A DNA stretch of 64,000 bases from a bacterium (GCA_023267635.1 JAHFMX010000004.1:2837-66836); one strand, 5' to 3'; numbered from the stretch's first letter, positions 1 to 64,000 are shown. Notes: generated from the sequence alone by a model not told the origin. Numbers and translations are program-made.

Positions 1-303
1 TTTAAAACAAGGCCGTTTCTGGCTTGAAATACAACAGAAGCTTGCGTGCTCGGTCCAGACCGTACATTTACGCATATTCCTTCATGTGAAGGACCACAAC
101 TTTCTATTACTTGCACATAGTCAAAAAGAACAGGCTCCGTATCGAGTGTGTTCTTAACAGTTGTGATTACTTGTTGTACGATTTCATTTTCAACTAACGC
201 TCCGCCAATTGGTTCCCACGCCAATCTCACCAGAATTACGATAGCAACGATACTAACCCCACAGATGATGTAGAGCTTATCTTTATGTTGTAGACTCTTC
301 ATA
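1..303 (-). CDS. partial hypothetical membrane protein (N-terminal part; runs off window start)
   Basis: Manual minus-strand translation from ATG (revcomp of 301-303): MKSLQHKDKLYIICGVSIVAIVILVRLAWEPIGG...; hydrophobic N-terminus; no stop before window edge, so not in ORF track. Confidence 0.35.
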
Positions 304-362
304 TGTTTGATTCTATAGGAATCAGAGACAATCCACAAACTTCGAAATCAATTTTTTCGACA

Positions 363-371
363 TGGTATACT
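363..371 (+). promoter_or_regulatory. extended -10 box TGGTATACT upstream of parB
   Basis: catGGTATACTc 17 nt before ATG 388; same TGGTAtAcT motif recurs before several genes. Confidence 0.4.
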
Positions 372-387
372 CATCAGATAAAAGAGT

Positions 388-1533
388 ATGGCACACGTAG
401 AGACATCAATTTTTTGGATAGAAACAGATAAGATCGTACCAAACCCGTATCAGCCACGACGGGAATTTGATGCTGATAGATTAAAAGAACTCTCAGATAG
501 TATTCGTCAGTACGGAGTGCTTCAGCCGCTTGTTGTTTCAAGAATGGAAACAAGTTTAGAAGATGGTGGAGTGAAGGTGGAGTATGAACTCATCGCAGGA
601 GAGCGACGACTTCGTGCTTCAAAAATGGCAGGGGTCACACAAGTACCAGTTGTTGTTCGTACAGGAGATGACAGTCGTGCAAAATTAGAACTCGCTATCA
701 TTGAAAACCTTCAGCGTGAAGATTTGAATGCTGTTGAGCGTGCACAATCATTCCAGCGTCTTGCTGATGAGTTTAAATTAAATTGGACAGAGGTAGGAAA
801 GAAGATGGGTAAGAGTCGAGAGTATGTTTCAAACACTGTGCGTATCCTAATGCTCCCTCAAGATATTTTGGATGCGCTTTCAAAAGGTCAAATAAGTGAA
901 GGTCATACCCGACCACTTCTTATGCTCATTGATCGACCACAGGAGCAGATGACTTTATTTAAAGAAATGATGGTGCGAAAGATGACGGTTCGTGAAGCAG
1001 AACAAATTGCACGACGTATCGCATTTGAAAAAGTTCGTAAAAAGGATTTGTTTATGACACCTGATGTTGTGGATATGGAAGAGAAGCTTGCTGAGACGCT
1101 TGGTACTCGTGTTCAGATTGAGCCACGCGAACGCGGAGGACGTATTTGGATCGATTATTTTTCTCACGAAGAACTATTAGCGCTTTCTATTGCGATACGA
1201 AAAGCAGGGGAAGCGAAAACACATAAGGGAATGTTTGATAGATTGAAAGAAGAGGATATGCAAACGCTTGCTGAGCAGTCAGGAAGTCCTCGCCATATTC
1301 GTCCAGTAACCGAAGAAGAATTAACACATTTACAGCCACAAGCAACGCAGGAAGAAGTTCGTGAATTAGTTGATACTGCGGCTACACAGGTTTCGAGTGA
1401 AGCAATTGAGGAAGATATCGAGGACACTATCTACGAGCCAACAGACACACTTGTGGACGACAGGTCAATTCAAGAAGTAAAAGAAGAGGAACAGAATGAT
1501 GATCTGTATAACGTGAAGAACTTCGCGATTTAG
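388..1533 (+). CDS. parB: ParB/Spo0J chromosome partitioning protein
   Basis: N-terminal ParB box (GERRLRASKMAG, VPVVV), HTH region, acidic C-terminal tail. Confidence 0.85.
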   Translation: MAHVETSIFWIETDKIVPNPYQPRREFDADRLKELSDSIRQYGVLQPLVVSRMETSLEDGGVKVEYELIAGERRLRASKMAGVTQVPVVVRTGDDSRAKLELAIIENLQREDLNAVERAQSFQRLADEFKLNWTEVGKKMGKSREYVSNTVRILMLPQDILDALSKGQISEGHTRPLLMLIDRPQEQMTLFKEMMVRKMTVREAEQIARRIAFEKVRKKDLFMTPDVVDMEEKLAETLGTRVQIEPRERGGRIWIDYFSHEELLALSIAIRKAGEAKTHKGMFDRLKEEDMQTLAEQSGSPRHIRPVTEEELTHLQPQATQEEVRELVDTAATQVSSEAIEEDIEDTIYEPTDTLVDDRSIQEVKEEEQNDDLYNVKNFAI

Positions 1534-1537
1534 TTCA

Positions 1538-1645
1538 TAAATCATCCTATCTACTTTGTCGCTACGGAATTTTTCTTCGTCAATGTACTATGTGTACATT
1601 TTCTAGAAAAATTTCTATGCTTCGCGTAGCTAGAATAATTTCTGA
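1538..1645 (+). repeat. 3'-UTR repeat family A, copy 1
   Basis: atcatcctatctactttgtcgctacggaatttttcttcgtcaatgta...gcttcgcgtagc; same core after the clpB and KH-domain genes; lies between stop codon and terminator. Confidence 0.6.
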
Positions 1646-1676
1646 ACTAAAAATCTTTCAAAGAGATAACAGTTAG

Positions 1677-1710
1677 AAAAAGACCGCAGCCGAAGGCTGC
1701 GGTCTTTTTC
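1677..1710. terminator. bidirectional rho-independent terminator
   Basis: aaaaaGACCGCAGCcgaagGCTGCGGTCtttttc; 9-bp GC stem flanked by A-run and T-run between convergent parB and rel. Confidence 0.7.
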
Positions 1711-1720
1711 TATTCCCTAA

Positions 1721-3217
1721 CTATCTTGTTAAGAATTTATCAATCAATCCTCCATGTTCACGGATGTGCTGGCGTATTTTTCTCTTAGCCATAGTGGTAC
1801 GTGCCATCTCAATCCATTTACGTTTTGGAAACGCGCTATCTTTTACATCAATCTCTATTACGTCGCGGTTTTTGAGTGTCGTATCAATTGGAACAAGTTT
1901 GCCATTTATTTTTGCACCAGCAACGTGGTCTCCAATTTTTGAGTGAACTGCGTATGCGAAATCAATTGGAGTTGATCCTTCAGGAAGGTCGATAACATCT
2001 CCTTTCGGTGTAAGAACAAATACACGCTTTTCAAAAAAGTCAGTCCGAAGGTTTTTCATAAACTCTTGGTGGTGCTCCACATCTTTTTGCCACTCAAGAA
2101 GATCTTTTGTCCAACCAATCTTTCTTTTTATTTCTTGCTCAGTCATGTTGCCATTTGCTTTACCAATTTCTTTATATGACAAATGAGAAGCAATACCGTA
2201 TTCAGCCTCTTCGTGCATATCTTTTGTTTTGATTTGAATTTCAAGCGTTGTTCCGTCTCCCGAGAAAATGGTTGTGTGGAGCGATCGGTAGCCGTTTGGT
2301 TTAGGCACCGCAATATAGTCCTTGAAGCGGCCTGGAACAGGTCTGTAGAGCCCGTGGATGACCCCAAGAGCCTGATAACAGTCAGAAGGTGATGGTACAA
2401 GTATACGAAGGGCAATCACATCGTAAATCTTGCTCTGGTCCATTTTATAGCGCTTTAGTTTATGCCACAATGAATAGAGGTGTTTGATACGTGAGTCGAT
2501 ACGTTCAATGCGAACGTCAAAGATTGAAAGTTCTTCTTCTAATTTTCCTACCACTTTTTCAAGTTGTTCATCAGAGATAGGGCGGAGAGATTTAAAGAGC
2601 TCAACAGTTTGTTTGTACTCTTCAGGATACACATAAGGAAATGCTGCGTCTTCAAGTTCTGCTTTTAATCGTCCCATACCCAAACGGTCAGCAAGACGGG
2701 CGTGGAGTTCTATTGTTTCGAGTGCGATGCGTTGCTGTTTATGTGCGTCTACATATTGTAGTGTCTGAATATTGTGAAGTCTGTCGCAGAGTTTAATAAC
2801 CACCACACGAATATCGTCCGCCATAGCAACGAAAAATTTTCGTAGTGATTCCACGTGACGCTCTACACCTGAGTATCGTAGCTTGCCAAGTTTTGTTACC
2901 CCTTGAACGAGTTTAGTGATGTGCCCACCAAATTCTGCAGTCATTTCTTCCTCTGTAACATCTGTGTCTTCAAGTACGTCATGCATGATTCCAGCAGCGA
3001 TGGTATCACTGTCCATTTTAAGGGTGGCAAGATTGTATCCTGTTGCAAATACGTGGTTGTAGTAGGGTTCACCTGATTTGCGCACCTGTCCACGGTGGGC
3101 TTTTTCTGCGAAAACGCAAGCACGAGAAATGAGCTCCTTTTCGGATTTTGGTAGTTTCGGCAGTAGTTCAAAAATTCTCTCGGGAGAGGTGTCCATCTCC
3201 TTACAATACCACAGCAA
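1721..3217 (-). CDS. rel: short bifunctional (p)ppGpp synthetase/hydrolase (RelA/SpoT family; HD + synthetase + TGS, no ACT)
   Basis: HD motif (HDVLEDT), RelA_SpoT synthetase core (RFKDYIAVPKPNGYRSLHT), C-terminal TGS-like region; 498 aa. Confidence 0.85.
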   Translation of the reverse strand: MLWYCKEMDTSPERIFELLPKLPKSEKELISRACVFAEKAHRGQVRKSGEPYYNHVFATGYNLATLKMDSDTIAAGIMHDVLEDTDVTEEEMTAEFGGHITKLVQGVTKLGKLRYSGVERHVESLRKFFVAMADDIRVVVIKLCDRLHNIQTLQYVDAHKQQRIALETIELHARLADRLGMGRLKAELEDAAFPYVYPEEYKQTVELFKSLRPISDEQLEKVVGKLEEELSIFDVRIERIDSRIKHLYSLWHKLKRYKMDQSKIYDVIALRILVPSPSDCYQALGVIHGLYRPVPGRFKDYIAVPKPNGYRSLHTTIFSGDGTTLEIQIKTKDMHEEAEYGIASHLSYKEIGKANGNMTEQEIKRKIGWTKDLLEWQKDVEHHQEFMKNLRTDFFEKRVFVLTPKGDVIDLPEGSTPIDFAYAVHSKIGDHVAGAKINGKLVPIDTTLKNRDVIEIDVKDSAFPKRKWIEMARTTMAKRKIRQHIREHGGLIDKFLTR

Positions 3218-3233
3218 AGAATGTTTTCAAGAA

Positions 3234-5453
3234 TTATTTCTTCGCTTCTCCCATCTTGTGTGGATTGTGCATTGGGCACGTTTTATCTGAACATCTTTCT
3301 GGGATAGTTTTCGTTCCTTCCATCATAAGTTCTTTACAGATTGGACAGCGATTACCTGTTGGTTTTGTTTTGATTGCATGTTTACAGTCAGGGTAGTTAG
3401 TACATGAGTAGAACACTCCAAAGCGTCCTCGGCGTTCTTCAAATACTCCGTCAGCACACCAACCACATGAAATACCAGTTGATTTTTTCTTACGCTCTTC
3501 TTCGTCTTGTTCAATATATTTACACTTAGGATAATTTGAACAGGCGATAAACTTCCCGTAACGTCCTTCACGTTCCATTAATTCACCACCGCCATTTTTG
3601 CCAGTGATGTCTCCACACTTAGGACATTTTCGTCCAAGAGACTTTGGTCCTTCCATGACACTGCCATCGAGTTTTCGTGCGCCCATACAATCAGGGTATC
3701 GTGCACAAGAGTAAAACTTTCCTGTACGAGCAAGTTTAATTACCATCTTTGAATTACAAAGAGGACAGAGAATATCATCAGGTGCTTCACCTAGATTCGT
3801 CGCTTTCTCAAGTTTCTCTTTTGATTTCACATCCTTAAGAAAAGGTCCGTAGAAATCTTTGAGTGTCTTCAAATAGGTTGCTTCTCCATTAGCAATTTTG
3901 TCGAGCTTATCTTCCATGTCCGCAGTGAAGGTGTCAGAAATATATTCACCGAGTTGTTCTTCGAGGAATGAGGTAACCACTTCTCCTGTATCCGTTGGGT
4001 GAAGCGCTTTGTTTATTTTTTCTACATATCCACGAGCTTCGATGGTTCCAATAATAGAAGCGTACGTTGAAGGTCGTCCAATACCACGCTTTTCCAATTC
4101 TTTAATAAGTCCAGCTTCAGAATAACGTGCTGGTGGTTGCGTTTGCTTTTCGATTGATTGGAGTGTCGTGAGAGTGAGTGTGCTTCCAACAGTAAGTTCT
4201 GGTAACTGTACATCATCTCCGCGAGCATCAGGATCTGCCATAAGCCATCCTTGGAATGTAACAACAGAACCAGTTACTGAAAAGTTTGGAATTGTTTCTT
4301 TAGATCCAACAATGTTTGCAATCACTTTTGAACGTCTGAGTTTTGCATCTTTCATTTGACTCGATACCGTTCTTTCCCAAATGAGAGAATAGAGTTTCTT
4401 TTCATCATCAGTTGTTCCAGCAGTACGCGCACTCGCATGTGTTGGACGAATCGCTTCATGGGCTTCCTGTGCGTTTTTTGCTTTTGTCTTATATGTTCGA
4501 ACTTCAAGGAAGTTTTTCCCGAAGATATTTTCTACTGTCGTAGCAATTTCGCCAAGTGCTGTACTTGAAAGAGTTGTAGAGTCTGTACGCATGTAGGTAA
4601 TGAGACCTTTTTCGTAGAGCTTCTGAGCGATTCCCATAGTACGAGACGGAGCATATCCTAAACGAGATGATGCTGTCTGTTGCAACGTTGAAGTTGTAAA
4701 TGGTGCACGAGGTGAACGTGATACATCTGATCCGTCGAGCGCTGTTACTTCCCACGCATGTTTACGTCCAAGAGAAACGATACGCTCAGCTTCTCCTTGT
4801 ACAGTAGGTTCAACTTCACACTCCATTGCAAGCGTGTAGCTTTTACTTTCTTTCATTCTTCCTTCTGTTTTCCATTCACCAGCTAGTACGAAATACGTCA
4901 CAGGGATGAACGCTCTGATTTCTCTTTCACGTTCCATAACAATACGAAGTGCAGGGGATTGTACTCGCCCAGCAGAAAGTCCGTAACGAACTTTTTTCCA
5001 GATAATGCCCGAAAGATCATATCCAACCAAACGATCAAGCACACGACGAGCTTCTTGGGCTTCCTTTAAGTTATTGTCGATTTCTCGAGGTTGCTTGATG
5101 GCTTCTTTAATAGCGCTTTCTGTAATTTCGTGGAAAGCTACACGTTTTGCGTTCTTAAGTCCAATAGCTTCTTTAATGTGCCATGCGATAGCCTCTCCTT
5201 CACGGTCGGGGTCGGTTGCGAGTAGTACAGTAGTAGCCTTCTTTGAAAGCATCTTAAGTTCTTCTACTATTTTTTCTTTCCCTGCAGAGATTTCATAGTG
5301 CGGAATAAACCCACCTTCAATGTCGATTGCCTTCTTGTTTGATTTAGGAAGATCACGTATGTGTCCAACGGACGCGCGCACTTCAAATTCACCGCCGAGA
5401 TATTTGGCGATGGTCTTTGCTTTCGATGGGCTTTCTACAATTAATAGTTTCAT
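3234..5453 (-). CDS. topA: DNA topoisomerase I
   Basis: Toprim N-terminus MKLLIVESPSKAKTIAKYLGG, active-site region, multiple C-terminal Cys4 zinc ribbons. Confidence 0.9.
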   Translation of the reverse strand: MKLLIVESPSKAKTIAKYLGGEFEVRASVGHIRDLPKSNKKAIDIEGGFIPHYEISAGKEKIVEELKMLSKKATTVLLATDPDREGEAIAWHIKEAIGLKNAKRVAFHEITESAIKEAIKQPREIDNNLKEAQEARRVLDRLVGYDLSGIIWKKVRYGLSAGRVQSPALRIVMEREREIRAFIPVTYFVLAGEWKTEGRMKESKSYTLAMECEVEPTVQGEAERIVSLGRKHAWEVTALDGSDVSRSPRAPFTTSTLQQTASSRLGYAPSRTMGIAQKLYEKGLITYMRTDSTTLSSTALGEIATTVENIFGKNFLEVRTYKTKAKNAQEAHEAIRPTHASARTAGTTDDEKKLYSLIWERTVSSQMKDAKLRRSKVIANIVGSKETIPNFSVTGSVVTFQGWLMADPDARGDDVQLPELTVGSTLTLTTLQSIEKQTQPPARYSEAGLIKELEKRGIGRPSTYASIIGTIEARGYVEKINKALHPTDTGEVVTSFLEEQLGEYISDTFTADMEDKLDKIANGEATYLKTLKDFYGPFLKDVKSKEKLEKATNLGEAPDDILCPLCNSKMVIKLARTGKFYSCARYPDCMGARKLDGSVMEGPKSLGRKCPKCGDITGKNGGGELMEREGRYGKFIACSNYPKCKYIEQDEEERKKKSTGISCGWCADGVFEERRGRFGVFYSCTNYPDCKHAIKTKPTGNRCPICKELMMEGTKTIPERCSDKTCPMHNPHKMGEAKK

Positions 5454-5467
5454 AAGTCATTCGTACA

Positions 5468-6364
5468 TTACACTACTTTTCTAACTTCGCCAAATGTCTC
5501 CTGTATAGAACCTTTCATTTCAAGTGATGAAAGTGTCATAAGAAATTGATCAGGAGGCAGTTCACTTCGCACGAGTAATGTATCTTTTTCTAAAGGTTCA
5601 GTAAGTAAATCTAAAATCTTCTTTTCTTCTTTTGAGTATACTTGCTCATCTTCTTTTTCTTCTCTTTTTTCTAAGTGAAGGAGATCATGAAGATCGTCAG
5701 CATTACGCAGAATATATGCTCCTTCTTTAATTAACATATTTGTTCCATAGGAAGATTCAGAAAAAATATCTCCAGGAAGTGCTCCTATGTCACGTCCTAA
5801 TTCAAGTGCCTGTCGTGCGGTTATCAGTGTGCCTGATTTTTCTGTTGCTTCAACCACGAAGAGTGCGTCTGATAGTGCTGCCATAATACGATTTCGTGCT
5901 GGGAAGGTCCATTGTGCGGCAGACATCTCTGGCGCGAATTCTGAAAGTAATACTCCACCTGAAGCAACAATCTGTTCAGCTAACCCTAGATTAGTTCTGG
6001 GGTAGATAACCTTAGTATCAAGTCCGCTTCCAGGAACCGCAATGGTTACCAGATTATTTCTGAGAGCTGCTTCATGACTTAGTCCATCAACACCAAGCGC
6101 AAGGCCAGAAAGAATAATAACAGGCTCTCCGCGAAGTGAGCCAAGTAATTTCTCTACAGCAAGTTTTCCGTAGCTGGTATATTTTCGTGATCCAATGACC
6201 GTGAGAATACGTGGAGTTGCGCGACCGTATATATCGAGCGTTACTTTTGGGAGCGTTCCTGCAACGTAGAGTTGCTCAGGTACATCGTGGAGTTCAAGTA
6301 AGCGCGCAAGAAGTGGATGGTTTTTAAATTCTTCACGCGGGATAATTGAAAGAGGAAAGGGCAT
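5468..6364 (-). CDS. dprA: DNA processing protein DprA/Smf
   Basis: Rossmann core SGLALGVDGLSHEAAL; classic dprA-topA adjacency. Confidence 0.85.
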   Translation of the reverse strand: MPFPLSIIPREEFKNHPLLARLLELHDVPEQLYVAGTLPKVTLDIYGRATPRILTVIGSRKYTSYGKLAVEKLLGSLRGEPVIILSGLALGVDGLSHEAALRNNLVTIAVPGSGLDTKVIYPRTNLGLAEQIVASGGVLLSEFAPEMSAAQWTFPARNRIMAALSDALFVVEATEKSGTLITARQALELGRDIGALPGDIFSESSYGTNMLIKEGAYILRNADDLHDLLHLEKREEKEDEQVYSKEEKKILDLLTEPLEKDTLLVRSELPPDQFLMTLSSLEMKGSIQETFGEVRKVV

Positions 6365-6414
6365 GAGCTCAGTCTATAGGTAATAGTCATTAGATGGTAG
6401 TGGAGAATACAAAA

Positions 6415-6492
6415 GTGCCCCGACGCGCAGGACTACGATTTCAAAAAATTGATTACAATTTAAGAAATCGGGAGTCTACGACGTCGGGGCAC
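6415..6492 (-). repeat. hairpin repeat family B, copy a (inverted relative to other copies)
   Basis: gtgccccgacg...cccgatttcttaaattgtaatcaa...gaaatcg...cgtcggggcac; terminal inverted repeats plus nested internal inverted repeats; homologous to 23663-23747 and 47191-47251. Confidence 0.55.
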
Positions 6493-6496
6493 GAAT

Positions 6497-7243
6497 TCAG
6501 AAGCAGGCTAGTCCACCACTATGTGGGTATGGAATTGAGTGTGCCTTAAGAGCGGTAACAGAGATGCCATTTTTACTTGTCTCAACGGATGACCAATTAC
6601 TGCGAATGAATTTCCAGTCCCGCGTTACAATCCTTGGCTGTCCGAAGAGTGGCCACAGTATTTTTTCTGAAAGAGTTTCGGGTTGCAGCACTCCGCGCGC
6701 AACAAAATGAACTTCATCCACCATGTTTACGGCCGCCTTCGGCGGAACACCTATCTGAAGTACCGAGCTTTTGCCAGCAGGGACAATTGAACACCCTTTC
6801 GGCGGAATATTTGCAAACGGCGTTGCGTCGTTACGAGATTCCTCGTAACGAATATAGGTGATGCCATTTGCCGTGAAGCTGGTCTCGCTCCCTTCTTGTA
6901 CTGGTTGGAAATAGAGCTTGCCTGGCACTGGAGGTAAATCCCCGCTTTCTAATTGGACGAAAAGAGCAACTTTACCTGATCTTTCTTCTGGATGTGTAAA
7001 AGAAAATTTTACAAAATCAGGATGAACGAAAAAGAAAACAAGCAAACTGGTTACGGCAAGGCGCCAGGTGTTGTGTTTTAGAAAATCTTTTCCTGCTGGC
7101 GTTTCCCATTGACTAGGGCGGTACCAAGCAAAAAATCCAACAATAGCTGCGAATAAACCGAGAAAGAGTTTGGAAATAACCCACACGATACCTTTTCCAG
7201 TACCTTCGCCAAGTTGTTCAGAAAGTTTATTAAAGCCACCCAT
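6497..7243 (-). CDS. hypothetical membrane-anchored protein
   Basis: ORF with N-terminal TM helices; no recognisable motif. Confidence 0.5.
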   Translation of the reverse strand: MGGFNKLSEQLGEGTGKGIVWVISKLFLGLFAAIVGFFAWYRPSQWETPAGKDFLKHNTWRLAVTSLLVFFFVHPDFVKFSFTHPEERSGKVALFVQLESGDLPPVPGKLYFQPVQEGSETSFTANGITYIRYEESRNDATPFANIPPKGCSIVPAGKSSVLQIGVPPKAAVNMVDEVHFVARGVLQPETLSEKILWPLFGQPRIVTRDWKFIRSNWSSVETSKNGISVTALKAHSIPYPHSGGLACF

Positions 7244-7377
7244 GACGGACCCCCTTTAGTAAAGAGCAGAATTTCTGTATCATACGAAAGAACAGTCGAA
7301 AAAGCAATTATGGAGAGTTTGCGCCCAGAAACACTTCATAGTAGTATTCGTCCCAGTTAAACAATGTTCTTTGGAGG

Positions 7378-8226
7378 ATGCATATGAAACTCTCACCAAC
7401 CGCTTCGCATGTTGTGGTCCTTTTGACTGGATTTATTGTTGCTAGTTCGGTATATCTTCTGTTGGCTGGAGAAGGATACTATTCTTTTGGTCCAGTACAC
7501 GTCTATCGAAACGGCCTCGCGGCGGCGCTGGCACTTGTTGTTTTTGGATTACTTGGTCGGTATTGGCATGTTTCAATCGAGCCCAACACTCAAGGTATCC
7601 AAGTGTTCCTCGGAACACAGAATGGTGAAGTGTGGAATGAAGGCAGTTTTCACTTCATACCTCGTCCCGTTTGGGATATTTGGAAATCGATGTCCGTTGA
7701 ACATTTTGTCTTTACTGTCGCGGCACAGAATCGCACCAGTGAAGGACATCAGATGATGGTGCTTGCCACAGGAAGGGCAATACCCACGGACGCATATGGG
7801 CTAGCAAAAGTAAGTCGAGAGGATCTGACCACCCAACTTATTGGACTCTCAATGCAAACAATTGGCGCATACATCAACAGAGAGCCCCGAGCGAACTTAT
7901 TAAGTTTTCCGGCTTACAACCTTTCTGAATGGTTTGTGTATGACCATCTACACCATGATTTCAACACGTACGGTGTACGAGTAAGTTTGAGCACTACCAA
8001 GGTGGTGGAAATAAATCCGAAAACCATGGAACAGTTTGATGCGCTTGCTCGGACCAAGGATATGGATGCCATCGTCCAGACTCTGAAGGTTTCATTCCCA
8101 GAAACTAGTGATATTGAGCGCTACGCCATCTATGCCACCATGGTAGGGATTAAACCCACGGTAATGACTCACATTATCAAAGGCGGAAACGGAAACATCA
8201 TTCTCGATGGGCATCAAGATACTTAA
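7378..8226 (+). CDS. SPFH/Band-7 (prohibitin-like) family membrane protein
   Basis: N-terminal TM followed by an SPFH-like beta-sheet region (VSIEPNTQGIQVF...GSFHFIPRP) and coiled C-terminus. Confidence 0.5.
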   Translation: MHMKLSPTASHVVVLLTGFIVASSVYLLLAGEGYYSFGPVHVYRNGLAAALALVVFGLLGRYWHVSIEPNTQGIQVFLGTQNGEVWNEGSFHFIPRPVWDIWKSMSVEHFVFTVAAQNRTSEGHQMMVLATGRAIPTDAYGLAKVSREDLTTQLIGLSMQTIGAYINREPRANLLSFPAYNLSEWFVYDHLHHDFNTYGVRVSLSTTKVVEINPKTMEQFDALARTKDMDAIVQTLKVSFPETSDIERYAIYATMVGIKPTVMTHIIKGGNGNIILDGHQDT

Positions 8227-8234
8227 AGGCAGCC

Positions 8235-8268
8235 AAAAGTGTAACCCGAGGGTTACACTTTTTAATTT
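8235..8268 (+). terminator. rho-independent terminator after SPFH gene
   Basis: AGTGTAACCCgagGGGTTACACTtttttaattt. Confidence 0.6.
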
Positions 8269-8270
8269 GT

Positions 8271-8305
8271 GCCCAGGGCGGGACTCGAACCCGCACGCTG
8301 TATAT
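8271..8305 (-). repeat. inverted 35-nt copy of the tRNA-Leu(TAA) 3' end (T-arm + acceptor); tRNA fragment, not a full gene
   Basis: revcomp = acagcgtgcgggttcgagtcccgccctgggcaca, identical to 8913-8947; no matching 5' acceptor strand or anticodon arm upstream. Confidence 0.5.
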
Positions 8306-8400
8306 CAGCTGAGGAAGTTGCGCTAAGTCTGTTTAATGTAGACAGAATTGAAGGCGGACAATCTCCTATAACCTAAAGTTCAGGTAAGTGAATGAACGCA

Positions 8401-8437
8401 AAACGCGGTCCCGTTAGGGACCGCGTTTTTCTTTTTG
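8401..8437. terminator. rho-independent terminator (bidirectional)
   Basis: AAACGCGGTCCCgttaGGGACCGCGTTTttctttttg. Confidence 0.55.
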
Positions 8438-8440
8438 ATG

Positions 8441-8513
8441 TGTCCCCAGAAGGGATCGAACCTTCGACCTGCGGATTAAGAGTCCGATGCTCTACCAGCT
8501 GAGCTATAGGGAC
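8441..8513 (-). tRNA. tRNA-Lys (CTT)
   Basis: Manual cloverleaf on minus strand: acceptor GTCCCTA/TGGGGAC, anticodon loop CTCTTAA, T-arm GAAGGTTCGATCCCTTC. Confidence 0.8.
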
Positions 8514-8623
8514 ATTGACACACGCAGAACACTATACCATAGTATGAAAAACTTTTCTAGATATGTTAGTATGGTATCTATTATGAGGGCGGAACCAAGA
8601 GGTTCCGCCCTCAATAAAAGAAT

Positions 8624-8697
8624 GACGCAGTGGCGAAGTGGCCTAACGCTGCGGTTTGCAAAACCGCCATTCGCGGGTTCGACTCCCGCCTGCGTCT
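8624..8697 (+). tRNA. tRNA-Cys (GCA)
   Basis: Acceptor GACGCAG/CTGCGTC, anticodon stem GCGGT/ACCGC with loop TTGCAAA, T-arm GCGGGTTCGACTCCCGC. Confidence 0.85.
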
Positions 8698-8715
8698 CAC
8701 GAAGTGAGTAAAGGA

Positions 8716-8739
8716 AAAAGCCACCTGCGTGGCTTTTGT
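8716..8739 (+). terminator. terminator hairpin after tRNA-Cys
   Basis: aAGCCACctgcGTGGCTtttg. Confidence 0.45.
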
Positions 8740-8811
8740 CGGGAGTCGAATAGGGGTCGCGAAGTCTTCTGTTTCGAGTATTCACGAAACTAGACTTTGT
8801 GACCGAATCTC

Positions 8812-8830
8812 CCCGCCTGCGTCTCACGAA
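8812..8830 (+). repeat. direct repeat of tRNA-Cys 3' end
   Basis: cccgcctgcgtctcacgaa identical to 8685-8703, 127 bp downstream; preceded by a degenerate T-arm-like gaccgaatctcccc and an inverted T-arm fragment gggagtcgaa (8741-8750). Confidence 0.5.
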
Positions 8831-8837
8831 AGGAATG

Positions 8838-8846
8838 TGCTAGAAT
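8838..8846 (+). promoter_or_regulatory. extended -10 box TGCTAGAAT upstream of tRNA-Leu(TAA)
   Basis: gtgcTAGAATacag 18 nt before tRNA start. Confidence 0.4.
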
Positions 8847-8863
8847 ACAGCCTATAAAACCCT

Positions 8864-8946
8864 GCCCGGGTGATGGAATGGTAGACATAGAGGACTTAAA
8901 ATCCTCGGCTGGTTACAGCGTGCGGGTTCGAGTCCCGCCCTGGGCA
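8864..8946 (+). tRNA. tRNA-Leu (TAA)
   Basis: Acceptor GCCCGGG/CCTGGGC, anticodon stem GAGGA/TCCTC with loop CTTAAAA, long variable arm, T-arm GCGGGTTCGAGTCCCGC. Confidence 0.85.
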
Positions 8947-8953
8947 CATGAAA

Positions 8954-8992
8954 ATAAAAATACCGAAATCATTTTTCGGTATTTTTATTTTT
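8954..8992. terminator. AT-rich rho-independent terminator after tRNA-Leu
   Basis: aaaaATACCGAAAtcattTTTCGGTATttttatttt. Confidence 0.5.
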
Positions 8993-8996
8993 ACAT

Positions 8997-9118
8997 GCAG
9001 GGCGGGACTCGAACCGCGGGCCGCAACCTGCGAAGAGCAGGTGTAGGTTTCGAGGCAAGCATGCCGAGAGGCGAGTCCCGCTGCCAAGCTTCGAATCTGC
9101 TGATTCGCCTGGGCACAT
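8997..9118. other. tRNA-Leu-derived structured element / decayed pseudo-tRNA (identity unresolved)
   Basis: Starts with inverted T-arm/acceptor fragment gcagggcgggactcgaacc (18/19 to tRNA-Leu 3' end) and ends with direct cgcctgggcaca; internal 10-bp long-range stem gcgggactcg (9002-9011) / cgagtcccgc (9074-9083); cannot be folded as a cloverleaf on either strand. Confidence 0.3.
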
Positions 9119-9795
9119 TATATAAACTCTACAGGAATTTCTGCCGTAAATGTTTTTTCTTCGCCGTTAAGTGTGAAGGAAAGTGAGTATGCGTGTAGCA
9201 TAATGCGTGAATCTTTAACGGTACTGCCGTATGCAATGTCTCCGACAATGGGATGTCCACCATATGACATGTGTGCGCGTAACTGATGTGTACGACCTGT
9301 TAAGGGAGCAAGTTCTACGAGGGTTGTGTTGCTGTTTCTTTGTAAAACGTTTACTTCTGTAACAGCAGAACGTAGTTCGCCTCGTGGGTTGATGGGATTA
9401 ACTGATTGTTTGTATTCCTTTTTATTTCTACCAAGAGGAGCATCAATGGTGTAGCTATCTTTTTCTACGACTCCTTCAACCAAAGCAATATATTTTTTTG
9501 TAGTAGCATGATTTAAAAACTCCTTTTTGAGCGCTTCAAAGGTGGGTTCATTTTTCGCAATAACCATAACGCCAGAAGTTTCCCTATCTAATTTATGTAC
9601 GATGCCTCCTAATGGAATGATTCTTTCGTCCTGGAGGGTTATAGAGTTGTTGATAGAAAACATAGCAGGGGAATGCGCATACAAAAAATCAACAACCGTT
9701 TCTTCGTCAGAAAAGTCAAAAGGGTGTACTACGACACCTGAAGGCTTATCTATAACAAGTATGTTTTCATCCTCGAATATAACAGGGATAATCAT
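9118..9795 (-). CDS. RluA-family pseudouridine synthase
   Basis: Catalytic motif region HRLDRETSGVMV and GRTHQLRAHM. Confidence 0.8.
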   Translation of the reverse strand: MIIPVIFEDENILVIDKPSGVVVHPFDFSDEETVVDFLYAHSPAMFSINNSITLQDERIIPLGGIVHKLDRETSGVMVIAKNEPTFEALKKEFLNHATTKKYIALVEGVVEKDSYTIDAPLGRNKKEYKQSVNPINPRGELRSAVTEVNVLQRNSNTTLVELAPLTGRTHQLRAHMSYGGHPIVGDIAYGSTVKDSRIMLHAYSLSFTLNGEEKTFTAEIPVEFI

Positions 9796-9995
9796 GATTA
9801 GTTCATACTACGGGAAAGGAGGAGGAATAACAAGAAAGGACTTGGTTGTAATATGTTTTGGAAAGGAGTCTTGGCTACAAGTTTTGTGTCGTCGCCACTC
9901 CACAAACTCGCAGCCCGCCCCTCGTGGTTTTGCTTGCTAGCAAAACATCACTGCGGGCATTCAAGTCCTTAAGTAAGACAAGTCATTGTCTTACT

Positions 9996-10050
9996 TCCCG
10001 GGCACAAATGAAAAAACACATCAAAGATGTGTTTTTTCATTTGTGCCCGG
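9996..10050. repeat. perfect 26-bp inverted repeat (hairpin) overlapping the 3' end of tRNA-Leu(TAG)
   Basis: cccgggcacaaatgaaaaaacacatc aaa gatgtgttttttcatttgtgcccggg; right arm includes the tRNA acceptor 3' strand; acts as terminator for the minus-strand tRNA. Confidence 0.65.
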
Positions 10051-10125
10051 GAAAGGACTTGAACCTTCATGAGTTGCCTCGCTTGCTCCTAAGGCAAGTG
10101 CGTCTACCAATTTCGCCACCCGGGC
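10044..10125 (-). tRNA. tRNA-Leu (TAG)
   Basis: Minus strand: GCCCGGGTGGCGAAATTGGTAGACGCA, anticodon stem CTTGC/GCAAG with loop CTTAGGA, long variable arm, T-arm. Confidence 0.85.
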
Positions 10126-10207
10126 ATATTTATTTTTTCTAACAACACTTTTCTACAATCTCCTTCGTAATCATTTATTTAAGCGAAATTCACCAATTAG
10201 CATCTTC

Positions 10208-10249
10208 CGCTTGCTAGCTCTAGATGTCTTCGAAGCCAAGCTGCTCGAG
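10208..10249 (+). repeat. short dispersed motif family C, copy 1
   Basis: cgcttgctagctctagatgtcttcgaagccaagctgctcgag ~80% identical to 24288-24329; followed by gccacccgggcata, a direct repeat of the tRNA-Leu(TAG) 5' end at 10117-10130. Confidence 0.45.
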
Positions 10250-10367
10250 CCACCCGGGCATATATAAACCATGTAACTTTACCATAAAACGTACCTTTTG
10301 GAAAATAAAAAACCCGAGGAACGATTTAACGTTCGACTCGGGTTTTGGTTCTCATTGCGAGAATTTT

Positions 10368-11318
10368 TTAGGCGGACAATTGTGTTGCCTTGTGCACGTT
10401 AGGTAATCCTTCCGTGACATGTGCGTGTCTGCCGCGACTGGACTTCACAGTGCTCAGACGGATGCCAGCTATTTCGAGGAGTGCACGGATGTGCTGATCG
10501 AATTCTGGATTCATTTTCGCAGCGCTGTCGACATTGATGATGCTTCCGTAAAGGAGGTGTGCACTCAGGTGGTGTCCTGGTGTGAGTTTCTTCACCACGA
10601 ACTCGTTGCCGAAGTTTCCGCGACGAAGATCGAGGATGAGTTGCCCTTTTTCGTCGGGGGCACTGTAGATACCCAAACAATCTTCCTTCATCAGGTCGGT
10701 AATGGGTCGGCAGGTTTCTCCCAACATCTTGTCTTGAATCGGAACGATGTCTGCGGTCTTGGTAGAACCTTTCTCAGCCGCAGGCACAACATGGGTAGCC
10801 GTCACAAGCACAGGTGGTTGCTTTGATTCCCAGTACCGCTGCTTGACTTCTCGTATTTCGCTTTGCAGGATGCTGTGAAGAAAACCCAACATCCTGTATT
10901 GTTCTTCGCCAATGTAGCCCATGGCAAAATGACATTTTTCCAAAGGAATAAAGAGCCAGACATGCGGGATAAAGATGCCATCTGCACGTTCGATGATGGG
11001 GAATTCACTAGTCGCACCTTCGCGCATCTTGAGTGTGACATCAATGGATTCGCTCCCATTGTCGAAGTTTCGTCCGATGAGGTAGGAGCCTTCGATGCCG
11101 TCACAGAACATTTGAAAGCGCAGACGTCCTGCTGCAATCTTTTGTGCAAGTGTCTGGCGCTCGCGTTCAGTCTCACGATTGCGCTTGGGTGTGTAGTCTG
11201 GCGGGACACCCTTTGCTTTTGCCACCTTTGGCTTCTGGTAGCGAGGCTGCTCGGGGTTTTTACCCCCATTTTCGCTGTCGTGTTTCTCGGTCTTGTGACC
11301 GTTAGATTTGTTCGCCAT
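10368..11318 (-). CDS. hypothetical protein, compositionally distinct (GC-rich, strong SD)
   Basis: 316-aa ORF; by eye ~50% GC vs ~42% background; basic N-terminus; SD aaggag 7 nt before ATG; no recognisable domain. Confidence 0.6.
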   Translation of the reverse strand: MANKSNGHKTEKHDSENGGKNPEQPRYQKPKVAKAKGVPPDYTPKRNRETERERQTLAQKIAAGRLRFQMFCDGIEGSYLIGRNFDNGSESIDVTLKMREGATSEFPIIERADGIFIPHVWLFIPLEKCHFAMGYIGEEQYRMLGFLHSILQSEIREVKQRYWESKQPPVLVTATHVVPAAEKGSTKTADIVPIQDKMLGETCRPITDLMKEDCLGIYSAPDEKGQLILDLRRGNFGNEFVVKKLTPGHHLSAHLLYGSIINVDSAAKMNPEFDQHIRALLEIAGIRLSTVKSSRGRHAHVTEGLPNVHKATQLSA

Positions 11319-11396
11319 TGCAATCTCCTTGGTATGATATGGAAAGGAACAGTTGAAGCATGTTTCTGTCAGAGTACAGCTTGTATGCCATTATAT

Positions 11397-11404
11397 ATTA
11401 TACA
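11397..11404 (-). promoter_or_regulatory. extended -10 box TGTATAAT for the GC-rich 316-aa gene
   Basis: revcomp of attataca; ~80 nt upstream of ATG. Confidence 0.35.
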
Positions 11405-11440
11405 CTAAATACATACTTTGTCAAGTTATACAAAGTACTA

Positions 11441-11462
11441 AAAATGACGCACTCATGCGCCA
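11441..11462 (-). terminator. weak terminator after rbfA
   Basis: minus strand ggcGCATgagtGCGTCatttttag. Confidence 0.3.
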
Positions 11463-11463
11463 T

Positions 11464-11865
11464 TTAGTTTTCTGATTCTTCCGTTTCTGGTTTACCGAGC
11501 TCTTTATCTTTTATCTTCTCGTTTCTGAGAAGTTCATCGATGTGCTGACGGTTTTTCTCTCCGTAATCAATTTCTACTTCAAAGAATGGGATTACTTTTA
11601 CAGGAAGCCGCTTCATCACGTATTTACGCATATCTGTTCGCATGCGACGAGCGAAGTCGAGCGCCGCCTGTTCCTTATCTACTGGAAGTACTGTCATGTA
11701 AATAGTTCCTTGGCGCATGTCTGGAGACACTTCACAGCGAGTGATAGTCATAAGTGAAAGACCTGATGATTCACGCTGAAAGAAATCTTGTACTAAGCTT
11801 AAGATTTCAAGACTCACTTTTGTTTGGCGCTGGCTAGGGCCTTTGTCTGCTCCTTGTGTAAACAT
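11464..11865 (-). CDS. rbfA: ribosome-binding factor A
   Basis: RbfA KH-like core (RVSEEIQRELS-like LEILSLVQDFFQRE; MTVLPVDKEQ) immediately downstream of infB. Confidence 0.7.
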   Translation of the reverse strand: MFTQGADKGPSQRQTKVSLEILSLVQDFFQRESSGLSLMTITRCEVSPDMRQGTIYMTVLPVDKEQAALDFARRMRTDMRKYVMKRLPVKVIPFFEVEIDYGEKNRQHIDELLRNEKIKDKELGKPETEESEN

Positions 11866-11868
11866 ATA

Positions 11869-13401
11869 TTAAATTCTAGTTTTTTCGATCTGGATTGATT
11901 CGAGAATATCTGATGGAATCATTTCGATTTTTGTTTCAACCATGAGACCACACTCATTTCCTTCGATCACTTCAGTAGCCTTAAGCTTTTGTGACTGAAG
12001 CTCAACAACACGACCACGTCCCATATCAACACCGCGACGAATAATCTTTACAAGAGAATTAAGTGCAATGCGACCAGTTTCTACACGGCCTCCAATAACA
12101 TGCTTTTCTTTCTGAGTACTAAATGTTTTAAGAACCTTAAGTGTTCCAAGTACAACTTCCTTTTCTTCGTATGGAAGGCGATCAAGCACTACGGTGTCAA
12201 ACCATTCAGAAAGTTTGTAGATGATATCAAAAGTTTCAGGAACAACCTTGAAGCGGTCTGCTTGTTCTCGAGCCTTACCGTCAATCTTTACCGCAAATCC
12301 AATGATAAGAACTTTTTCGTCTGATGAAGCTTGAATAATATCTCCCTCAGTGATTTGTCCAATTCCTTGCGCGATAATTTTTATCTTCACATGTTCGGTC
12401 TCTCTCTTTTGTAGTTCACGAATAACCGCTGAAAGTGTTCCGAGAGAATCTGCTTTAACGACGATAGGAATAACAACTCTAGCATTTCGGTAGAGGCGAG
12501 GGTCTAGCACTGTTTGAACAGCATTTGATTGTGCTTCAGATTGTAACTTCTCCATTAGTTTTTTGTCAGCAGATGAAATGAAAAGTGAACCAGCAAGAGG
12601 TGCTTCGTCAAAGCCTGTAACTTTTATTGGCTGACCTGCGTGTGGGCTTTTAATTGTTTTGCCCAAGAAGTCTTCAATAATACGAATAGGGGAAAGTGCC
12701 GTACCAGCCAAAATAGAACCAGATGCTGGAAGCGTACCGTCTTTAATGATGAGTGCGGCTGAGATACCACGCTTCTGGTCTACGAAACTTTCAAGTACAT
12801 ATCCTGTTGCTTCAACACCGAGGTTTGCTTTTAGGTCGTTCACTTCAACCACAAGAAGAAGTGTCTCAAGTAGGAAATCAATTCCTTGTCCTGATTTTGC
12901 AGAAATTTCTACGCACGGCACTTCACCTCCGTATCCTTCGATGTAAATTCCATTCTCAACAAGAGAATTCTTAGTCTTCTGGATATCAGCTCCTGGCTTA
13001 TCAATTTTATTGATGGCAACAACGTATGGAAGTTTGTGAGCTTCAATTGTTTTCCATGCTTCGAGCGTTTGAGCCTTTACTCCGTCTTCAGCTGAAACAA
13101 TAAGGATCGCAATATCTGCGATTTCTACACCGCGTTCACGCATAGACTGGAACGCTTCGTGGCCTGGTGTATCGAGGAACGTAATTGGAAGCACTCGTCC
13201 GTCGGTTGCTGTGTGCTGTACTTCGTATGAAGAAATACGCTGTGTGATACCTCCAGCTTCACCGTCCACTACGTTTGATTTGCGAATGAAGTCAAGAAGA
13301 GATGATTTTCCATGGTCGACATGACCAAGAACCGCAATAACTGGCTGACGAGAAACTATCTCCTTTTTCGGGGTGTTTGTAGGCATAAAATAATGACACA
13401 A
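11869..13401 (-). CDS. infB: translation initiation factor IF-2 (short form: G domain + C-terminal domains only)
   Basis: G1 motif GHVDHGKSSLLD, DTPGHEAF, NKID; 510 aa, lacks the long N-terminal region. Confidence 0.85.
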   Translation of the reverse strand: MCHYFMPTNTPKKEIVSRQPVIAVLGHVDHGKSSLLDFIRKSNVVDGEAGGITQRISSYEVQHTATDGRVLPITFLDTPGHEAFQSMRERGVEIADIAILIVSAEDGVKAQTLEAWKTIEAHKLPYVVAINKIDKPGADIQKTKNSLVENGIYIEGYGGEVPCVEISAKSGQGIDFLLETLLLVVEVNDLKANLGVEATGYVLESFVDQKRGISAALIIKDGTLPASGSILAGTALSPIRIIEDFLGKTIKSPHAGQPIKVTGFDEAPLAGSLFISSADKKLMEKLQSEAQSNAVQTVLDPRLYRNARVVIPIVVKADSLGTLSAVIRELQKRETEHVKIKIIAQGIGQITEGDIIQASSDEKVLIIGFAVKIDGKAREQADRFKVVPETFDIIYKLSEWFDTVVLDRLPYEEKEVVLGTLKVLKTFSTQKEKHVIGGRVETGRIALNSLVKIIRRGVDMGRGRVVELQSQKLKATEVIEGNECGLMVETKIEMIPSDILESIQIEKTRI

Positions 13402-13441
13402 TTATAGCACGAAAATGTAAAGATGCCTATCTCTGTAAGGC

Positions 13442-13924
13442 TTAGTTCTTATGAGCTTGTTTGGACTCTTCGAGTACTGCTTGCTCTTCTTCTGTGAGGT
13501 CGTGCGTGCTTGTGTACCCTGAAACTGGTTTCGCAAAAACAGATACTCGGTCTCGGTGATGAAGTGAAGACAAAATGAGTCCGTTTCCGAGTTCATTCAC
13601 GAGTGCTACAGCAAATGATTGATTACTTCCATTTTGATCAAAAGCTTTGAAGCGCATTGTTGATACGTTTCTAATAGACTGCGCGAGACGCTTGTCTAAT
13701 TTGAGAGCATGTTCAGCAATGAGCTCGTCATGCTTCTTAAGGTCATCTACTTTATCAAGATAGGTGCGAATGACGGACTCAAGACTTTTTGCATTTTCTC
13801 CACGAGTGAAAACAGAAATTTTATAATGAAGATATACAACATAGAGAAGAAGGATGACGAGTGCAATAGAGAGCGGAATACTTGGATACTGTAATGCTTG
13901 CTGAGCTAGAGAAGAGAGATTCAT
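13442..13924 (-). CDS. hypothetical membrane-anchored protein (DUF4446-like, CPR-typical)
   Basis: N-terminal TM (IALVILLLYVVYLHY) plus coiled region. Confidence 0.5.
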   Translation of the reverse strand: MNLSSLAQQALQYPSIPLSIALVILLLYVVYLHYKISVFTRGENAKSLESVIRTYLDKVDDLKKHDELIAEHALKLDKRLAQSIRNVSTMRFKAFDQNGSNQSFAVALVNELGNGLILSSLHHRDRVSVFAKPVSGYTSTHDLTEEEQAVLEESKQAHKN

Positions 13925-14082
13925 GTTGTGCTGTAGTGTAACAAAAAAGTTTGATCTTAGTTAGGTGTGTATAACGCTTTTATTTTTTATGGAGGAATGT
14001 TAGAGTTATACGTAGTGAGGGGTGTCGGATCCTCATTTTTTGTACAAGAATCCGATTGAATCAAACTTGAACAAGGAGAAGA

Positions 14083-14525
14083 CCATGAAAAAATCGCTGA
14101 TTGCTGCCGCACTGTTGTGCGCAGCGCTCTCTGCGGGTGCTTCCATGAATGCGCAGGCTTCGGGCCAGGCGCCGCCAGGTATCCACGCTGCAACTTCGAA
14201 CAAGGTCGATGCGGTGGAAGAAGTCAACAACCAGCAACCTGCGTTCGGCGGCAATCTCGCGCCCGACGGCAAGACCTTCGTGCTCACGGTCACGGGCCAG
14301 GGCATCACCAAGTTGCTGCCTGTGCGCCTGGTTGATGCAGGATGTGGTGACATCAGCAGTGGCGGTGGTTCGCGTTGCATTACTCCGACGCTGTGGCGGC
14401 CTGCCGTGGACAAGGTCAAGGCGCCACCATTGATTGCTGCCACCCCCGACCAGAACTACACCGGCCGTGCACGTTTGCCCGCAACCTCCCTCGGTGAGCC
14501 GCCCGGCGCCGCTGTTCTCACTTGA
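14083..14525 (+). CDS. small secreted protein, strongly GC-rich (foreign-looking)
   Basis: Start chosen at MKKSLIAAALLCAALSAGASMNAQA (signal peptide) with SD aaggag 7 nt upstream; by eye ~60% GC in an AT-rich genome. Confidence 0.6.
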
Positions 14526-14552
14526 ACATCGGCAGCTGGTGAAACCTACATG

Positions 14553-14595
14553 CTTCCATGTGCGCAATTGCATATGTGGAAGCGTTTTTATTTTT
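14553..14595 (+). terminator. terminator after GC-rich secreted-protein gene
   Basis: CTTCCAtgtgcgcaattgcatatgTGGAAGcgtttttattttt. Confidence 0.45.
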
Positions 14596-14641
14596 GTCAT
14601 TTAGTAGGTGTAGTATTTCTTATAGACACAAGGAGGTATGT

Positions 14642-14854
14642 ATGCAATCGTTAAGACTAACGAAAGTTGCTGTTTTTATAAAAAAGCTTTTCGGTTCACT
14701 GCCTGCCAATTTTAAGTATGACGATTTCATTTTGTGCGGTGAACTGAGTGAATTCCATCAGATGGCTAAAGCCGCTGAGGTCACTAAAGGTTTAGAGCTG
14801 TCACGCTATCGCCTTTCTGGGTACTCTGGATATAAAACTACGTACCTGAATTAA
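14642..14854 (+). CDS. small hypothetical protein (70 aa)
   Basis: In-frame ATG with strong SD aaggagg 5 nt upstream; MQSLRLTKVAVFIKKLF... Confidence 0.4.
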   Translation: MQSLRLTKVAVFIKKLFGSLPANFKYDDFILCGELSEFHQMAKAAEVTKGLELSRYRLSGYSGYKTTYLN

Positions 14855-14885
14855 ATCAGCCCCACCGGACTGATTTTTTCTTTTG
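14853..14885 (+). terminator. rho-independent terminator
   Basis: AATCAGccccaccggaCTGATTttttcttttg. Confidence 0.5.
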
Positions 14886-14903
14886 ATGTGATAGAGTATT
14901 CGT

Positions 14904-16100
14904 ATGTTTAACCTGTTTACAAAAAAACAAAAAAGAATCTATCTCGACAACGCTGGAGCAACACCAGTAAGTAAGCGCGCCCAAGCTGTTCTTATTGAAC
15001 GCTTGAGTGTCTTTGGTAACCCCTCAGCCATTCACCAAGAAGGAGATAAAGCCTCCCAGGTATTACAAAAAGCACGGAATACTGTGGCAACAGCCTTGAA
15101 CGCTCATTCATATGAAATAACATTTGTTGGAACGGGAACGGAGAGTTGTAACATTGCGATTTTAGGCACCATCGCAAAGGTTTCTGGAATTACGCTTCCT
15201 CATATTATTACAACGGAGATTGAACACCCAGCTGTACTGGAACCAATCCGTCATCTCGAGAAAACAGGAAAAGTTCGCGTGACCTATCTTCCTGTGTACG
15301 ATAATGGAATTGTAAAAGTAAAAGATATTCGTGAAGCTCTCACGGAAGAAACAGTATTGGTGTCAGTTATGTATGCCAACAATGAAATCGGAACCATTCA
15401 ACCAATAAAAGAAATTGGCCGTGCGCTTGATGAGTGGAAGAGGGAGCGAGAGAGGACATTTACTTCGTATCCATACTTCCACGTGGACGCATGTCAGGCG
15501 GGAAATTATTGTAACCTCGACGTGGTGCGCCTTAAAGCACACTTAGTTACGGTGAATGCTTCAAAGGTGTATGGTCCAAAAGGAATTGCTGCACTTTATA
15601 AACGAGAGGGAATTAGTGTTGAACCAACAACCTATGGCGGCGGACAAGAACGTGAGCTACGTAGTGGAACAGAATCAGTAGCTCTCGCAGCAGCGTTTGC
15701 TGAAGCGCTCACTGAAGCAGTTGAATTGCGTGATACAGAATCAGAACGACTAGCAGTATTACGAGACTTCTTTTTCAAAGAAGTTGTAAAACATATTCCT
15801 GATGTAACTATCTATGGAGATACGAAAGAAAGACTTCCAAATAATATCAACATTCGTGTTCCAGGTATCACAAGTGATGAGCTCATCTTACGTCTTGATG
15901 CGAATGGGTTTGCCGTCTCACATAAATCAGCGTGTGCCTCTGCTGAGACTGATGGAAGTTATGTTGTGCAAGCGCTCGGTGCCACGATTGCGGAATCGTT
16001 AGAAAACGTGCGCATCACACTCGGACGGGACACGACACAGTCAGATCTTGAAAGGCTTATTTCATCGCTCCAAACTATTAAAGAAACATTTGGGCGCTAG
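14904..16100 (+). CDS. cysteine desulfurase (class V aminotransferase, NifS/IscS family)
   Basis: YLDNAGATP N-terminus; PLP-lysine region VNASKVYGPKGIAAL; active-site loop HKSACASAE. Confidence 0.85.
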   Translation: MFNLFTKKQKRIYLDNAGATPVSKRAQAVLIERLSVFGNPSAIHQEGDKASQVLQKARNTVATALNAHSYEITFVGTGTESCNIAILGTIAKVSGITLPHIITTEIEHPAVLEPIRHLEKTGKVRVTYLPVYDNGIVKVKDIREALTEETVLVSVMYANNEIGTIQPIKEIGRALDEWKRERERTFTSYPYFHVDACQAGNYCNLDVVRLKAHLVTVNASKVYGPKGIAALYKREGISVEPTTYGGGQERELRSGTESVALAAAFAEALTEAVELRDTESERLAVLRDFFFKEVVKHIPDVTIYGDTKERLPNNINIRVPGITSDELILRLDANGFAVSHKSACASAETDGSYVVQALGATIAESLENVRITLGRDTTQSDLERLISSLQTIKETFGR

Positions 16101-16159
16101 TCACTCGATTGGTACTGTATTACACTGGTACCATCAACTACTAATTAATACTTATATTT

Positions 16160-16726
16160 ATGTACGAACAAAAAGATTTTGCACACCTGCTCTCGACTCC
16201 TGGATTTTCTGATGCGTTGCTCACTAATCACTTCACGCTCTATCAAGGGTATGTGAAGAATACCAACGCTCTTATCGAAAAGTTTAAGACACTTGAAATT
16301 GGAACTCCTGAATATGCAGAACTCCATCGTCGTTTTGGATGGGAATGGAACGGGATGCGACTTCATGAGCTTTATTTTGAGAACATGAAAAATGGTGGAG
16401 TGGCACTGACTGCAGGCTCTGAATTACAGAAAGTTATCGAATACGTATGGGGCTCATTTGAAAATTGGCAGAAAGAATTTATTGGTATCGGAACAATGCG
16501 TGGTATTGGATGGGTGGTCCTTGCGTATGATCCAGTAAAGAAAATGGTTTTCAACACATGGGTAAATGAACACAACGAAGGAAATCTAGCAGGAGCAGTT
16601 CCTGTTCTCGTTATGGATGTATTTGAACATGCATTTATGGTTGATTACGGACTCAAGCGCGCTGACTATATCACCGCGTTTATGAATGCAATTGATTGGA
16701 GTGTTGCAGAGAAGAGATTAGTTTAA
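16160..16726 (+). CDS. Fe/Mn superoxide dismutase family protein (divergent metal-ligand motifs)
   Basis: C-terminal DVFEHAFMVDY (cf DVWEHAYY); N-terminal helix region; first His pair only partly conserved (TNHFTLYQ). Confidence 0.7.
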   Translation: MYEQKDFAHLLSTPGFSDALLTNHFTLYQGYVKNTNALIEKFKTLEIGTPEYAELHRRFGWEWNGMRLHELYFENMKNGGVALTAGSELQKVIEYVWGSFENWQKEFIGIGTMRGIGWVVLAYDPVKKMVFNTWVNEHNEGNLAGAVPVLVMDVFEHAFMVDYGLKRADYITAFMNAIDWSVAEKRLV

Positions 16727-16752
16727 ATTAAAAAGCTAATATAATACTAACA

Positions 16753-17265
16753 ATGAAGTGGATTCTATTTACAGGTACCTGGAAGCTTACAAATCATGAA
16801 GTGGAGAATGATGTACGAGAAGCTGCTCGTGAAGTGCTTTCTCGTGGAGATGGAATCGTAACGGGAGGGGCTACTGGAGTGGATTATTTTGCTATGGATG
16901 AAGCCATGAAAATGTTTCCAGATGCTTCACGTTTAAAAGTTATCATTCCAGCAATGTTTAAAAGCTATGTGTATGACTATCATACTAACTGGCTTATGCC
17001 TCCAGTTACCACAGAGAGCATCTACAATCTCGAAAAAATTCTTCAACAGATAAAAGACACAAATCCTGAATCTCTTGTTGAAATGCCAAACGATATAATC
17101 ACGCAAGACCACTACAATGATCGCCACGATGAGGAGGTAAAGATTTCAGATGAAGTGTATGCTTTCCAAGTTAACAACAGTACTGGAACACAGGATACTA
17201 TCGACAAAGCTGCTAAGAGTGGTTTGCCTATCATTCTCCATAAGAAGTACACGATTGTGATTTAG
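16753..17265 (+). CDS. SLOG-family Rossmann protein (DprA/LOG-like)
   Basis: TGGATGVDYFAMDEAM resembles the DprA GxARGID loop (cf dprA SGLALGVDGLSHEAAL). Confidence 0.45.
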   Translation: MKWILFTGTWKLTNHEVENDVREAAREVLSRGDGIVTGGATGVDYFAMDEAMKMFPDASRLKVIIPAMFKSYVYDYHTNWLMPPVTTESIYNLEKILQQIKDTNPESLVEMPNDIITQDHYNDRHDEEVKISDEVYAFQVNNSTGTQDTIDKAAKSGLPIILHKKYTIVI

Positions 17266-17295
17266 GCTATAAAGCTAACCTCACTTAAAATTCTT

Positions 17296-17333
17296 ATAAA
17301 AAACAAAACCGCCGAAGCTGCTTTGCTTGGCGG
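17296..17333. terminator. terminator between convergent genes
   Basis: minus strand: CCGCCAAGCaaagcaGCTTCGGCGGttttgtttttt. Confidence 0.5.
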
Positions 17334-17342
17334 TATGTCCAC

Positions 17343-17552
17343 TTAGTTTTTTTTGATGACCTTGACGGGTGTGCAGGTTATGGGTTTTCCATCTTGTCCG
17401 AAGATGGGGGTTCCCACATTCGTATAAAGGGTTTTGGAAATTTCCAGGCAAACATTCTCGTCTGGGGAGAAAACCTTTGCGTAGTTGTTGCCACAACTCC
17501 AGGGCATGAGTGCAAGAATCAACAACAGGACACCAAAGATAGAGTAGTTCAT
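17343..17552 (-). CDS. small secreted protein (signal peptide), GC-elevated
   Basis: MNYSIFGVLLLILALMPWSCGN signal-like N-terminus; 69 aa. Confidence 0.45.
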   Translation of the reverse strand: MNYSIFGVLLLILALMPWSCGNNYAKVFSPDENVCLEISKTLYTNVGTPIFGQDGKPITCTPVKVIKKN

Positions 17553-17580
17553 TTCAATTCCCTTTGTCTTTTGGCGGAAT

Positions 17581-17826
17581 TTATTCGCGACTTGCGTGCA
17601 AGAGCCTTTTGCAATGGTTGGCCAGCGTCACGGCCGCGACTGAGATGAAGCCGACAATCGAGGTGATGAGGATAACTACCTTCACCACCTCAAACCAGTT
17701 CACCAAACGCGCTTGGTTGGAAATACTGATCAGCATTGGCATGATGAGGAAGCTCAGAGCTCCCAAGATAGCCAGCGCAGCAAGAAGGATTGCAGCCAAA
17801 GTAACTGTAATGGTTTTGATGCCCAT
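17581..17826 (-). CDS. small two-TM membrane protein
   Basis: 81 aa; two hydrophobic helices. Confidence 0.45.
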   Translation of the reverse strand: MGIKTITVTLAAILLAALAILGALSFLIMPMLISISNQARLVNWFEVVKVVILITSIVGFISVAAVTLANHCKRLLHASRE

Positions 17827-18020
17827 GTGTTTTCTCCAAGGTTATATATTGAGTAAAGAGCCATATGTATTATGCTATTTTTACCGAATATTGTCAAGTT
17901 GACTGGTATGGCGTAATTTGAGATTGTAGGTATATACCGTATTGACTGACTATCCACCACGCCTGAGACTCTGAACTGATACACTGAGCTAAAGACCTTG
18001 TGTTTTAACATTTACAATCC

Positions 18021-20726
18021 ATGCCTCCAAATTTCAACAACTTCACCACCAAAGCAAAGGAAGTGATTCGTCGGGCGCATGAACTTGCTATCGAGCGAGG
18101 ACAGAACCAGGTGAGTCCACTCCATCTTATGGGAGCTCTTCTTACACAGGAAGAGTCTCTTGTGCATGCTATTTTAGAAAAATTAGAAATCGATATTGTT
18201 CATCTTACTGACAGCATTGTGGACGCTATTGAAGTTCCTGGAGCTTCAGCTACGATGAGTCCGTCATATCAGATGTATCTCACACCTGAACTTGCAACAA
18301 CACTTGAAATGTCACTGAAGGTTGCTCAAACCCTTGGAGACGAATTTGTTTCAACGGAACACCTCTTCCTTTCATTACTTGAATCACAAGGACAAGTACG
18401 TGAAGTACTTGCACGTTTCCGAATCGACAAGGACGCGGCATATCATATATTAGAAGACCTTCGCTCACAGAATATTACTGAAGCGCAAGGCGGAAAGAAA
18501 AATAAAGCACTCGCGAAATACACACGTAATTTCACGGAGCTTGCACGTGCGGACAAATTAGATCCAGTAATCGGTCGCGATACAGAAATCATGCGTCTTA
18601 TGCAAATTCTTTCTCGTCGCACAAAGAATAATCCAATCCTCATTGGTGAAGCTGGTGTTGGAAAAACTGCAGTAGTAGAAGGACTCGCAATTCGTATGGC
18701 AAAAGGGGATGTTCCAGAGTCTCTTAAAGGTAAAGAACTCGTATCACTTGATCTTGGAATGCTTATTGCTGGAACAAAGTTCCGCGGAGAATTTGAAGAA
18801 CGACTCAAAGCAATCATGAAAGAAATTGAACGCTCAGAAGGAGGCATTATTCTTTTCATCGATGAGATTCACACCATTGTCGGAGCGGGGGCAACAGAAG
18901 GATCAGCGGACGCCGCAAACCTACTCAAGCCAGCACTTTCTCGTGGAGAGCTCAGAGCCATTGGAGCAACAACTATCAAGGAGTATCAGAAGCATATCGA
19001 AAAGGATCCAGCTCTTGCCCGTCGTTTCCAGCCAGTGTTTGTAGAAGAACCAACAGAGCTCGACACGCTTGCGATCTTACGTGGCCTCAAGGAAAAGTAT
19101 GAACTCTTCCACGGGGTACGTATTACAGATGATGCTCTTATCTCAGCGGTGAATCTTTCGACTCGATATATTACGTCACGATTCCTACCTGATAAGGCAA
19201 TTGACCTTATTGATGAGGCTGCCTCATCTCTTCGTATTGCTCTCGAGAATAAGCCTCCTGTGCTTGATGATGCTCATCGCAAGATCATGCGTTTAGAAAT
19301 CGAAAAAGAAGCGCTCACGAAGGAACTTGTTGCACATAAGGAAGACGATGATGCGCATGGAACAGGAACTGAAAAGCGAATTCATGCTATCGACGAAGAG
19401 ATTGCAAACGTAAAAGAGAAGACTCGCGAACTTGAGCTTAAGTGGAAAAACGAAAAGAAGACACTTAATGAAATTGGAGAACTTAAAAAGTCTCTTGAAA
19501 CCCTCCGTATTGAAGCAGAGAACGCAGAAATGCGCGCTGACCTTACTCGCGCTGCGGAGATTCGTTATGGACAAATTCCAGAGCTTACACGCGAACTTGG
19601 TGAACGTATGGAGAAACTAAAGAAACTTCAGAAGACACGCAGAATTCTACGTGAAGAAATTACAGAAGAAGATATTGCTTCTGTGGTGGCTCGTTGGACG
19701 GGTATTCCTGTTGTGAAAATGTTGGAAGAGGAAGAAGAAAAATTAGCGCACATGGAAGAAGGACTTGGAGAACGTGTGATTGGACAGCGTGATCCAATAG
19801 AAAAAATAAGTGGAGCAGTGCGCCGAAGTCGTGCGGGGATTAATGATCCATCACGCCCAATCGGTTCATTCCTATTTCTTGGTCCAACGGGTGTTGGAAA
19901 AACGGAACTTACAAAGGCGCTCGCAGAGTTTATGTTCAATGACGAGAAAGCGCTCATCAAAGTGGATATGAGTGAATACATGGAGAAGCATTCAACGTCA
20001 AAGTTGATCGGAAGTCCTCCAGGATATGTTGGATATGATGAATCAGGGCAACTTACTGAAGCAGTTCGCCATCGTCCGTACGCCGTTATCTTGTTTGATG
20101 AAGTTGAAAAGGCTCATCCTGAAGTATTCAACTTACTTCTTCAGGTTCTTGATGAAGGGCGACTTACAGACAGTAAGGGGCGCATTGTTAACTTCAAGAA
20201 CACGATTATTGTGATGACATCCAACATTGGAAGTCAGCACATCCAGAAGATGGAGCAGATTGGGTTTACTAATCACACAGAAGGAAGTGAGTACGCACAA
20301 GTGAAGGAACGAGTTATGGAATCTCTCAAAGAATTCTTTAAGCCTGAGTTCTTAAACCGCCTTGATGAAACAATTATCTTTGATGTGCTCGACAAGAGTC
20401 AGGTGAAGCAAATTGTAGGTCTACAGATGGCTCAAATTGCAAAGCGCCTACAGGAAAAAGATATTATTCTTGAAACAACAGAAGAAGCTCTTGCTCACAT
20501 TGCAGAGAAATCGTTTGACCCACATTATGGAGCGCGACCTATCAAGCGATTTATTCAGACTCATATTTTGAATCAGGTTGCATCTCTCATGCTTTCAAAG
20601 AAATTTATGAAAGGGGGAATAGCTGCAGTAGCACTCGATAAAAAGGGAGACGTTATTGTTGAAGCAAAGAAACCAAAGAAGATTCCAAGTCCAATATCCA
20701 AAAAGGATCTTGTAACAAAGAAGTAA
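18021..20726 (+). CDS. clpB: ATP-dependent chaperone ClpB
   Basis: Clp N-domain; two AAA+ modules ([18 protein letters not shown]) with long middle coiled-coil; 901 aa. Confidence 0.9.
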
Positions 20727-20735
20727 AGATCTACA

Positions 20736-20895
20736 AAATCATCCCATCTACTTTGTCGCTACGGGATTTTTCTCAGTCAATGTATATGGAAATGTTCCTT
20801 TGCTTGCTAGCTCCGGAACTCTTTGTCGCTCTTCGCTCCTAGATCCTTCTAAAAATCCCTAAGCTTCGCGTACCTGGAACAATTTTCTAGATTTT
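20736..20895 (+). repeat. 3'-UTR repeat family A, copy 2 (composite, with nested ~60-nt insert)
   Basis: aaaatcatcccatctactttgtcgctacgggatttttctcagtcaatgta...ccctaagcttcgcgtacctgg; insert duplicates ctttgtcgct and carries ttgcttgctagctc. Confidence 0.6.
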
Positions 20896-20903
20896 AAAAA
20901 CAT

Positions 20904-20937
20904 AAAGTGCCGCATATTTGCGGCACTTTATGTTTTT
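20904..20937 (+). terminator. rho-independent terminator after clpB and repeat
   Basis: AAAGTGCCGCatatttGCGGCACTTTatgttttt. Confidence 0.65.
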
Positions 20938-20946
20938 AATGAAATT

Positions 20947-20955
20947 TGCTATAAT
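20947..20955 (+). promoter_or_regulatory. extended -10 box TGCTATAAT (possible tRNA-Tyr promoter)
   Basis: tttGCTATAATcc, 46 nt upstream of tRNA-Tyr. Confidence 0.3.
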
Positions 20956-21000
20956 CCAATTCTGTTGGTTTGTGTCAAAGTATTTAGACCAACACTTTTT

Positions 21001-21083
21001 GCGTCAGTCGTATAGTGGCAATTACAGGGGACTGTAAATCCCCCGCGCATAGCGCTCCGCTGGTTCGAGTCCAGCCTGACGCA
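21001..21083 (+). tRNA. tRNA-Tyr (GTA)
   Basis: Acceptor GCGTCAG/CTGACGC, anticodon stem GGGGA/TCCCC with loop CTGTAAA, long variable arm, T-arm CTGGTTCGAGTCCAG. Confidence 0.85.
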
Positions 21084-21100
21084 CAAAATAGTTTTTATTA

Positions 21101-21131
21101 AAAATCTCCATATTTGAATGGAGATTTTTAA
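21101..21131 (+). terminator. terminator after tRNA-Tyr
   Basis: aaaATCTCCATatttgaATGGAGATttttaat. Confidence 0.6.
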
Positions 21132-21233
21132 TTCTAACGGTAGTATTGACTTTTATATTAAATATGTTATAATTAAAAAGCTAAGGATTTAATTTTTCAT
21201 TTCGAAAAATATTCTTGGCGAAGGAGATAGAGA

Positions 21234-21521
21234 GTGCAAACAGCAATGAGTTTGGCGCTTGCGAGAGTCGGTTTGATTACCGAAGAGCAAGCAAGAGACA
21301 TTACATGTCTGCCGCGGCACTTGAAGACATATCAGGAGCAGATTGAAGAAATCTCTCTACTTGCTGGTCTGATGAAAAATGCCAATATCAATGCATCTGG
21401 TACAGACACGCTTGTCTATATCGCGTACAGGCTTGATTTGGAAAGTGGAAGATATGCTGAAGGTTTTCAGCTCATGCTTTCCCATCTGAAGAAAAGAGTT
21501 GCTGAACTCGGACTCGTTTAA
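21234..21521 (+). CDS. small hypothetical protein (95 aa)
   Basis: ORF followed by its own terminator; no recognisable motif. Confidence 0.45.
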   Translation: MQTAMSLALARVGLITEEQARDITCLPRHLKTYQEQIEEISLLAGLMKNANINASGTDTLVYIAYRLDLESGRYAEGFQLMLSHLKKRVAELGLV

Positions 21522-21562
21522 TCTAAAATATAAAGGAGAATTCTATCATGAAGACATGACAC

Positions 21563-21590
21563 GCCGACACCAACTGTGTCGGCTTTTTAT
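21563..21590 (+). terminator. rho-independent terminator
   Basis: GCCGACACcaactGTGTCGGCtttttat. Confidence 0.6.
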
Positions 21591-21675
21591 ATGCCAAAGT
21601 TTTAACGTGAGGGCTTTGTTAATAAAACCTGCGCCATTTGAGATGAAAAACACATAGAGTGGTCTGTATAGAGGG

Positions 21676-21684
21676 TGATATACT
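21676..21684 (+). promoter_or_regulatory. extended -10 box TGATATACT, leaderless arrangement
   Basis: ATG at 21691 lies 7 nt after the box. Confidence 0.4.
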
Positions 21685-21690
21685 TACCAC

Positions 21691-22236
21691 ATGAGAATTG
21701 CAGTCCTTGGTCCACAAAATACTGGTAAATCAACTTTTATACAAGATTTCTTAGCTGAATTCCCACACTATACAACGCCGCCTGAGACCTACCGCGACCT
21801 TGTGGAGGAAAAGGAATTAGAGGTTAATCAACTGACTGGAGTAGAAAGTCAAAAAGCAATTCGTGATTTTATGTTTGGACAGTTGCGTCACAATACTGCG
21901 TATAATGTTATTTTTGATAGGTGTCTTATTGATAACTATGTGTATACCTACGTTCAGTATGAGGCAGGCACTATTCCAAAATGGTTTGTAGATGAAACCG
22001 AAGCAATGATGAAGGACACACTTCAAAATGTTGATATGTATTTCTTTATTCCTACGGCGGTTGCTGTGCCGTTGGTTGATGACGGAACACGAGACATTAC
22101 AGCTGAGTATATTGATACAGTTAATAATCACTTCTTAAGAGTTTTATTTGAGCTCTCAAGAAAATACAACATTACCGTTAAGGTTGTGTCGGGGAATCGA
22201 GAAGCAAGAATGGAACAGGTTAGAAAAATAATTTAA
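21691..22236 (+). CDS. P-loop NTPase (AAA_28/NadR-like nucleoside kinase fold)
   Basis: Walker A GPQNTGKST at N-terminus; DR motif IFDRCLID. Confidence 0.55.
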   Translation: MRIAVLGPQNTGKSTFIQDFLAEFPHYTTPPETYRDLVEEKELEVNQLTGVESQKAIRDFMFGQLRHNTAYNVIFDRCLIDNYVYTYVQYEAGTIPKWFVDETEAMMKDTLQNVDMYFFIPTAVAVPLVDDGTRDITAEYIDTVNNHFLRVLFELSRKYNITVKVVSGNREARMEQVRKII

Positions 22237-22248
22237 TTTTTAATTACT

Positions 22249-22629
22249 ATGAATATAGAAGATCGCAAAAAAGAATTAACACCAGAAGAAAACCACGTCC
22301 TCTTTAATGGTGGAACAGAGGCTCCGTTTACAGGTGAGCTTCTTAATGAACACCGTGTGGGAATGTTTAGTTGTAAGGTGTGTGGTACACCACTCTTTGC
22401 TTCGGACACAAAATTTGAATCAGGATCAGGGTGGCCTTCGTTTGATCAAGCTCTACCTGGCGCCACAGAGAATATTGAAGACAATTCACTCGGCATGCTT
22501 CGGACGGAAGTAAGGTGTGCTACGTGTCATGCTCACCTAGGGCATGTGTTCGATGACGGACCAGCAACAACTGGTAAGCGCTACTGTATGAACTCAATCT
22601 GTATGGAATTTAAGGAAGAAGAAAAATAA
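22249..22629 (+). CDS. msrB: peptide methionine sulfoxide reductase B
   Basis: SelR fold: two CxxC zinc pairs (CKVCGTPLF, CATCHAHLGHVF) and GWPSF. Confidence 0.85.
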   Translation: MNIEDRKKELTPEENHVLFNGGTEAPFTGELLNEHRVGMFSCKVCGTPLFASDTKFESGSGWPSFDQALPGATENIEDNSLGMLRTEVRCATCHAHLGHVFDDGPATTGKRYCMNSICMEFKEEEK

Positions 22630-22634
22630 TATAT

Positions 22635-23018
22635 ATGTCATCACTTTTTACAAAAATCATTGCAGGTGAAATTCCAAGTTACAAGATATACGAAGATGAA
22701 TACTCGTATGCTTTTCTGGACATTAATCCTTCACGTGAGGGGCACACTCTTGTTGTTCCTAAACAAGAAGTTGACCAGTTGTTTGATCTTGATGAAGAAT
22801 CATATCGAGGGCTTATGAGCGCTGTTAAGAATGTTGCTGAATTGCTTAAAGCAAAACTGAACTGCATGCGTATATGTGTCGTTGTTGAAGGGTATGAAGT
22901 TCCTCATGCTCATGTGCACCTGCTTCCTACCAATACTGCAGAAGATTTTATTTCTCGAAGACCACACACGGCAACTGACGAGGAGCTGAAAGAAGTTCAC
23001 GCTAACATCGTCTCATAG
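22635..23018 (+). CDS. HIT-family (histidine triad) nucleotide hydrolase
   Basis: HxHxHxx motif HAHVHLLP; N-terminal FxKII. Confidence 0.8.
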   Translation: MSSLFTKIIAGEIPSYKIYEDEYSYAFLDINPSREGHTLVVPKQEVDQLFDLDEESYRGLMSAVKNVAELLKAKLNCMRICVVVEGYEVPHAHVHLLPTNTAEDFISRRPHTATDEELKEVHANIVS

Positions 23019-23021
23019 TAT

Positions 23022-23288
23022 ATGAAGCAACCAATAACATTTAAAGAAGCTGTGTATGACGTTGTAGCTAAAATCCCAAAAGGGAATGTTATGACATATA
23101 AAGAAGTTGCTATAAAAATTGGAAAGCCAAACGCGTCCCGTGCGGTGGGTACGGTATTAAGTAAGAATTTTAATCCAGATATTCCGTGCCATCGTGTGAT
23201 TCGTGCTGACGGAAAAATGGGAGGTTATAATCGCGGGGGAATTACTAGTAAACGCACCATTCTCGAAGAAGAAGGTGCTAATATATAA
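23022..23288 (+). CDS. ogt: methylated-DNA-protein-cysteine methyltransferase (MGMT C-terminal domain only)
   Basis: Active-site IPCHRVIRADG, wHTH; 88 aa. Confidence 0.75.
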   Translation: MKQPITFKEAVYDVVAKIPKGNVMTYKEVAIKIGKPNASRAVGTVLSKNFNPDIPCHRVIRADGKMGGYNRGGITSKRTILEEEGANI

Positions 23289-23299
23289 TCTATACATCT

Positions 23300-23638
23300 A
23301 TGACATATATACTCATCAGAACAATCGGAGTTCTTCTAGCAAGTTACATAACTAAAGTGGGTGTTCCAATAGTGCTTGCTTGGCAAACAGGAGTGACTGC
23401 AGTGTTGGTTGCTTTAGTCCTTGCAATCATCAACAACACGATCAAACCAATCATTACCTTGATCTCGCTCCCAATTAACATTGTGACGTTGGGATTGTTT
23501 TCTTTTGTGATAAATGGAGTAATGATCCTACTCGCAGACAAGTTGGTTGATGGATTTACTATTCCGTCACTTTTAATGGCAATATATTTCTCAATCGTAC
23601 TTTCAGTTATTAACTGGTTTCTTCACGCATTTGAATAG
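23300..23638 (+). CDS. DUF360 / phage-holin-family-4-like membrane protein
   Basis: LISLPINIVTLGLFSFVINGVMILLADKLVDGF matches the DUF360 core (LTLP..LTLGLF...VPGF); 4 TM. Confidence 0.55.
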   Translation: MTYILIRTIGVLLASYITKVGVPIVLAWQTGVTAVLVALVLAIINNTIKPIITLISLPINIVTLGLFSFVINGVMILLADKLVDGFTIPSLLMAIYFSIVLSVINWFLHAFE

Positions 23639-23662
23639 GAGATAGTTAGGGGTTGCAGTTAG

Positions 23663-23747
23663 GGTGTTAGAGAAAAGAGTGCGCCGTATGGTTCCCGATT
23701 TCTTAGATTGTAATCAATCTTTTGAAATCGCAATACTCTGGAGTGCG
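23663..23747 (+). repeat. hairpin repeat family B, copy b
   Basis: agaaaagagtgcgc cgtatggtt cccgatttcttagattgtaatcaatcttttgaaatcgcaatact ctggagtgcgcactctttt; nested inverted repeats; between convergent genes. Confidence 0.55.
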
Positions 23748-23803
23748 CACTCTTTTCTTATTGGGTATTGATTATTAAGTTATTGAATATTTACTCCTAA
23801 CCC

Positions 23804-24265
23804 TTAACTACTAACTCCTGACTTGGATTCGTGTTCCTCGGTGATCACTTCAACGTCTTCTTGAATTTCATCCACATCCTCCTGAATCTCATCAATATCT
23901 TCTTGCATTTCTTCCACGTCTTCAGCGATCTCCTCAACGTCCTCAGCAATCTCTTCGACATCTTCTGCAATTTCTTCAACGTCTTCTTGAATTTCATCAA
24001 TATCTTTTTCAACGTTGGCTAGCGCTCGCGCCTGATGGTTAACACTCATTTGAATGAAGATAGAGAGATAAATTGCTTCAAGAGATACGACTGTTGTTAA
24101 TACGAGGAGAACTCGATCTAGGCCAACACCCATAAGCACAAGCGTAAAAGCGCCTATAAATAAAAAGGTGTGAACAATGACAGACCAAATCGATCCTGTC
24201 CACTTGGTGATTTTAAGCGCAAGGATTTCTAGGTCATTTATTGGGGTGTTTTCATTTTTTTTCAT
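23804..24265 (-). CDS. DUF1003-like membrane protein with acidic heptad-repeat tail
   Basis: Two TM helices then (EDVEEIA)n repeats. Confidence 0.5.
   Translation of the reverse strand: MKKNENTPINDLEILALKITKWTGSIWSVIVHTFLFIGAFTLVLMGVGLDRVLLVLTTVVSLEAIYLSIFIQMSVNHQARALANVEKDIDEIQEDVEEIAEDVEEIAEDVEEIAEDVEEMQEDIDEIQEDVDEIQEDVEVITEEHESKSGVSS
23839..24010. repeat. coding 21-nt tandem repeat (about 8 units)
   Basis: catccacatcctcctgaatct / catcaatatcttcttgcattt / cttccacgtcttcagcgatct ...; encodes EDVEEIA heptads. Confidence 0.7.
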
Positions 24266-24287
24266 ATGGTATAAGGGGTTGCGTCGA

Positions 24288-24329
24288 CGCTTGGTAGCTT
24301 ACGACGTCTTCGCAGTCAAGCTGCTAAAC
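24288..24329 (+). repeat. motif family C, copy 2
   Basis: cgcttggtagcttacgacgtcttcgcagtcaagctgctaaac ~80% identical to 10208-10249; lies between divergent genes. Confidence 0.45.
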
Positions 24330-24354
24330 ATATGTTTTTACTATACCATAAACA

Positions 24355-24363
24355 TGGTAAAAT
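24355..24363 (+). promoter_or_regulatory. extended -10 box TGGTAAAAT, leaderless
   Basis: ATG at 24370 lies 6 nt after the box. Confidence 0.4.
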
Positions 24364-24369
24364 AAAGGT

Positions 24370-25470
24370 ATGACAATATTAATTCTTGTCGGACTACTTA
24401 TTCCGTTACTTATTCTGGGAGGTTTTGGTGCGCTTATTTATTTTCTTGTAAAGAAAAATACAAATTCTATGGAATCAAAAACAAAGGCTCTTGATGTGTT
24501 TATGTATCTCGGTATTTTCATATCGCTCATCGTGTCAGTGACAAATAGTATTCAAATACTTTTTACAGCTATTGAACGTAAGTTCACAGATGTGCTAGAA
24601 GTTGGACAGTATGTAGATATGTACGGAAGCGATATGCGCATGGCTATCGCTTCTCTTGTGGTGATGTTCCCCATCTACCTAGTTCTCTCAATGTACGTTT
24701 CAAGAGACATTAAGAAGTTTCTTTTCAAGCGTGGTCTTCTTATTCGTAAGATTTTTATTTACACAACGCTTTTTGCAACAGCGGTGACGCTTCTCGGTTC
24801 TCTTGTTGCAACAATCTACACATACCTGGGTGGAGAGCTTACTGTTCGTTTCGAACTTAAGGCGCTTACGGTGTTTGTTATCGCAGCAGCAGTGGGAGGA
24901 TATTACCTCTATGCGCTTCGTCGTGACTATACAAAGAAGACAATGGTACCGAACATAATTGCAGCAGCCTCTGCACTCTTCGTACTCGCTTCTCTTGTGT
25001 GGAGCGTTTCTATTATCGGTACTCCAGCTGAAATGAGACTTAAGCGAATTGACGATGCACGTCTTAACGATGTATCTCGTATTCAGCAAGAAATCTTTAA
25101 CCACTTCCAGAGCACTGATAAGTTACCAAAAGATCTTTCAGAGCTTGATGATGCCTTTCAAGGATATGTTGTTCCAAAGGATCCAGTAACAGGAGCAGTG
25201 TACGAGTATCGTGTACTTCAACAGCCCGTTGTAAGAGCAACTGCTGTTGTAGGTAAAAAAGAACTCACAACACCTGCTATCTTTGAAATCTGTGCAACAT
25301 TCGAGACTGAGCGAAAGTATGACGACCGAGGAACGCCAGTGTTCGCGGAGAAGATGTATTCTGTATCAAATTACTATTATTCTGGAGACACATCAGCTTT
25401 CTGGAATCATGGTATTGGTAAGACATGTTTTAAGAGGGTTATTTCTTCTGACATGTACTACGGTCGCTAA
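24370..25470 (+). CDS. hypothetical polytopic membrane protein with C-terminal soluble domain
   Basis: Six N-terminal TM helices; C-terminal domain with no known motif. Confidence 0.5.
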   Translation: MTILILVGLLIPLLILGGFGALIYFLVKKNTNSMESKTKALDVFMYLGIFISLIVSVTNSIQILFTAIERKFTDVLEVGQYVDMYGSDMRMAIASLVVMFPIYLVLSMYVSRDIKKFLFKRGLLIRKIFIYTTLFATAVTLLGSLVATIYTYLGGELTVRFELKALTVFVIAAAVGGYYLYALRRDYTKKTMVPNIIAAASALFVLASLVWSVSIIGTPAEMRLKRIDDARLNDVSRIQQEIFNHFQSTDKLPKDLSELDDAFQGYVVPKDPVTGAVYEYRVLQQPVVRATAVVGKKELTTPAIFEICATFETERKYDDRGTPVFAEKMYSVSNYYYSGDTSAFWNHGIGKTCFKRVISSDMYYGR

Positions 25471-25507
25471 TACAGTACACCAACACAATCTTCTTTGTTG
25501 TGGGACC

Positions 25508-25580
25508 CAGTTTTCTCAGTCAATGTACTATTCGTACACCTCCTTCAAAAACTTTCCCACGCCTCGAATCTTGTGCCGTT
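25508..25580 (+). repeat. 3'-UTR repeat family A, copy 4 (5'-truncated)
   Basis: cagttttctcagtcaatgtactattcgtacacctccttcaaaaactttcccacgcctcgaatcttg; shares tttctcagtcaatgta + hairpin + ttcaaaaa...c.tcg with copies 1-3. Confidence 0.5.
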
Positions 25581-25613
25581 ATACTGATTAGTTTTCTTCT
25601 GGGGATTTTTAAA

Positions 25614-25649
25614 TAAAGAGCGGCGCCTACGGCGCCGCTCTTTATTTTT
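25614..25649 (+). terminator. strong rho-independent terminator
   Basis: AAAGAGCGGCGCCtacGGCGCCGCTCTTTattttta; 13-bp stem. Confidence 0.7.
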
Positions 25650-25674
25650 ATCTCACAGACGCAATATGATAGTA

Positions 25675-25683
25675 TGTAGTAAT
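25675..25683 (+). promoter_or_regulatory. extended -10-like box TGTAGTAAT before leuS (alternative: TGATAGTAT at 25667-25675)
   Basis: ATG at 25689, leaderless spacing. Confidence 0.3.
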
Positions 25684-25688
25684 AACGT

Positions 25689-28577
25689 ATGGAATCATAT
25701 AATCCTAAAAACATAGAACCTAAGTGGCAAAAGAAATGGGCAGACACAAAGCTCTACGAGACTGATATTTCTACCACAAAAAAGAAAATGTATGTTTTGG
25801 ATATGTTTCCATACCCATCAGGTGAAGGGCTCCACGTCGGACACCCTAAAGGATATATTGCAACAGATATTTATTCTCGCATGAAGAAGATGAGTGGATT
25901 TGAGGTGCTTCACCCAATGGGATGGGATGCTTTCGGTCTTCCTGCTGAGGAATTTGCTCTTAAACATAAAGTTCACCCACGAGTAGCTGTAGAGAAAAAT
26001 ATTGCTCGCTTTAAAGAGCAGCTTTCAATCATTGGATGTAATTATGATTGGACGAAAGAAATTAATACAACCGATCCAGAATTTTATAAATGGACTCAGT
26101 GGATTTTTAAACAAATGTGGAAGAAAAATCTCGCATACGAAAGTAACGAACCTATCAACTGGTGTCCATCATGTAAGACTGGGCTTGCGAACGAGGATCT
26201 AGAAGGAGACTCATGTGAGCGCTGTGGAAGTAAAGTAGAAAAGAAACCACTTCGACAGTGGGTACTTAAGATTACTGACTATGCAGATCGCATGATTGCA
26301 GATTTGGATAAGTTGGAATGGCCAGAAGGTGTAAAGCTTGCGCAGAAGAATTGGATCGGAAAAAGTGAAGGTGCAGAATTTGATTTTGAGTTAGTTGCGG
26401 GAATGGGTGTTCCCGTATCTCAAAAAGTATTCACCACACGACCAGACACGCTCTACGGCGCAACGTTTGTCGCTATTTCAGCTGAGCTTGCAAATACATG
26501 GATTAAAAATGGTTGGGAGACAACGAATGAGGTTGTTAGTTTTGCTGCCGCGCTCATACATGAACAAGAGTCTCTTGGGTATGGAGCAGAAAAAGAGAAG
26601 AAGGGAATATTCACTGGTGTCTACGCAATTAACCCAGCAACAAAGGAAGAGATTCCTGTGTGGATTGCTAACTATGTTATGGGAGGAGTGGGGACAGGGG
26701 CGCTTATGGCGGTCCCAGCTCATGATGACCGTGATTTTGAATTTGCTCAGATATATAATCTTCCAATTAAAGAAGTTATTCGTCCGTATGTTATTGATCA
26801 TGTGAACGCCCCACGAGCTGATAAGGTTACAAAAGTTCGTCGTAACGTGCACGCAATTGTGTATGATCCAAAGACTAAGAAATATTTGATACTAAGAAAC
26901 TCAATTCATAATTGGGACACGATTGTAATCGGCGGAGTAGAGGAAGGAGAAGATTTGATTGAGGCTGCTAAGCGAGAACTTGCTGAAGAAACGGGGTATA
27001 CAGATGTTGTATATAAGAGAACGCTTGGTTTCCCTGTACAGGCGGGATATTTTGCACCTCATAAAGATGAGAACAGATTAGCAATCGCCTCTGCACTTTA
27101 TTTTGAATTAGAAAGCGATACTAAGGTTGAAATTCCAACTGATGGGGAGAATGAGGGAAATGAGATCGTGTGGGTGGACGAATCAGATTTTGCTTTAGGT
27201 AAAATGATTAATTCAGAACTTGGACATTGGCTCGCTAGACTTAAGACAGGTAAAGATGTCGCGTATACAGGGGCGGGCGTACTAGTTAATTCTGGAGATC
27301 ACGACGGACTCACCTCTGAAGAAGCGTGCAAGAAAATAACAGAAGTTGTCGGAGGAAAGCTACTGTCTCGCTACCGTTTGAAGGATTGGGTATTTGCTCG
27401 ACAAAGATATTGGGGAGAACCTTTTCCAATTGTGTTTGATGAGAATCACGTTGCGCACGTTGTTGCTGACAGTGAGCTTCCCGTTAGGTTACCAGAAGTT
27501 GAAAAGTATGAACCAACAGGAACAGGGGAAAGCCCACTTGCTGCGATAGAATCTTGGGTGAATGTTACTGGGTATCTTAACGAAGAAGGGGAGTTTGTAA
27601 GTTGCGACTCATCTCATCCACAAGCTAGGCGTTTTACTCGCGAAACAAACACCATGCCACAATGGGCGGGGTCATCGTGGTACTATCTTCGTTTTGCGGA
27701 TCCTCACAATACTCAAGCGCTCACCGATAGCGGCATTGAAAAGAAATGGCAGCCAGTGGACGTGTATGTGGGAGGAGATCATGCAACTCGCCACTTAATC
27801 TACGCTCGTTTTTGGCACAAGTTTTTGTATGATATTGGTGTCGTATCAAACGACGAACCTTTTTCGCGACTTGAGTTTCTCGGATTTATCCTCGCTGAAG
27901 ATGGACGCAAAATGAGTAAGCGCGCAGGAAATGTTATCAATCCAGATGATGTTGTTAATCAGTATGGGGCAGATACTCTTCGAGTATATGAAATGTTTAT
28001 GGGTCCATTTGAACAGACCGTTGCGTGGGACACAAAAGGAATTGCAGGGGCTGAGCGATTTCTCGAACGTGTGTGGAAGCTCTCTGCCAAGGTAAGCTCT
28101 GATGTAGCTGATTCAGACCAGATGAAGTCACTGCTTCATAAAACAATTAAAAAAGTAGGCGAAGATATCGAAGGTTTTAAATTTAACACTGCTATTAGTG
28201 CGATGATGATATGTCTTAATCAAGCTGACGCAGAGGCCCCTGTTTCTCAATCCTGGTACACAGAGTTTCTAAAGATTTTGGCTCCATTTGCACCTCATAT
28301 TACAGAAGAGTTATGGAATCAGTCAGGAGAAGAGGGGTCTATTCATGAGAGTGCTTGGACTGTGTATGATGAAAGTTACCTGCGGGAGGCAATGGCTACC
28401 ATCGCAATTCAAATTGGTGGTAAGTTGCGAGGAACCCTTACCGTTCCTCATGATACGACAGAGATACACCTAGTAGATGAGGTTAAGAAAACTGATTTCT
28501 TCCAAAAATATGTCGGAGAGGCTACTCCTAAAAAAATCATTTTTGTGCCCAACAAGCTCATAAATATCGTAATTTGA
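25689..28577 (+). CDS. leuS: leucyl-tRNA synthetase with an inserted NUDIX hydrolase domain (aa ~365-523)
   Basis: HIGH (HVGHPKGY), KMSKS (KMSKRAGN), CP1 editing motifs (TTRPDT, AVPAHDDRDFEFA); insert carries a perfect Nudix box GGVEEGEDLIEAAKRELAEETGY; 962 aa vs ~800-860 typical. Confidence 0.9.
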   Translation: MESYNPKNIEPKWQKKWADTKLYETDISTTKKKMYVLDMFPYPSGEGLHVGHPKGYIATDIYSRMKKMSGFEVLHPMGWDAFGLPAEEFALKHKVHPRVAVEKNIARFKEQLSIIGCNYDWTKEINTTDPEFYKWTQWIFKQMWKKNLAYESNEPINWCPSCKTGLANEDLEGDSCERCGSKVEKKPLRQWVLKITDYADRMIADLDKLEWPEGVKLAQKNWIGKSEGAEFDFELVAGMGVPVSQKVFTTRPDTLYGATFVAISAELANTWIKNGWETTNEVVSFAAALIHEQESLGYGAEKEKKGIFTGVYAINPATKEEIPVWIANYVMGGVGTGALMAVPAHDDRDFEFAQIYNLPIKEVIRPYVIDHVNAPRADKVTKVRRNVHAIVYDPKTKKYLILRNSIHNWDTIVIGGVEEGEDLIEAAKRELAEETGYTDVVYKRTLGFPVQAGYFAPHKDENRLAIASALYFELESDTKVEIPTDGENEGNEIVWVDESDFALGKMINSELGHWLARLKTGKDVAYTGAGVLVNSGDHDGLTSEEACKKITEVVGGKLLSRYRLKDWVFARQRYWGEPFPIVFDENHVAHVVADSELPVRLPEVEKYEPTGTGESPLAAIESWVNVTGYLNEEGEFVSCDSSHPQARRFTRETNTMPQWAGSSWYYLRFADPHNTQALTDSGIEKKWQPVDVYVGGDHATRHLIYARFWHKFLYDIGVVSNDEPFSRLEFLGFILAEDGRKMSKRAGNVINPDDVVNQYGADTLRVYEMFMGPFEQTVAWDTKGIAGAERFLERVWKLSAKVSSDVADSDQMKSLLHKTIKKVGEDIEGFKFNTAISAMMICLNQADAEAPVSQSWYTEFLKILAPFAPHITEELWNQSGEEGSIHESAWTVYDESYLREAMATIAIQIGGKLRGTLTVPHDTTEIHLVDEVKKTDFFQKYVGEATPKKIIFVPNKLINIVI

Positions 28578-28602
28578 CGTTTTTGGCAAGTTCTGGTAGA
28601 AT
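28575..28602 (+). promoter_or_regulatory. sigma70-type promoter (-35 TTGACG, 16-nt spacer, extended -10 TGGTAGAAT)
   Basis: TTGACGtttttggcaagttcTGGTAGAAT; ATG at 28624. Confidence 0.5.
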
Positions 28603-28623
28603 GTATTTTATATATCACCACAT

Positions 28624-29652
28624 ATGGCAGGAATAACCTTTAAACCAAAAGCAGTTTCGAAGAAGCTTCTCACCACCCTCAACCCACGTACACGTGAGAT
28701 TGTGGTTAATCGCTATGGTCTTGAGAAGGAAGGTCGCATGACGCTTGAAGCGATCGGGAAGACATACGACATTACTCGTGAACGTGTTCGCCAGATTGAA
28801 AATTTTGCCCTAGCTTCGATTAAAAAATCAAAGGAATTTAAGGAACACGCTTTTGTGTTTGACGAACTTAAGGCTGTTCTTAAAGAACTTGGGGCTGTTG
28901 TTTCAGAGGAACACCTCATGCGTCATATTTCAAAGGATCCTGTAGTTCAGAACCACATTAACCTATACCTCGCTCTTGGGGATGAATTCAAGAAGCATAA
29001 AGAAGACGATAATTTTCACGCTCACTTTTCAATTGATGATAAGCACGCAACACATATTCGTGAAGCCCTTGGAAAACTCTACGGTTCTATTGATGAAGAA
29101 GACCTGGTAACAGAAGAAGAAATCTTTACTCGTTTTACGGGACATCTTACAGAGGTTCTTGGAGAATTTAAGGACAATAAAGAAGTTATTTATCGCTACC
29201 TCGCACTTTCAAAAGTAATCGGCAAGAATCAGCTCTCAGAATGGGGACGCACATCATCTCCTCATGTTAAAGCTCGTGGTATTAAAGACTATGCATACTT
29301 GATTATGCGTCGCGCAGGACGCCCTATGCACTTCAAGGAGGTGGCTACAGAAATCAATAAGACATTCGGAAAGAAAGCTCATGTTGCGACATGTCACAAC
29401 GAACTGATTAAGGATTCTCGATTCGTTCTTGTTGGCCGCGGAATGTATGGTCTTAAAGACTGGGGACACACAGGAGGTGTTGTTCGGGATGTAATCACTG
29501 AAGTTCTTAAGGAATCAGGACGCCCACTTCCAAAAGATGAAATTGTTAAACGAGTGCTCGCAAAGCGCATTGTAAAACCAAACACCGTTCTCGTAAATCT
29601 TCAGAACGCCAAGTATTTCCGTAAGGTTGCTGGAGAATACACACTAGCCTAA
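28624..29652 (+). CDS. sigma-70 region-4-like HTH domain protein with long C-terminal extension
   Basis: N-terminal LEAIGKTYDITRERVRQIENFALASIKK matches sigma region 4.2; no regions 2/3. Confidence 0.55.
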   Translation: MAGITFKPKAVSKKLLTTLNPRTREIVVNRYGLEKEGRMTLEAIGKTYDITRERVRQIENFALASIKKSKEFKEHAFVFDELKAVLKELGAVVSEEHLMRHISKDPVVQNHINLYLALGDEFKKHKEDDNFHAHFSIDDKHATHIREALGKLYGSIDEEDLVTEEEIFTRFTGHLTEVLGEFKDNKEVIYRYLALSKVIGKNQLSEWGRTSSPHVKARGIKDYAYLIMRRAGRPMHFKEVATEINKTFGKKAHVATCHNELIKDSRFVLVGRGMYGLKDWGHTGGVVRDVITEVLKESGRPLPKDEIVKRVLAKRIVKPNTVLVNLQNAKYFRKVAGEYTLA

Positions 29653-29663
29653 CAAGATAGAGG

Positions 29664-29706
29664 TTACAAACCACGAAGTCGAAAGCCTTCGTGGTTTGTA
29701 ATTTTG
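29664..29706 (+). terminator. strong rho-independent terminator
   Basis: TTACAAACCACGAAGtcgaaagcCTTCGTGGTTTGTAAttttg. Confidence 0.7.
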
Positions 29707-29742
29707 ACTAGTGACTATTCCCTATTACCTAGGTGTTAGTTT

Positions 29743-29751
29743 TGGTATACT
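29743..29751 (+). promoter_or_regulatory. extended -10 box TGGTATACT, leaderless
   Basis: ATG at 29758 lies 6 nt after the box. Confidence 0.4.
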
Positions 29752-29757
29752 ATTTCC

Positions 29758-31275
29758 ATGCAACTCCTCATTGATATCGCGCTTAGCCTTATCTATTTTT
29801 GTCTATTCTTACTTTTGTGCGCATGGGCATGGAGGTTCTGGATGATGTATATCAATCAGAAGTATTTAAACAAAACGAATCAGGAATATGTCATGCTTGA
29901 AATCAAGCTTCCTCGTGAAATTTTTAAATCTCCGTATGCTACTGAAGCGGCGCTAGCTTCACTTCTCCAAAGTGGAGGTATGAGTACATGGCATGCAAGG
30001 CTCTTTCAAGGAAATCTCCCGATGTATTCATCTCTAGAAATTGCATCAATTGAAGGTGTTGTTCATTTCTATATCCGTACTCAAGGAAAATTTCGTTCAC
30101 TTGTTGAATCTAACTTTTATGCACAGTACCCAGGAATAGAAATTGTTGAAGCAGATGATTATACAAACCTCATTAGGTATCATCATCTTACAAAAAATGT
30201 TAATTGTTGGGGGGAAACATATGGACTTCAAAAATCTTGGACACCAACTGATGAAGATAAGGGTGAAGCATATAAAGATAAAAAAGGTGATGACTATAAA
30301 ATGAAGGCAGATTTTCTGCCTATTAAAACATATGTTGATTATGGTTTGGATAAGGATCCAAAAGAAGAGTTTAAGATTGACCCGATTACACCTTTACTTG
30401 AAATGATGGGAAGCATTGGGAAGGGTGAATATTTATGGTATCAAATTATTCTTCAAGATGAATCAGTGTATGATGGAAAAAAGATGCCAAAAATATATGT
30501 TAATGAAATCACACACGAACATCTGTCTCTTGCGGATATGGCTAAAGAATATAAGAAGCAGAAAAAAGTAGCCGGATGGATAAAGAAAGGTGAGAAAGTC
30601 TACGACGATGAAGGGGATGTAAAACAGAAACAGATCGATAAAGATGCGGAGGGAAAACCTATCTATGGTGATGCTGTGCATCAAAAAACAAAACCTATTT
30701 CAAAAAAGGAAGTGGATGTAAGTGCCGAGGATAAAGATTTGATAGAAGCGGTAAATAAGAAACTTTCAAAGCCGCTCGCAAATGTCATTATACGTATGCT
30801 GTACCTGGCCAACACAGACGTAGGAAAATTTAATGTAGGAAATATTCAAAATATTCTTAGTTCCCATAAACCTTTTATAGGAATTAACTCTATTGGTTTC
30901 AAAAAAACAACTGACCCATATGATTTCAAATGGGAGAACTTTAGAGGGCGCCGTGTTCCATGGAGAACAGAAGAGATGTTTGAAGCATATGTTGAGCGCG
31001 AAGGATTCTACCCTCATATTGAATCAAGAAAGTCACTTGATGCTTGGGAGGATTCTATTTTCTGGGAATCAAGTATGAAAACAAGAAAGCTATGGCGCAT
31101 GATGTATGAAGGATTTTTCCATCCATTTAGTCATCCACAAGCAGATGAAGTATTTACGCTTAACCTTGAGGAATTAGCTACACTATGGCACTTGCCTGGC
31201 GCAGTTGCGACAACGCCTACGCTTCCACGTATCGACAGTGCTAAAGGAGTCGCCCCAGTTAATCTTCCTCAATAG
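29758..31275 (+). CDS. hypothetical membrane-anchored protein (505 aa)
   Basis: N-terminal TM, large Lys/Asp-rich domain; immediately upstream of mltG. Confidence 0.5.
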   Translation: MQLLIDIALSLIYFCLFLLLCAWAWRFWMMYINQKYLNKTNQEYVMLEIKLPREIFKSPYATEAALASLLQSGGMSTWHARLFQGNLPMYSSLEIASIEGVVHFYIRTQGKFRSLVESNFYAQYPGIEIVEADDYTNLIRYHHLTKNVNCWGETYGLQKSWTPTDEDKGEAYKDKKGDDYKMKADFLPIKTYVDYGLDKDPKEEFKIDPITPLLEMMGSIGKGEYLWYQIILQDESVYDGKKMPKIYVNEITHEHLSLADMAKEYKKQKKVAGWIKKGEKVYDDEGDVKQKQIDKDAEGKPIYGDAVHQKTKPISKKEVDVSAEDKDLIEAVNKKLSKPLANVIIRMLYLANTDVGKFNVGNIQNILSSHKPFIGINSIGFKKTTDPYDFKWENFRGRRVPWRTEEMFEAYVEREGFYPHIESRKSLDAWEDSIFWESSMKTRKLWRMMYEGFFHPFSHPQADEVFTLNLEELATLWHLPGAVATTPTLPRIDSAKGVAPVNLPQ

Positions 31276-31277
31276 GT

Positions 31278-32174
31278 ATGCGCATTCACGATAAGCTACA
31301 AATGTTAGTGATTGTGGGAGTTCTTGTTTTCGGTTTGCTAGCATACAGTCTAGCTTTTAATGCCCCAACTTCGTTTCCTGAAGGTCAAAGATTCCAAGTT
31401 GGTGAAGGAGAGAGTCTCTACAGTGTGAGCGAGCGTCTTGAAAAAGAAGGTATTATTAATTCAGCACTTTTTTTTAGAGGTTGGATTTCTATACTTGGTC
31501 GAGACAAGGCAATAGATCTTGGGGTATATGTGTTTACTTCAAAGGCACCTTTAGGTGCCGTTGTTGCAAAATTTGTTACAGGCCCTGATGAGCCACTTCT
31601 CTCTGTTACGATTCCTGAGGGGTACACTACGAAGGATATTGCAGAAGCTTTTAAGAAAGCAGTTCCTACTATCTCAGTTGATGCCTTCGGTGAGTTGGTG
31701 CAAAAAGATAAGCTAGATGGATATCTTTTTCCTTCAACGTATTATCCGCTTCCTTCATTTACGGAACAAGATATTATAGAGCGCATGAGAAGCACGTTTG
31801 ATAAAGAATATAATGCTAACTTTGGAGACGTGGCGTACCCACGCTTTGTTCCTACACAACAAGATGTTATTACATTAGCTTCGATTATTGAAGGAGAGGC
31901 CAATACTCCGAAAGACATGAAAATTGTTTCAGGGATTCTACAGAAGCGTCTTGAAAATGGCATGCGTCTTCAGGTGGATGTGGCAGAAGTAACGTATAGA
32001 AAAAGTGGTATTCCAGAGCAACCCATTAGCAACCCTGGATTAGTTGCGATAGATGCAGTCTTTAATCCAATAGCCAATCCATATCTCTATTATTTAACAG
32101 GACGTGATGGTAAAATGTATTACTCAAAAACGTTCGCCGAGCACAAGAAAAATATTGAAAAATATCTTCGTTAA
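31278..32174 (+). CDS. mltG: endolytic murein transglycosylase MltG (YceG family)
   Basis: N-terminal TM, LysM-like region, YceG core (LASIIEGEANTPKD). Confidence 0.7.
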   Translation: MRIHDKLQMLVIVGVLVFGLLAYSLAFNAPTSFPEGQRFQVGEGESLYSVSERLEKEGIINSALFFRGWISILGRDKAIDLGVYVFTSKAPLGAVVAKFVTGPDEPLLSVTIPEGYTTKDIAEAFKKAVPTISVDAFGELVQKDKLDGYLFPSTYYPLPSFTEQDIIERMRSTFDKEYNANFGDVAYPRFVPTQQDVITLASIIEGEANTPKDMKIVSGILQKRLENGMRLQVDVAEVTYRKSGIPEQPISNPGLVAIDAVFNPIANPYLYYLTGRDGKMYYSKTFAEHKKNIEKYLR

Positions 32175-32204
32175 AAATCTTTATCTACTAGTTACTTATC
32201 CCGC

Positions 32205-32756
32205 ATGAAAATTCACAATCTCGCTTTTATTGACACAGAAACAACAGGACTTGACCCAAATAGACATGAAATTATAGAACTAGCCTGTGTTATTGCTCGT
32301 CAGGTTGAGCGTCCAGGAAGAGGTCCTTCTATTGAAATCATAGAAGAGTGTGAATGGAAGATAAAACCTGAACGACTCGAACTAGCTGACGAGGAGGCTC
32401 TTCGTGTGAACGGGTACAACGAAGTTGATTGGATGTTTGCGGTAGACAGAAAAAAAGCTATGGAAGAATTTGCAAAGAAAACACAGAGTGCAACCTTTGT
32501 ATCACATAACCTTGTGTTTGATTACTCTTTCATTCAAAAAGCGTTTGAAGAAACTGGCGTGGATAGTCGTATGCACTATGCAAAGTTAGACACCATTTCT
32601 ATGGCGTTTGCTCGACTCTATGAGGCTCCACAGGCTGATAAGTTCTCTCTTCGTGCGCTCTGTGAGTTGTTGAAAGTGGAAAATACTAAGGCTCACACAG
32701 CACTCGCTGATACGAAAGCTCTTGTGGCGTGTTATCGCAAGATGATGAACGCCTAA
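32205..32756 (+). CDS. DEDD-family 3'-5' exonuclease (DnaQ/epsilon-like)
   Basis: Exo I motif IDTETTGLDP, Exo II FVSHNLVFDYSF, Exo III HTALADT. Confidence 0.75.
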   Translation: MKIHNLAFIDTETTGLDPNRHEIIELACVIARQVERPGRGPSIEIIEECEWKIKPERLELADEEALRVNGYNEVDWMFAVDRKKAMEEFAKKTQSATFVSHNLVFDYSFIQKAFEETGVDSRMHYAKLDTISMAFARLYEAPQADKFSLRALCELLKVENTKAHTALADTKALVACYRKMMNA

Positions 32757-32805
32757 CAAATGGGCTCGAGTTTGAAAAGAAGTTCCTCTATGGTAGATTT
32801 GGGTA

Positions 32806-33855
32806 ATGAATAACAAGAAGAAAGTATATGTCGGCATGTCAGGCGGAGTTGATTCGTCTGTCTCTGCTGCACTTCTTCTTGAACAAGGATACGATGTGAC
32901 AGGCGTGTTCATTAAAGTATGGCAACCAGATTTCATTGAGTGTACATGGAAAGAAGATAGATTAGATGCCATGCGAGTTGCTGCTCAATTAGGCATTCCA
33001 TTCGTGACACTCGATCTTGAAAAAGAATACAAACAGGGTGTTATTGATTATATGATAGAAGAATACAGAATTGGTCGCACACCTAATCCTGATGTGATGT
33101 GCAATCGAGAAGTAAAGTTTGGAGCATTTTGGAGATGGGCCAAGGAACAAGGTGCTGAGTACGTCGCAACGGGACATTATGCTTCTACAGATAATGCACA
33201 CCTACTTCTTCCGAAAGATGCAAATAAAGATCAAACATATTTTTTATGGACCTTGACCTGCGATGATCTTGAGCATGTACTGTTTCCGATTGGTTATATG
33301 GAAAAGGACGATGTGCGAAAAGAAGCAGAAAAAAGAAGTTTGTATACAAGCTCTAAGAAGGACAGTCAGGGACTTTGTTTTATAGGGACGATTGACCTAA
33401 AAACACTTCTTAAGGAATACATCAAACAAGAAACAGGAGACGTTATAAATCAAGCTGGTGAGATTATAGGGAGCCATGAAGGGGTTATGTTTTATACTAT
33501 CGGTGAGCGACATGGTTTTACTATTACAAAAAAAAGCACTGATGATGCACCGTACTATGTTATTGGAAAAGATTTAGAAAAGAACCTGCTTATTATTTCG
33601 CACAGTAAACCACACACAGAAAAGAGCCAGGAAATAGTTTTAGAAAAGATAAGCTTTGTAAATGAAGTTCCTCAAAAAGAAACTACATATAGCGCACGCG
33701 GGCGTTATCGAGCACCTCTCGCGAAGGTAAAAATAGTTGAAGATAACAATGTATGGAAGGTGCAAGTTTTGGAAGGAGAGCTTATTCATACATCAGGACA
33801 ATCTCTGGTCCTCTATGACGATACAAAATGTATCGGTGGAGGTATCATGAGATAA
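32806..33855 (+). CDS. mnmA: tRNA 2-thiouridine(34) synthase MnmA
   Basis: PP-loop MSGGVDSSV; catalytic Cys region; C-terminal beta-barrel. Confidence 0.85.
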   Translation: MNNKKKVYVGMSGGVDSSVSAALLLEQGYDVTGVFIKVWQPDFIECTWKEDRLDAMRVAAQLGIPFVTLDLEKEYKQGVIDYMIEEYRIGRTPNPDVMCNREVKFGAFWRWAKEQGAEYVATGHYASTDNAHLLLPKDANKDQTYFLWTLTCDDLEHVLFPIGYMEKDDVRKEAEKRSLYTSSKKDSQGLCFIGTIDLKTLLKEYIKQETGDVINQAGEIIGSHEGVMFYTIGERHGFTITKKSTDDAPYYVIGKDLEKNLLIISHSKPHTEKSQEIVLEKISFVNEVPQKETTYSARGRYRAPLAKVKIVEDNNVWKVQVLEGELIHTSGQSLVLYDDTKCIGGGIMR

Positions 33856-33884
33856 AAAGAGAGGCGCGAAGCCTCTCTTTGTAA

Positions 33885-34601
33885 TTAGTGAGAATGTCCT
33901 TCGTGACTATCTGGGTGTCGTCGATGGAAACCGATCTCAAGCCAGATAATCCAGAGCACAATCGCTCCCAAAGAAGCAATACTTGCTATTTCAAGTGCAT
34001 GAAGTTGCTCATGATCTATTTGTTTCCCAAGCATGTAGACAAGTATTGCTGAAATAGGAGATCCTATTTGAGCTGCCATACCGTAGACGATTGATTTTCT
34101 AATAGAAAGACCTAAGCCCCGAAACACAGTGAGCGTACCAATTATTTTTGGAAGCTCGTGGATAATAATTCCAAGTGTTGCAGCGTATCCCAGTAATGGA
34201 CTTACCAAATAGGTTGCTCCAATCACAGCTCCATCAATGAGAGAATGGAAGGCTTCACTCACCACAATTCCTTTTGCCCCTTCTAGCTCTTTATCGTGAG
34301 CATGTCCGTGATTGAAACGCGAAAGAATAAAAAGGGTAATGAGTGCCGTGATTGCAGCAACCAGTAAGTCAGTCCACCCTAAGTCTTCAGCATGTTCATT
34401 GAATGTTGCGAAGACAGTAAACACAAGAAGACCAAGCCCAATGAACAGGAAAGCAATTTTGAGCTTTCCTTCGAAAAGGTTTCTTCGCAAGAGAAGAGCA
34501 ATAACCGCAAGTAGAGGAAGTGCCGCAGAGCTCAAAAGAACAAGTAATAGTGATTGGTTCATGAGTATTTCCATAGGTGTAGGTATGTATAACAGTATCA
34601 C
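33885..34601 (-). CDS. ZIP-family metal (zinc) transporter
   Basis: Polytopic; HELPKIIG (cf ZupT HNxPEG), His-rich loop NHGHAHDKE and His-rich C-terminus. Confidence 0.55.
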   Translation of the reverse strand: MILLYIPTPMEILMNQSLLLVLLSSAALPLLAVIALLLRRNLFEGKLKIAFLFIGLGLLVFTVFATFNEHAEDLGWTDLLVAAITALITLFILSRFNHGHAHDKELEGAKGIVVSEAFHSLIDGAVIGATYLVSPLLGYAATLGIIIHELPKIIGTLTVFRGLGLSIRKSIVYGMAAQIGSPISAILVYMLGKQIDHEQLHALEIASIASLGAIVLWIIWLEIGFHRRHPDSHEGHSH

Positions 34602-34612
34602 GTGATATGTTT

Positions 34613-34660
34613 ATATGCAAATAGTTCGCACAGTATTTGTTCTGCGAATACATTGCATAT
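34613..34660. promoter_or_regulatory. imperfect 21-bp inverted repeat; candidate Zur/Fur operator in divergent ZIP-fur intergenic region
   Basis: atatgcaaatagttcgcacag tatttg ttctgcgaatacattgcatat (16/21 arm complementarity). Confidence 0.45.
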
Positions 34661-34677
34661 ACTTTTATAAAGTAGCA

Positions 34678-34686
34678 TGATAGTAT
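34678..34686 (+). promoter_or_regulatory. extended -10 box TGATAGTAT for fur-family gene
   Basis: ATG at 34696. Confidence 0.35.
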
Positions 34687-34695
34687 GAATACAGC

Positions 34696-35124
34696 ATGGC
34701 AATATATTCTAAAGACGAGCTTATTAACATGGTAAAAGGTGCAGGACTTCGTGTCACTGATCATCGGCTTTTAGTGTTGGAATATTTAGCAAAAGTAAAA
34801 CAGCCTGTTACTGTGTATGAACTCGTGGAAGACCTCCGCAAGAAAGAAAACATTGATCAAGCAACGGTATACCGAAATCTTTCCTCTCTACACGAGGCAG
34901 GACTCCTGAGACGGCTTGATTTTAATCATGGACATGCGCATTACGAGCTTGAAACAGGACATGCGTCACATCAGCTGGTGTGTAATAACTGTGAGACAAT
35001 AGAAAAGATAGAAGGCATTTCTATTGATGATACTGTGAAGAAAATGCTTAAGAAGAGTAAAAAGTTTAAACACACAACAACTCACTCAATGGAAATATAC
35101 GGTTTATGCAAAACTTGCGCCTAG
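34696..35124 (+). CDS. Fur-family metalloregulator (likely Zur)
   Basis: wHTH, HAHYELETGHASHQLVCNNC...C..C metal sites; adjacent to ZIP transporter. Confidence 0.8.
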   Translation: MAIYSKDELINMVKGAGLRVTDHRLLVLEYLAKVKQPVTVYELVEDLRKKENIDQATVYRNLSSLHEAGLLRRLDFNHGHAHYELETGHASHQLVCNNCETIEKIEGISIDDTVKKMLKKSKKFKHTTTHSMEIYGLCKTCA

Positions 35125-36224
35125 CTATTCTTTTTGTAAGCTTCGTTAGCACGTTCTCTTTTTCTTTTGCTCAGGATTCTGTGTTGCTTCAGGATAGAGA
35201 GCTAACGATGCTCGCGACAGTGCTTCGGGTGGAGAGCTCAGAACTTCAGGAGGTTCCAAATACAAACACCACAGCACTGTATCAGACTGTTGTCGTTCGT
35301 ATTACGAAAGGTGAACAGCAAGATAAAGAAGTAACGATTACGGACAGTGCTTTTGCGGTACAGTCGGGAGATAAAGTGTACGTAAGATATTTACAGACAG
35401 CTGACGGCGGAGAGTATTACAGCATTCAAGAACCCTATCGATTAGATGCGCTTCTCTGGCTCTTCATTTTTTTCGTAGCAGTAGTGCTACTTTTCGGAGG
35501 TAAGCAAGGATTCCTTTCGCTTGTTGCTTTGTTTGTGTCTTTTGGTGGAATATTTACATATCTTTTCCCGCATATTATTACAGGGGGAAACATTGTTGCG
35601 ATTGCAACACTCGGTGCGTTACTTTCGTTATTTGTGGTTATGTATCTTACGCACGGGTTTACAAGGCTCACTACGTCCGCCTTTCTTGGATGTACGTTGT
35701 CAGTACTTGTAACGCTTGCTTTGGCAAAATATGCTGTTGTTATAGCAAAGCTAACTGGTTTTGCTAATGAAGAGAGTGTGTACCTCAATATTGCAACGCA
35801 GGGTAATATTGATTTTATAGCACTTCTCGTCGGAGGAATTATTATAGGAGTAATAGGAGTTATTGATGATGTTTCCATTACTCAAGCGTCAGTTGTTAAT
35901 CAATTGCAATTAGCGAATCCGCAGATAAGCGCAAGAAATTTGTACACCAAAGCGCTTTCGGTCGGTAAGGATCATATGGGAGCTGTTATTAACACGCTTA
36001 TCTTGGCATACGCAGGTGCGTCATTGCCACTTGTTCTGCTTTTCTATGTAAGTAATACACCAGTGTTAGAGCTTATCAATCGTGAGATTGTAGCAACTGA
36101 AATTGTCCGCAGTATTGTTGGTTCTGTAGGACTGTTACTAGCTGTTCCACTAACAACACTTATCGCAGTGTTTCTTATGAAAAATCACGCCTCAAAGGAA
36201 CATGCGCACACCCATCAGCATTAA
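35106..36224 (+). CDS. YibE/F-like polytopic membrane protein with His-rich C-terminus
   Basis: Signal peptide, soluble N-domain, 6-7 TM, C-terminal KEHAHTHQH; overlaps fur stop by 19 nt. Confidence 0.4.
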   Translation: MQNLRLAILFVSFVSTFSFSFAQDSVLLQDRELTMLATVLRVESSELQEVPNTNTTALYQTVVVRITKGEQQDKEVTITDSAFAVQSGDKVYVRYLQTADGGEYYSIQEPYRLDALLWLFIFFVAVVLLFGGKQGFLSLVALFVSFGGIFTYLFPHIITGGNIVAIATLGALLSLFVVMYLTHGFTRLTTSAFLGCTLSVLVTLALAKYAVVIAKLTGFANEESVYLNIATQGNIDFIALLVGGIIIGVIGVIDDVSITQASVVNQLQLANPQISARNLYTKALSVGKDHMGAVINTLILAYAGASLPLVLLFYVSNTPVLELINREIVATEIVRSIVGSVGLLLAVPLTTLIAVFLMKNHASKEHAHTHQH

Positions 36225-36248
36225 GTTGAAAATGGTATACTTGTCAGT

Positions 36249-36704
36249 ATGATTAAAGTCGGAAATAAAGCTCCAAAGTTCTCCTTGCAAGACCAAGAGG
36301 GGAAGATTCATACACTTTCTCAGTACCAAGGAAAGAAAATACTGCTGTACTTTTATCCTAAGGATGACACACCAGGATGTACTACCGAGGCCTGTAACTT
36401 TCGTGATGGATATGACATGTTTACAAACATGGGGTTAGTTATTCTAGGGGTTAGTAAGGACGGGGTGGAAAGTCATAAAAAATTTGCAGAGAAGTTCTCG
36501 CTCCCATTCCCGCTTCTTGCTGATGAGTCAACAGATGTCTCACAAGCGTACGGTGTCTGGAAACAAAAAAAGTTTATGGGACGAAAATACATGGGAATAA
36601 ATCGCACAAGCTTTCTTATTGATGAAAAAGGGGTTATTAGTAAAATCTATGAAGGGGTGAAAGCTAACGAACACGCAAAAGATGTTGAAGGAGATCTCTC
36701 ATAA
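36249..36704 (+). CDS. bcp: peroxiredoxin Bcp (thiol peroxidase, PrxQ type)
   Basis: YFYPKDDTPGCTTEACNFRD. Confidence 0.8.
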   Translation: MIKVGNKAPKFSLQDQEGKIHTLSQYQGKKILLYFYPKDDTPGCTTEACNFRDGYDMFTNMGLVILGVSKDGVESHKKFAEKFSLPFPLLADESTDVSQAYGVWKQKKFMGRKYMGINRTSFLIDEKGVISKIYEGVKANEHAKDVEGDLS

Positions 36705-36766
36705 CCTCGTTTTCAAATAAAAAAAGCCCCACAGAGTGGGGCTTTCGTTTTGGTTTGGCAGGTAAA

Positions 36767-37129
36767 TTAATTCCCGCCAGGCATACGCATGAAGCAAACA
36801 TTCGGCGGACCGACGTCGTCTTTGAAATCGGGGTGTGCACTGAAGGGTTCGGTGCCTCCGTTGCTTGTCCACGAAATCAAATTGTCGCGATCCTGGATCT
36901 TTTTCGTCCTGTAAGGAGTGCCGTCGTGAGTGAGGCCCACCCAAGCAGAATTGATGTGGACGTTGGAAACCACGCCACCTTTCAGACGCACGGCACCCTG
37001 TGTGTCTACGTCAATCATTAATCCCAGAAAGCCGTTGATTCTGCTTCCCAGGAACGTCTGCATTTCTTCTGCGGTCATGTCGGACGTTGCAACCCCACTG
37101 ACCTGTTCTTCGATTTGATCTCTTGCCAT
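36767..37129 (-). CDS. hypothetical protein, GC-rich ORFan
   Basis: 120 aa, by eye ~55% GC; no confident motif. Confidence 0.4.
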   Translation of the reverse strand: MARDQIEEQVSGVATSDMTAEEMQTFLGSRINGFLGLMIDVDTQGAVRLKGGVVSNVHINSAWVGLTHDGTPYRTKKIQDRDNLISWTSNGGTEPFSAHPDFKDDVGPPNVCFMRMPGGN

Positions 37130-37326
37130 GATGTATCTCTCTTCTTCGATAGAGTATTTAAATGTGCATACGGCAATGGTTTCTCATCACCGCTCCTCGT
37201 GTCATCATCGTAAGGTTGCTCTTATTATAAAGTGCTTACATGACTCCACTCGGTAAGCCTATACCTCGGAGGTTCTTTTGTAAACCCTGCGGAGACGTTT
37301 ACCTGTGTACGAGAAAGAGATGTCTA

Positions 37327-38064
37327 TTATCGAGAGAGAGCTTCTTCAATTGCTGCTTGAATATATTCGTATGGTCGTGCGCCATCAAGCATTGCAACTA
37401 CTTCAAGACCTTTTCGTGTTTTTACAAGAACGAAAGAAGACGGTGTGCCTTGAACACCGGCTTGAACGCCATCATTAACTGAAGTATCAATAGTAAGAGA
37501 GGTATCCTCACTCTTCATACAAGCTGTAAAAGCAGAAGAGTTTAACCCTCCATTTTTTGCAAGATCTACTATTCCTGTTGCTGGTAGTTGCGTTGTTTGA
37601 TTAGAAAGTTTATAGCCATAGAGCGCATCAATGTATGTGTAGAATCCTTGTGACCCATTGAGCGTTCCTGCACAGGCGATGGCCTTTGATTCATTGAAAG
37701 CATTCGGGTGAATTTGTGTTAAAGGGAAATGGCGGTATACGAATCCAATTTTTTCAGCGTAGTCTGTCCTAATCTGCTTTAATGTTGGATGTAATGTCAC
37801 ACAGTACGGACATTCAGGGTCAGAGTATTCAACAATCACAACCTTGCTGTCAGCATTTCCTTCGATGTAATCTTTGTTGTCGATTGGTTTTCCTGTGAAA
37901 AGAGAACTTTCTGCTTTTGCTCCGTTATTTCTAATAATGAAACCATATGCGACATGGCTACCTGCCAAAATGAGCGCAGCAAGGATGATTGCAACAGGAG
38001 TGGTGAGTTTGAATGTGCTGAGTGTGTGGCGAAAAGACATAAGAAGTGATGGAGTTTTAATCAT
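37327..38064 (-). CDS. DsbA-like thiol:disulfide oxidoreductase (membrane-anchored)
   Basis: N-terminal TM, thioredoxin fold with CPYC active site. Confidence 0.7.
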   Translation of the reverse strand: MIKTPSLLMSFRHTLSTFKLTTPVAIILAALILAGSHVAYGFIIRNNGAKAESSLFTGKPIDNKDYIEGNADSKVVIVEYSDPECPYCVTLHPTLKQIRTDYAEKIGFVYRHFPLTQIHPNAFNESKAIACAGTLNGSQGFYTYIDALYGYKLSNQTTQLPATGIVDLAKNGGLNSSAFTACMKSEDTSLTIDTSVNDGVQAGVQGTPSSFVLVKTRKGLEVVAMLDGARPYEYIQAAIEEALSR

Positions 38065-38098
38065 ACTGGTTTATACTAAATATACTTTCGAGTATATC

Positions 38099-38674
38099 AT
38101 GAGCATCTCCTCTCCTTTTTCGATGGCCACTTTTAAACGTCTCATGCTTGGCACGTTTCTTGAGTTCGGTCCGATACTTATTTTTCTCGGATCTTTTCAA
38201 CATTTTCATATTTATAAAGCAACGATGTTGCTGATGATTGGAACCATTATTTCAACCGTCTTGACGTACCGCCTCCAGAAGAGGCTTCCGTACCTTGCTT
38301 TGTACCTAGCTTTCCTCACTATTGCTTTTGGATACCTTACATTAGCTCATCGGGAGCCGAAGTTTATACAAATGCGAGACACGCTCTATGATCTTACATG
38401 TGCGATTACACTTCTTGTCGGGCTTATGATTAATGTTCCTTTTCTTAAACATGCTTTCCACCAAGTGATCCCAATGACGCTTCGAGCATGGCACAGGTTA
38501 ACGTATGCGTGGATAGCTTTTTTTATAACGATTGCAATACTTAATGAGTATGTGCGAAGAACGTATAATCTGCAGGACTGGTTCGACTTTAAGAGTGTTA
38601 TGGTGCTTGTTACTGTGGTGTTTGGCTTCACAGCACTCTCTCTCTGTTATGAGAAAGGGGTAGAAGAGAAGTAG
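38099..38674 (+). CDS. polytopic membrane protein (YciB/IspZ-like)
   Basis: Start moved to MSISS (38099) to avoid overlap with dsbA-like gene; 5 TM helices. Confidence 0.35.
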   Translation: MSISSPFSMATFKRLMLGTFLEFGPILIFLGSFQHFHIYKATMLLMIGTIISTVLTYRLQKRLPYLALYLAFLTIAFGYLTLAHREPKFIQMRDTLYDLTCAITLLVGLMINVPFLKHAFHQVIPMTLRAWHRLTYAWIAFFITIAILNEYVRRTYNLQDWFDFKSVMVLVTVVFGFTALSLCYEKGVEEK

Positions 38675-38721
38675 TATTTCTATAGAAAACAGCATAAGAA
38701 TATGCTAAACTCTGTTTCATT

Positions 38722-39573
38722 ATGCGCGAAGAGGTAGTACAACACGGAGCCGAAGAAGTCCACACAAGCAGCTTTCTTCATGTTATTGAAGAGATACCTT
38801 CTATAAACGCACCAATTCTTGGGGATATCGGCCCAATCACTATTGCAACCTCAACAGTTACGGTAATGCTTATCACGCTTATATTCGTGGCGCTCACCAT
38901 TAAAGTATCTCGAGCGAAATTAATTCCTTCAAAGTTTCAAGTAGTGCTTGAGATGTTCTATGGCGCGGTTGCTGATTTCATTACATCTATCGTAGGAGAT
39001 AAAGAGCGTGCAAAAAAGATTATTCCATACGTTGGAGCGCTTATGACGTATCTTATCGTAGCAAACTTACTTCCTATGGTTCCTGGAGTAGCTAGTTTTT
39101 ATGTAACAGGGTCTGAAGGTCAACATATTCCGCTTTTCCGCGGTGCAACAACTGATTTCAACACAACCTTTGGTCTGGCGCTTGCTGTAATTGTGATTAT
39201 GCAGTTTGTTGGTATGAAAGAACAGGGTATTGGAGGATACTTATCTCACTTTATTCAGATCAAGCAAGTGATACGAGGATTTAGAAAAAGTTTTGGTGAA
39301 GGAATGGTTTCAATTATCGGTTTCTTCGTTGGTCTCATTGAAATTATTTCAGAAGTAGCAAAGATTTTATCACTCTCACTTCGATTATTTGGAAACATGT
39401 TTGCTCACGAAGTGCTTACGGTAATTCTTTTAGGAGCCTTTGCTGTTGCAGTTCCCGCTATTTGGATGGGAATGGGATTACTTGTTGGGGTGGTGCAATC
39501 AATTGTATTCGTAGCGCTCGTTACGGTGTACTACTCTTTGGTCTTAAAGAAAGAAGGTAAAGACGCACATTAG
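38722..39573 (+). CDS. atpB: F0F1 ATP synthase subunit a
   Basis: LSLSLRLFGNMFAHEV conserved Arg helix. Confidence 0.85.
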   Translation: MREEVVQHGAEEVHTSSFLHVIEEIPSINAPILGDIGPITIATSTVTVMLITLIFVALTIKVSRAKLIPSKFQVVLEMFYGAVADFITSIVGDKERAKKIIPYVGALMTYLIVANLLPMVPGVASFYVTGSEGQHIPLFRGATTDFNTTFGLALAVIVIMQFVGMKEQGIGGYLSHFIQIKQVIRGFRKSFGEGMVSIIGFFVGLIEIISEVAKILSLSLRLFGNMFAHEVLTVILLGAFAVAVPAIWMGMGLLVGVVQSIVFVALVTVYYSLVLKKEGKDAH

Positions 39574-39590
39574 AAAGATTTTTGGGAAAT

Positions 39591-39618
39591 AAAAAAGCGC
39601 TCATGGAGCGCTTTTTTG
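39591..39618. terminator. bidirectional terminator after atpB
   Basis: aaaaaaGCGCTCatgGAGCGCttttttg. Confidence 0.6.
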
Positions 39619-39873
39619 TTCGGTCGAGGTCAAAGCCTGTTTTGCAGCAAAGTGTTCAGCCACCAATAATGCGGCCTTCATGAGTTTGCGTGTGGTGCTC
39701 GGTGGTTCATTTTTCCATGTGTAGGGGTAAGGTTCGAGCTCTTCTGCTCCCACAGGAAGCTCTTCGATAACCTTAAATTCTGCCAGCGCGCTGACAGAAA
39801 AGAATGTTCCATCGGGAAGCTTCATGAAGAAGGTTGATCCCGCACAAAACAATTGCATGTCTGAGAGGTTCAT
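39601..39873 (-). CDS. hypothetical protein encoded antisense within the atp cluster
   Basis: Start chosen at MNLSDM with SD ggagaa 5 nt upstream (ORF track used upstream TTG); GC-elevated. Confidence 0.4.
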   Translation of the reverse strand: MNLSDMQLFCAGSTFFMKLPDGTFFSVSALAEFKVIEELPVGAEELEPYPYTWKNEPPSTTRKLMKAALLVAEHFAAKQALTSTEQKSAP

Positions 39874-39985
39874 AACGTTCTCCAAAGGTACTAGGTTCTT
39901 TAAACTGTACGCTTTTATTACTTCCAAGTCAAAGATATTTCATCTGCCTACCCACAGAAGTCAATCTGCACAAAGCAATTTTTTC

Positions 39986-39994
39986 TGCTATACT
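39986..39994 (+). promoter_or_regulatory. extended -10 box TGCTATACT upstream of atpE
   Basis: ttttcTGCTATACTctc ~50 nt before atpE ATG. Confidence 0.35.
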
Positions 39995-40044
39995 CTCATC
40001 AAAGCCCCGTGGGGCGGATTTTTATTGATTAGTTACAATTATTT

Positions 40045-40263
40045 ATGACACCAGAAGCAGCAATTTATATCGCAAAGGGAATGTGTATCATCGCCATGAT
40101 CGGTACAGCTATCGGACAGGGATACCTCGTAGGAAAGACTATGGAAGCAATCGGTCGCAACCCAGACATTGAAGGATCACTCTTTTCAAAGATGATCATC
40201 GGTGTTGCCATGACAGAAACAACAGCCATCTTTGCGCTCGTTGCATTCTTCCTCCTTGGTTAA
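40045..40263 (+). CDS. atpE: F0F1 ATP synthase subunit c
   Basis: Two-helix hairpin, GxGxGxG packing, conserved carboxylate region. Confidence 0.85.
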   Translation: MTPEAAIYIAKGMCIIAMIGTAIGQGYLVGKTMEAIGRNPDIEGSLFSKMIIGVAMTETTAIFALVAFFLLG

Positions 40264-40273
40264 TTTTTTCTAG

Positions 40274-40768
40274 ATGGAGCAGATTCTTACCATTTTAGGA
40301 AGTGTTGGGTTCAATTGGCACGTTGCACTAGCAAACTTCATTAACTTTCTCATCATCTTATTCATTTTGAATAAGTTCTTTTTCGGCAAGCTTGGAAAAG
40401 TGATTTCAAATCGTCAGCAAGTAATTGAACGTGGTCTTTCTCAGGCATCTGATGCTGAAAAAGCTCTCGCATCTGCTGAAGACGAGAAGAAACAAATCAT
40501 TCATGAAGCTAAAAAAGAAGGACATGTGATTGTGAGTGAAGCGCAAACACAAGCAGAAAATCTTGCTGCAACAATTAAGAGTGATGCAGAAAAAGAGATA
40601 ACACTACGAACAGAAGCCATGAATCACAAAGAAGCAGAGTTAAAGACAAAGGTGGAAAAAGAGTTCGCTCTTCGTGCACCATCTCTTGTTGCGACGCTCT
40701 ACGCTGAAACACTTAAGAAAAACCTTACAGCAGAGGATAATAATGCGCTTATCGCAAGCATGAAATAG
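40274..40768 (+). CDS. atpF: F0F1 ATP synthase subunit b
   Basis: N-terminal TM then long charged helix; position in operon. Confidence 0.75.
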   Translation: MEQILTILGSVGFNWHVALANFINFLIILFILNKFFFGKLGKVISNRQQVIERGLSQASDAEKALASAEDEKKQIIHEAKKEGHVIVSEAQTQAENLAATIKSDAEKEITLRTEAMNHKEAELKTKVEKEFALRAPSLVATLYAETLKKNLTAEDNNALIASMK

Positions 40769-40772
40769 TTGT

Positions 40773-41120
40773 ATGATTTTGTCACGACAAATTGCAGAGT
40801 TACTGCTTAAGAAGAAGGTTGGGGTGGATGAAGTAACAGAAGCACTGTCTTCGTACGGACTTCTTTCTCTCTTACCCAACATTCTTGATGCAGTTACCAA
40901 ATTAACTCGTGATGAAAAAGAACAAGACACTATTCGCATAGAATCTCCTTTTGAAATAGAAGAGAGTGCGCTCTCTCGAATTAAAAGAATTGTGGGAAAC
41001 GACATGGCGCCCACCGAAGTAACTATCAATAAAAATCTTCTAGCTGGATTCAAAGCACGCTACAAAGGAATGTCATACGATGGATCAGCGGCACGAATTA
41101 TTAAACAATTAACAAAGTAA
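40773..41120 (+). CDS. atpH: F0F1 ATP synthase delta subunit (short, C-terminal OSCP part)
   Basis: 115 aa; position between b and alpha; LLAGFKARYKGMSYDGSAARIIKQL. Confidence 0.6.
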   Translation: MILSRQIAELLLKKKVGVDEVTEALSSYGLLSLLPNILDAVTKLTRDEKEQDTIRIESPFEIEESALSRIKRIVGNDMAPTEVTINKNLLAGFKARYKGMSYDGSAARIIKQLTK

Positions 41121-41125
41121 CCAAC

Positions 41126-42628
41126 ATGTCAGTAGAAAAAATCATCAAGGATCTGGAGAAAAAAATAGAAACACTTTCGACTGAGGTAGAAGTGAATGAA
41201 ATCGGAAGTGTTATTTCTGTCTCTGACGGTATTGCTCGTGTATCTGGCCTTTCAAAGTGTGCGAGTATGGAAGAAGTGACATTTGCTTCAGGGGCTAAAG
41301 GGCTCGCTCTTAACCTCGAATCTGACATGGTTGGTATCGTTATTGTTTCTGGTGCTGAAACGGTTCGTGAGGGCGAAGAAGTGACGCGCACAGGACGCGT
41401 GCTCGCTATTCCTGTAGGAGAATCTCTTCTTGGACGTGTGGTTGATCCTTTGATGAACCCAGTGGATGGTGAAAAGATAACAGGCCTGGACGCAATGGAA
41501 CTTGTAGAGAAGATCGCACCAGGTGTGATGGATCGTGAACCAGTGAATGTTCCTATGCAAACAGGAGTTAAGGCGATTGATGCCATGATTCCAGTTGGAC
41601 GTGGACAGCGTGAACTTATCATTGGTGATCGCCAAACAGGGAAGACAACGATTGCGCTCGATACGATCATTAACCAAAAGGGAACTGGCGTTATTTGTGT
41701 ATATGTTGCGATTAGCCAGAAGGAATCAAAGATTGCTCAGATTGTTGAAAAGTTGAAAGCAGCTGGAGCTATGGAGTACACCGTTGTGGTACTTGCTGGA
41801 GCCTCACACTCTGCAGCGCTATCATACTTGGCACCGTACGCAGGAACTGCCGTTGCTGAATACTTTATGAACAAGCAGAAGGACGTGCTTGTTGTATATG
41901 ATGATCTTTCAAAGCACGCTGTTGCATATCGCGAAATGTCACTTCTTCTTAAGCGCCCACCAGGGCGTGAAGCGTACCCAGGAGATGTATTCTACCTCCA
42001 CTCTAGACTTCTAGAGCGTGCTTGTCGCAGAAATGAGGCCGCAGGAAGTGGTTCTATCACAGCGCTACCAATTATTGAAACTCAGGCGGGAGATGTGTCA
42101 GCGTATATTCCAACAAACGTTATTTCGATTACTGACGGACAGATTTTCTTGGATGCAAACCTTTTCTACAAGGGTATGCGACCAGCGATTGATGTTGGAC
42201 TCTCGGTATCACGTGTGGGATCATCTGCTCAAACAAAAGCGATGAAGAAAAATGCGGGCAAGATGAAACTTGCGATGGCACAGTATCGTGAACTTGAATC
42301 ATTCTCTCAGTTTGATTCTGACTTGGACCAAGATACAAAAAGAACTATTGAACGAGGAAAGAGAACACAGGAAATACTTAAGCAAGCAAACGGTTCACCA
42401 CTTCGTACAGGACTACAAGTTGCGTCAGTGTACGCAGTTAACAATGGCTACCTGGATTCAGTTCATGTAGAACATGTTCAAGGATGGGAAAAAGCTATGC
42501 ACACATACATGCTGTCATCTGGAAAAGAAGTAGTTGAATCTCTCGAAAAGGGTTGGGATGACAAGATAGAGAGTGACCTTAATGCTGCACTCGAAAGTTT
42601 TAAACATGTGCACAGTAATGGTGCGTAA
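41126..42628 (+). CDS. atpA: F0F1 ATP synthase alpha subunit
   Basis: Walker A GDRQTGKT; alpha signature. Confidence 0.9.
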   Translation: MSVEKIIKDLEKKIETLSTEVEVNEIGSVISVSDGIARVSGLSKCASMEEVTFASGAKGLALNLESDMVGIVIVSGAETVREGEEVTRTGRVLAIPVGESLLGRVVDPLMNPVDGEKITGLDAMELVEKIAPGVMDREPVNVPMQTGVKAIDAMIPVGRGQRELIIGDRQTGKTTIALDTIINQKGTGVICVYVAISQKESKIAQIVEKLKAAGAMEYTVVVLAGASHSAALSYLAPYAGTAVAEYFMNKQKDVLVVYDDLSKHAVAYREMSLLLKRPPGREAYPGDVFYLHSRLLERACRRNEAAGSGSITALPIIETQAGDVSAYIPTNVISITDGQIFLDANLFYKGMRPAIDVGLSVSRVGSSAQTKAMKKNAGKMKLAMAQYRELESFSQFDSDLDQDTKRTIERGKRTQEILKQANGSPLRTGLQVASVYAVNNGYLDSVHVEHVQGWEKAMHTYMLSSGKEVVESLEKGWDDKIESDLNAALESFKHVHSNGA

Positions 42629-42757
42629 TAGAGATAAAAATTTCAATTTATAATTTTCAATTTTTAATCAAGTATCAATGTACTAATTAAAAAATTAAGA
42701 ATTAAAACATTCAATAAAAATTAGAAATTGAAAATTAAAAATTAAAGCAAAGCGCAT

Positions 42758-43606
42758 ATGCAGACAAAAGTTATCAAGCAGAAAATAAAGAGCGTTGGAT
42801 CCATCAAGAAAATTACAAAAACGATGGAGATGGTTTCTGCTGCGAAAATGAAGAAAGCAACTGATGGAGCTCACACACTTCGACCATTCCATCAAGAAGC
42901 GCAGGCTATTTTAGAAGATCTTTCACTGGACCCGCTCGCGTCTCATGAGCTTCTTGCTCACAATGGAGTAGAAGAGGAAGTTGTTGTTATTGTTGCATCT
43001 AACAAAGGTCTTTGTGGTAGCTACAATGTGAATATCTATCGTAAGTTACTTGAGGCTTACACAGAAGAAGAGAGAAAGAAATTGAAGATCGTTGCGTTTG
43101 GAAAATACGCAGAAAAAGTAGCAAAGAAACTTCATATTGAAACACTTGCCTCTTTTACTCATCCACAGCTTACAGGCGACGACGCACGAGTCGTTGCTCA
43201 CATGCTTGTTGATTGGTATACACAAAAGAAAATCGGTACAGTGAGAATTCTCTACACTCATTACACCTCAGCTTCTGTGTTTACTCCAACACTACTCCAA
43301 CTTCTCCCATTTTCTTCGGAAGGGAAGCCTGACACACAAGGTGAGCCTCGTTATGACTATGAGCCAGATCAGGAAACAGTGCTTACAACTATCATTCCAA
43401 TGATGATACATAACATCATCTACGGTGCTGTACTTGAAAGTTACGCATCTGAACATTCAGCGCGAATGTTTGCTATGAAATCAGCAACAGATAACGCAAG
43501 CGAGCTTCAGGACGAGCTCAAGTTGTACTATAACCGTGCTCGTCAGGAGCGAGTAACGCAAGAAATTGCTGAAATTACGTCAGGCGCCATGGCGCTGTCA
43601 TCTTAA
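42758..43606 (+). CDS. atpG: F0F1 ATP synthase gamma subunit
   Basis: N/C-terminal coiled helices; ITxEITEI-like C-terminus QEIAEITSGA. Confidence 0.85.
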   Translation: MQTKVIKQKIKSVGSIKKITKTMEMVSAAKMKKATDGAHTLRPFHQEAQAILEDLSLDPLASHELLAHNGVEEEVVVIVASNKGLCGSYNVNIYRKLLEAYTEEERKKLKIVAFGKYAEKVAKKLHIETLASFTHPQLTGDDARVVAHMLVDWYTQKKIGTVRILYTHYTSASVFTPTLLQLLPFSSEGKPDTQGEPRYDYEPDQETVLTTIIPMMIHNIIYGAVLESYASEHSARMFAMKSATDNASELQDELKLYYNRARQERVTQEIAEITSGAMALSS

Positions 43607-43625
43607 AATCAAAATAATGTACTAG

Positions 43626-45498
<1,873 letters not shown>

Positions 45499-45640
45499 AA
45501 ATAAAACCCTTCATTGGTATTGATAAATAAAAAGATTGCTTCAGATGCAAGGCGTGGAGGGTTTGCGAAGAAGATGTAGATACAACTACATTGATGAGCA
45601 AACGAGGCTCCGCAACGCAGCAGATGAGGCGATATTTTAT

Positions 45641-46438
45641 TTATCTAGGGAGAAAGATAAAGAAGGCGATGATGCCAATAATAATTCTATAGAACCCAAA
45701 CACAACAAACGTGTGTTTTTTAATATAATCAAGGAAGAGTTTAATAACAAAGGTTGCAACAATAAATGAAGAAAGCATTCCGACTAAAAGCGGTGTAAGG
45801 TTTGCTGAGTGAAGTACGACATCCATATTTTTATAGAAAGAATAGAGTGTTGCAGCTGCCATGGTTGGAACAGCTAAAAGGAAAGTAAATTCAGTGAGAA
45901 TCTTTCTGTCGAGTTTCATAAGAAGTCCTCCTATGATTACTGAACCAGAGCGAGACACTCCTGGAATTATGGCTACAATTTGATAGATACCTAGAAGGAA
46001 CGCTTCCTTCATAGATACCTCATGACGAAGTTCTACTATTCCTGCCTCGGTCCATTTTAGGTACATATGTTCCACAAAGAGGATAATAATTCCTCCGATA
46101 AAAAGGGTGACACCAACCAAGAGTGGATTAGTAAGAAGTGGTTTGATGTATGGATAGATAAAAAAGCCTGCTAATCCTGTTGGAATGAATCCCACAGTTA
46201 AGCGTTTAATCATTGATACCGTAAAAATTCTTTTCCAGAACATGTAGAGCACTGCTAAGATGGCACCAAGTTGTATTGCGATTTCAAAAGCGATAAGGAA
46301 ATCAGTCTGAGGGATGTTAAGAAAATGAGAAGCAAGGATGAGGTGTCCTGTTGAAGAGATTGGTAAAAACTCCGCGAGACCCTCAATTATTCCAAGAACA
46401 AGGGCTTGTAAGATAGTCATGTGTGTATAATAACACAT
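45641..46438 (-). CDS. uppP: undecaprenyl-diphosphatase
   Basis: ISSTGHLIL and SRSGSVIIGG motifs. Confidence 0.85.
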   Translation of the reverse strand: MCYYTHMTILQALVLGIIEGLAEFLPISSTGHLILASHFLNIPQTDFLIAFEIAIQLGAILAVLYMFWKRIFTVSMIKRLTVGFIPTGLAGFFIYPYIKPLLTNPLLVGVTLFIGGIIILFVEHMYLKWTEAGIVELRHEVSMKEAFLLGIYQIVAIIPGVSRSGSVIIGGLLMKLDRKILTEFTFLLAVPTMAAATLYSFYKNMDVVLHSANLTPLLVGMLSSFIVATFVIKLFLDYIKKHTFVVFGFYRIIIGIIAFFIFLPR

Positions 46439-46452
46439 GCTAAAATAAGCAC

Positions 46453-46914
46453 ATGAACATGCTTATTCTTTTCTGTGCAGTAGTACTGATTTTTATCGCA
46501 GCCATTTTTGCAGCACATCGAGTGTTTACTCGTCATGAAAAGAAACATCACGTGCGACACATCATCATGTTATCGCTTATCCCGTTTGCTTCATGGCACG
46601 CCGCCACGTTTCTTAAGAATGCAATTACATTTCCTCGTCCCGATTTAACGAACGCTCTATTTTTACCGCAAGATGTTACTAGCTATGGACTGCCATCAGG
46701 ACACGCTGCTTTTATGTTTGCTTTAGCTGCTACGATGTATTCATTTGATAAGAAAGCAGGAATAGTTTTGTTTGTGTTAGCTGTTTTCACTGGAATTGGA
46801 CGCGCTCTCGCAGGAGTGCATTATTGGTATGATATTGTGGGCGGAGCAGTTCTAGGATTTATTATTTCTTCTTTTGTTGTTACTGTTTGTAAACGTGTGA
46901 TTAGGCGTTGGTAA
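46453..46914 (+). CDS. PAP2-family membrane phosphatase
   Basis: PSGHAAFMFALA and SRxxxxxHxxxD-like GRALAGVHYWYD. Confidence 0.7.
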   Translation: MNMLILFCAVVLIFIAAIFAAHRVFTRHEKKHHVRHIIMLSLIPFASWHAATFLKNAITFPRPDLTNALFLPQDVTSYGLPSGHAAFMFALAATMYSFDKKAGIVLFVLAVFTGIGRALAGVHYWYDIVGGAVLGFIISSFVVTVCKRVIRRW

Positions 46915-46987
46915 TATACTTCGGTAGTGTACTGAGAAATTGTTTTGTGGTAGATTAGAAAACGATTGTTCAACTTTAGGAGTAGAA

Positions 46988-47143
46988 ATGAAAGCAACTC
47001 ACATCCAAAATGGCGGACTTGTTCCAAAGTCACCACGTCATTATCAAGGGCCAACGCGTCCTAAATCGGTACGTAAAGCGGAGCAGCGTAAGCGGAAAGG
47101 ATACTCCGATTCTCCCAGGAAGAATTCCAAAACCAACAAGTGA
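46988..47143 (+). CDS. small basic protein (51 aa), hypothetical
   Basis: ATG with SD aggag 7 nt upstream (ttaggagtagaaATG); Lys/Arg-rich; followed by terminator. Confidence 0.35.
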   Translation: MKATHIQNGGLVPKSPRHYQGPTRPKSVRKAEQRKRKGYSDSPRKNSKTNK

Positions 47144-47159
47144 CTGATCGTCCTTGTAA

Positions 47160-47189
47160 AAAAGACTAGCCCACAGGCCGGTCTTTTTT
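47160..47189 (+). terminator. terminator (imperfect stem, A-run/T-run flanks)
   Basis: aaaAGACtagcccacaggccgGTCTttttt. Confidence 0.4.
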
Positions 47190-47190
47190 A

Positions 47191-47251
47191 GTGTGCTCCC
47201 GATTTCTTAGACTGTAATTCAGTCCTTTGAAATCGCAGTCCTGTGTTACAC
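47191..47251 (+). repeat. hairpin repeat family B, copy c
   Basis: gtgtgct cccgatttcttagactgtaattcagtcctttgaaatcgcagtcct gtgttacac; ends 10 nt before smc ATG. Confidence 0.5.
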
Positions 47252-47261
47252 TTTTTATACT

Positions 47262-49490
47262 ATGCGTTTGTCGCACATCACCATCCAAGGGTTTAAGTCC
47301 TTCGCCAAAAAAACCACACTTGATGTTACTCATCAAGTAACTGGTGTTGTTGGTCCAAATGGTTCTGGTAAATCAAACATCGCAGAAGCAATTCGTTTCG
47401 TTCTCGGCGAACAGTCAATGAAATCCATGCGTGGAAAGATCGGAGCTGATGTGATATTTAAAGGTTCAGAGCATTTATCTCCACTTTCACGCGCTTCCGT
47501 TATGATGGTGATCGATAATAAGGATAAAGGAGATGTAGCGCACGCTTCAGAAACACTTGCTCCGTATTTGGTATATGACGAACTTACGTTATCCCGTGTT
47601 ATTTATGCTGACGGTACGAGTGATTATATGCTCAATGACGCAAAAATCCGCTTAAAGGACGTACAGGAATTATTATCGTTTGCTGGTATTGGAGGAAGTG
47701 CCCACACTATTATCAATCAAGGTGAGGCGGATAGAATTTTACTTGCTAATCCTCGAGACAGAAAAGAAGTATTAGAGGATGCTCTTGGGTTACGTATGTA
47801 TCATATGCGTTTAAACGAAAGTAAGCGCAAACTTGAGCGCGTGAAAACACATGTGCATGAAGTTGAACTGTTGCGAAAAGAAATCAAGCCGCACCTCGAT
47901 CATTTGAAGCGACAGGTTGATAAAATTGAAGCGGCAAGTGAAGAGCGGAATAAATTACATGCACTTCTTATTGCATATCTAACTCGTGAAGAAAACGAGT
48001 TGCAGGCGTTGGATGAACGTATCCGTGAAGAAGGGTCTTCAGCTTCTCTTATTCTCATCACTGATTCTATTCAGAAAGAATTACGTGTACTTAAAGATAG
48101 TACTTCTACAACGCAGGTAACATCTACTTCCGAAAAGCACACACTTCAAACTGAAATGCGTGGACTCTTAGAACGTCGTGATCAGGTAACAAAGACGCTC
48201 GGGAGACTAGAAGCAGAAAAAGCATATTTAGAAAAAGAATTTTCACGGGATGTAGAAGGTAAGGCTGTTACTTTGACCCATGAGAAATGGACAACTACTC
48301 AAACCCTTTTTTCTCATGAAATTGGAGCGCTTGAATCTGCGCTCACCGCTTCTGATATTCAAAAGGCAAGCACACACGTAGAGGGACTTAAACATGAGGT
48401 GAATGAGTTTTTTGGAGCGCAAGACAAAGGAGACGTAACTAAAAAAGAATCATTGAAGCGGGACATTGAAACAGTAACGCAAGCTATTGTAGAACATGAG
48501 CAGAAGGAGCAAACTCTTTCTCGAGATGTTGTAGTGCTTCAAGAAAAGATAGATGCAATTGATGTTCATGCCCAAACGTCTCTCCAGTCTCGTCACGAAG
48601 AAGAAAAGAAGGTAATGACACTCCAGAGTAAGTTGCGTGAACTTGAAAGTACTATTGCATTACGAAGACAAGAAGAAGGAGAGTTTTCTCTTCGTAAGCA
48701 ACACTTTGAAGCTCTGCGAGAGGAGGGTGTGCTTATTGTGGGGCGAGTTGTGTTGGAATATAAGGATCATAGTCCTGAAGAGCGATTTCGTGACACTCCA
48801 AAACCAGATATCCTGCGTGCTATTGAACGTTGTAAACTCCGCATTGAAGAAGCAGGGGTTCCTAATCGTGAAGAAGTTATTGCAGAGTATGCTTCAACTC
48901 GTGAACGTGATGAATATCTTGCTCGAGAACTTACGGATATTAAAGATAGTGAAGAAAAGTTACTCACACTCATTGATGAACTCACCACATCTCTAGAAGA
49001 ACGTTTTTCAAAAGGGGTAGAAGAAGTGTCTAAGGTATTCAGTGAATTTTTTGGAGAGGTGTTCGTGGGAGGAAAAGGAAAGCTTGTGCTTTTACAGTTA
49101 ACCAAGATAGATGACGAAGGAAATCAAACGATTGAACAGGGAATAGACATTGACGTTTCGCTTCCAAATAAAAAAGTGAAAGAGATAACTATGTTCTCGG
49201 GCGGAGAGCGTGCGCTCGTGTCCATCGCCCTTCTTTTTGCAATGTCATCAATTACCCCACCTCCATTTATGGTTCTCGATGAAACAGATGCGCCGCTCGA
49301 TGAATCAAACGCTCGTAAGTATGGAGTGATGTTGAAGCGACTAGCAGAAAAGAGTAAGTTGCTCGTGATTACACACAATCGAGAGACCATGAATCACTGT
49401 GATATGTTGTACGGCGTAACGATTGGAGTAGACGGAGGAAGTAAATTACTCTCAATTAATTTTAAAGAGGCAGAGAATTACAGTAAGTAA
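47262..49490 (+). CDS. smc: short SMC-family ATPase (no obvious hinge)
   Basis: N-terminal IQGFKSF...GPNGSGKSN Walker A; C-terminal signature LSGGERALVSIALLFAM and Walker B LDETDAPLD; ~450 aa coiled region; 742 aa. Confidence 0.7.
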   Translation: MRLSHITIQGFKSFAKKTTLDVTHQVTGVVGPNGSGKSNIAEAIRFVLGEQSMKSMRGKIGADVIFKGSEHLSPLSRASVMMVIDNKDKGDVAHASETLAPYLVYDELTLSRVIYADGTSDYMLNDAKIRLKDVQELLSFAGIGGSAHTIINQGEADRILLANPRDRKEVLEDALGLRMYHMRLNESKRKLERVKTHVHEVELLRKEIKPHLDHLKRQVDKIEAASEERNKLHALLIAYLTREENELQALDERIREEGSSASLILITDSIQKELRVLKDSTSTTQVTSTSEKHTLQTEMRGLLERRDQVTKTLGRLEAEKAYLEKEFSRDVEGKAVTLTHEKWTTTQTLFSHEIGALESALTASDIQKASTHVEGLKHEVNEFFGAQDKGDVTKKESLKRDIETVTQAIVEHEQKEQTLSRDVVVLQEKIDAIDVHAQTSLQSRHEEEKKVMTLQSKLRELESTIALRRQEEGEFSLRKQHFEALREEGVLIVGRVVLEYKDHSPEERFRDTPKPDILRAIERCKLRIEEAGVPNREEVIAEYASTRERDEYLARELTDIKDSEEKLLTLIDELTTSLEERFSKGVEEVSKVFSEFFGEVFVGGKGKLVLLQLTKIDDEGNQTIEQGIDIDVSLPNKKVKEITMFSGGERALVSIALLFAMSSITPPPFMVLDETDAPLDESNARKYGVMLKRLAEKSKLLVITHNRETMNHCDMLYGVTIGVDGGSKLLSINFKEAENYSK

Positions 49491-49514
49491 GTTTTATGCT
49501 ATAGTTGATAGATT

Positions 49515-51449
49515 ATGGAACGTCTGTTTACAGGGGCAATCAGCCTCACTTCTAAGAGAGATGGATATGTACGGGTTACAGAGCTTGAGCACGATGGTGC
49601 GATTTTTGTTGACCATAGTCATCTTGGAACAGCGCTTCACCAAGATATTGTTCAGGTGGAATTACTTGGTAAAAAGCAGAATGTAAAAGGTGAACAAGAA
49701 CTCTACGGAAAAGTATTATCTATTATTGAACGTGGACGCAAAGGATACGCTGGCATCATAGAAGAAGACGCAGGGCATTACTTCCTCGTTCCTCAGGACA
49801 AGAAAATGTACACCGATATCATGATTGGTAAAGATGACCTTAATGGTGCTGAAGTTGGTATGAAGGTTATAGCAAGCATTGACGAATGGACTGATCAAAA
49901 GAAATCTCCAATTGGACGCGTGACGAATGTTCTTGGATATCCAGGAGACAACAATGCAGAAATGTTGGCCTACGCTCTTGAACGTGGTTTTAGTGCTGAA
50001 CATACTGATGCCGTGAATAAAGAAGCTGATGAAATAAAAGCGCGAGGGATTACAGAAGAAGATAAAGCGAATCGAAGAGATTTCAGAACGACTCCAACCT
50101 TTACCATTGACCCAATCGACGCTAAAGACTTCGACGACGCTATCTCATTTAAGAAGCTTGATAATGGACACTATGAAGTTGGTATTCATATTGCTGACGT
50201 ATCGTACTATGTTCGTCCAGGCATGGCACTTGATGAAGAAGGAATCGCTCGCGAGACTTCTGTGTATCTCGTAGACCGTGTAATCCCTATGCTTCCAGAA
50301 GTGCTTTCAAACGATTTGTGTTCTTTGGTACAGGGTGAGGATCGTCTTGTGATGTCTGCGGTGCTTGAGCTTGATGATGAAGGAAAAGTTCATGGAGAAT
50401 GGTTTGGACGCTCTCTTATTAATTCTCATCGAAGATATTCATACGAAGATGCGCAAGTAACGCTCGATACAGGAACAGGAGATTTCTACGAAGAGCTCAC
50501 TATTTTAAATAAGATTGCAAAGAATTTAACAAAAGCACGTTTTGAAGGTGGGGCGCTTTCACTTGAAACTGAAGAGGTTAAATTTAAGTTAGACGAAAAG
50601 GGTGTGCCAATCGATGTGTATGTGAAGTCACGCGGTGATACTCACAAGCTGATTGAAGAGTACATGCTTTTAGCTAACAAGCATGTAAGTAAGTTCATCA
50701 CTGAAAAACAAGAAGAGAAAAACGGACGATCAATCTGTGTGTATCGTATTCACGATAAGCCAGATGCTGACAAGATGCATGATCTTGATCTCTATATTCG
50801 TGGACTCGGGTTCCATGTTCGTTTTCTGGACGGACTCATTCCTTCACAAGACCTCAACGACCTTCTTCGCAAGATGGCAGATAGACCTGAGAAACAACTA
50901 TTGCAAGTTCACATTACTCGATCAATGCAAAAAGCTGTCTATAGTACAAAAAATGTTGGTCACTATGGACTAGCATTTGATTATTATTCTCACTTCACCT
51001 CTCCAATTCGTCGATACCCAGATGTGCTTACACACAGACTCCTTATGCGAGTACTTTCTGAGGATTATCCTAAAGAAGAAGAACGTGGATTGTTTGATTC
51101 ATTGTGTGCTAAGGCAAGTCGTCGTGAAAAAGAAGCATCAGACGCTGAGCGTGGAAGTATTAAGTACAAGCAGGTGGAATATATGTCGTACCGCATTGGG
51201 CAAGAATTCGACGGTATGGTGTCTGGTGTATCAGAATGGGGGATTTATGTAGAAGAGAAGAAAAGTAAGTGTGAAGGCATGATTCGCTTGCGTGATCTCG
51301 GGGATGATTTCTATAACTTTGATCAAAAGGGTGGACGAGTGTTTGGAGAGCGAACAGGAATGGAGTGGAAAATTGGAACACCAGTACGAATGCGTGTAAA
51401 GAACGCAAATCTTGATTTGCGAGTGATTGATTACGAACTAGTACAGTAG
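49515..51449 (+). CDS. rnr: ribonuclease R (RNB family 3'-5' exoribonuclease)
   Basis: Cold-shock/OB N-terminus; RNB catalytic region DPIDAKDFDDAIS; C-terminal S1. Confidence 0.85.
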   Translation: MERLFTGAISLTSKRDGYVRVTELEHDGAIFVDHSHLGTALHQDIVQVELLGKKQNVKGEQELYGKVLSIIERGRKGYAGIIEEDAGHYFLVPQDKKMYTDIMIGKDDLNGAEVGMKVIASIDEWTDQKKSPIGRVTNVLGYPGDNNAEMLAYALERGFSAEHTDAVNKEADEIKARGITEEDKANRRDFRTTPTFTIDPIDAKDFDDAISFKKLDNGHYEVGIHIADVSYYVRPGMALDEEGIARETSVYLVDRVIPMLPEVLSNDLCSLVQGEDRLVMSAVLELDDEGKVHGEWFGRSLINSHRRYSYEDAQVTLDTGTGDFYEELTILNKIAKNLTKARFEGGALSLETEEVKFKLDEKGVPIDVYVKSRGDTHKLIEEYMLLANKHVSKFITEKQEEKNGRSICVYRIHDKPDADKMHDLDLYIRGLGFHVRFLDGLIPSQDLNDLLRKMADRPEKQLLQVHITRSMQKAVYSTKNVGHYGLAFDYYSHFTSPIRRYPDVLTHRLLMRVLSEDYPKEEERGLFDSLCAKASRREKEASDAERGSIKYKQVEYMSYRIGQEFDGMVSGVSEWGIYVEEKKSKCEGMIRLRDLGDDFYNFDQKGGRVFGERTGMEWKIGTPVRMRVKNANLDLRVIDYELVQ

Positions 51450-51493
51450 TTCTGTATTCGTGCTAGAATAAATTCCTAGAAAGGAGGTGTGCT

Positions 51494-51787
51494 ATGACCA
51501 CCTTAAGCCGTAGATTGCCCTTTGTGGCGCCGATAGAGAAGCCTCCATCCTTTTCTCATGATGAAATAAGAGTTTTCACAGCTTCATTTTGGAGCGAAGC
51601 AGATGAATATGTTGCGGGCAAGTTAGGGGATGCACCGAAGTGCCCCTCCTTGTCGGTAACTGCGCCGAAGTGTGATTGCCCGAAAACTCATGACGGCATG
51701 TTCAAAAAAGAACATGAGTGCAAACGTGAAGCTGTGTGTTGTGTTCGTATAACCCTTTTTCCCAAAGGGGTGCCATTTCATGAGTAA
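51494..51787 (+). CDS. small Cys-rich hypothetical protein
   Basis: Strong SD aaaggagg 8 nt upstream; 7 Cys (CPSLSVTAPKCDCP...HECKREAVCC); followed by terminator. Confidence 0.4.
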   Translation: MTTLSRRLPFVAPIEKPPSFSHDEIRVFTASFWSEADEYVAGKLGDAPKCPSLSVTAPKCDCPKTHDGMFKKEHECKREAVCCVRITLFPKGVPFHE

Positions 51788-51798
51788 AGCTTCGTCAC

Positions 51799-51850
51799 AA
51801 GACCCTACATATTCCAAGAGGTTGAATATGTAGGGTCTTTTTCTTGTTTT
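51799..51850 (+). terminator. rho-independent terminator
   Basis: AAGACCCTACATATtccaagaggttgaATATGTAGGGTCTTtttcttgtttttt. Confidence 0.65.
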
Positions 51851-51863
51851 TTATTGGGGTTTA

Positions 51864-51872
51864 TGGTAGAAT
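51864..51872 (+). promoter_or_regulatory. extended -10 box TGGTAGAAT, leaderless rpsP
   Basis: ATG at 51880 lies 7 nt after the box. Confidence 0.45.
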
Positions 51873-51879
51873 ATGGAAC

Positions 51880-52179
51880 ATGTTAAAAATCAGACTACAG
51901 CGTACAGGACGCAAGAACGACCCTCATTTCCGTCTTATCGTTACAGAAAGTACCCTTAAGGCAAAAACATCTCAATTTACTGAGATTGTTGGAACGTATA
52001 ATGTTAAAGCTGGTATCTTTGAAGCTAAAGGAGACCGCGTAAAGCATTGGATGTCAGTTGGAGCACAGGTTACTCCAACGGTTCACAACCTCCTTATCTC
52101 AAAGGGAGTTATCGAAGGAAAGAAGATCAACGTTCTTCCAAAGAAGAAGCCAGTTGTTAAAGTAGCAAAGGCTGCATAA
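51880..52179 (+). CDS. rpsP: 30S ribosomal protein S16
   Basis: MLKIRLQRTGRKNDPHFRLIV; start moved to internal ATG (ORF track began at a TTG). Confidence 0.85.
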   Translation: MLKIRLQRTGRKNDPHFRLIVTESTLKAKTSQFTEIVGTYNVKAGIFEAKGDRVKHWMSVGAQVTPTVHNLLISKGVIEGKKINVLPKKKPVVKVAKAA

Positions 52180-52306
52180 TACTAAAAAACTTGAGATTCA
52201 TTCTCAAGTTTTTTAGTATAAAAATATCAAGTTGTGTGCGCTGTGCATAACTTGTCTATAAAAAAGTTGGAGAAGAGTACACTGAAATGATAAATACAAA
52301 CACGAT

Positions 52307-52624
52307 ATGAAAGACCAAGAATTTGTTGAATATGTTGTAAAGGCACTTGTAGAGAATCAAGATGAGGTAAAAGTAGAACGACGAGTGGATGAGATGGGTG
52401 TTTTGATTACACTTGATGTGGCTGCGGAAGATATGGGAAAAATTATCGGGCGTGATGGAGCAACCGCAAAGGCGCTCCGAACATTGCTCCGTGTTGTTGG
52501 TATGAAGAACAATGCTCGAGTGAATTTGAAAATTAACGAACCAGAAGGACGCACGGATGGACAAGTTCCACGGTATGATACCTCAGATGTGGACGCAGTG
52601 ATGAATGACTTGAAGTCTTTGTAG
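52307..52624 (+). CDS. KH-domain RNA-binding protein (YlqC/UPF0109)
   Basis: KH motif GKIIGRDGATAKALR; rpsP-KH-trmD synteny. Confidence 0.75.
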   Translation: MKDQEFVEYVVKALVENQDEVKVERRVDEMGVLITLDVAAEDMGKIIGRDGATAKALRTLLRVVGMKNNARVNLKINEPEGRTDGQVPRYDTSDVDAVMNDLKSL

Positions 52625-52628
52625 TAAA

Positions 52629-52730
52629 ACTATTCCACCTACTTTGTCGCTACGGAATTTTTCTCAGTCAACGTAGAGGTGCCTACGTCTCTTTCAAAAA
52701 TTCCTAAGCTTCGCGTATCTGAAGCAGTTT
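52629..52730 (+). repeat. 3'-UTR repeat family A, copy 3
   Basis: ctattccacctactttgtcgctacggaatttttctcagtcaacgtagaggtgcctacgtct...ttcaaaaattcctaagcttcgcgtatctg. Confidence 0.6.
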
Positions 52731-52740
52731 TCCAAGAAAG

Positions 52741-52770
52741 AAAAAGCCCCACTTTGTGGAGCTTTTTTTA
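52741..52770. terminator. bidirectional terminator
   Basis: aaaaAGCcCCACtttGTGGaGCTttttttt. Confidence 0.5.
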
Positions 52771-52791
52771 ATTCTCATCACGGAGACGGAA

Positions 52792-52950
52792 TTAAAAAAG
52801 TAGGGATACAGCAACTGTTGTAACCACTGCTGCGGCAATAGCGCCTATGGCCACAGAACTTGTTATTGGCGAAAACAAAATAGCGGCCAGACCAATCCAG
52901 ATGCCTGCAATCGCGATGCCTTTCCCGATATTTTTTCCAGCACTGTCCAT
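52792..52950 (-). CDS. small Gly/Ala-rich membrane protein (52 aa, YeaQ/YmgE-like), below ORF-track cutoff
   Basis: Manual translation MDSAGKNIGKGIAIAGIWIGLAAILFSPITSSVAIGAIAAAVVTTVAVSLLF*; SD aggag 8 nt upstream. Confidence 0.4.
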   Translation of the reverse strand: MDSAGKNIGKGIAIAGIWIGLAAILFSPITSSVAIGAIAAAVVTTVAVSLLF

Positions 52951-52995
52951 AAAGAGCTCCTGTCAGTTGTAAGTATTGTTACAGTACATCAAATA

Positions 52996-53004
52996 TGGTA
53001 TAAT
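52996..53004 (+). promoter_or_regulatory. extended -10 box TGGTATAAT, leaderless trmD
   Basis: ATG at 53012 lies 7 nt after the box. Confidence 0.5.
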
Positions 53005-53011
53005 GTCAATT

Positions 53012-53707
53012 ATGAGATACCACGTGGTAACAATCTTCCCAAACATGCTCGACTCGTATTTTGCAGAGTCGATTATTTCTCGTGCTGTAGAGAGTAAATT
53101 AATTGAAATTAATACCTACGCGCTTCGCGAATACACAACTGATAAACATCGTCGAGTTGATGGTAAGTCATACGGTGGCGGTCCTGGTATGGTGATGTGG
53201 GTTGATCCAATCATTAACTGTGTAGAAAAAATTCAGAAGAAAATTGCTCGCCGAAAAACTGCAAAAGTGCTTGTGGTTATTTTCAACGCGGGTGGAGACA
53301 TGTTTACCAATACGATTGCAAAAAGTTCTGCTACTAAGTACACAGATATTATTTTTATTTGTGGTCGCTATGAAGGAATTGATTCGCGAGTGAAAAAGAT
53401 TTTGAAAGCAAAAGAATGGAGTATTGGAGAGTATGTGCTCACTGGAGGAGAGCTTCCTGCCATGATTTGTATCGATGCTATTTCTCGACAGATTAAAGGA
53501 GTGTTGAATGACGATCTTTCTCTTGAGGAAAAACGTATGGCGTCCCACGAGATATACGCTCGTCCAGAAATATATGAATATAAGAATAAAAAGTATCGAG
53601 TACCGAAGGTTCTTCTTTCTGGTAACCATAAATTGATTGATGAGTATCGTGCGAAAAAAGAAAACACGATTGGTAAGAAAATAAAAACCGATGTATCTAA
53701 AGCTTAA
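53012..53707 (+). CDS. trmD: tRNA (guanine37-N1)-methyltransferase
   Basis: MRYHVVTIFPNM, SPOUT knot region GRYEGIDSR. Confidence 0.85.
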   Translation: MRYHVVTIFPNMLDSYFAESIISRAVESKLIEINTYALREYTTDKHRRVDGKSYGGGPGMVMWVDPIINCVEKIQKKIARRKTAKVLVVIFNAGGDMFTNTIAKSSATKYTDIIFICGRYEGIDSRVKKILKAKEWSIGEYVLTGGELPAMICIDAISRQIKGVLNDDLSLEEKRMASHEIYARPEIYEYKNKKYRVPKVLLSGNHKLIDEYRAKKENTIGKKIKTDVSKA

Positions 53708-53903
53708 AGTTATTCCTGATTCTAAAATCGAAAAAGTGGAGCAATTAAAAGACGATGAGTATCGTATTTGGGTGCGCGCTCCAGCGGAGAATAATCATGC
53801 AAACAATCGAGTTTTGGAAATTGTTCGTGAATTATATCCGCAGATGAAAGTTCGTCTTGTTTCTGGGCATACGAGTCCTTCCAAGATTGTTTCGGTGGGG
53901 TAA
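53691..53903 (+). CDS. DUF167/YggU-family protein
   Basis: 70 aa; ...NNHANNRVLEIVRELY...VRLVSGHTSPSKIV matches the DUF167 pattern. Confidence 0.65.
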   Translation: MYLKLKVIPDSKIEKVEQLKDDEYRIWVRAPAENNHANNRVLEIVRELYPQMKVRLVSGHTSPSKIVSVG

Positions 53904-53906
53904 GTT

Positions 53907-53915
53907 TGGTAGAAT
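53907..53915 (+). promoter_or_regulatory. extended -10 box TGGTAGAAT upstream of tRNA-Thr
   Basis: 25 nt before tRNA start. Confidence 0.4.
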
Positions 53916-53940
53916 GAGCGCTACTTGTTTTAGGTTACAT

Positions 53941-54013
53941 GCCAAGATAGCTCAGTTGGTAGAGCACTTCCATGGTAAGGAAGAGGTCGCGGGTTCAATT
54001 CCCGCTCTTGGCT
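53941..54013 (+). tRNA. tRNA-Thr (GGT)
   Basis: Acceptor GCCAAGA/TCTTGGC, anticodon stem CTTCC/GGAAG with loop ATGGTAA, T-arm GCGGGTTCAATTCCCGC. Confidence 0.85.
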
Positions 54014-54062
54014 CAGAAATTAAAAAGCACCGGTAAGGTGTTTTTTAATTTCTGAGCCAAGA
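54006..54062. repeat. perfect 21-bp inverted repeat (terminator hairpin) incorporating the tRNA-Thr 3' end
   Basis: tcttggctcagaaattaaaaa gcaccggtaaggtg ttttttaatttctgagccaaga. Confidence 0.65.
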
Positions 54063-54182
54063 GCTTTGAAAGGGGTCGGGGAAACGATAGTTTCCCCGTA
54101 GAGGAGAGTAGTGAGTGTACTCGCGAACGTTGAGAACCGTGGGTTCTCAAAACCGAAGCTTAGCGATAGCGTAGCGGAGGTT

Positions 54183-54202
54183 GCTCTTGGCTCAGAAATT
54201 AA
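54183..54202 (+). repeat. direct repeat of tRNA-Thr 3' end plus trailer
   Basis: gctcttggctcagaaattaa identical to 54004-54023, 179 bp downstream; preceded by degenerate T-arm-like gtagcggaggttgc. Confidence 0.5.
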
Positions 54203-54299
54203 CCTCTTGTAGTCGATTCCCGCTCTAAATTAAGATTCGACAAAACCCTTAATTTTGAGTAGTGTAAGACTTAATTGTTCAACTACTACGGGAGGTTAT

Positions 54300-54650
54300 A
54301 TGGCAGAAGATGCCGAGCTTGGCCCGTCGTTAAGGCGGTTGCTCAAGTGGATTACGAAGAAATACAAAATAGAAAAAGAAATTGCTAAAGAGCATCTTGG
54401 CTTTAATCCACCATCCATCGAAATGTTCATGGTGCTCTCAAGTGCCATGAGGCGCAGGATTTTTAAGGAAGGGAAAAATCCCACCTTCGATGAGCTTATT
54501 TCAAAGCTAGTTGATTCTGGATATGTTCATCGGTTCACTGGTTACCATGATCCAAATCATCCAGAAATCAGACTATCAAAAGAAAGCACTTTCTATTGTC
54601 TTACAAAAAAAGGTGAGGAAGCAAAAATAATAGTGGTGCGAAAACGCTAA
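54300..54650 (+). CDS. small hypothetical protein (possible winged-helix)
   Basis: Start at MAEDAEL with SD gggagg 4 nt upstream. Confidence 0.4.
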   Translation: MAEDAELGPSLRRLLKWITKKYKIEKEIAKEHLGFNPPSIEMFMVLSSAMRRRIFKEGKNPTFDELISKLVDSGYVHRFTGYHDPNHPEIRLSKESTFYCLTKKGEEAKIIVVRKR

Positions 54651-54696
54651 ACGCTGCCAGAAATGGTGGCGTTTATTTTTTGCTATACTAAGCAAA

Positions 54697-55578
54697 ATGG
54701 AAAATAATAATCTTATTGATGCTGAAATCGCTGAACTGGAAAATCTCATGAATGGGGTTGATTTTTGGAATGATAAAGAGAAGGCTCAGGACACTATCAA
54801 GAAGATAAAAGAACTAAAAGATAGACGTGATGGAGTTGGAGCTCTCGATAAAGGAAATGCAATTCTTACACTCTTAGCTGGAGCTGGAGGAGATGATAGC
54901 GAAGACTTCACTCGCATGTTGTTTGAAATGTATGACGCGTACTGTAAACGAAAAGGATATTCATATAGTGTTCTTCATGATAATAAAAATGAGCGTGGAG
55001 GATTTCGTAATCTTACGATAGAAATTGATGGCAAGAACGCCTATGGAAATTTGAAACAAGAATCAGGAGTACACAGACTCGTACGCATCTCACCATTTAA
55101 TGCACAAGCAAAGCGCCACACATCATTTGCTCTTGTGGAAGTGTTGCCTGTAATTCCAGCTGTTGAACAAACACCAATCGCTCCAGAAGATATTCGTATC
55201 GAAACATCTAAGTCATCTGGCCCTGGTGGGCAAAATGTGAACAAGCGAGAAACAGCAGTTCGTATTGTGCACATTCCTACAAATATCGCAGTTCATGTAG
55301 CAACAGAACGAGAACAAGAGCGCAACAAACAAAAAGCACTCGAAATTTTGGCTGCGAAATTGTACAAGATACAAGAAGAAGAGCGACAAGCAGAAATTGA
55401 AGGAAGGCAGATTAGTAAGACGATGGAAATAGAATGGGGGAATCAGATTCGCTCGTATGTTCTCCATCCGTATAAGATGGTGAAAGATCACAGAACAGAT
55501 GTGGAAACGAGTAACATCGAAGCGGTTCTTGAAAAAGGAGAGATCGATGAATTCATTGAAGCTGAAAAGAAGCTGTAA
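54697..55578 (+). CDS. prfB: peptide chain release factor 2 (N-terminally short, no programmed frameshift)
   Basis: GGQ (SGPGGQNVNK) and RF2-specific SPF (RISPFNAQ) motifs; 293 aa. Confidence 0.8.
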   Translation: MENNNLIDAEIAELENLMNGVDFWNDKEKAQDTIKKIKELKDRRDGVGALDKGNAILTLLAGAGGDDSEDFTRMLFEMYDAYCKRKGYSYSVLHDNKNERGGFRNLTIEIDGKNAYGNLKQESGVHRLVRISPFNAQAKRHTSFALVEVLPVIPAVEQTPIAPEDIRIETSKSSGPGGQNVNKRETAVRIVHIPTNIAVHVATEREQERNKQKALEILAAKLYKIQEEERQAEIEGRQISKTMEIEWGNQIRSYVLHPYKMVKDHRTDVETSNIEAVLEKGEIDEFIEAEKKL

Positions 55579-55621
55579 TTGACTCATTAGGTATAAAAAT
55601 GTAGGGTTATAGCAGTTGTTT

Positions 55622-55667
55622 CTATACCGAAGCGGACAGTGCGATTGCTTTGTCCGCTTCGGTATAG
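55622..55667 (+). other. 17-bp perfect stem-loop without T-tract
   Basis: CTATACCGAAGCGGACAgtgcgattgctttGTCCGCTTCGGTATAG between prfB and a GC-rich ORFan. Confidence 0.5.
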
Positions 55668-55706
55668 CCCATGTCGGGTCAGTACTATGAGGCAAGGAGA
55701 AATGAA

Positions 55707-56390
55707 ATGCAAAACATAATCGAACCCCGTCACGTGCTTGAACTTCAGGCAAAGCTGGGAGGTCAGGTCAATTGGTCCGAATTCAAGCCTACGGATATCC
55801 AGCCGATTATTGAATCGCCACGTCTCTCGGGTGTCCACTTTGAAGAGTTCATCCGCCAAGGTGGAAGAATGTCGCTTGAAGGGATACCAATTAAAGTCTT
55901 GAAAAGCTGGACTATCACCCCTGGCCCTACTCTTACGTGGGAGACCTGGGTGAGGTTTGCAAAAGAGGACGTTGGTAATTCAACTATTCTCTCAGGCTCT
56001 TACGACGGAATGGTGTTGTCGGATACCTTGCTTAAACCAAAAAATTTCACGATGAAGCCGAAGGTTCAGGTGCACATGCTCGAAGTTACCAGAAAGGAAG
56101 GCGTTCTGACCAAAAGGATGCTTGAACTCTTCGAACTACTCAACATGTACCCAAGCACAGTTCCTGAGGTGTTTACCGTCCTCAACAGCTTTGCCCCAGA
56201 GCTGCCCAAAGGTGCCGTCCTTCTCAACGCCTGCAAAAACGAAATCTACCAAAATGTGAAAAACATGTTGATAGAAGCGCAAGAGGGAGAGCAGAGGAGG
56301 CGCTATAGGTTTTCGGTTATCGGTGGGGATGTAGAGGACCTTGGTTGCTGGCATGACCATATGTATTACTTTGCTACGTCCTACGACTAA
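55707..56390 (+). CDS. hypothetical protein, GC-elevated, SD-bearing
   Basis: In-frame ATG with SD aaggag 7 nt upstream (ORF track used ATG 55671). Confidence 0.5.
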   Translation: MQNIIEPRHVLELQAKLGGQVNWSEFKPTDIQPIIESPRLSGVHFEEFIRQGGRMSLEGIPIKVLKSWTITPGPTLTWETWVRFAKEDVGNSTILSGSYDGMVLSDTLLKPKNFTMKPKVQVHMLEVTRKEGVLTKRMLELFELLNMYPSTVPEVFTVLNSFAPELPKGAVLLNACKNEIYQNVKNMLIEAQEGEQRRRYRFSVIGGDVEDLGCWHDHMYYFATSYD

Positions 56391-56402
56391 GCACGACACA
56401 AG

Positions 56403-56435
56403 AAACTCGCTCTTAGCACGGCGAGTTTTTATTTT
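56403..56435 (+). terminator. rho-independent terminator
   Basis: aaACTCGCtcttagcacgGCGAGTttttatttt. Confidence 0.55.
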
Positions 56436-56498
56436 GACTACTTAAGTGGAATATTCTTTGTACACAAGGTGTAATACTGAGTGTGATACAATAAATAT

Positions 56499-57179
56499 AT
56501 GCTCTACTTCGACAAAGTTTCAAAGGAATATGATAACGGTAATAAAGTCCTTGAAGATATTTCTCTCACGATTCACCCAGGTGAACTCGTATCAATTGTA
56601 GGTCACTCAGGCGCGGGTAAAACGACGCTTATCAAACTACTTCTCGCTGAAGAACATCCAACAGAAGGTAAGGTCTCTTTCCATTCAGAAGATATTCATA
56701 AATTAAAAGGATCTGGAATGACTAACTATCGCCGAAAGGTGGGTGTCGTGTTCCAGGATTTTCGTCTTATACCGAACAAGACAGCGTATGAGAACGTAGC
56801 GTTTGCTATGGAAGCAGCAGGGAAACATGATGAGGACATTATGGAAGACGTGCCACACGTTCTTGATCTTGTTGATTTGAAAGACAAGATGCATCATTTC
56901 CCCCATCAGCTTTCAGGAGGTGAACAGCAGCGTGTTGCTATTGCTCGTGCGATTATCAATCGTCCTGAAATTATTATTGCGGATGAACCAACAGGAAACC
57001 TTGACCCACTTAACACGTACGATATTGTTCAGATCTTGAAGAAGATTAATGATTTGGGTACAACAGTGATTCTCACTACTCACAACAAGGGAATTGTGGA
57101 CAATCTTGGTCGTCGTGTGATTACTATGGAAGATGGACGAGTGACTCGAGATCAGAAGTCTGGAAAGTTTACAATGTAG
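56499..57179 (+). CDS. ftsE: cell division ATP-binding protein FtsE
   Basis: ABC ATPase: Walker [10 protein letters not shown], signature LSGGEQQR, Walker B IIIADE. Confidence 0.85.
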
Positions 57180-57192
57180 CTCTTTTTATTTT

Positions 57193-58122
57193 ATGAAAAC
57201 AACCCTTACACGACGAATAGTAACAGCAGGCCTACGCGGGTTTTATCGTAACCGTACTGTTTCTCTCTCTTCAATCTTTATTCTTACGATTACGCTTTCA
57301 ATTATTACAGCGTTTTATCTTTTCCATGCAATCTTTGCATACACACTCGATCAGGTAACGGAAAAGGTGGATGTGCGTATTTATTTCACAACTGACGCAA
57401 CAGAGGAACAGATAGGGGATGTAAAAGCCCGTCTGATGGGGCTCCCACAAGTAAAGTCAGTGACATACACCTCTCGTGATCAAGCGCTTACAGAATTCCG
57501 TGAAAAACATATAGGGGATCAGCTTACTATTCAAGCGCTTGATGAACTAGGAACAAATCCATTCGGTGCATCTCTCTCAGTGGTTGCAAAGGATACATCT
57601 CAGTATCAAGCAATTGCTGAACAGGTTTCCTCACCAGATTCAGGTTTGCTAGGTGGTGCTTCAGGATCAGTTGATAAGATTAACTACTATCAATTGAAAG
57701 ACAGTATCGATAAGCTCAATAATATTATCGGCTGGACAAACACGGTTGGATTCTGGCTTTCGATGATATTTATTCTTATGAGTTGTATGATCGTATACAA
57801 CACGATTAGATTGGCTATCTTCGTGTATCGAGATGAAATTGCAGTGATGAAGCTCGTTGGGGCATCAAACATGTTTATCCGTGGTCCGTTTATTGTAGAA
57901 GCGATATTGTACGCTCTCTCAGCTACGGTTGTGACTCTCGCTATCTTCTATCCAGCAACTATTTGGGTGACAAAGAAAACAGTGTTCTTCTTTGAAGGAA
58001 TGAATATTAATGCATACTTCCTCTCTCATTTCTTTGAGCTCACAGGACTTCTCCTTCTTGCTGGAATTGTGCTCGCAGTGATATCTTCCCTTCTTGCTGT
58101 TCGAAAGTATTTACAGATTTAA
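57193..58122 (+). CDS. ftsX: cell division permease FtsX
   Basis: N-terminal TM, periplasmic domain, 3 C-terminal TM; adjacent to ftsE. Confidence 0.8.
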   Translation: MKTTLTRRIVTAGLRGFYRNRTVSLSSIFILTITLSIITAFYLFHAIFAYTLDQVTEKVDVRIYFTTDATEEQIGDVKARLMGLPQVKSVTYTSRDQALTEFREKHIGDQLTIQALDELGTNPFGASLSVVAKDTSQYQAIAEQVSSPDSGLLGGASGSVDKINYYQLKDSIDKLNNIIGWTNTVGFWLSMIFILMSCMIVYNTIRLAIFVYRDEIAVMKLVGASNMFIRGPFIVEAILYALSATVVTLAIFYPATIWVTKKTVFFFEGMNINAYFLSHFFELTGLLLLAGIVLAVISSLLAVRKYLQI

Positions 58123-58126
58123 AATA

Positions 58127-58156
58127 TTGACAAAACACTATATATTGTGTTATAAT
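58127..58156 (+). promoter_or_regulatory. sigma70-type promoter (-35 TTGACA, 18-nt spacer, TGtTATAAT)
   Basis: TTGACAaaacactatatattgTGTTATAAT upstream of 58222 gene. Confidence 0.55.
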
Positions 58157-58221
58157 AATATTTGAATGTTTTGGCGATTTTGCCATTTTGAATCAATGCG
58201 CACAGCGCAAAGGAGAAAACT

Positions 58222-58626
58222 ATGGAACTGAACCAAGCGAAAATTGAGGTTTGCTTTCCTGGCACATTGCTGAAGATTTTTTGGCTAATTCTCCACCCGA
58301 TTTTGTGGGTGGGGGCGCTGATCATGGTGAGTGCTTACACATCACCCGTCAGCAAAATCATCTTCCTGGTTGCGGGACTGGTTTCTTTTGCCGCCTTGCT
58401 AGGAGTTTTCTTCGGAAGCTCATCCACTGTTCGCAAAGAATCTGGGTATGTCGCTGGCACCGTTGCTGCTGTGGCCGCCATGGTTTTGAGTTTTAGCGCG
58501 GCCACCTATTCAGCAACCGACAACTTCCCAGGCGAAAGCCTGATTGACAAAAGGGCAGCTGCCATACAGCAAGCCCCTGGTGGACAGTTTCGTGGTCAAG
58601 GTGCCACCGGCTCCATCAAACCCTGA
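58222..58626 (+). CDS. small membrane protein, GC-elevated
   Basis: 134 aa, 3 TM, Ala/Gly-rich tail. Confidence 0.5.
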   Translation: MELNQAKIEVCFPGTLLKIFWLILHPILWVGALIMVSAYTSPVSKIIFLVAGLVSFAALLGVFFGSSSTVRKESGYVAGTVAAVAAMVLSFSAATYSATDNFPGESLIDKRAAAIQQAPGGQFRGQGATGSIKP

Positions 58627-58642
58627 AGCACTTCGCTTCCAA

Positions 58643-58673
58643 AAGCCCTCGTCTACGGACGGGGCTTTTTTTA
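58643..58673 (+). terminator. rho-independent terminator
   Basis: aAGCCCtCGTCtacgGACGGGGCTttttttt. Confidence 0.6.
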
Positions 58674-58757
58674 TTCTCCATCACTTTTGTCACATCTAGA
58701 ACAATTGTTCTACTATCAACAGTCGTCCTTACTAACCTGAGGTATACTGTACTTCTC

Positions 58758-60413
58758 ATGACGCAGAAAACCGCTCTCGATATTCTTAAACTTGGACATA
58801 CGGTATTTCTCACTGGTGCAGCGGGAGCTGGTAAAAGTTACGCTCTGCGTGAATATATTACGTACCTTCGTAAACACGGTATTAAATTCGCTGTTACCGC
58901 TTCCACTGGAATTGCTTCAACACACATCGGTGGAACAACCATTCACGCATGGAGTGGTCTTGGTATTAAACAAAAACTCACCGCGTATGATTTGGATGAA
59001 TTAGAAGAGAAACCAAACGTGTACAAACGATGGAATGATACACAAGTGCTCATCATCGATGAAATCTCGATGCTTCACGCTTCACTTGTGGATATGTTGG
59101 ATAAAGCAGGGAAACATCTACGAAGAAGTGATAAACCGTTCGGTGGACTACAAGTAGTATTCACGGGGGATTTCTTTCAGCTTCCACCAGTAGTACGTAA
59201 TGGAAATGAATATGAAAGTACGGACGTGTTCGCGTTTATGTCTAAAGCATGGAAAGAAGCCAAGCCTGTAGTCTGCTATTTAACAGAACAGTTCCGCCAA
59301 GAAGATGATACGCTCACGAATATTTTAAATGCTATCCGTTCTGGTGAAGTAGAAGAGGATCATTACCTGACACTTAAAGAATCGAGTAACACGCCACACA
59401 CGGATGATCATATAAAACTCTACACGCACAATGAGAATGTGGATCTGATTAATAAGAAAGCCTTTGACGCGCTCGAGGGTGAAGTGAAGAGATTCGACAT
59501 GGTAACAAAAGGGAAAGGTCCTGTACTCGCGTCATTGAAGAATAATTGTTTGGCGGATGAAATATTGGAACTCAAAATCGGAGCGAAAGTTATTTGTATC
59601 AAGAATGATGCGGAGCGAAAGTATGTGAATGGCTCTATGGGAATCGTGGTTGATTTTGAAAAGGATAACAGCCCAGTGATTGCACTTCAAACAGGCAAAC
59701 GAGTGGTTATGAAAGCCGACACTTGGCGTGTGGAAGAGGACGGAAAAGTAAAAGCTGAGATATCGCAGTTACCTATTAAATTAGCCTGGGCAATCACGGT
59801 TCACAAGAGCCAAGGAATGACCCTTGATAGGGCACAAATTGACCTCAGCCGTGCGTTTGCTTCAGGGCAGGGATATGTTGCTCTTTCTCGATTAAAGAGC
59901 ATGGAAGGGCTGCATTTGGTTGGCTTCAATCCACAAGCACTTCAAATCTCGGAAGAGGTTCGAGAAGCAGATTATACTTTCCGCAGCAAGAGTGAACAGG
60001 CAGAATATGCCCTTGATAAATATACTGAAGACGATTTGAAAGTGCTCCATGAAAAGTTCCTCACGGAGAAAGGAGGAACGCTCGTAGAGTTGAGTGATTC
60101 TGAGGCGGATGAGATTCAAGAGAAGACACTCACCCATACGGTAACGCAAGAGATGTTAAAGATCGGCCTTACACTTCCAGAAATTGCAGAGCAGAGAAAT
60201 CTCTCAGTGGATACTATTATTGGACATATTGAGAAGCTGGTAGAAATGAAAGAAGAAGTGGTGTTGGACAAAGTGTTACCTCCTAAAAAAGATGTGACCG
60301 CAATCAAGAAAGCTTTTAAGACTCTAGAGACCACAAAGCTCACCCCGGTCTTCGATGAACTGGCTGGAAAATACACCTTTCACCAAATACGTTTGGTTCG
60401 AGCCACATTATAG
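58758..60413 (+). CDS. Pif1/RecD-family ATP-dependent DNA helicase with C-terminal HTH
   Basis: Walker A GAAGAGKSY; motif II LIIDEISM; SF1B motifs TVHKSQGMT; C-terminal helix-turn-helix region. Confidence 0.8.
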   Translation: MTQKTALDILKLGHTVFLTGAAGAGKSYALREYITYLRKHGIKFAVTASTGIASTHIGGTTIHAWSGLGIKQKLTAYDLDELEEKPNVYKRWNDTQVLIIDEISMLHASLVDMLDKAGKHLRRSDKPFGGLQVVFTGDFFQLPPVVRNGNEYESTDVFAFMSKAWKEAKPVVCYLTEQFRQEDDTLTNILNAIRSGEVEEDHYLTLKESSNTPHTDDHIKLYTHNENVDLINKKAFDALEGEVKRFDMVTKGKGPVLASLKNNCLADEILELKIGAKVICIKNDAERKYVNGSMGIVVDFEKDNSPVIALQTGKRVVMKADTWRVEEDGKVKAEISQLPIKLAWAITVHKSQGMTLDRAQIDLSRAFASGQGYVALSRLKSMEGLHLVGFNPQALQISEEVREADYTFRSKSEQAEYALDKYTEDDLKVLHEKFLTEKGGTLVELSDSEADEIQEKTLTHTVTQEMLKIGLTLPEIAEQRNLSVDTIIGHIEKLVEMKEEVVLDKVLPPKKDVTAIKKAFKTLETTKLTPVFDELAGKYTFHQIRLVRATL

Positions 60414-60439
60414 ATAATTAAGAAGTAATACAAATACAA

Positions 60440-60468
60440 AAGCACCCATAAAAGGGTGCTTTTGTATT
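60440..60468 (+). terminator. rho-independent terminator
   Basis: aaaGCACCCataaaaGGGTGCttttgtattt. Confidence 0.6.
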
Positions 60469-60471
60469 TGC

Positions 60472-60542
60472 TGGGGAACAGGGACTCGAACCCCAATACC
60501 ATCCTCCAGAGGGATGTGTCCTACCATTAGACGATTCCCCAA
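60472..60542 (-). tRNA. tRNA-Gln (CTG)
   Basis: Minus strand: U1-A72 acceptor TGGGGAA/TTCCCCA, short D-loop, anticodon stem CATCC/GGATG with loop CTCTGGA. Confidence 0.8.
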
Positions 60543-60682
60543 TATATGAGATTTTTTACCTCAATATGCACAACATAATACTATATTATAGAGCTTTTGG
60601 GAATCCCTCTTCTTCAAGGTGTTTTTGTTTTATATAAAATAGTTTTTAAGATAAACCACACCTTGTGCTATTGTTATGACAT

Positions 60683-61105
60683 ATGGAAAAACTAAAAAGT
60701 AGATTACAGGTGCTTCTTGGTCTCTCATTATTTTTTCCTGTTGTTATGCAGGCACTTTTTGATAAAGAAACAAGTGGGGTAAATCATCTTATTTTACAGT
60801 GGAGCACCGTAATTGCTGTCCTAATTGTTAATTATTTAATTATTGAGTACTTTACTCCGAAATTCTCAAAGAAGGTGGAGAAAATTCTAGACAGGGTTAT
60901 AGGTATAAACATTTTACTGTTTGTTCCAGTAATCATGATTTTAGCAACTAATCCTGTAAATATCGCTGGACTGGCTCGTGTCGGTCTAACTTTAAGTGTC
61001 TGGGGGATAATAACTTTACCCATAATTTTGTTAGTCTCCATGATTTTATATTTTGCAGTAAACGTATGGGTTCCTTATTTGGAGAAGAAAATAGGGTCTA
61101 TTTAA
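60683..61105 (+). CDS. hypothetical polytopic membrane protein (low-GC region)
   Basis: 140 aa, 4 hydrophobic helices. Confidence 0.5.
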   Translation: MEKLKSRLQVLLGLSLFFPVVMQALFDKETSGVNHLILQWSTVIAVLIVNYLIIEYFTPKFSKKVEKILDRVIGINILLFVPVIMILATNPVNIAGLARVGLTLSVWGIITLPIILLVSMILYFAVNVWVPYLEKKIGSI

Positions 61106-61173
61106 TTTCCATCTTGGTTGCATATAACACAACGTTTACTTGCTTTTGACTAGATTAGGCGTAGAATTGAGTC

Positions 61174-63183
61174 ATGATTTCGAATATTGCTGGGTATCAC
61201 ACAAAAGAAGAATGGTTTCTAGGGAAGGGTTCTTTTGGCTCAGTTTACAGAGCTGAAAAAGACGGCAAGTCATACGCAATTAAAATATTTCAGACAGAGT
61301 TTCTTAAGGATGAATATAAAAAGTTCTTAGATAGAGAAGTTGATGCTTTAAGGAAAATTGATCATCCCCAGGTTGTAAAATTTTACGAATCTGGTATTTT
61401 TTCAGATAAAGGATTCGATTATTTCTATATAGTTATGGATTTCATCGAAGGGAAGAAACTTTCTACTTATGTTGGAAGTGGAGACGAGAAGCTCATAGTG
61501 GGAATTATTGAATCTCTTCTTGTGCCCCTTGAAGCTATTCATGCTGGCGGGATACTTCACAGAGATCTGAAACCAGACAACATCATCATTGATCAAAAGG
61601 GAACACCAATTATTCTGGATTTTGGTTTATCTAAAATAATTGATTACACATCAATTATTCAAACAGGAGAATTTGCTGGGACATTCTATTTCATGTCTCC
61701 TGAGCAAATAGTAGATAGTAAAAATATAGATGCTCGTTCTGATTATTTTGCAGTAGGTGTAATTCTCTACCAGCTTCTTACGGGGTTATTGCCGTTCGAT
61801 GCGCCAAATATTCCCGCGTTAATCGAAGAGATACAAAAGAGGTATCCGAAAGCCCCATCTGATATTAATCCAAATATTAGCAATAAAACCGAGAACGTAA
61901 TATTAAAACTTCTTGAGAAACAGCCTTATTCTCGCTATCAATCGACCGCTGAGATTATTTCAGCATTTAGCGAGGAGATAATTTTAAGAAAAGCAAAGCT
62001 AGATTTAAGAATTCGTAATTATGTAAGGGTTCTTAATAACGAAAAAACTGTTTTTAAAAAAGCATCAGAGGCTGGTTTGATTAGCGAAGTTTTATATCCA
62101 GCTAATTTGTTTGCAAGCTATAAACCCACTGTTAAGGTCATACAGGATTCTAGACTTCCTTTCACTACAGATCCGTCCACTAATAGACTTAACTACCCAG
62201 CTTTTTCAAGTTCGCCTACACTACAAGAGCTACCATACTCATCGGGCAGCGACACAACCCCACTTCAGAAAAAAGATTTTCATTCTATTACACAAATTCA
62301 AGAATATGTAAAAAAGGTGATTGACCATCAAATTATGTATGGAGTTAATGAACTCGCAGCCCCTTTTTTCTTTGCAAAAGATCCATCGGATGAATGGTAT
62401 TCTATTAATCTTAAACTCCTCAAAGAGTCTATAGATTATAGAGATAAGAATCATTCTGAATTACCTCTCTGGGCGGGAATCTGTATGAATGTAGACGGTT
62501 GGCATGACGATGATATAAAAAACGAAATACTTAATAAGTATGTTAAGAATGCCCCAGATGGTTTTTTTGTATATGGTGATCCTGTCAGTAACAGTGCTAA
62601 TTTAGCTCAAGTTTTTCATTACTCAGACTTCTTAATAAAGTTACAAAAAGCATCTAATGTTCCTGTTATAACAGCAAGAGTGAACGGTTTAGGGCTAGTT
62701 TTGTTATGTCTAGGTTTATCTGGGATGTCGTGCGGTATTTCTGGGTTAGACAGTTTTCAAGAGGGACTGCTTTCAGATCAAAAAGAAGATACATATGGTA
62801 TGGACCCTAGATACTATATTCCTGAATTAATGTCTCTAGTAACTTTAAAAAAAGGCATTACAACAAAACTTAAAGATATTAATAAATCTAGTATTTCAGA
62901 AGCGTTGAAATGCCCATGTCCGTATTGTAAAGATATTTTAGAAGAAGAAGTTTTAATCTCTGAGCGAGTCAAGATGCATTTCCTTTATCGGAGAAAAGAA
63001 GAAATGGATACCATCAATTCACTTAATGAAGAAGAGAGACTTAAATATATAGAAGAGAGACTTGCTAAAGCTCTAGAGTATAAAAAAACACTTACAAAAG
63101 AAGGTTTTAAAATTAGTAGCGATTTTTCTCATTTAAATACTTGGAAATCTTTAATAGAGGAGTTTAAGAAATTAGGAGTGTAG
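61174..63183 (+). CDS. Ser/Thr protein kinase with large uncharacterised C-terminal domain
   Basis: Kinase subdomains: GKGSFGSVY, AIK, HRDLKPDNIII, DFGLSK, SPE; C-terminal ~400 aa with CPCPYC...H motif; 669 aa; low GC. Confidence 0.75.
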   Translation: MISNIAGYHTKEEWFLGKGSFGSVYRAEKDGKSYAIKIFQTEFLKDEYKKFLDREVDALRKIDHPQVVKFYESGIFSDKGFDYFYIVMDFIEGKKLSTYVGSGDEKLIVGIIESLLVPLEAIHAGGILHRDLKPDNIIIDQKGTPIILDFGLSKIIDYTSIIQTGEFAGTFYFMSPEQIVDSKNIDARSDYFAVGVILYQLLTGLLPFDAPNIPALIEEIQKRYPKAPSDINPNISNKTENVILKLLEKQPYSRYQSTAEIISAFSEEIILRKAKLDLRIRNYVRVLNNEKTVFKKASEAGLISEVLYPANLFASYKPTVKVIQDSRLPFTTDPSTNRLNYPAFSSSPTLQELPYSSGSDTTPLQKKDFHSITQIQEYVKKVIDHQIMYGVNELAAPFFFAKDPSDEWYSINLKLLKESIDYRDKNHSELPLWAGICMNVDGWHDDDIKNEILNKYVKNAPDGFFVYGDPVSNSANLAQVFHYSDFLIKLQKASNVPVITARVNGLGLVLLCLGLSGMSCGISGLDSFQEGLLSDQKEDTYGMDPRYYIPELMSLVTLKKGITTKLKDINKSSISEALKCPCPYCKDILEEEVLISERVKMHFLYRRKEEMDTINSLNEEERLKYIEERLAKALEYKKTLTKEGFKISSDFSHLNTWKSLIEEFKKLGV

Positions 63184-63831
63184 CGAAAGAAACTTTTCCA
63201 ACATAAGTTCTTTTGCATATATATTAATCTTACTTGCCGCAGTTTGTTGTGATTTTGGGTATTTAATTTCAATTGAGTTATTTTTAATATCAAAAAGAAT
63301 TAAACCTATATTACTTTTATTGAATTCATTGATATCTATATTTTTTTCTGCTTCTTTAAGAATTGCTAAGTAAGACTCATCAGCGAAGTATTGGTACCTT
63401 TTTGCTTGAAGTAAGCCATTTTTGTGATCAGTTAGTTTAACTTCAATTGCTATCACTTTCTTTATTTGCCCCAGGTTACTACTTGGGCATTTTTTAAAAT
63501 GGTTATTCGTTACTATTTCTATGTATTTGTTTTTTATTAAAAAATTTAATTGAGAAGATAAATGGCGTTTCTCTGTCACGTCTCCTAACGAAAGGACCTC
63601 TTCTTTAGAAAATTGATTCTTATGTATCGATAATAAGATTTTTAATGCATAAAAATTAGTAAGAGGAGCTCGACTGACCGCTTTTTTGGAGAAAGAAAAA
63701 TTACTAGCAAAAACTAGATCAGCAATACCGTAGCCAGCTGAAAACTCTTTAAATGATAGATTTGTGCCAAATTTTTTTCTTAAGATCTTATCGAGTTTCT
63801 CAACTAGAGTCTTCTCGTTAAAATTTTTCAT
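63172..63831 (-). CDS. hypothetical protein, possible PD-(D/E)xK nuclease fold
   Basis: 219 aa, low GC; candidate motif GIADLVF ... IAIEVKL (D...E.K). Confidence 0.35.
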   Translation of the reverse strand: MKNFNEKTLVEKLDKILRKKFGTNLSFKEFSAGYGIADLVFASNFSFSKKAVSRAPLTNFYALKILLSIHKNQFSKEEVLSLGDVTEKRHLSSQLNFLIKNKYIEIVTNNHFKKCPSSNLGQIKKVIAIEVKLTDHKNGLLQAKRYQYFADESYLAILKEAEKNIDINEFNKSNIGLILFDIKNNSIEIKYPKSQQTAASKINIYAKELMLEKFLSLHS

Positions 63832-64000
63832 AATTAAATAGATAAATGAGTTTAATCCTTATATAGGAGTATACTCTACATAAAGGGACTTTGCCTGTTG
63901 ATAGGCAAATAAAATGTCAAAAATAGAAATAATAAAAAAGAATATCTTCTTATGTAGCCTCGAGAAAAATAATGTCTTAGAGGCATTTAAAGAGTGGAGA

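Follow-up and report, generated by a model that had tools for sequence, protein, structure and literature searches.

The segment 54024-54202 of the analysed stretch of DNA (64,000 nucleotides from a bacterium, hereafter the window), which lies directly behind a tRNA-Thr gene, is probably a copy of a widespread family of small, non-coding, structured insertion elements of the ultra-small Patescibacteria, designated here F1, that lodge at the 3' ends of tRNA genes; in the same reading it is followed by the stump of a unit of a second family, F2. The F1 family is apparently undescribed, and our search of open-access papers and preprints, incomplete in its coverage, found no description of the element.

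The tRNA-Thr locus and its repeats

The locus is composed as follows (positions are those of the window, with the basis of each assignment in brackets).

53941..54013, plus strand: tRNA-Thr, anticodon GGU (ARAGORN; Rfam tRNA model, 73.2 bits, E = 1.6e-15)
54004..54023, plus strand: copy 1 (T1) of the 20-mer, GCTCTTGGCTCAGAAATTAA (exact match)
54024..54044, plus strand: inner A-tract / GC clamp / T-tract hairpin, AAAGCACC GGTAA GGTGTTTT (read from the sequence)
54045..54064, reverse complement of GCTCTTGGCTCAGAAATTAA: inverted 20-mer ("anti") (0 mismatches)
54065..54182, plus strand: conserved F1 core, 118 nt between the inverted copy and copy 2 (fold; model R1; covariation)
Within the core, plus strand: 5' box, TTTGAAAGGGGTC
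54077-54085 / 54090-54098, plus strand: P2 hairpin (ggggaaac/gtttcccc), loop GATA
Within the core, plus strand: junction, GTAGAGGAG
About 54108-54128, plus strand: optional core hairpin
54130-54138 / 54142-54150, plus strand: P3 hairpin, containing gagaacc/ggttctc (54132-54138 / 54142-54148)
54151-54154 / 54179-54182, plus strand: core 3' hairpin, closed by AACC / GGTT
54183..54202, plus strand: copy 2 (T2) of the 20-mer, the right-hand direct copy of the tRNA 3' end and trailer (20/20)
54203..54234, plus strand: putative remnant, the 3' end of a second element (family F2), starting with CCTCTTGTAG (repeat family; comparison by eye)
54235..54299, plus strand: native leader of the small ORF, Shine-Dalgarno sequence included (blastn against L012)
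54300..54650, plus strand: ORF of 116 aa (no Pfam family; homologues adjoin prfB in related genomes)

The tRNA-Thr(GGU) gene is intact, does not encode CCA and continues directly into the repeats. The first copy of the 20-mer starts in the T-stem, of which it takes in the final 2 nt, and then runs through the acceptor 3' strand and the discriminator into 10 nt of trailer. The 20-mer occurs exactly three times in the 64 kb, each time with 0 mismatches; the chance expectation is 0.01 matches, and three occurrences were not reached in any of 100 shuffles. The direct copies, at 54004 and 54183, are spaced 179 bp start-to-start, which bears out the 20-nt direct repeat reported in the initial annotation. 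The perfect 21-bp inverted repeat reported there does exist, but it proved to be longer and slightly imperfect, with arms of 28 nt (54004-54031 and 54037-54064) that are 96% complementary and enclose a 5-nt loop. The degenerate T-arm-like stretch said to precede the second copy is not there; the fragment TCGATTCCCGCTCT (54213-54226) lies after that copy.

The inner hairpin (54024-54044) is the tip of the 28-bp hairpin and has the look of an intrinsic terminator, GCACC-GGTAA-GGTGT being followed by T6 behind tRNA-Thr, with the T-run itself paired inside the 28-bp hairpin; it is missing from the output of a consensus terminator scan. In most F1 members the same position is occupied by an equivalent hairpin whose sequence is unrelated. 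The description of the intervening DNA as highly structured was correct: both hairpins that had been named (now P2 and P3) exist, the stretch 54045-54202 forms a 19-bp closing stem that encloses four hairpins (-78.1 kcal/mol, z = -8.7), and the fold of 53941-54300 has z = -11.1.

The inverted copy has two alternative pairing partners, the real 3' end of the tRNA (28 bp) and the downstream copy (20 bp). In the minimum-energy fold computed for the co-transcript it pairs with the real tRNA tail, a pairing that would presumably be blocked by co-transcriptional folding of the tRNA. This ability to pair with either direct copy, the T6 after the inner hairpin, and the complementarity (12 of 14 positions) of 54200-54213 to the Shine-Dalgarno region of the ORF at 54300 are all in line with a cis-acting terminator/antiterminator switch, in which the hairpin would compete with the downstream copy and control read-through into the small ORF and prfB. 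However, the genes downstream vary from copy to copy, many copies are followed by a terminator of their own or by another tRNA, the element is missing from relatives that share the downstream gene, and no regulatory family of Rfam matches, so that we consider such a switch quite unlikely.

The small gene noted at 54300-54650 was recovered as the 116-aa ORF; conserved upstream of prfB, it is a neighbour of the element and lies outside it. As for 54203-54234, CCTCTTGTAG is followed there by a partial third copy of the tRNA 3' end, the above-mentioned TCGATTCCCGCTCT, which is without the 8 nt TGGCTCAG, and then by the trailer AAATTAAG. Compared by eye, 54203-54226 resembles the 3' ends of F2 units, which consist of CTTGTAG and a copy of the T-loop, T-stem and acceptor (e.g., TTTGTCGAAGATTCCCGCTCTTGGCTCA in L046 and ACTTGTAGTCAATTCTGCTCAACGGCTCA in L032), and in view of this likeness 54203-54234 may be what remains of an F2 unit, either an earlier one or a neighbour. 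The same order as in the window, F1 and then an F2 stump, is found in L023.

The identified neighbours of the segment are trmD, a DUF167 gene and prfB, besides an ORF of 239 aa without a Pfam family; ftsE and ftsX lie further downstream (precomputed Pfam calls, identical contig). Related contigs are labelled Nomurabacteria, Paceibacterota or Parcubacteria, i.e., Patescibacteria. One ENA metagenome contig is identical across the whole region. Within the 179-bp segment there is no gene space, the two short frames of 59 aa (through the tRNA) and 45 aa (antisense, 54013-54150) being unsupported, and neither integrase nor transposase nor reverse transcriptase is encoded in the window segment or adjoining it.

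Modules related to this one stand behind four of the seven tRNAs of the 64-kb window, tRNA-Thr included. The other three each have inverted and direct copies of their own:

About 8738-8828: minimal F2-type unit behind tRNA-Cys (8624-8698)
About 8998-9118: unit with a third kind of core behind tRNA-Leu(UAA) (8864-8947)
About 10042-9811, minus strand: F2 unit behind tRNA-Leu(UAG) (10043-10125)

The tRNA-Lys, tRNA-Tyr and tRNA-Gln genes of the window are followed by plain terminators only.

Presence and absence among relatives

The comparison across relatives that the initial annotation had proposed revealed that the segment is missing in the closest relative, L012 (TrmD 94% identical), where the same tRNA is followed 14 nt later by the leader (5034-5084 against 54235-54285 of the window, 80% by blastn) and where the RNA model R1, described below, has no match. 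Similarly, L022 is empty where L020 is filled, both having the same tRNA and the same downstream gene, and L118, whose locus is orthologous and has this leader and the small ORF as well, contains a tandem of two elements. The absence from L012 makes the segment an insertion or deletion difference among relatives and not a fixed part of the locus. The comparison of empty and filled sites comprises two pairs (L012/window and L022/L020) of diverged species, and delimits the inserted segment less than base-exactly. The initial annotation had set against its own reading a segment conserved at identical length in all relatives and carrying a functional RNA; a conserved structured motif is indeed present, but the length of the segment is not fixed in all relatives.

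Altogether, about 45 related species with tRNA-Thr downstream of trmD were compared, and about 18 of them show the layout of hairpin, inverted copy, structured core and direct copy behind tRNA-Thr(GGU) or tRNA-Thr(CGU). Their cores belong to two families, F1, which is that of the window, and F2, with the core ..GACATGAACTGCTTCATGTC..GAATACGGGGTCGCG-hairpin-TGTGACC. The two copies always match the tRNA end of the respective species, as in these three loci:

Window: TGAGCCAAGAGC / GCTCTTGGCTCA
L054: TGGAGCCGATGAG / CTCATCGGCTCCA
L045: TGGAGCCGTTGGC / ..ACGGCTCCA

The tRNA-Thr region as such is rearranged and inverted among related species, and the flanks in L118 are chimeric.

Structure and conservation of the core

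The common features of F1 cores are a GGGAAAG-GGGTC box, P2 with a 4-nt loop, a GTGGYGGA junction and P3, and the core of the window conforms to them. In an alignment of 68 distinct metagenome cores, which were not selected for P3, 98.3% of the cells are paired, and 118 double-sided changes were counted, against 33 ± 6 in shuffles; sliding of the partners abolishes the covariation signal. In P3, compensatory changes are found at 5 of the 8 pairs, for example, U-A in 39 and C-G in 28 cores at one of them, and A-U in 28, G-C in 24 and C-G in 13 at another. In other words, the hairpins P2 and P3 are kept by compensatory change. Their loops are of 4 nt, mostly GNNA in P2 and GNNR (GCAA, GCUG, GAGG, GAUG) in P3. 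In the closing stems, G·U and A·C mismatches number 5 and 6, respectively, which is uninformative as to the strand; with G·U not in excess, the closing stems do not demonstrate selection at the RNA level. Two conserved G·U pairs were seen by eye in the F2 helix GGTCGCG / TGTGACC.

The covariance model R1, built from 68 metagenome copies with the sequence of the window excluded, matches 54064-54134 with 49.3 bits (E = 1.9e-11), and this is its sole strong match in the 64 kb; the F1 scan motif given below matches the core of the window as well. The best match of this core, 85% over 85 nt, is to copies at non-tRNA sites and not to the tRNA-Thr copies of relatives. The 20-mer copies of the window span the acceptor strand and trailer and not the T-loop, as do those of the sub-group L020, L045 and L054. 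Matches of R1 are also found in L013, L045, L020, L024, L054 and L023, and in all the model finds 114 copies in 100 metagenome stretches, with at most 3 per stretch. Similarity between copies is no higher within a contig than between contigs (median 0.735 vs 0.76), tandem units and L120 excepted, and thus gives no sign of recent bursts.

Size and architecture of the F1 family

Metagenome contigs were scanned with the motif GGGTCGGGRAAACG-N2-8-GTTTYCCYGTRG, which was found in at least 120 metagenome stretches; by chance we would expect it about once or less in such a collection. The matches listed comprise 124 copies, 15 of them cut by a contig end. Among these listed matches, a tRNA gene of the same strand ends 7-112 nt upstream of the element in 63 of the 109 uncut copies, these 63 tRNAs span 17 amino-acid types, and no opposite-strand tRNA was seen in the stretches; among the other copies, several stand behind tRNA-like genes that had escaped ARAGORN. 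The conserved core, of about 85-120 nt, lies on the strand of the tRNA. The acceptor 3' strand and discriminator of the element's own tRNA (9 nt, at most 1 mismatch) recur after the core in 48 of the 63 listed copies, 90-130 nt from the start of the core. The direct repeat mostly begins in the T-loop or T-stem and stops 1-6 nt past the discriminator, while in L082, L094 and L196 it extends through the trailer and terminator over 50-70 nt with at most 1 mismatch, and such long near-identical repeats point to recent events. The inverted copy usually stands before the core, and in 51 of 60 cases the segment from the T-loop to the 3' end, the terminator-like hairpin and the inverted copy form one long hairpin (median z = -6.6).

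Integration into tRNA genes classically shows itself by direct repeats of the tRNA 3' end, and the initial annotation took those of the window for attL/attR remnants or for a tandem pseudo-tRNA. The att reading holds in part: the duplication of the tRNA 3' end does go with inserted DNA that is absent in L012, and the third partial copy, reaching into the T-loop at 54213-54226, could be counted in its favour as well. Yet the site is no empty scar, as the 118 nt between the repeats are a conserved element, present in at least 120 contigs behind many different tRNAs; no integrase gene or fragment accompanies it, and an inverted copy is foreign to an att scar. The proposed search for matching att cores, run on 2.9 million viral contigs, gave 0 matches of the 20-mer, and the segment had no match in phage or plasmid records. 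Remnants of a deleted integrase-type island or prophage at the 3' end of tRNA-Thr are thus contradicted, and we regard them as extremely unlikely. The F1 and F2 motifs had no match in viral contigs either, where the 20-mer of the P2 hairpin had one isolated match (L011) and otherwise none.

A decayed tandem tRNA downstream of tRNA-Thr would account for the presence of tRNA 3'-half fragments, but neither ARAGORN nor the Rfam tRNA model has a match in 54015-54300, the core has hairpin loops of 4 nt and is devoid of D, anticodon and T arms, and among the matches listed the same core stands behind tRNAs of 17 other amino-acid types; this reading is contradicted too and retains next to no probability. 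The suggested search of Rfam 15 yielded only tRNA and chance hairpin matches (window 53000-55500 at E <= 10; eight related loci at E <= 1), leaving the segment without a match, and the RtT covariance model matched nothing in the same sequences at the same thresholds.

As to a protein that could travel with the elements, 334 ORFs neighbouring the 124 listed copies were clustered and no consistent companion was found; the sole recurrent neighbour family (6 loci) is an HTH-containing ORF without a Pfam family and without a fixed position. Another candidate tried was the mature tRNA as the source of the right-hand copy: CCA is present where the gene lacks one in 6 units (4 tRNA types), against 1 case of the reverse, which is near chance, and the candidate was rejected.

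Non-tRNA targets and tRNA-tRNA spacers

The F1 core also adjoins, on the opposite strand, the start of the genes for TypA (L085), EF-G (L101) and LepA (L146, L107). At these GTPase sites the inverted copy is complementary to the DNA coding for AH(I/V)D(H/A)GK, the target on the strand of the element, GTCAAYRTG.GCAAT, resembles the T-loop GGTTCRA, and the direct copy spans the motif exactly to the start codon. The fact that three paralogous GTPase genes were struck at one conserved sequence, with the gene left complete, argues for sequence-directed insertion combined with selection, and copies at GTPase genes would not be predicted by a tRNA-related function.

At five other loci (L183, L106, L091, L114, L130) the core exactly fills a tRNA-tRNA spacer or abuts a tRNA 5' end, and there are no copies; the 3' end of the core, ..CGAC, abuts position +1 of the next tRNA. 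Such exact filling argues for release as an RNA, which fits it better than selfish insertion does; judging from the sequence, the tRNA-processing enzymes would free at these loci an RNA of about 85 nt. This brings in the possibility that F1 is a gene for a functional small RNA, the core, carried within tRNA transcription units in the manner of the RtT RNA behind tyrT/tyrV of E. coli. In this case the tail copies would form a minihelix-like stem, for RNase P, RNase Z and the CCA-adding enzyme to trim and stabilise the RNA, and copies of the gene would have spread by local duplication along with the tRNA ends. The compensatory changes in the core hairpins, the spacer loci, the location of the element always on the tRNA strand (among the matches listed) and the closing stem, which juxtaposes T-stem and acceptor sequences in a minihelix-like manner, all agree with this, and E. 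coli provides a precedent, with units of 178 bp that each overlap the 3' end of tRNA-Tyr by 19 nt. However, a processing stem needs no copy of the neighbouring tRNA, and the same architecture is built, antisense, from the 5' ends of the TypA, EF-G and LepA genes, where tRNA mimicry would make no sense. Moreover, the closest relatives lack the element, and the stem of the window pairs the discriminator and trailer too, so that no free NCCA-like end is left. We hold a small RNA gene to be possible, if on balance rather unlikely, and it is compatible with mobility of the element.

Proposed mechanism of insertion

Returning to F1 as a family of insertion elements, we put forward, tentatively and as an unlikely proposal, that the conserved core is a mobile RNA, tRNA-sized, four-helix and co-transcribed with the tRNA, which integrates at T-loop-like motifs of DNA or RNA via an RNA-level step, its closing stem being regenerated from the target. 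This step could be a reverse-splicing-like attachment or a reverse transcription in trans. If this is true, F1 would be a bacterial counterpart of the tRNA-linked SINE-like retroelements or a self-inserting ribozyme.

Apart from this proposal, and as part of the main reading, the element would enter at a T-loop-like motif (GTTCRA / GTCAAY), and the insertion would duplicate the target from this motif rightwards over a variable distance, at least to the end of the gene. The only survivors would be those insertions whose duplication leaves a complete gene, up to a tRNA 3' end or to the start codon of an antisense gene, and this limitation would explain why most of the repeats stop just past the gene end. 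The tRNA upstream is in fact left intact, the core being followed by a direct copy of the target. The inverted copy differs at every site and is not portable, and would therefore be made from the local target; we suppose that this happens during insertion, by a template switch or a snap-back step. Paired with each other, the inverted and direct copies may enclose the core in a long stem-loop, and it is in this form that the element would be recognised or would move. Transcription would reach it from the promoter of the tRNA. As the element carries no gene, we infer that it uses a trans-acting enzyme encoded elsewhere. To our knowledge, no mechanism surrounds an insert with one inverted and one direct copy of its target, and this step is a conjecture.

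The end of the inverted copy that adjoins the core is in every case the one complementary to the beginning of the right-hand copy. Such an orientation suggests a strand break at the motif and a template switch, as in the inverted-triplication models (PMC4689423, PMC10766183). Replication template switching between the T-arm and the terminator hairpins might even be thought to have produced the whole arrangement as a direct-inverted-direct triplication, with no mobile element involved: the copies have the order of an inverted triplication, the type of structure that the models of these two papers are meant to explain, and the first junction is centred on a hairpin. The second junction, however, always holds the same core of about 100 nt, at hundreds of loci with unrelated targets, and this spontaneous switching cannot supply. 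Taken alone, template switching is insufficient and very unlikely as an explanation, although it may still describe one step of the insertion. A simple snap-back of the terminator was also tried as a general source of the inverted copy and was rejected; what lies upstream is not mirrored in full by the inverted copy at the GTPase sites, in L079 or in L082.

Comparison with known systems

The rtT region of E. coli tyrT/tyrV contains three 178-bp units, the last of which overlaps 19 nt of tyrV, and the RttR RNA is annotated within it. The likeness to F1, which is one of layout only, consists in non-coding units of about 180 bp directly behind a tRNA of the same strand, each ending in a copy of the tRNA 3' end. 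In contrast to rtT, which is a single enterobacterial locus, F1 stands behind tRNAs of at least 18 amino-acid types and at non-tRNA sites, is variable among relatives, and has no match in sequence or structure to RtT or to any other Rfam family.

Integrase att sites are similar in that the 3' part of a tRNA, often from the T-loop on, is duplicated and the tRNA is kept intact, and in that successive events lead to several partial copies. Unlike integrase-type elements, F1 has neither recombinase nor cargo, its insert measures 100-200 nt, an inverted copy is present, and the repeat matches each host tRNA, sometimes together with its trailer, and is not a portable attP.

With MITEs, REP/REPIN sequences and Rickettsia palindromic elements F1 shares being short, protein-less, hairpin-forming, multi-copy, variable among relatives and in need of mobilisation in trans, and the element of the window has, like a MITE, perfect 20-nt terminal inverted repeats. 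In F1, however, these terminal repeats are copies of the local target, different at every locus, and it is the interior that is conserved; furthermore, the direct repeat is of 12-70 nt and not of 2-10 nt, and its left copy is parted from the element by the native terminator.

Casposons integrate at the 3' ends of tRNA genes or at the EF-2 gene, with target duplications of about 14-15 bp. They are large, encode Cas1 and a polymerase and have terminal repeats of their own, whereas F1 encodes no protein and strikes the GTPase genes at the 5' end via a T-loop-like sequence.

Finally, the inverted triplications (models in PMC4689423 and PMC10766183) resemble F1 in the direct-inverted-direct order and in hairpin-centred junctions, but they are sporadic rearrangements of host DNA, while in F1 one junction always holds the conserved core. 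Quasi-palindromes are known sites of template-switch mutation (PMC7202029).

Implications

For genome annotation, the F1 family means that repeats of this kind are easily misread as att scars, pseudo-tRNAs or terminators. Its core is a candidate for a new class of structured RNA in Patescibacteria, whose non-coding repertoire is poorly known. The elements also bear on genome dynamics, as a source of portable homology at tRNA genes, and on the biology of the tRNAs themselves: in the primary transcript, the inverted copy is a potential competitor for the acceptor strand of the tRNA. A geneless insert flanked by an inverted and a direct copy of its local target fits no described scheme of transposition, and F1 may reveal a novel mode of DNA or RNA movement.

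Units behind other tRNA genes

Behind the tRNA-Cys gene (8624-8698) there is a minimal unit of the type of F2, a core family related to F1, the family to which the core behind tRNA-Thr(GGU) belongs. After the inverted copy of the 3' end of the host tRNA, the core of this unit runs AGGGGTCGCG-hairpin-TGTGACC. The unit behind tRNA-Leu(UAA) (8864-8947) is laid out in the same way, and its core (CGCGGGCCGCAACC...) is of a third kind. As for tRNA-Leu(UAG) (10043-10125), it is followed by an F2-type unit, in which a perfect palindrome taking in the acceptor 3' strand precedes the F2 core. In this unit the copy of the T-loop/T-stem has decayed, with another partial copy after it.

8699-8830, plus strand: minimal F2-type unit behind tRNA-Cys
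~8740-8751, plus strand: its inverted copy, CGGGAGTCGAA
~8812-8826, plus strand: its direct copy, CCCGCCTGCGTCTC
8948-9118, plus strand: unit with the third kind of core, behind tRNA-Leu(UAA)
~8998-9015, plus strand: its inverted copy, CAGGGCGGGACTCGAACC
~9072-9081 and ~9108-9117, plus strand: its direct copies, split
10042-9811, minus strand: F2-type unit behind tRNA-Leu(UAG)

Genes adjacent to the elements

An inverted-repeat search revealed that TAACCTCTTGTAGT (54200-54213), composed of the end of the right-hand direct 20-mer and the F2 stump next to it, is complementary at 12 of 14 positions to ACTACGGGAGGTTA (54285-54298), a segment that includes the Shine-Dalgarno sequence of the small ORF starting at 54300. 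Pairing of the two segments could mask the ribosome-binding site of this ORF, or the complementarity could be due to chance. The release-factor gene (54697-55578) encodes only 293 aa, and the PCRF-domain match of its product begins at profile position 97 of 194; the predicted product is a shortened RF2-type protein, and no frameshift site is evident in the gene.

Six F1 copies have, at a distance of 1 kb or less, an ORF of one family (200-280 aa, sharing a conserved LYWGEG motif and an HTH at the N terminus), for which the Pfam search gave no family at threshold. Members on the compared contigs are as follows.

L129, 3253-3960
L140, 5989-6696
L161, 1404-2252
L183, 828-1439
L170, 532-1320

The tRNA-Thr(GGU) locus in relatives

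In two related species the tRNA-Thr(GGU) gene is interrupted after position 37 by a conserved, structured insert.

L047, 4841-5121: insert of ~199 nt
L029, 5474-5731: insert of ~183 nt

Neither interrupted gene is called by ARAGORN, and the inserts match no Rfam intron family at E <= 1; they look intron-like. One metagenome assembly of the locus (L003, a 764-bp ENA contig) breaks within the tRNA, at position 37. L024, a contig with the label Polynucleobacter, has the locus that contig L020 also carries, and it terminates in a poly-C run; it is therefore probably mis-binned or has an artefact end.

The orthologous locus occupies the whole of the 1351-bp contig L118 (minus strand) and holds a tandem of F2 and F1. 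The left arm of its F1 matches the tail of a different tRNA type (..CCAGCCCGGCGCAC), and the right-hand copy is Thr-like (GTCATCGGCTCC); such chimeric flanks point to elements at different tRNA loci having recombined with each other. Downstream of trmD-DUF167, the orientation and order of tRNA-Thr(GGU) and tRNA-Thr(CGU) vary by species (contigs L005-L072), in some of which genes lie between the two. This region is a rearrangement hotspot, coinciding with the elements.

Follow-up and report, generated by a model that had tools for sequence, protein, structure and literature searches.

A kinase-fused TGT-like protein and its nuclease-like partner: a candidate anti-phage or anti-plasmid module in a low-GC islet

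When a protein kinase gene is found in a small low-GC cluster next to a tRNA gene, one may ask whether it is an ordinary signalling gene with unrelated neighbours, or part of an accessory unit that takes part in conflicts with phages and plasmids. This question is raised by the segment that follows tRNA-Gln near the end of the window (the whole stretch of bacterial DNA that was analysed, 64,000 nucleotides), where the initial annotation had estimated by eye a GC content of 33-36% and had listed a protein with four TM segments, a 669-aa protein and a convergent 219-aa protein. The gene content was confirmed: three ORFs, of 140 aa, 669 aa and 219 aa, lie to the right of the tRNA. The segment is also compositionally foreign, with a GC of 0.329 between positions 60545 and 64000, as against 0.421 +/- 0.016 (minimum 0.392) in same-sized windows over the rest of the 64-kb window, and a tetranucleotide distance from the backbone that corresponds to z = 8.9, a real break in composition. 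Gene by gene, GC is 0.336 (140 aa), 0.346 (669 aa) and 0.294 (219 aa), and GC3 is 0.26-0.31 in the islet genes compared with 0.36-0.40 in the flanking ones.

On its left the low-GC islet is bordered by the tRNA-Gln gene itself (anticodon CTG; 60470..60541, minus strand; ARAGORN, and 54.5 bits with the Rfam tRNA model), whose 5' end points towards the islet. A perfect, terminator-like hairpin of 17-18 bp (60430..60471; inverted repeat I5, 100% complementary) is likely to be a bidirectional terminator that separates a Pif1-like helicase gene from the tRNA, and as an element of the backbone it lies outside the module described below. The proximity of a tRNA had been counted among the signs of an accessory or defence islet. 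However, it is the 5' end of the tRNA that the islet adjoins, no direct repeats were found flanking the islet, and the low-GC block lacks an integrase gene, so that this adjacency is not evidence of tRNA-targeted integration. The expectation that the islet continues past the end of the window did prove right, although it does so by one low-GC gene only (208 aa, GC 0.32; plus strand, 63914..64000 and on to about 64540, ~540 nt past the window end), the last of the block, after which GC returns to 0.39-0.44. That gene has no Pfam family and is absent from every other locus examined. As for the 140-aa hydrophobic protein (60683..61105, plus strand), hydropathy predicts 4-5 TM segments, in line with what had been noticed, but its inclusion in the cluster as a unit did not hold: it had no family matches in Pfam, PADLOC, NCBIfam and further family and sequence searches, and no homologue of it occurs in any of the other module loci examined. 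It is a passenger of the islet rather than a conserved component of the module.

The 669-aa gene (61174..63183, plus strand) encodes, according to its ORF, Pfam and a structure model, a fusion of a Hanks-type Ser/Thr kinase with a TIM barrel that resembles the base-swapping tRNA/DNA-guanine transglycosylases (TGT) and carries a zinc subdomain. The kinase domain (residues 15-257; 61216..61944, plus strand) is complete, as the initial annotation had it: it scores 163.5 bits with Pfam PF00069 (Pkinase; E 8e-48), the curated cutoff being 31.7, and all motifs are intact (G17KGSFGSV for GxGxFGxV, K37 of AIK, H129RDLKPDN, D149FG and S175PE) and almost invariant in the 65 sequences compared. The PADLOC profiles PD-T4-6 and mad6 match this domain (E 5e-61 and 1e-53, respectively), and such matches end near profile position 270-280 even when the profiles are 450-660 residues long; for PD-T4-6, a single-gene kinase defence, they cover, for example, positions 23-278 of 510 or 16-267 of 486, and no whole-length match was observed. 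PD-T4-6, Stk2-type kinases, PglW (BREX type 2 / Pgl) and Mad6 (MADS) share with our protein the Hanks-type kinase domain and a setting in defence islands. Nonetheless, the likeness to the PD-T4-6, PglW and Mad6 systems is confined to that domain, the methyltransferase, PglX/PglZ and other components of MADS and BREX do not accompany the module, and a TGT-like C-domain with an obligatory nuclease partner is not found in kinase defence systems as PADLOC models them.

The region that follows the kinase (residues 272-669; 61987..63180, plus strand) had been described as unrecognised and novel, with a CxCxxC...H cluster. At the level of sequence databases this stands: searches of Pfam, NCBIfam, PADLOC, PHROGs and PDB sequences all came back empty for residues ~272-669, TGT models matched neither the 669-aa protein at E <= 0.1 (Pfam, NCBIfam) nor 14 C-domains at E <= 10 (Pfam), and the stand-alone members of the family had no Pfam match. 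In terms of fold it does not stand, as the AF2 model (pLDDT 90.2, pTM 0.91) is an eight-stranded beta/alpha barrel with a beta8/alpha8 insertion that contains a beta-hairpin, followed by a terminal helical bundle, and the top 45 Foldseek matches in the PDB are all TGT or QTRT structures (~400 columns, TM 0.52-0.55, E down to ~4e-6, with 11-15% identity in the structural alignments). Other TIM barrels reached a TMq of 0.35-0.39 at most, and phage DpdA-type structures matched more poorly than cellular TGTs. Profile signals to TGT are marginal (E 0.011-0.022); when a family profile of 80 sequences was used, the top PDB match by sequence was the archaeosine TGT 1IQ8 (E 0.022), limited to the zinc subdomain and aligned on CxCxxC...H with its CSCPVC...H. 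In a low-confidence hhalign alignment beta4-beta7 fall opposite E. coli Tgt in the register that the model predicts. From model and sequence together, the C-domain is not a new fold but a TIM barrel of the TGT superfamily, very divergent and equipped with a zinc subdomain, its likeness to TGT being detectable at the level of the fold plus the zinc motif only.

That motif, C580-x-C582-x-x-C585-x16-H602 (C580-P-C582-P-Y-C585; 62911..62979, plus strand), is the counterpart of the structural zinc site of TGT and DpdA. Its four ligands are invariant among homologues, the Cys cluster aligns to C302/304/307 of E. coli Tgt, and in the wide family C309, C314 and H331 (C-domain numbering), i.e. three of the four ligands, are at least 90% conserved. 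In the model beta8 is followed by a helix, the beta-hairpin, the Cys cluster and then the His in the next long helix. The TGTs at large (bacterial TGT, eukaryotic QTRT1/QTRT2 and archaeal ArcTGT; PF01702) are likewise (beta/alpha)8 barrels whose large beta8/alpha8 insertion is held by a CxCxxC...H zinc site, and they are the best structural matches of the C-domain in spite of giving no sequence-model match. In bacterial TGT the spacer from the last Cys to the His is 25 residues. It is 16 residues in the C-domain as compared with 22 in DpdA, whose published Ins8 and zinc-site topology has the same order as our model (PMC10164549).

Among 117 representatives the most conserved positions of the C-domain are D62-P63 after beta3, P126 after beta4, G236, G243 and G250, an acidic residue (E/D255) after beta8, and the four zinc ligands. 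D62 corresponds to D333 of the fusion protein, which together with P334 is conserved behind beta3 (D333 in at least 90% of members) and which, by strand order, we placed against the general acid/base Asp of the superfamily (Zm D102 / DpdA D95). Likewise by strand order, the acidic residue five residues past beta8, D526 here (D255) and Glu in 73% of stand-alone members, was tentatively equated with the nucleophile Asp that lies at the end of beta8 in TGT and DpdA (Zm D280 / DpdA D256); E530 is invariant within the fused clade. On this placement, an Asp straight after beta3 and an acidic residue soon after beta8 would be common to TGTs and the C-domain. In contrast, the guanine-binding Asp that is invariant in TGT and DpdA where beta4 ends (Zm D156 / DpdA D130) has no conserved counterpart, A-P-(F/Y) being conserved instead, and D143 of E. 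coli Tgt falls in a gap of the low-confidence hhalign alignment. As far as sequence can tell, the guanine-recognising Asp appears to be missing; TGT-like chemistry is therefore not assured and a non-nucleic-acid ligand is possible, and if a base is the target it is probably one other than ordinary guanine.

The 219-aa gene (63172..63831, minus strand) is convergent with the fusion gene, the two sharing 12 nt at their 3' ends. A possible D...EVK nuclease motif had been noticed in its product, and D38 (codon 63718-63720), E130 and K132 are indeed present and invariant. The E130-V-K132 motif (63436..63444, minus strand) is kept in all 54 close and 4 distant family members, and no deep branch departs from E29, D38, E130, K132 and Q142; a helix, QA(R/K)RY(Q)YFAD, is conserved after ExK. 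In the predicted structure E29, D38, E130 and K132 fall on strands 26-30, 37-42 and 126-131, the arrangement (E)...D...(D/E)xK, within an alpha-beta-beta-beta-alpha-beta core whose strands 2 and 3 carry the motif residues, and these four residues are a putative metal-binding catalytic site. Residues ~55-120, between core strands 2 and 3 (63472..63669, minus strand), form in the model a winged helix (H-S-H-H-S-S) with weak fold matches to the wHTH proteins HlyU, FOXN1 and MukE, which presumably binds DNA. Searches of Pfam, NCBIfam, PADLOC, PHROGs and the PDB placed it in no sequence family, and the fold matches are weak (best E 6e-3, low TM) although all are to PD-(D/E)xK or wHTH proteins. Conserved residues and model together point to a PD-(D/E)xK-type protein into which a winged helix has been inserted. 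Nucleases such as DpnI, type II/IV REases, Cas4 and XisH offer the same combination of E...D...ExK on such a core with a wHTH, except that in DpnI-like nucleases the winged helix is appended, whereas here it sits inside the nuclease core.

The TGT-like family is large and unannotated (851 representative clusters), and the TGT-like protein is its core, the kinase being an N-terminal addition in one clade. In a non-random sample of loci reached by homology search, the nuclease-like gene is adjacent in 14 of 14 independent kinase-fused loci, either convergent and overlapping or co-directional, and in two of six stand-alone TGT-like loci. The kinase-TGT gene and the nuclease-like gene are thus a conserved two-gene module. 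In four taxa an Xre-RES toxin-antitoxin pair takes the place of the nuclease partner, and in one stand-alone locus (L018) a PIN gene has been added beside a module that keeps its nuclease-like partner. Distribution is patchy across phyla and extends to plasmids: some copies are flanked by serine recombinases or lie within integrase/Prim-Pol elements, one is on a mobilizable Priestia plasmid, and one is inserted in a ribosomal-protein operon. Judged gene by gene rather than by an enrichment statistic, the neighbourhoods are rich in defence genes, with one module lying within a type I R-M operon with GmrSD adjacent (L014), three adjoining a type II MTase/REase pair (L003, L012, L016), and others next to DarT-NADAR (L033), a type III-like R-M with SNF2/DUF4391 (L027) or an AbiLi-like ATPase (L009). 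Because the kinase and nuclease-like pair sits in defence islands and mobile elements of many genomes, an accessory or defence islet, as initially proposed, is the best reading of the locus.

What the module does can be read in several ways. By analogy with Dpd, it might be a modification-restriction system, in which the TGT-like domain, in the manner of DpdA, would mark host DNA by exchanging a base. The PD-(D/E)xK-winged-helix partner would cut unmarked DNA, and the kinase would regulate or add an output, as is the case for the kinases of BREX type 2 (PglW) and MADS (Mad6), which it resembles at the domain level. DpdA, in an R-M-like system, is the nearest functional analogue of a DNA-acting TGT-like enzyme (PMC10164549; PMC12839542). 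Like many type II R-M systems, the module has a strict pairing of enzyme and nuclease with overlapping convergent genes; it behaves as a selfish mobile unit, with insertions in a ribosomal and an hsd operon; and catalytic-type acidic residues are conserved in the C-domain. Furthermore, in one locus (L010) a DpdB-like gene (PADLOC DpdB, E 2e-25) lies directly upstream of the fusion gene, although this was seen in only one of 16 loci. On the other hand, neither donor-base (preQ0/que) genes nor DpdC were found in or near the module at any locus examined, and CPR genomes have little biosynthetic capacity. The absence of the Asp that recognises guanine or 7-deazaguanine, the lack of a match to the PADLOC DpdA models, and the Xre-RES-paired branch, which misfits a modification-restriction logic, also speak against this explanation, which we consider unlikely. 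DpdA (PDB 7UI4) and the TGTs of BREX-related BRC systems are likewise TGT-superfamily enzymes recruited to conflict systems, acting or presumed to act on DNA, and the zinc-pinned Ins8 topology of DpdA is common with the C-domain. However, DpdB, DpdC, DpdD-K and the preQ0-synthesis genes of Dpd are absent from the islet of our window and from most module loci, and of the genes that accompany TGT in BRC systems (GNAT, HerA/FtsK, PglZ and others; PMC12839542) none occurs here; the partners in our family are instead the PD-(D/E)xK-wHTH protein, a kinase, Xre-RES or an added PIN.

Alternatively, the target could be RNA. As an abortive-infection or addiction module whose main role would be to stabilise mobile elements, the TGT-like domain, acting on RNA like canonical TGTs, could remove or exchange a base in tRNA or another RNA and so shut down translation, with the partner as a regulator or second effector. 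It is true that tRNA-acting TGTs, rather than DpdA, are the closest structural matches, and that the family is linked with genes of toxin-antitoxin type (Xre-RES, PIN), plasmids and integrative elements. Nevertheless, a winged helix with a PD-(D/E)xK site is typical of DNA enzymes, the DpdB-like neighbour in L010 and the R-M-rich context point to DNA, and the C-domain lacks a PUA domain or similar extension for tRNA binding such as ArcTGT possesses, all of which makes this scenario improbable. Finally, that the protein is an ordinary signalling kinase, its C-domain a small-molecule sensor or enzymatic TIM barrel, the 219-aa gene an unrelated neighbour and the low GC incidental, was already disfavoured and is very improbable, for while Hanks kinases with varied C-terminal sensor domains are common, housekeeping PknB-type models also match (NCBIfam PknB_PASTA_kin at 190 bits, under its cutoff, as are the kinase's scores with NCBIfam families generally) and the source annotation reads plain serine/threonine kinase, the partner is constant in the fused loci despite differing orientations and neighbours and accompanies kinase-less TGT-like proteins too, such a zinc-pinned insertion is confined to nucleic-acid enzymes of the TGT type, and foreign composition, patchy occurrence and embedding in R-M and toxin-antitoxin loci all argue against it.

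We therefore favour, with about even confidence, the reading of the module as a horizontally mobile two-gene conflict unit, most likely anti-phage or anti-plasmid. We infer the defence function by association, from genomic neighbours such as R-M, GmrSD, DarTG, AbiLi-like, toxin-antitoxin and mobile-element genes. The TGT-like domain would be the specificity component. It probably interacts with a nucleic-acid base other than ordinary guanine, DNA being the likeliest target, with the DpdB-like neighbour in L010 as a link to DNA, and glycosidic-bond chemistry may be carried out by two conserved residues, the Asp behind beta3 and the acidic one that follows beta8. Recognition of an invader's nucleic acid would then lead to two outputs, cutting of DNA by the partner nuclease and phosphorylation of proteins by the fused kinase, while in other branches the TGT-like protein would be coupled to the Xre-RES pair, or to an extra PIN gene beside the nuclease-like partner. 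E. coli tgt, by comparison, lies beside queA-type housekeeping genes, unlike the kinase-fused TGT-like protein with its nuclease-like pair and its mobile and defence settings.

The pair turns up repeatedly in defence islands and on mobile elements, and no description of the module was found in the databases and literature searched, which makes it a good candidate for a system, so far undescribed there, that acts against phages or plasmids; known defence-system models in PADLOC matched neither the C-domain nor the partner. More speculatively, and here we are doubtful, TGT-like proteins might be an unrecognised and widespread class of prokaryotic immune sensors or enzymes, in which the zinc-pinned TIM barrel, inherited from transglycosylases that exchange bases, would flip a given base of the invader's nucleic acid outwards and recognise it or cut it out, the base being one that the phage may have modified. 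The barrel would then give licence to effectors that can stand in for one another: a PD-(D/E)xK nuclease, a Ser/Thr kinase, the NAD+-depleting Xre-RES toxin and possibly a PIN RNase. If true, this would be a new sensing principle in defence, unlike both Dpd-type self-marking and the known readers of type IV restriction.

What emerged from the follow-up of this locus is a defence-island module built with a component of the tRNA-guanine transglycosylase (TGT) superfamily. Its larger gene (61174-63183, plus strand) encodes a 669-aa protein in which residues 15-257 form, as the initial annotation had stated, a complete Hanks kinase domain with all catalytic motifs present (Pfam, 163.5 bits); matches to PADLOC PD-T4-6/mad6 and to NCBIfam are confined to this domain and fall under the family cutoffs. 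The C-domain (residues ~272-669), searched as a single sequence or as a family profile, had no match in Pfam, NCBIfam, PADLOC, PHROGs or PDB sequences. Its confident AlphaFold2 model, built from 65 sequences (pLDDT 90.2, pTM 0.91), contains eight beta/alpha units; beta8 leads into a helix, a beta-hairpin and short helices, beyond which lie the Cys cluster and, in the next long helix, the His. When this model was compared with the PDB by Foldseek, the top 45 matches were all TGTs (Z. mobilis TGT, QTRT1/QTRT2), aligned over ~400 columns with TM scores of 0.52-0.55 and E-values down to 4e-6; for unrelated TIM barrels TMq was no higher than 0.35-0.39. Published TGTs and DpdA, the TGT-like enzyme of the 7-deazaguanine DNA modification-restriction system Dpd, have a (beta/alpha)8 barrel, an insertion (Ins8) anchored by a CxCx2Cx22H zinc site, to which the insertion supplies the three Cys and helix alpha8 the His, and three invariant Asp residues (PMC10164549). 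Since the model agrees with this barrel, insertion and zinc site, we conclude that the C-domain is a very divergent TGT-superfamily domain and its Cys/His cluster a structural zinc site, rather than the novel Cys-motif domain that had been proposed. Two independent, marginal sequence signals in agreement with this appeared solely with an 80-sequence profile, for which the best PDB sequence match was archaeosine TGT 1IQ8 (E = 0.022), aligned on CxCxxC...H, and with which hhalign matched beta4-beta7 to E. coli Tgt in the same register as the model predicts; a 14-sequence alignment of the C-domain against E. coli Tgt aligned the zinc motif alone, at a probability of 0.1. A closest kinship to phage or bacterial DpdA was rejected, as phage DpdA-type proteins in a viral fold library matched the C-domain more weakly than cellular TGT did and PADLOC gave no DpdA hit.

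Conservation in the C-domain was examined among 117 representatives (33 fused to the kinase and 84 stand-alone, i.e. lacking it). The top-conserved positions are D62-P63, directly after beta3 (D333-P334 of the full-length protein), P126 after beta4, G236, G243 and G250, an acidic residue 255 shortly after beta8 (D526 here, Glu in most members) and all four zinc ligands. Going by strand order in the model, D62 would be the general acid/base Asp (D102 of the Z. mobilis enzyme, D95 of DpdA), and residue 255 would lie near the position of the nucleophile (D280 and D256, respectively). The family lacks an equivalent of the guanine-recognising Asp that TGT and DpdA carry where beta4 ends. Taken together, the two presumed equivalences and the missing Asp suggest a functional pocket whose base specificity is unlike that of TGT and DpdA.

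The second gene (63172-63831, minus strand) is convergent with the first, their 3' ends overlapping by 12 nt, and encodes a 219-aa partner protein without any sequence-family match in Pfam, NCBIfam, PADLOC, PHROGs or PDB sequences, in single-sequence or family-profile searches. In its confident model (pLDDT 89) the core has the alpha-beta-beta-beta-alpha-beta layout typical of PD-(D/E)xK nucleases and is interrupted between its strands 2 and 3 by an inserted winged helix. E29, D38, E130, K132, Q142, R145 and Y146 are invariant even at 20-26% identity. The possible nuclease motif noted earlier is among these residues. Foldseek matches are weak (best E = 6e-3) but comprise winged-helix proteins and PD-(D/E)xK proteins, the latter being cap-snatching endonucleases, Cas4, DpnI and XisH. 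The partner is likely to be a PD-(D/E)xK nuclease.

The kinase gene and its partner form a module, of which the TGT-like protein is the core. Searches found 161 close relatives of the C-domain, nearly all of them kinase fusions of ~665 aa in CPR/Patescibacteria assemblies (Woesebacteria, Levybacteria, WWE3, Saccharibacteria, Vogelbacteria, Jorgensenbacteria), and 151 of the partner. In 14/14 independent loci the partner directly adjoins the kinase-fused gene; in the main branch the two genes converge and their ends overlap, and in a branch at 33-37% identity they run in the same direction. An exhaustive profile search extended the TGT-like family to 851 representative clusters at 50% identity, many of them stand-alone proteins of ~400 aa without Pfam or PADLOC match; a scan of genome contigs yielded six loci, and a further large-database profile search returned chiefly known fused proteins, with no new names or architectures. 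Source annotations call family proteins "serine/threonine-protein kinase" or "hypothetical protein" and nothing further. The same partner is present at two stand-alone loci, one of which also has a PIN gene and lies between rpsJ and rplC: here (L018:7001-9302, also L019) a TGT-like protein (400 aa), a PIN_3 protein (149 aa) and a convergent nuclease-like partner (230 aa) interrupt an otherwise canonical ribosomal-protein operon between the S10 and L3 genes. Four other stand-alone loci adjoin genes for an Xre/MbcA antitoxin and a RES toxin (an NAD+-phosphorylase), a linkage consistent within one sub-branch, found in Rhizobium sp. TH2, Gordonia sp. SMJS1, Clavibacter michiganensis pCM2 (in divergent orientation) and one metagenomic mobile region (L023:6001-8223, L024:6061-8107, L025:3923-6242 and, for L020, 7001-9186); these may be a three-gene system. 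One family member (P0307) has a DnaA N-terminal domain (PF11638) fused ahead of the TGT-like domain, which again hints at a role for the family on or close to DNA.

Defence or mobility genes neighbour the module at several loci. In a Jorgensenbacteria MAG (L014:1555-11553) the pair, accompanied by an AIG2/GGACT-like gene, separates hsdM from hsdS in a type I R-M operon, and a GmrSD gene adjoins it upstream. The module comes immediately after a type II MTase/REase (GmrSD_N-HNH) pair in L003-6, L012 and L016, and after DarT-NADAR in L033. In L027-30 it has an SNF2/DUF4391 pair on one side and a type III-like methylase/Res pair on the other, and in L009 an AbiLi-like ATPase is nearby. In L007 it is flanked by large serine recombinases, and a Replic_Relax gene is present; in L031 it lies within an integrase/Prim-Pol/TnpV element, and in L022 on a mobilizable plasmid of Priestia megaterium. 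On this plasmid, p6_CACC119, the fusion (WP_322552809.1) and a convergent, overlapping partner (WP_322552810.1) occupy L022:5113-7782 (NZ_CP140272.1 27082-29751), just downstream of genes for a Y-family-polymerase-like "damage repair protein" and a YolD-like protein. A DpdB-like gene (L010:6689-7780; PADLOC DpdB, E = 2e-25; Pfam DndB) immediately upstream of one kinase-TGT-like gene is the sole direct link to Dpd-type DNA chemistry; downstream in that locus is a ~1000-aa PDC-S60-like Metallophos/nSTAND gene.

In the window itself, all that had been observed of a low-GC cluster after tRNA-Gln held up. The tRNA-Gln(CTG) gene (60470-60541, minus strand) was called by ARAGORN and was the sole element matched in Rfam, and a 140-aa membrane protein ORF (60683-61105, plus strand) precedes the module. 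The composition break is clear, with a GC content of 0.329 over 60545-64000 against 0.421 +/- 0.016 (minimum 0.392) in backbone windows of equal size, GC3 of 0.26-0.31 against 0.36-0.40 for flanking genes, and a tetranucleotide distance from the backbone of z = 8.9. As suspected, the islet runs past the window end, by one gene: in a longer copy of the locus (L001/L026) the low-GC block adds just a 208-aa orphan, from window position 63914, which has CxxC motifs. In the stretch that begins with this orphan and extends to rpsI-rplM (L026:11898-16296), the further genes have normal composition and encode an AHSA1/SRPBCC-like protein, a protein of 177 aa with no assigned function, an EEP-family phosphatase, a YkuD L,D-transpeptidase and an IS30-family transposase; the broader region could be a variable accessory segment. 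Neither the 140-aa protein nor the 208-aa gene occurs in any other module locus examined, and both were rejected as module components. Integration targeted to the tRNA is unsupported, since neither convincing direct repeats flanking the islet, nor att-like repeats, nor a duplicated tRNA fragment were found, there is no integrase among the genes of the low-GC block, and the 5' end of the tRNA faces the islet. No "empty-site" contig carrying the same helicase is on record, this being a backbone Pif1-family gene (58758-60413) of normal GC (0.43) with a C-terminal HTH_40 domain, ahead of the tRNA. A perfect 17-18 bp hairpin (60430-60471) lies between the two, and a 134-aa hydrophobic, Ala/Gly/Ser-rich ORF without a family in the source gene calls (58222-58626) separates ftsX from the helicase gene. 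The composition profile has a second local GC dip at 30001-31000 (0.356 against ~0.41 in adjacent kilobases), and promoter-like sites showed no enrichment over shuffles.

The best-supported reading is that of a mobile conflict/defence module, in which the TGT-like domain would recognise nucleic acid, most likely DNA, in a base-directed manner, possibly with glycosidic-bond chemistry, and a nuclease and a kinase would be the outputs. A serious rival is that the TGT-like domain marks self DNA in the manner of Dpd, a reading supported by the strict pairing of enzyme and nuclease, the R-M-like gene arrangement, the DpdB-like neighbour and the kinases already known from BREX type 2 and MADS. Nevertheless, we favour sensing of the invader, since the TGT-like protein pairs with genes of toxin type (four loci have Xre-RES and one an additional PIN gene), is not accompanied by donor-base genes and is missing the guanine-binding Asp. 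That the module targets RNA, or that the kinase protein has a plain signalling role, is less likely. There is a fair chance that the module relies on a new sensing principle.

In full-text literature searches, TGT homologues in defence appeared solely as DpdA and in predicted BREX-related (BRC) systems, and no description was found of a kinase-TGT fusion, of the TGT-like family or of the partner family. The Patescibacteria-specific defences "Dallas" and LdgA are reported to be proteins without recognisable domains, and no kinase is among the defence proteins described (PMC12366544). The fusion is thus unlikely to be either; the partner or stand-alone family members may overlap with them.

If our inference holds, this would be a new conflict-system family on a fold tied to defence so far only through Dpd (and by prediction BRC), and 851 unannotated representative clusters would join the defence repertoire. 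It could show how the scaffold of a base-exchange enzyme came to serve as a sensor or as an effector of DNA glycosylase type, and could reveal the way in which a Hanks kinase is linked to the recognition of nucleic acid. A tractable entry point is offered by the same two-gene architecture on a plasmid of the cultured P. megaterium, a copy suited to experiments, and by the stand-alone versions on Rhizobium, Gordonia and Clavibacter plasmids. To our knowledge, very few defence systems are known in Patescibacteria, and for these bacteria the module would be a recurrent candidate system.
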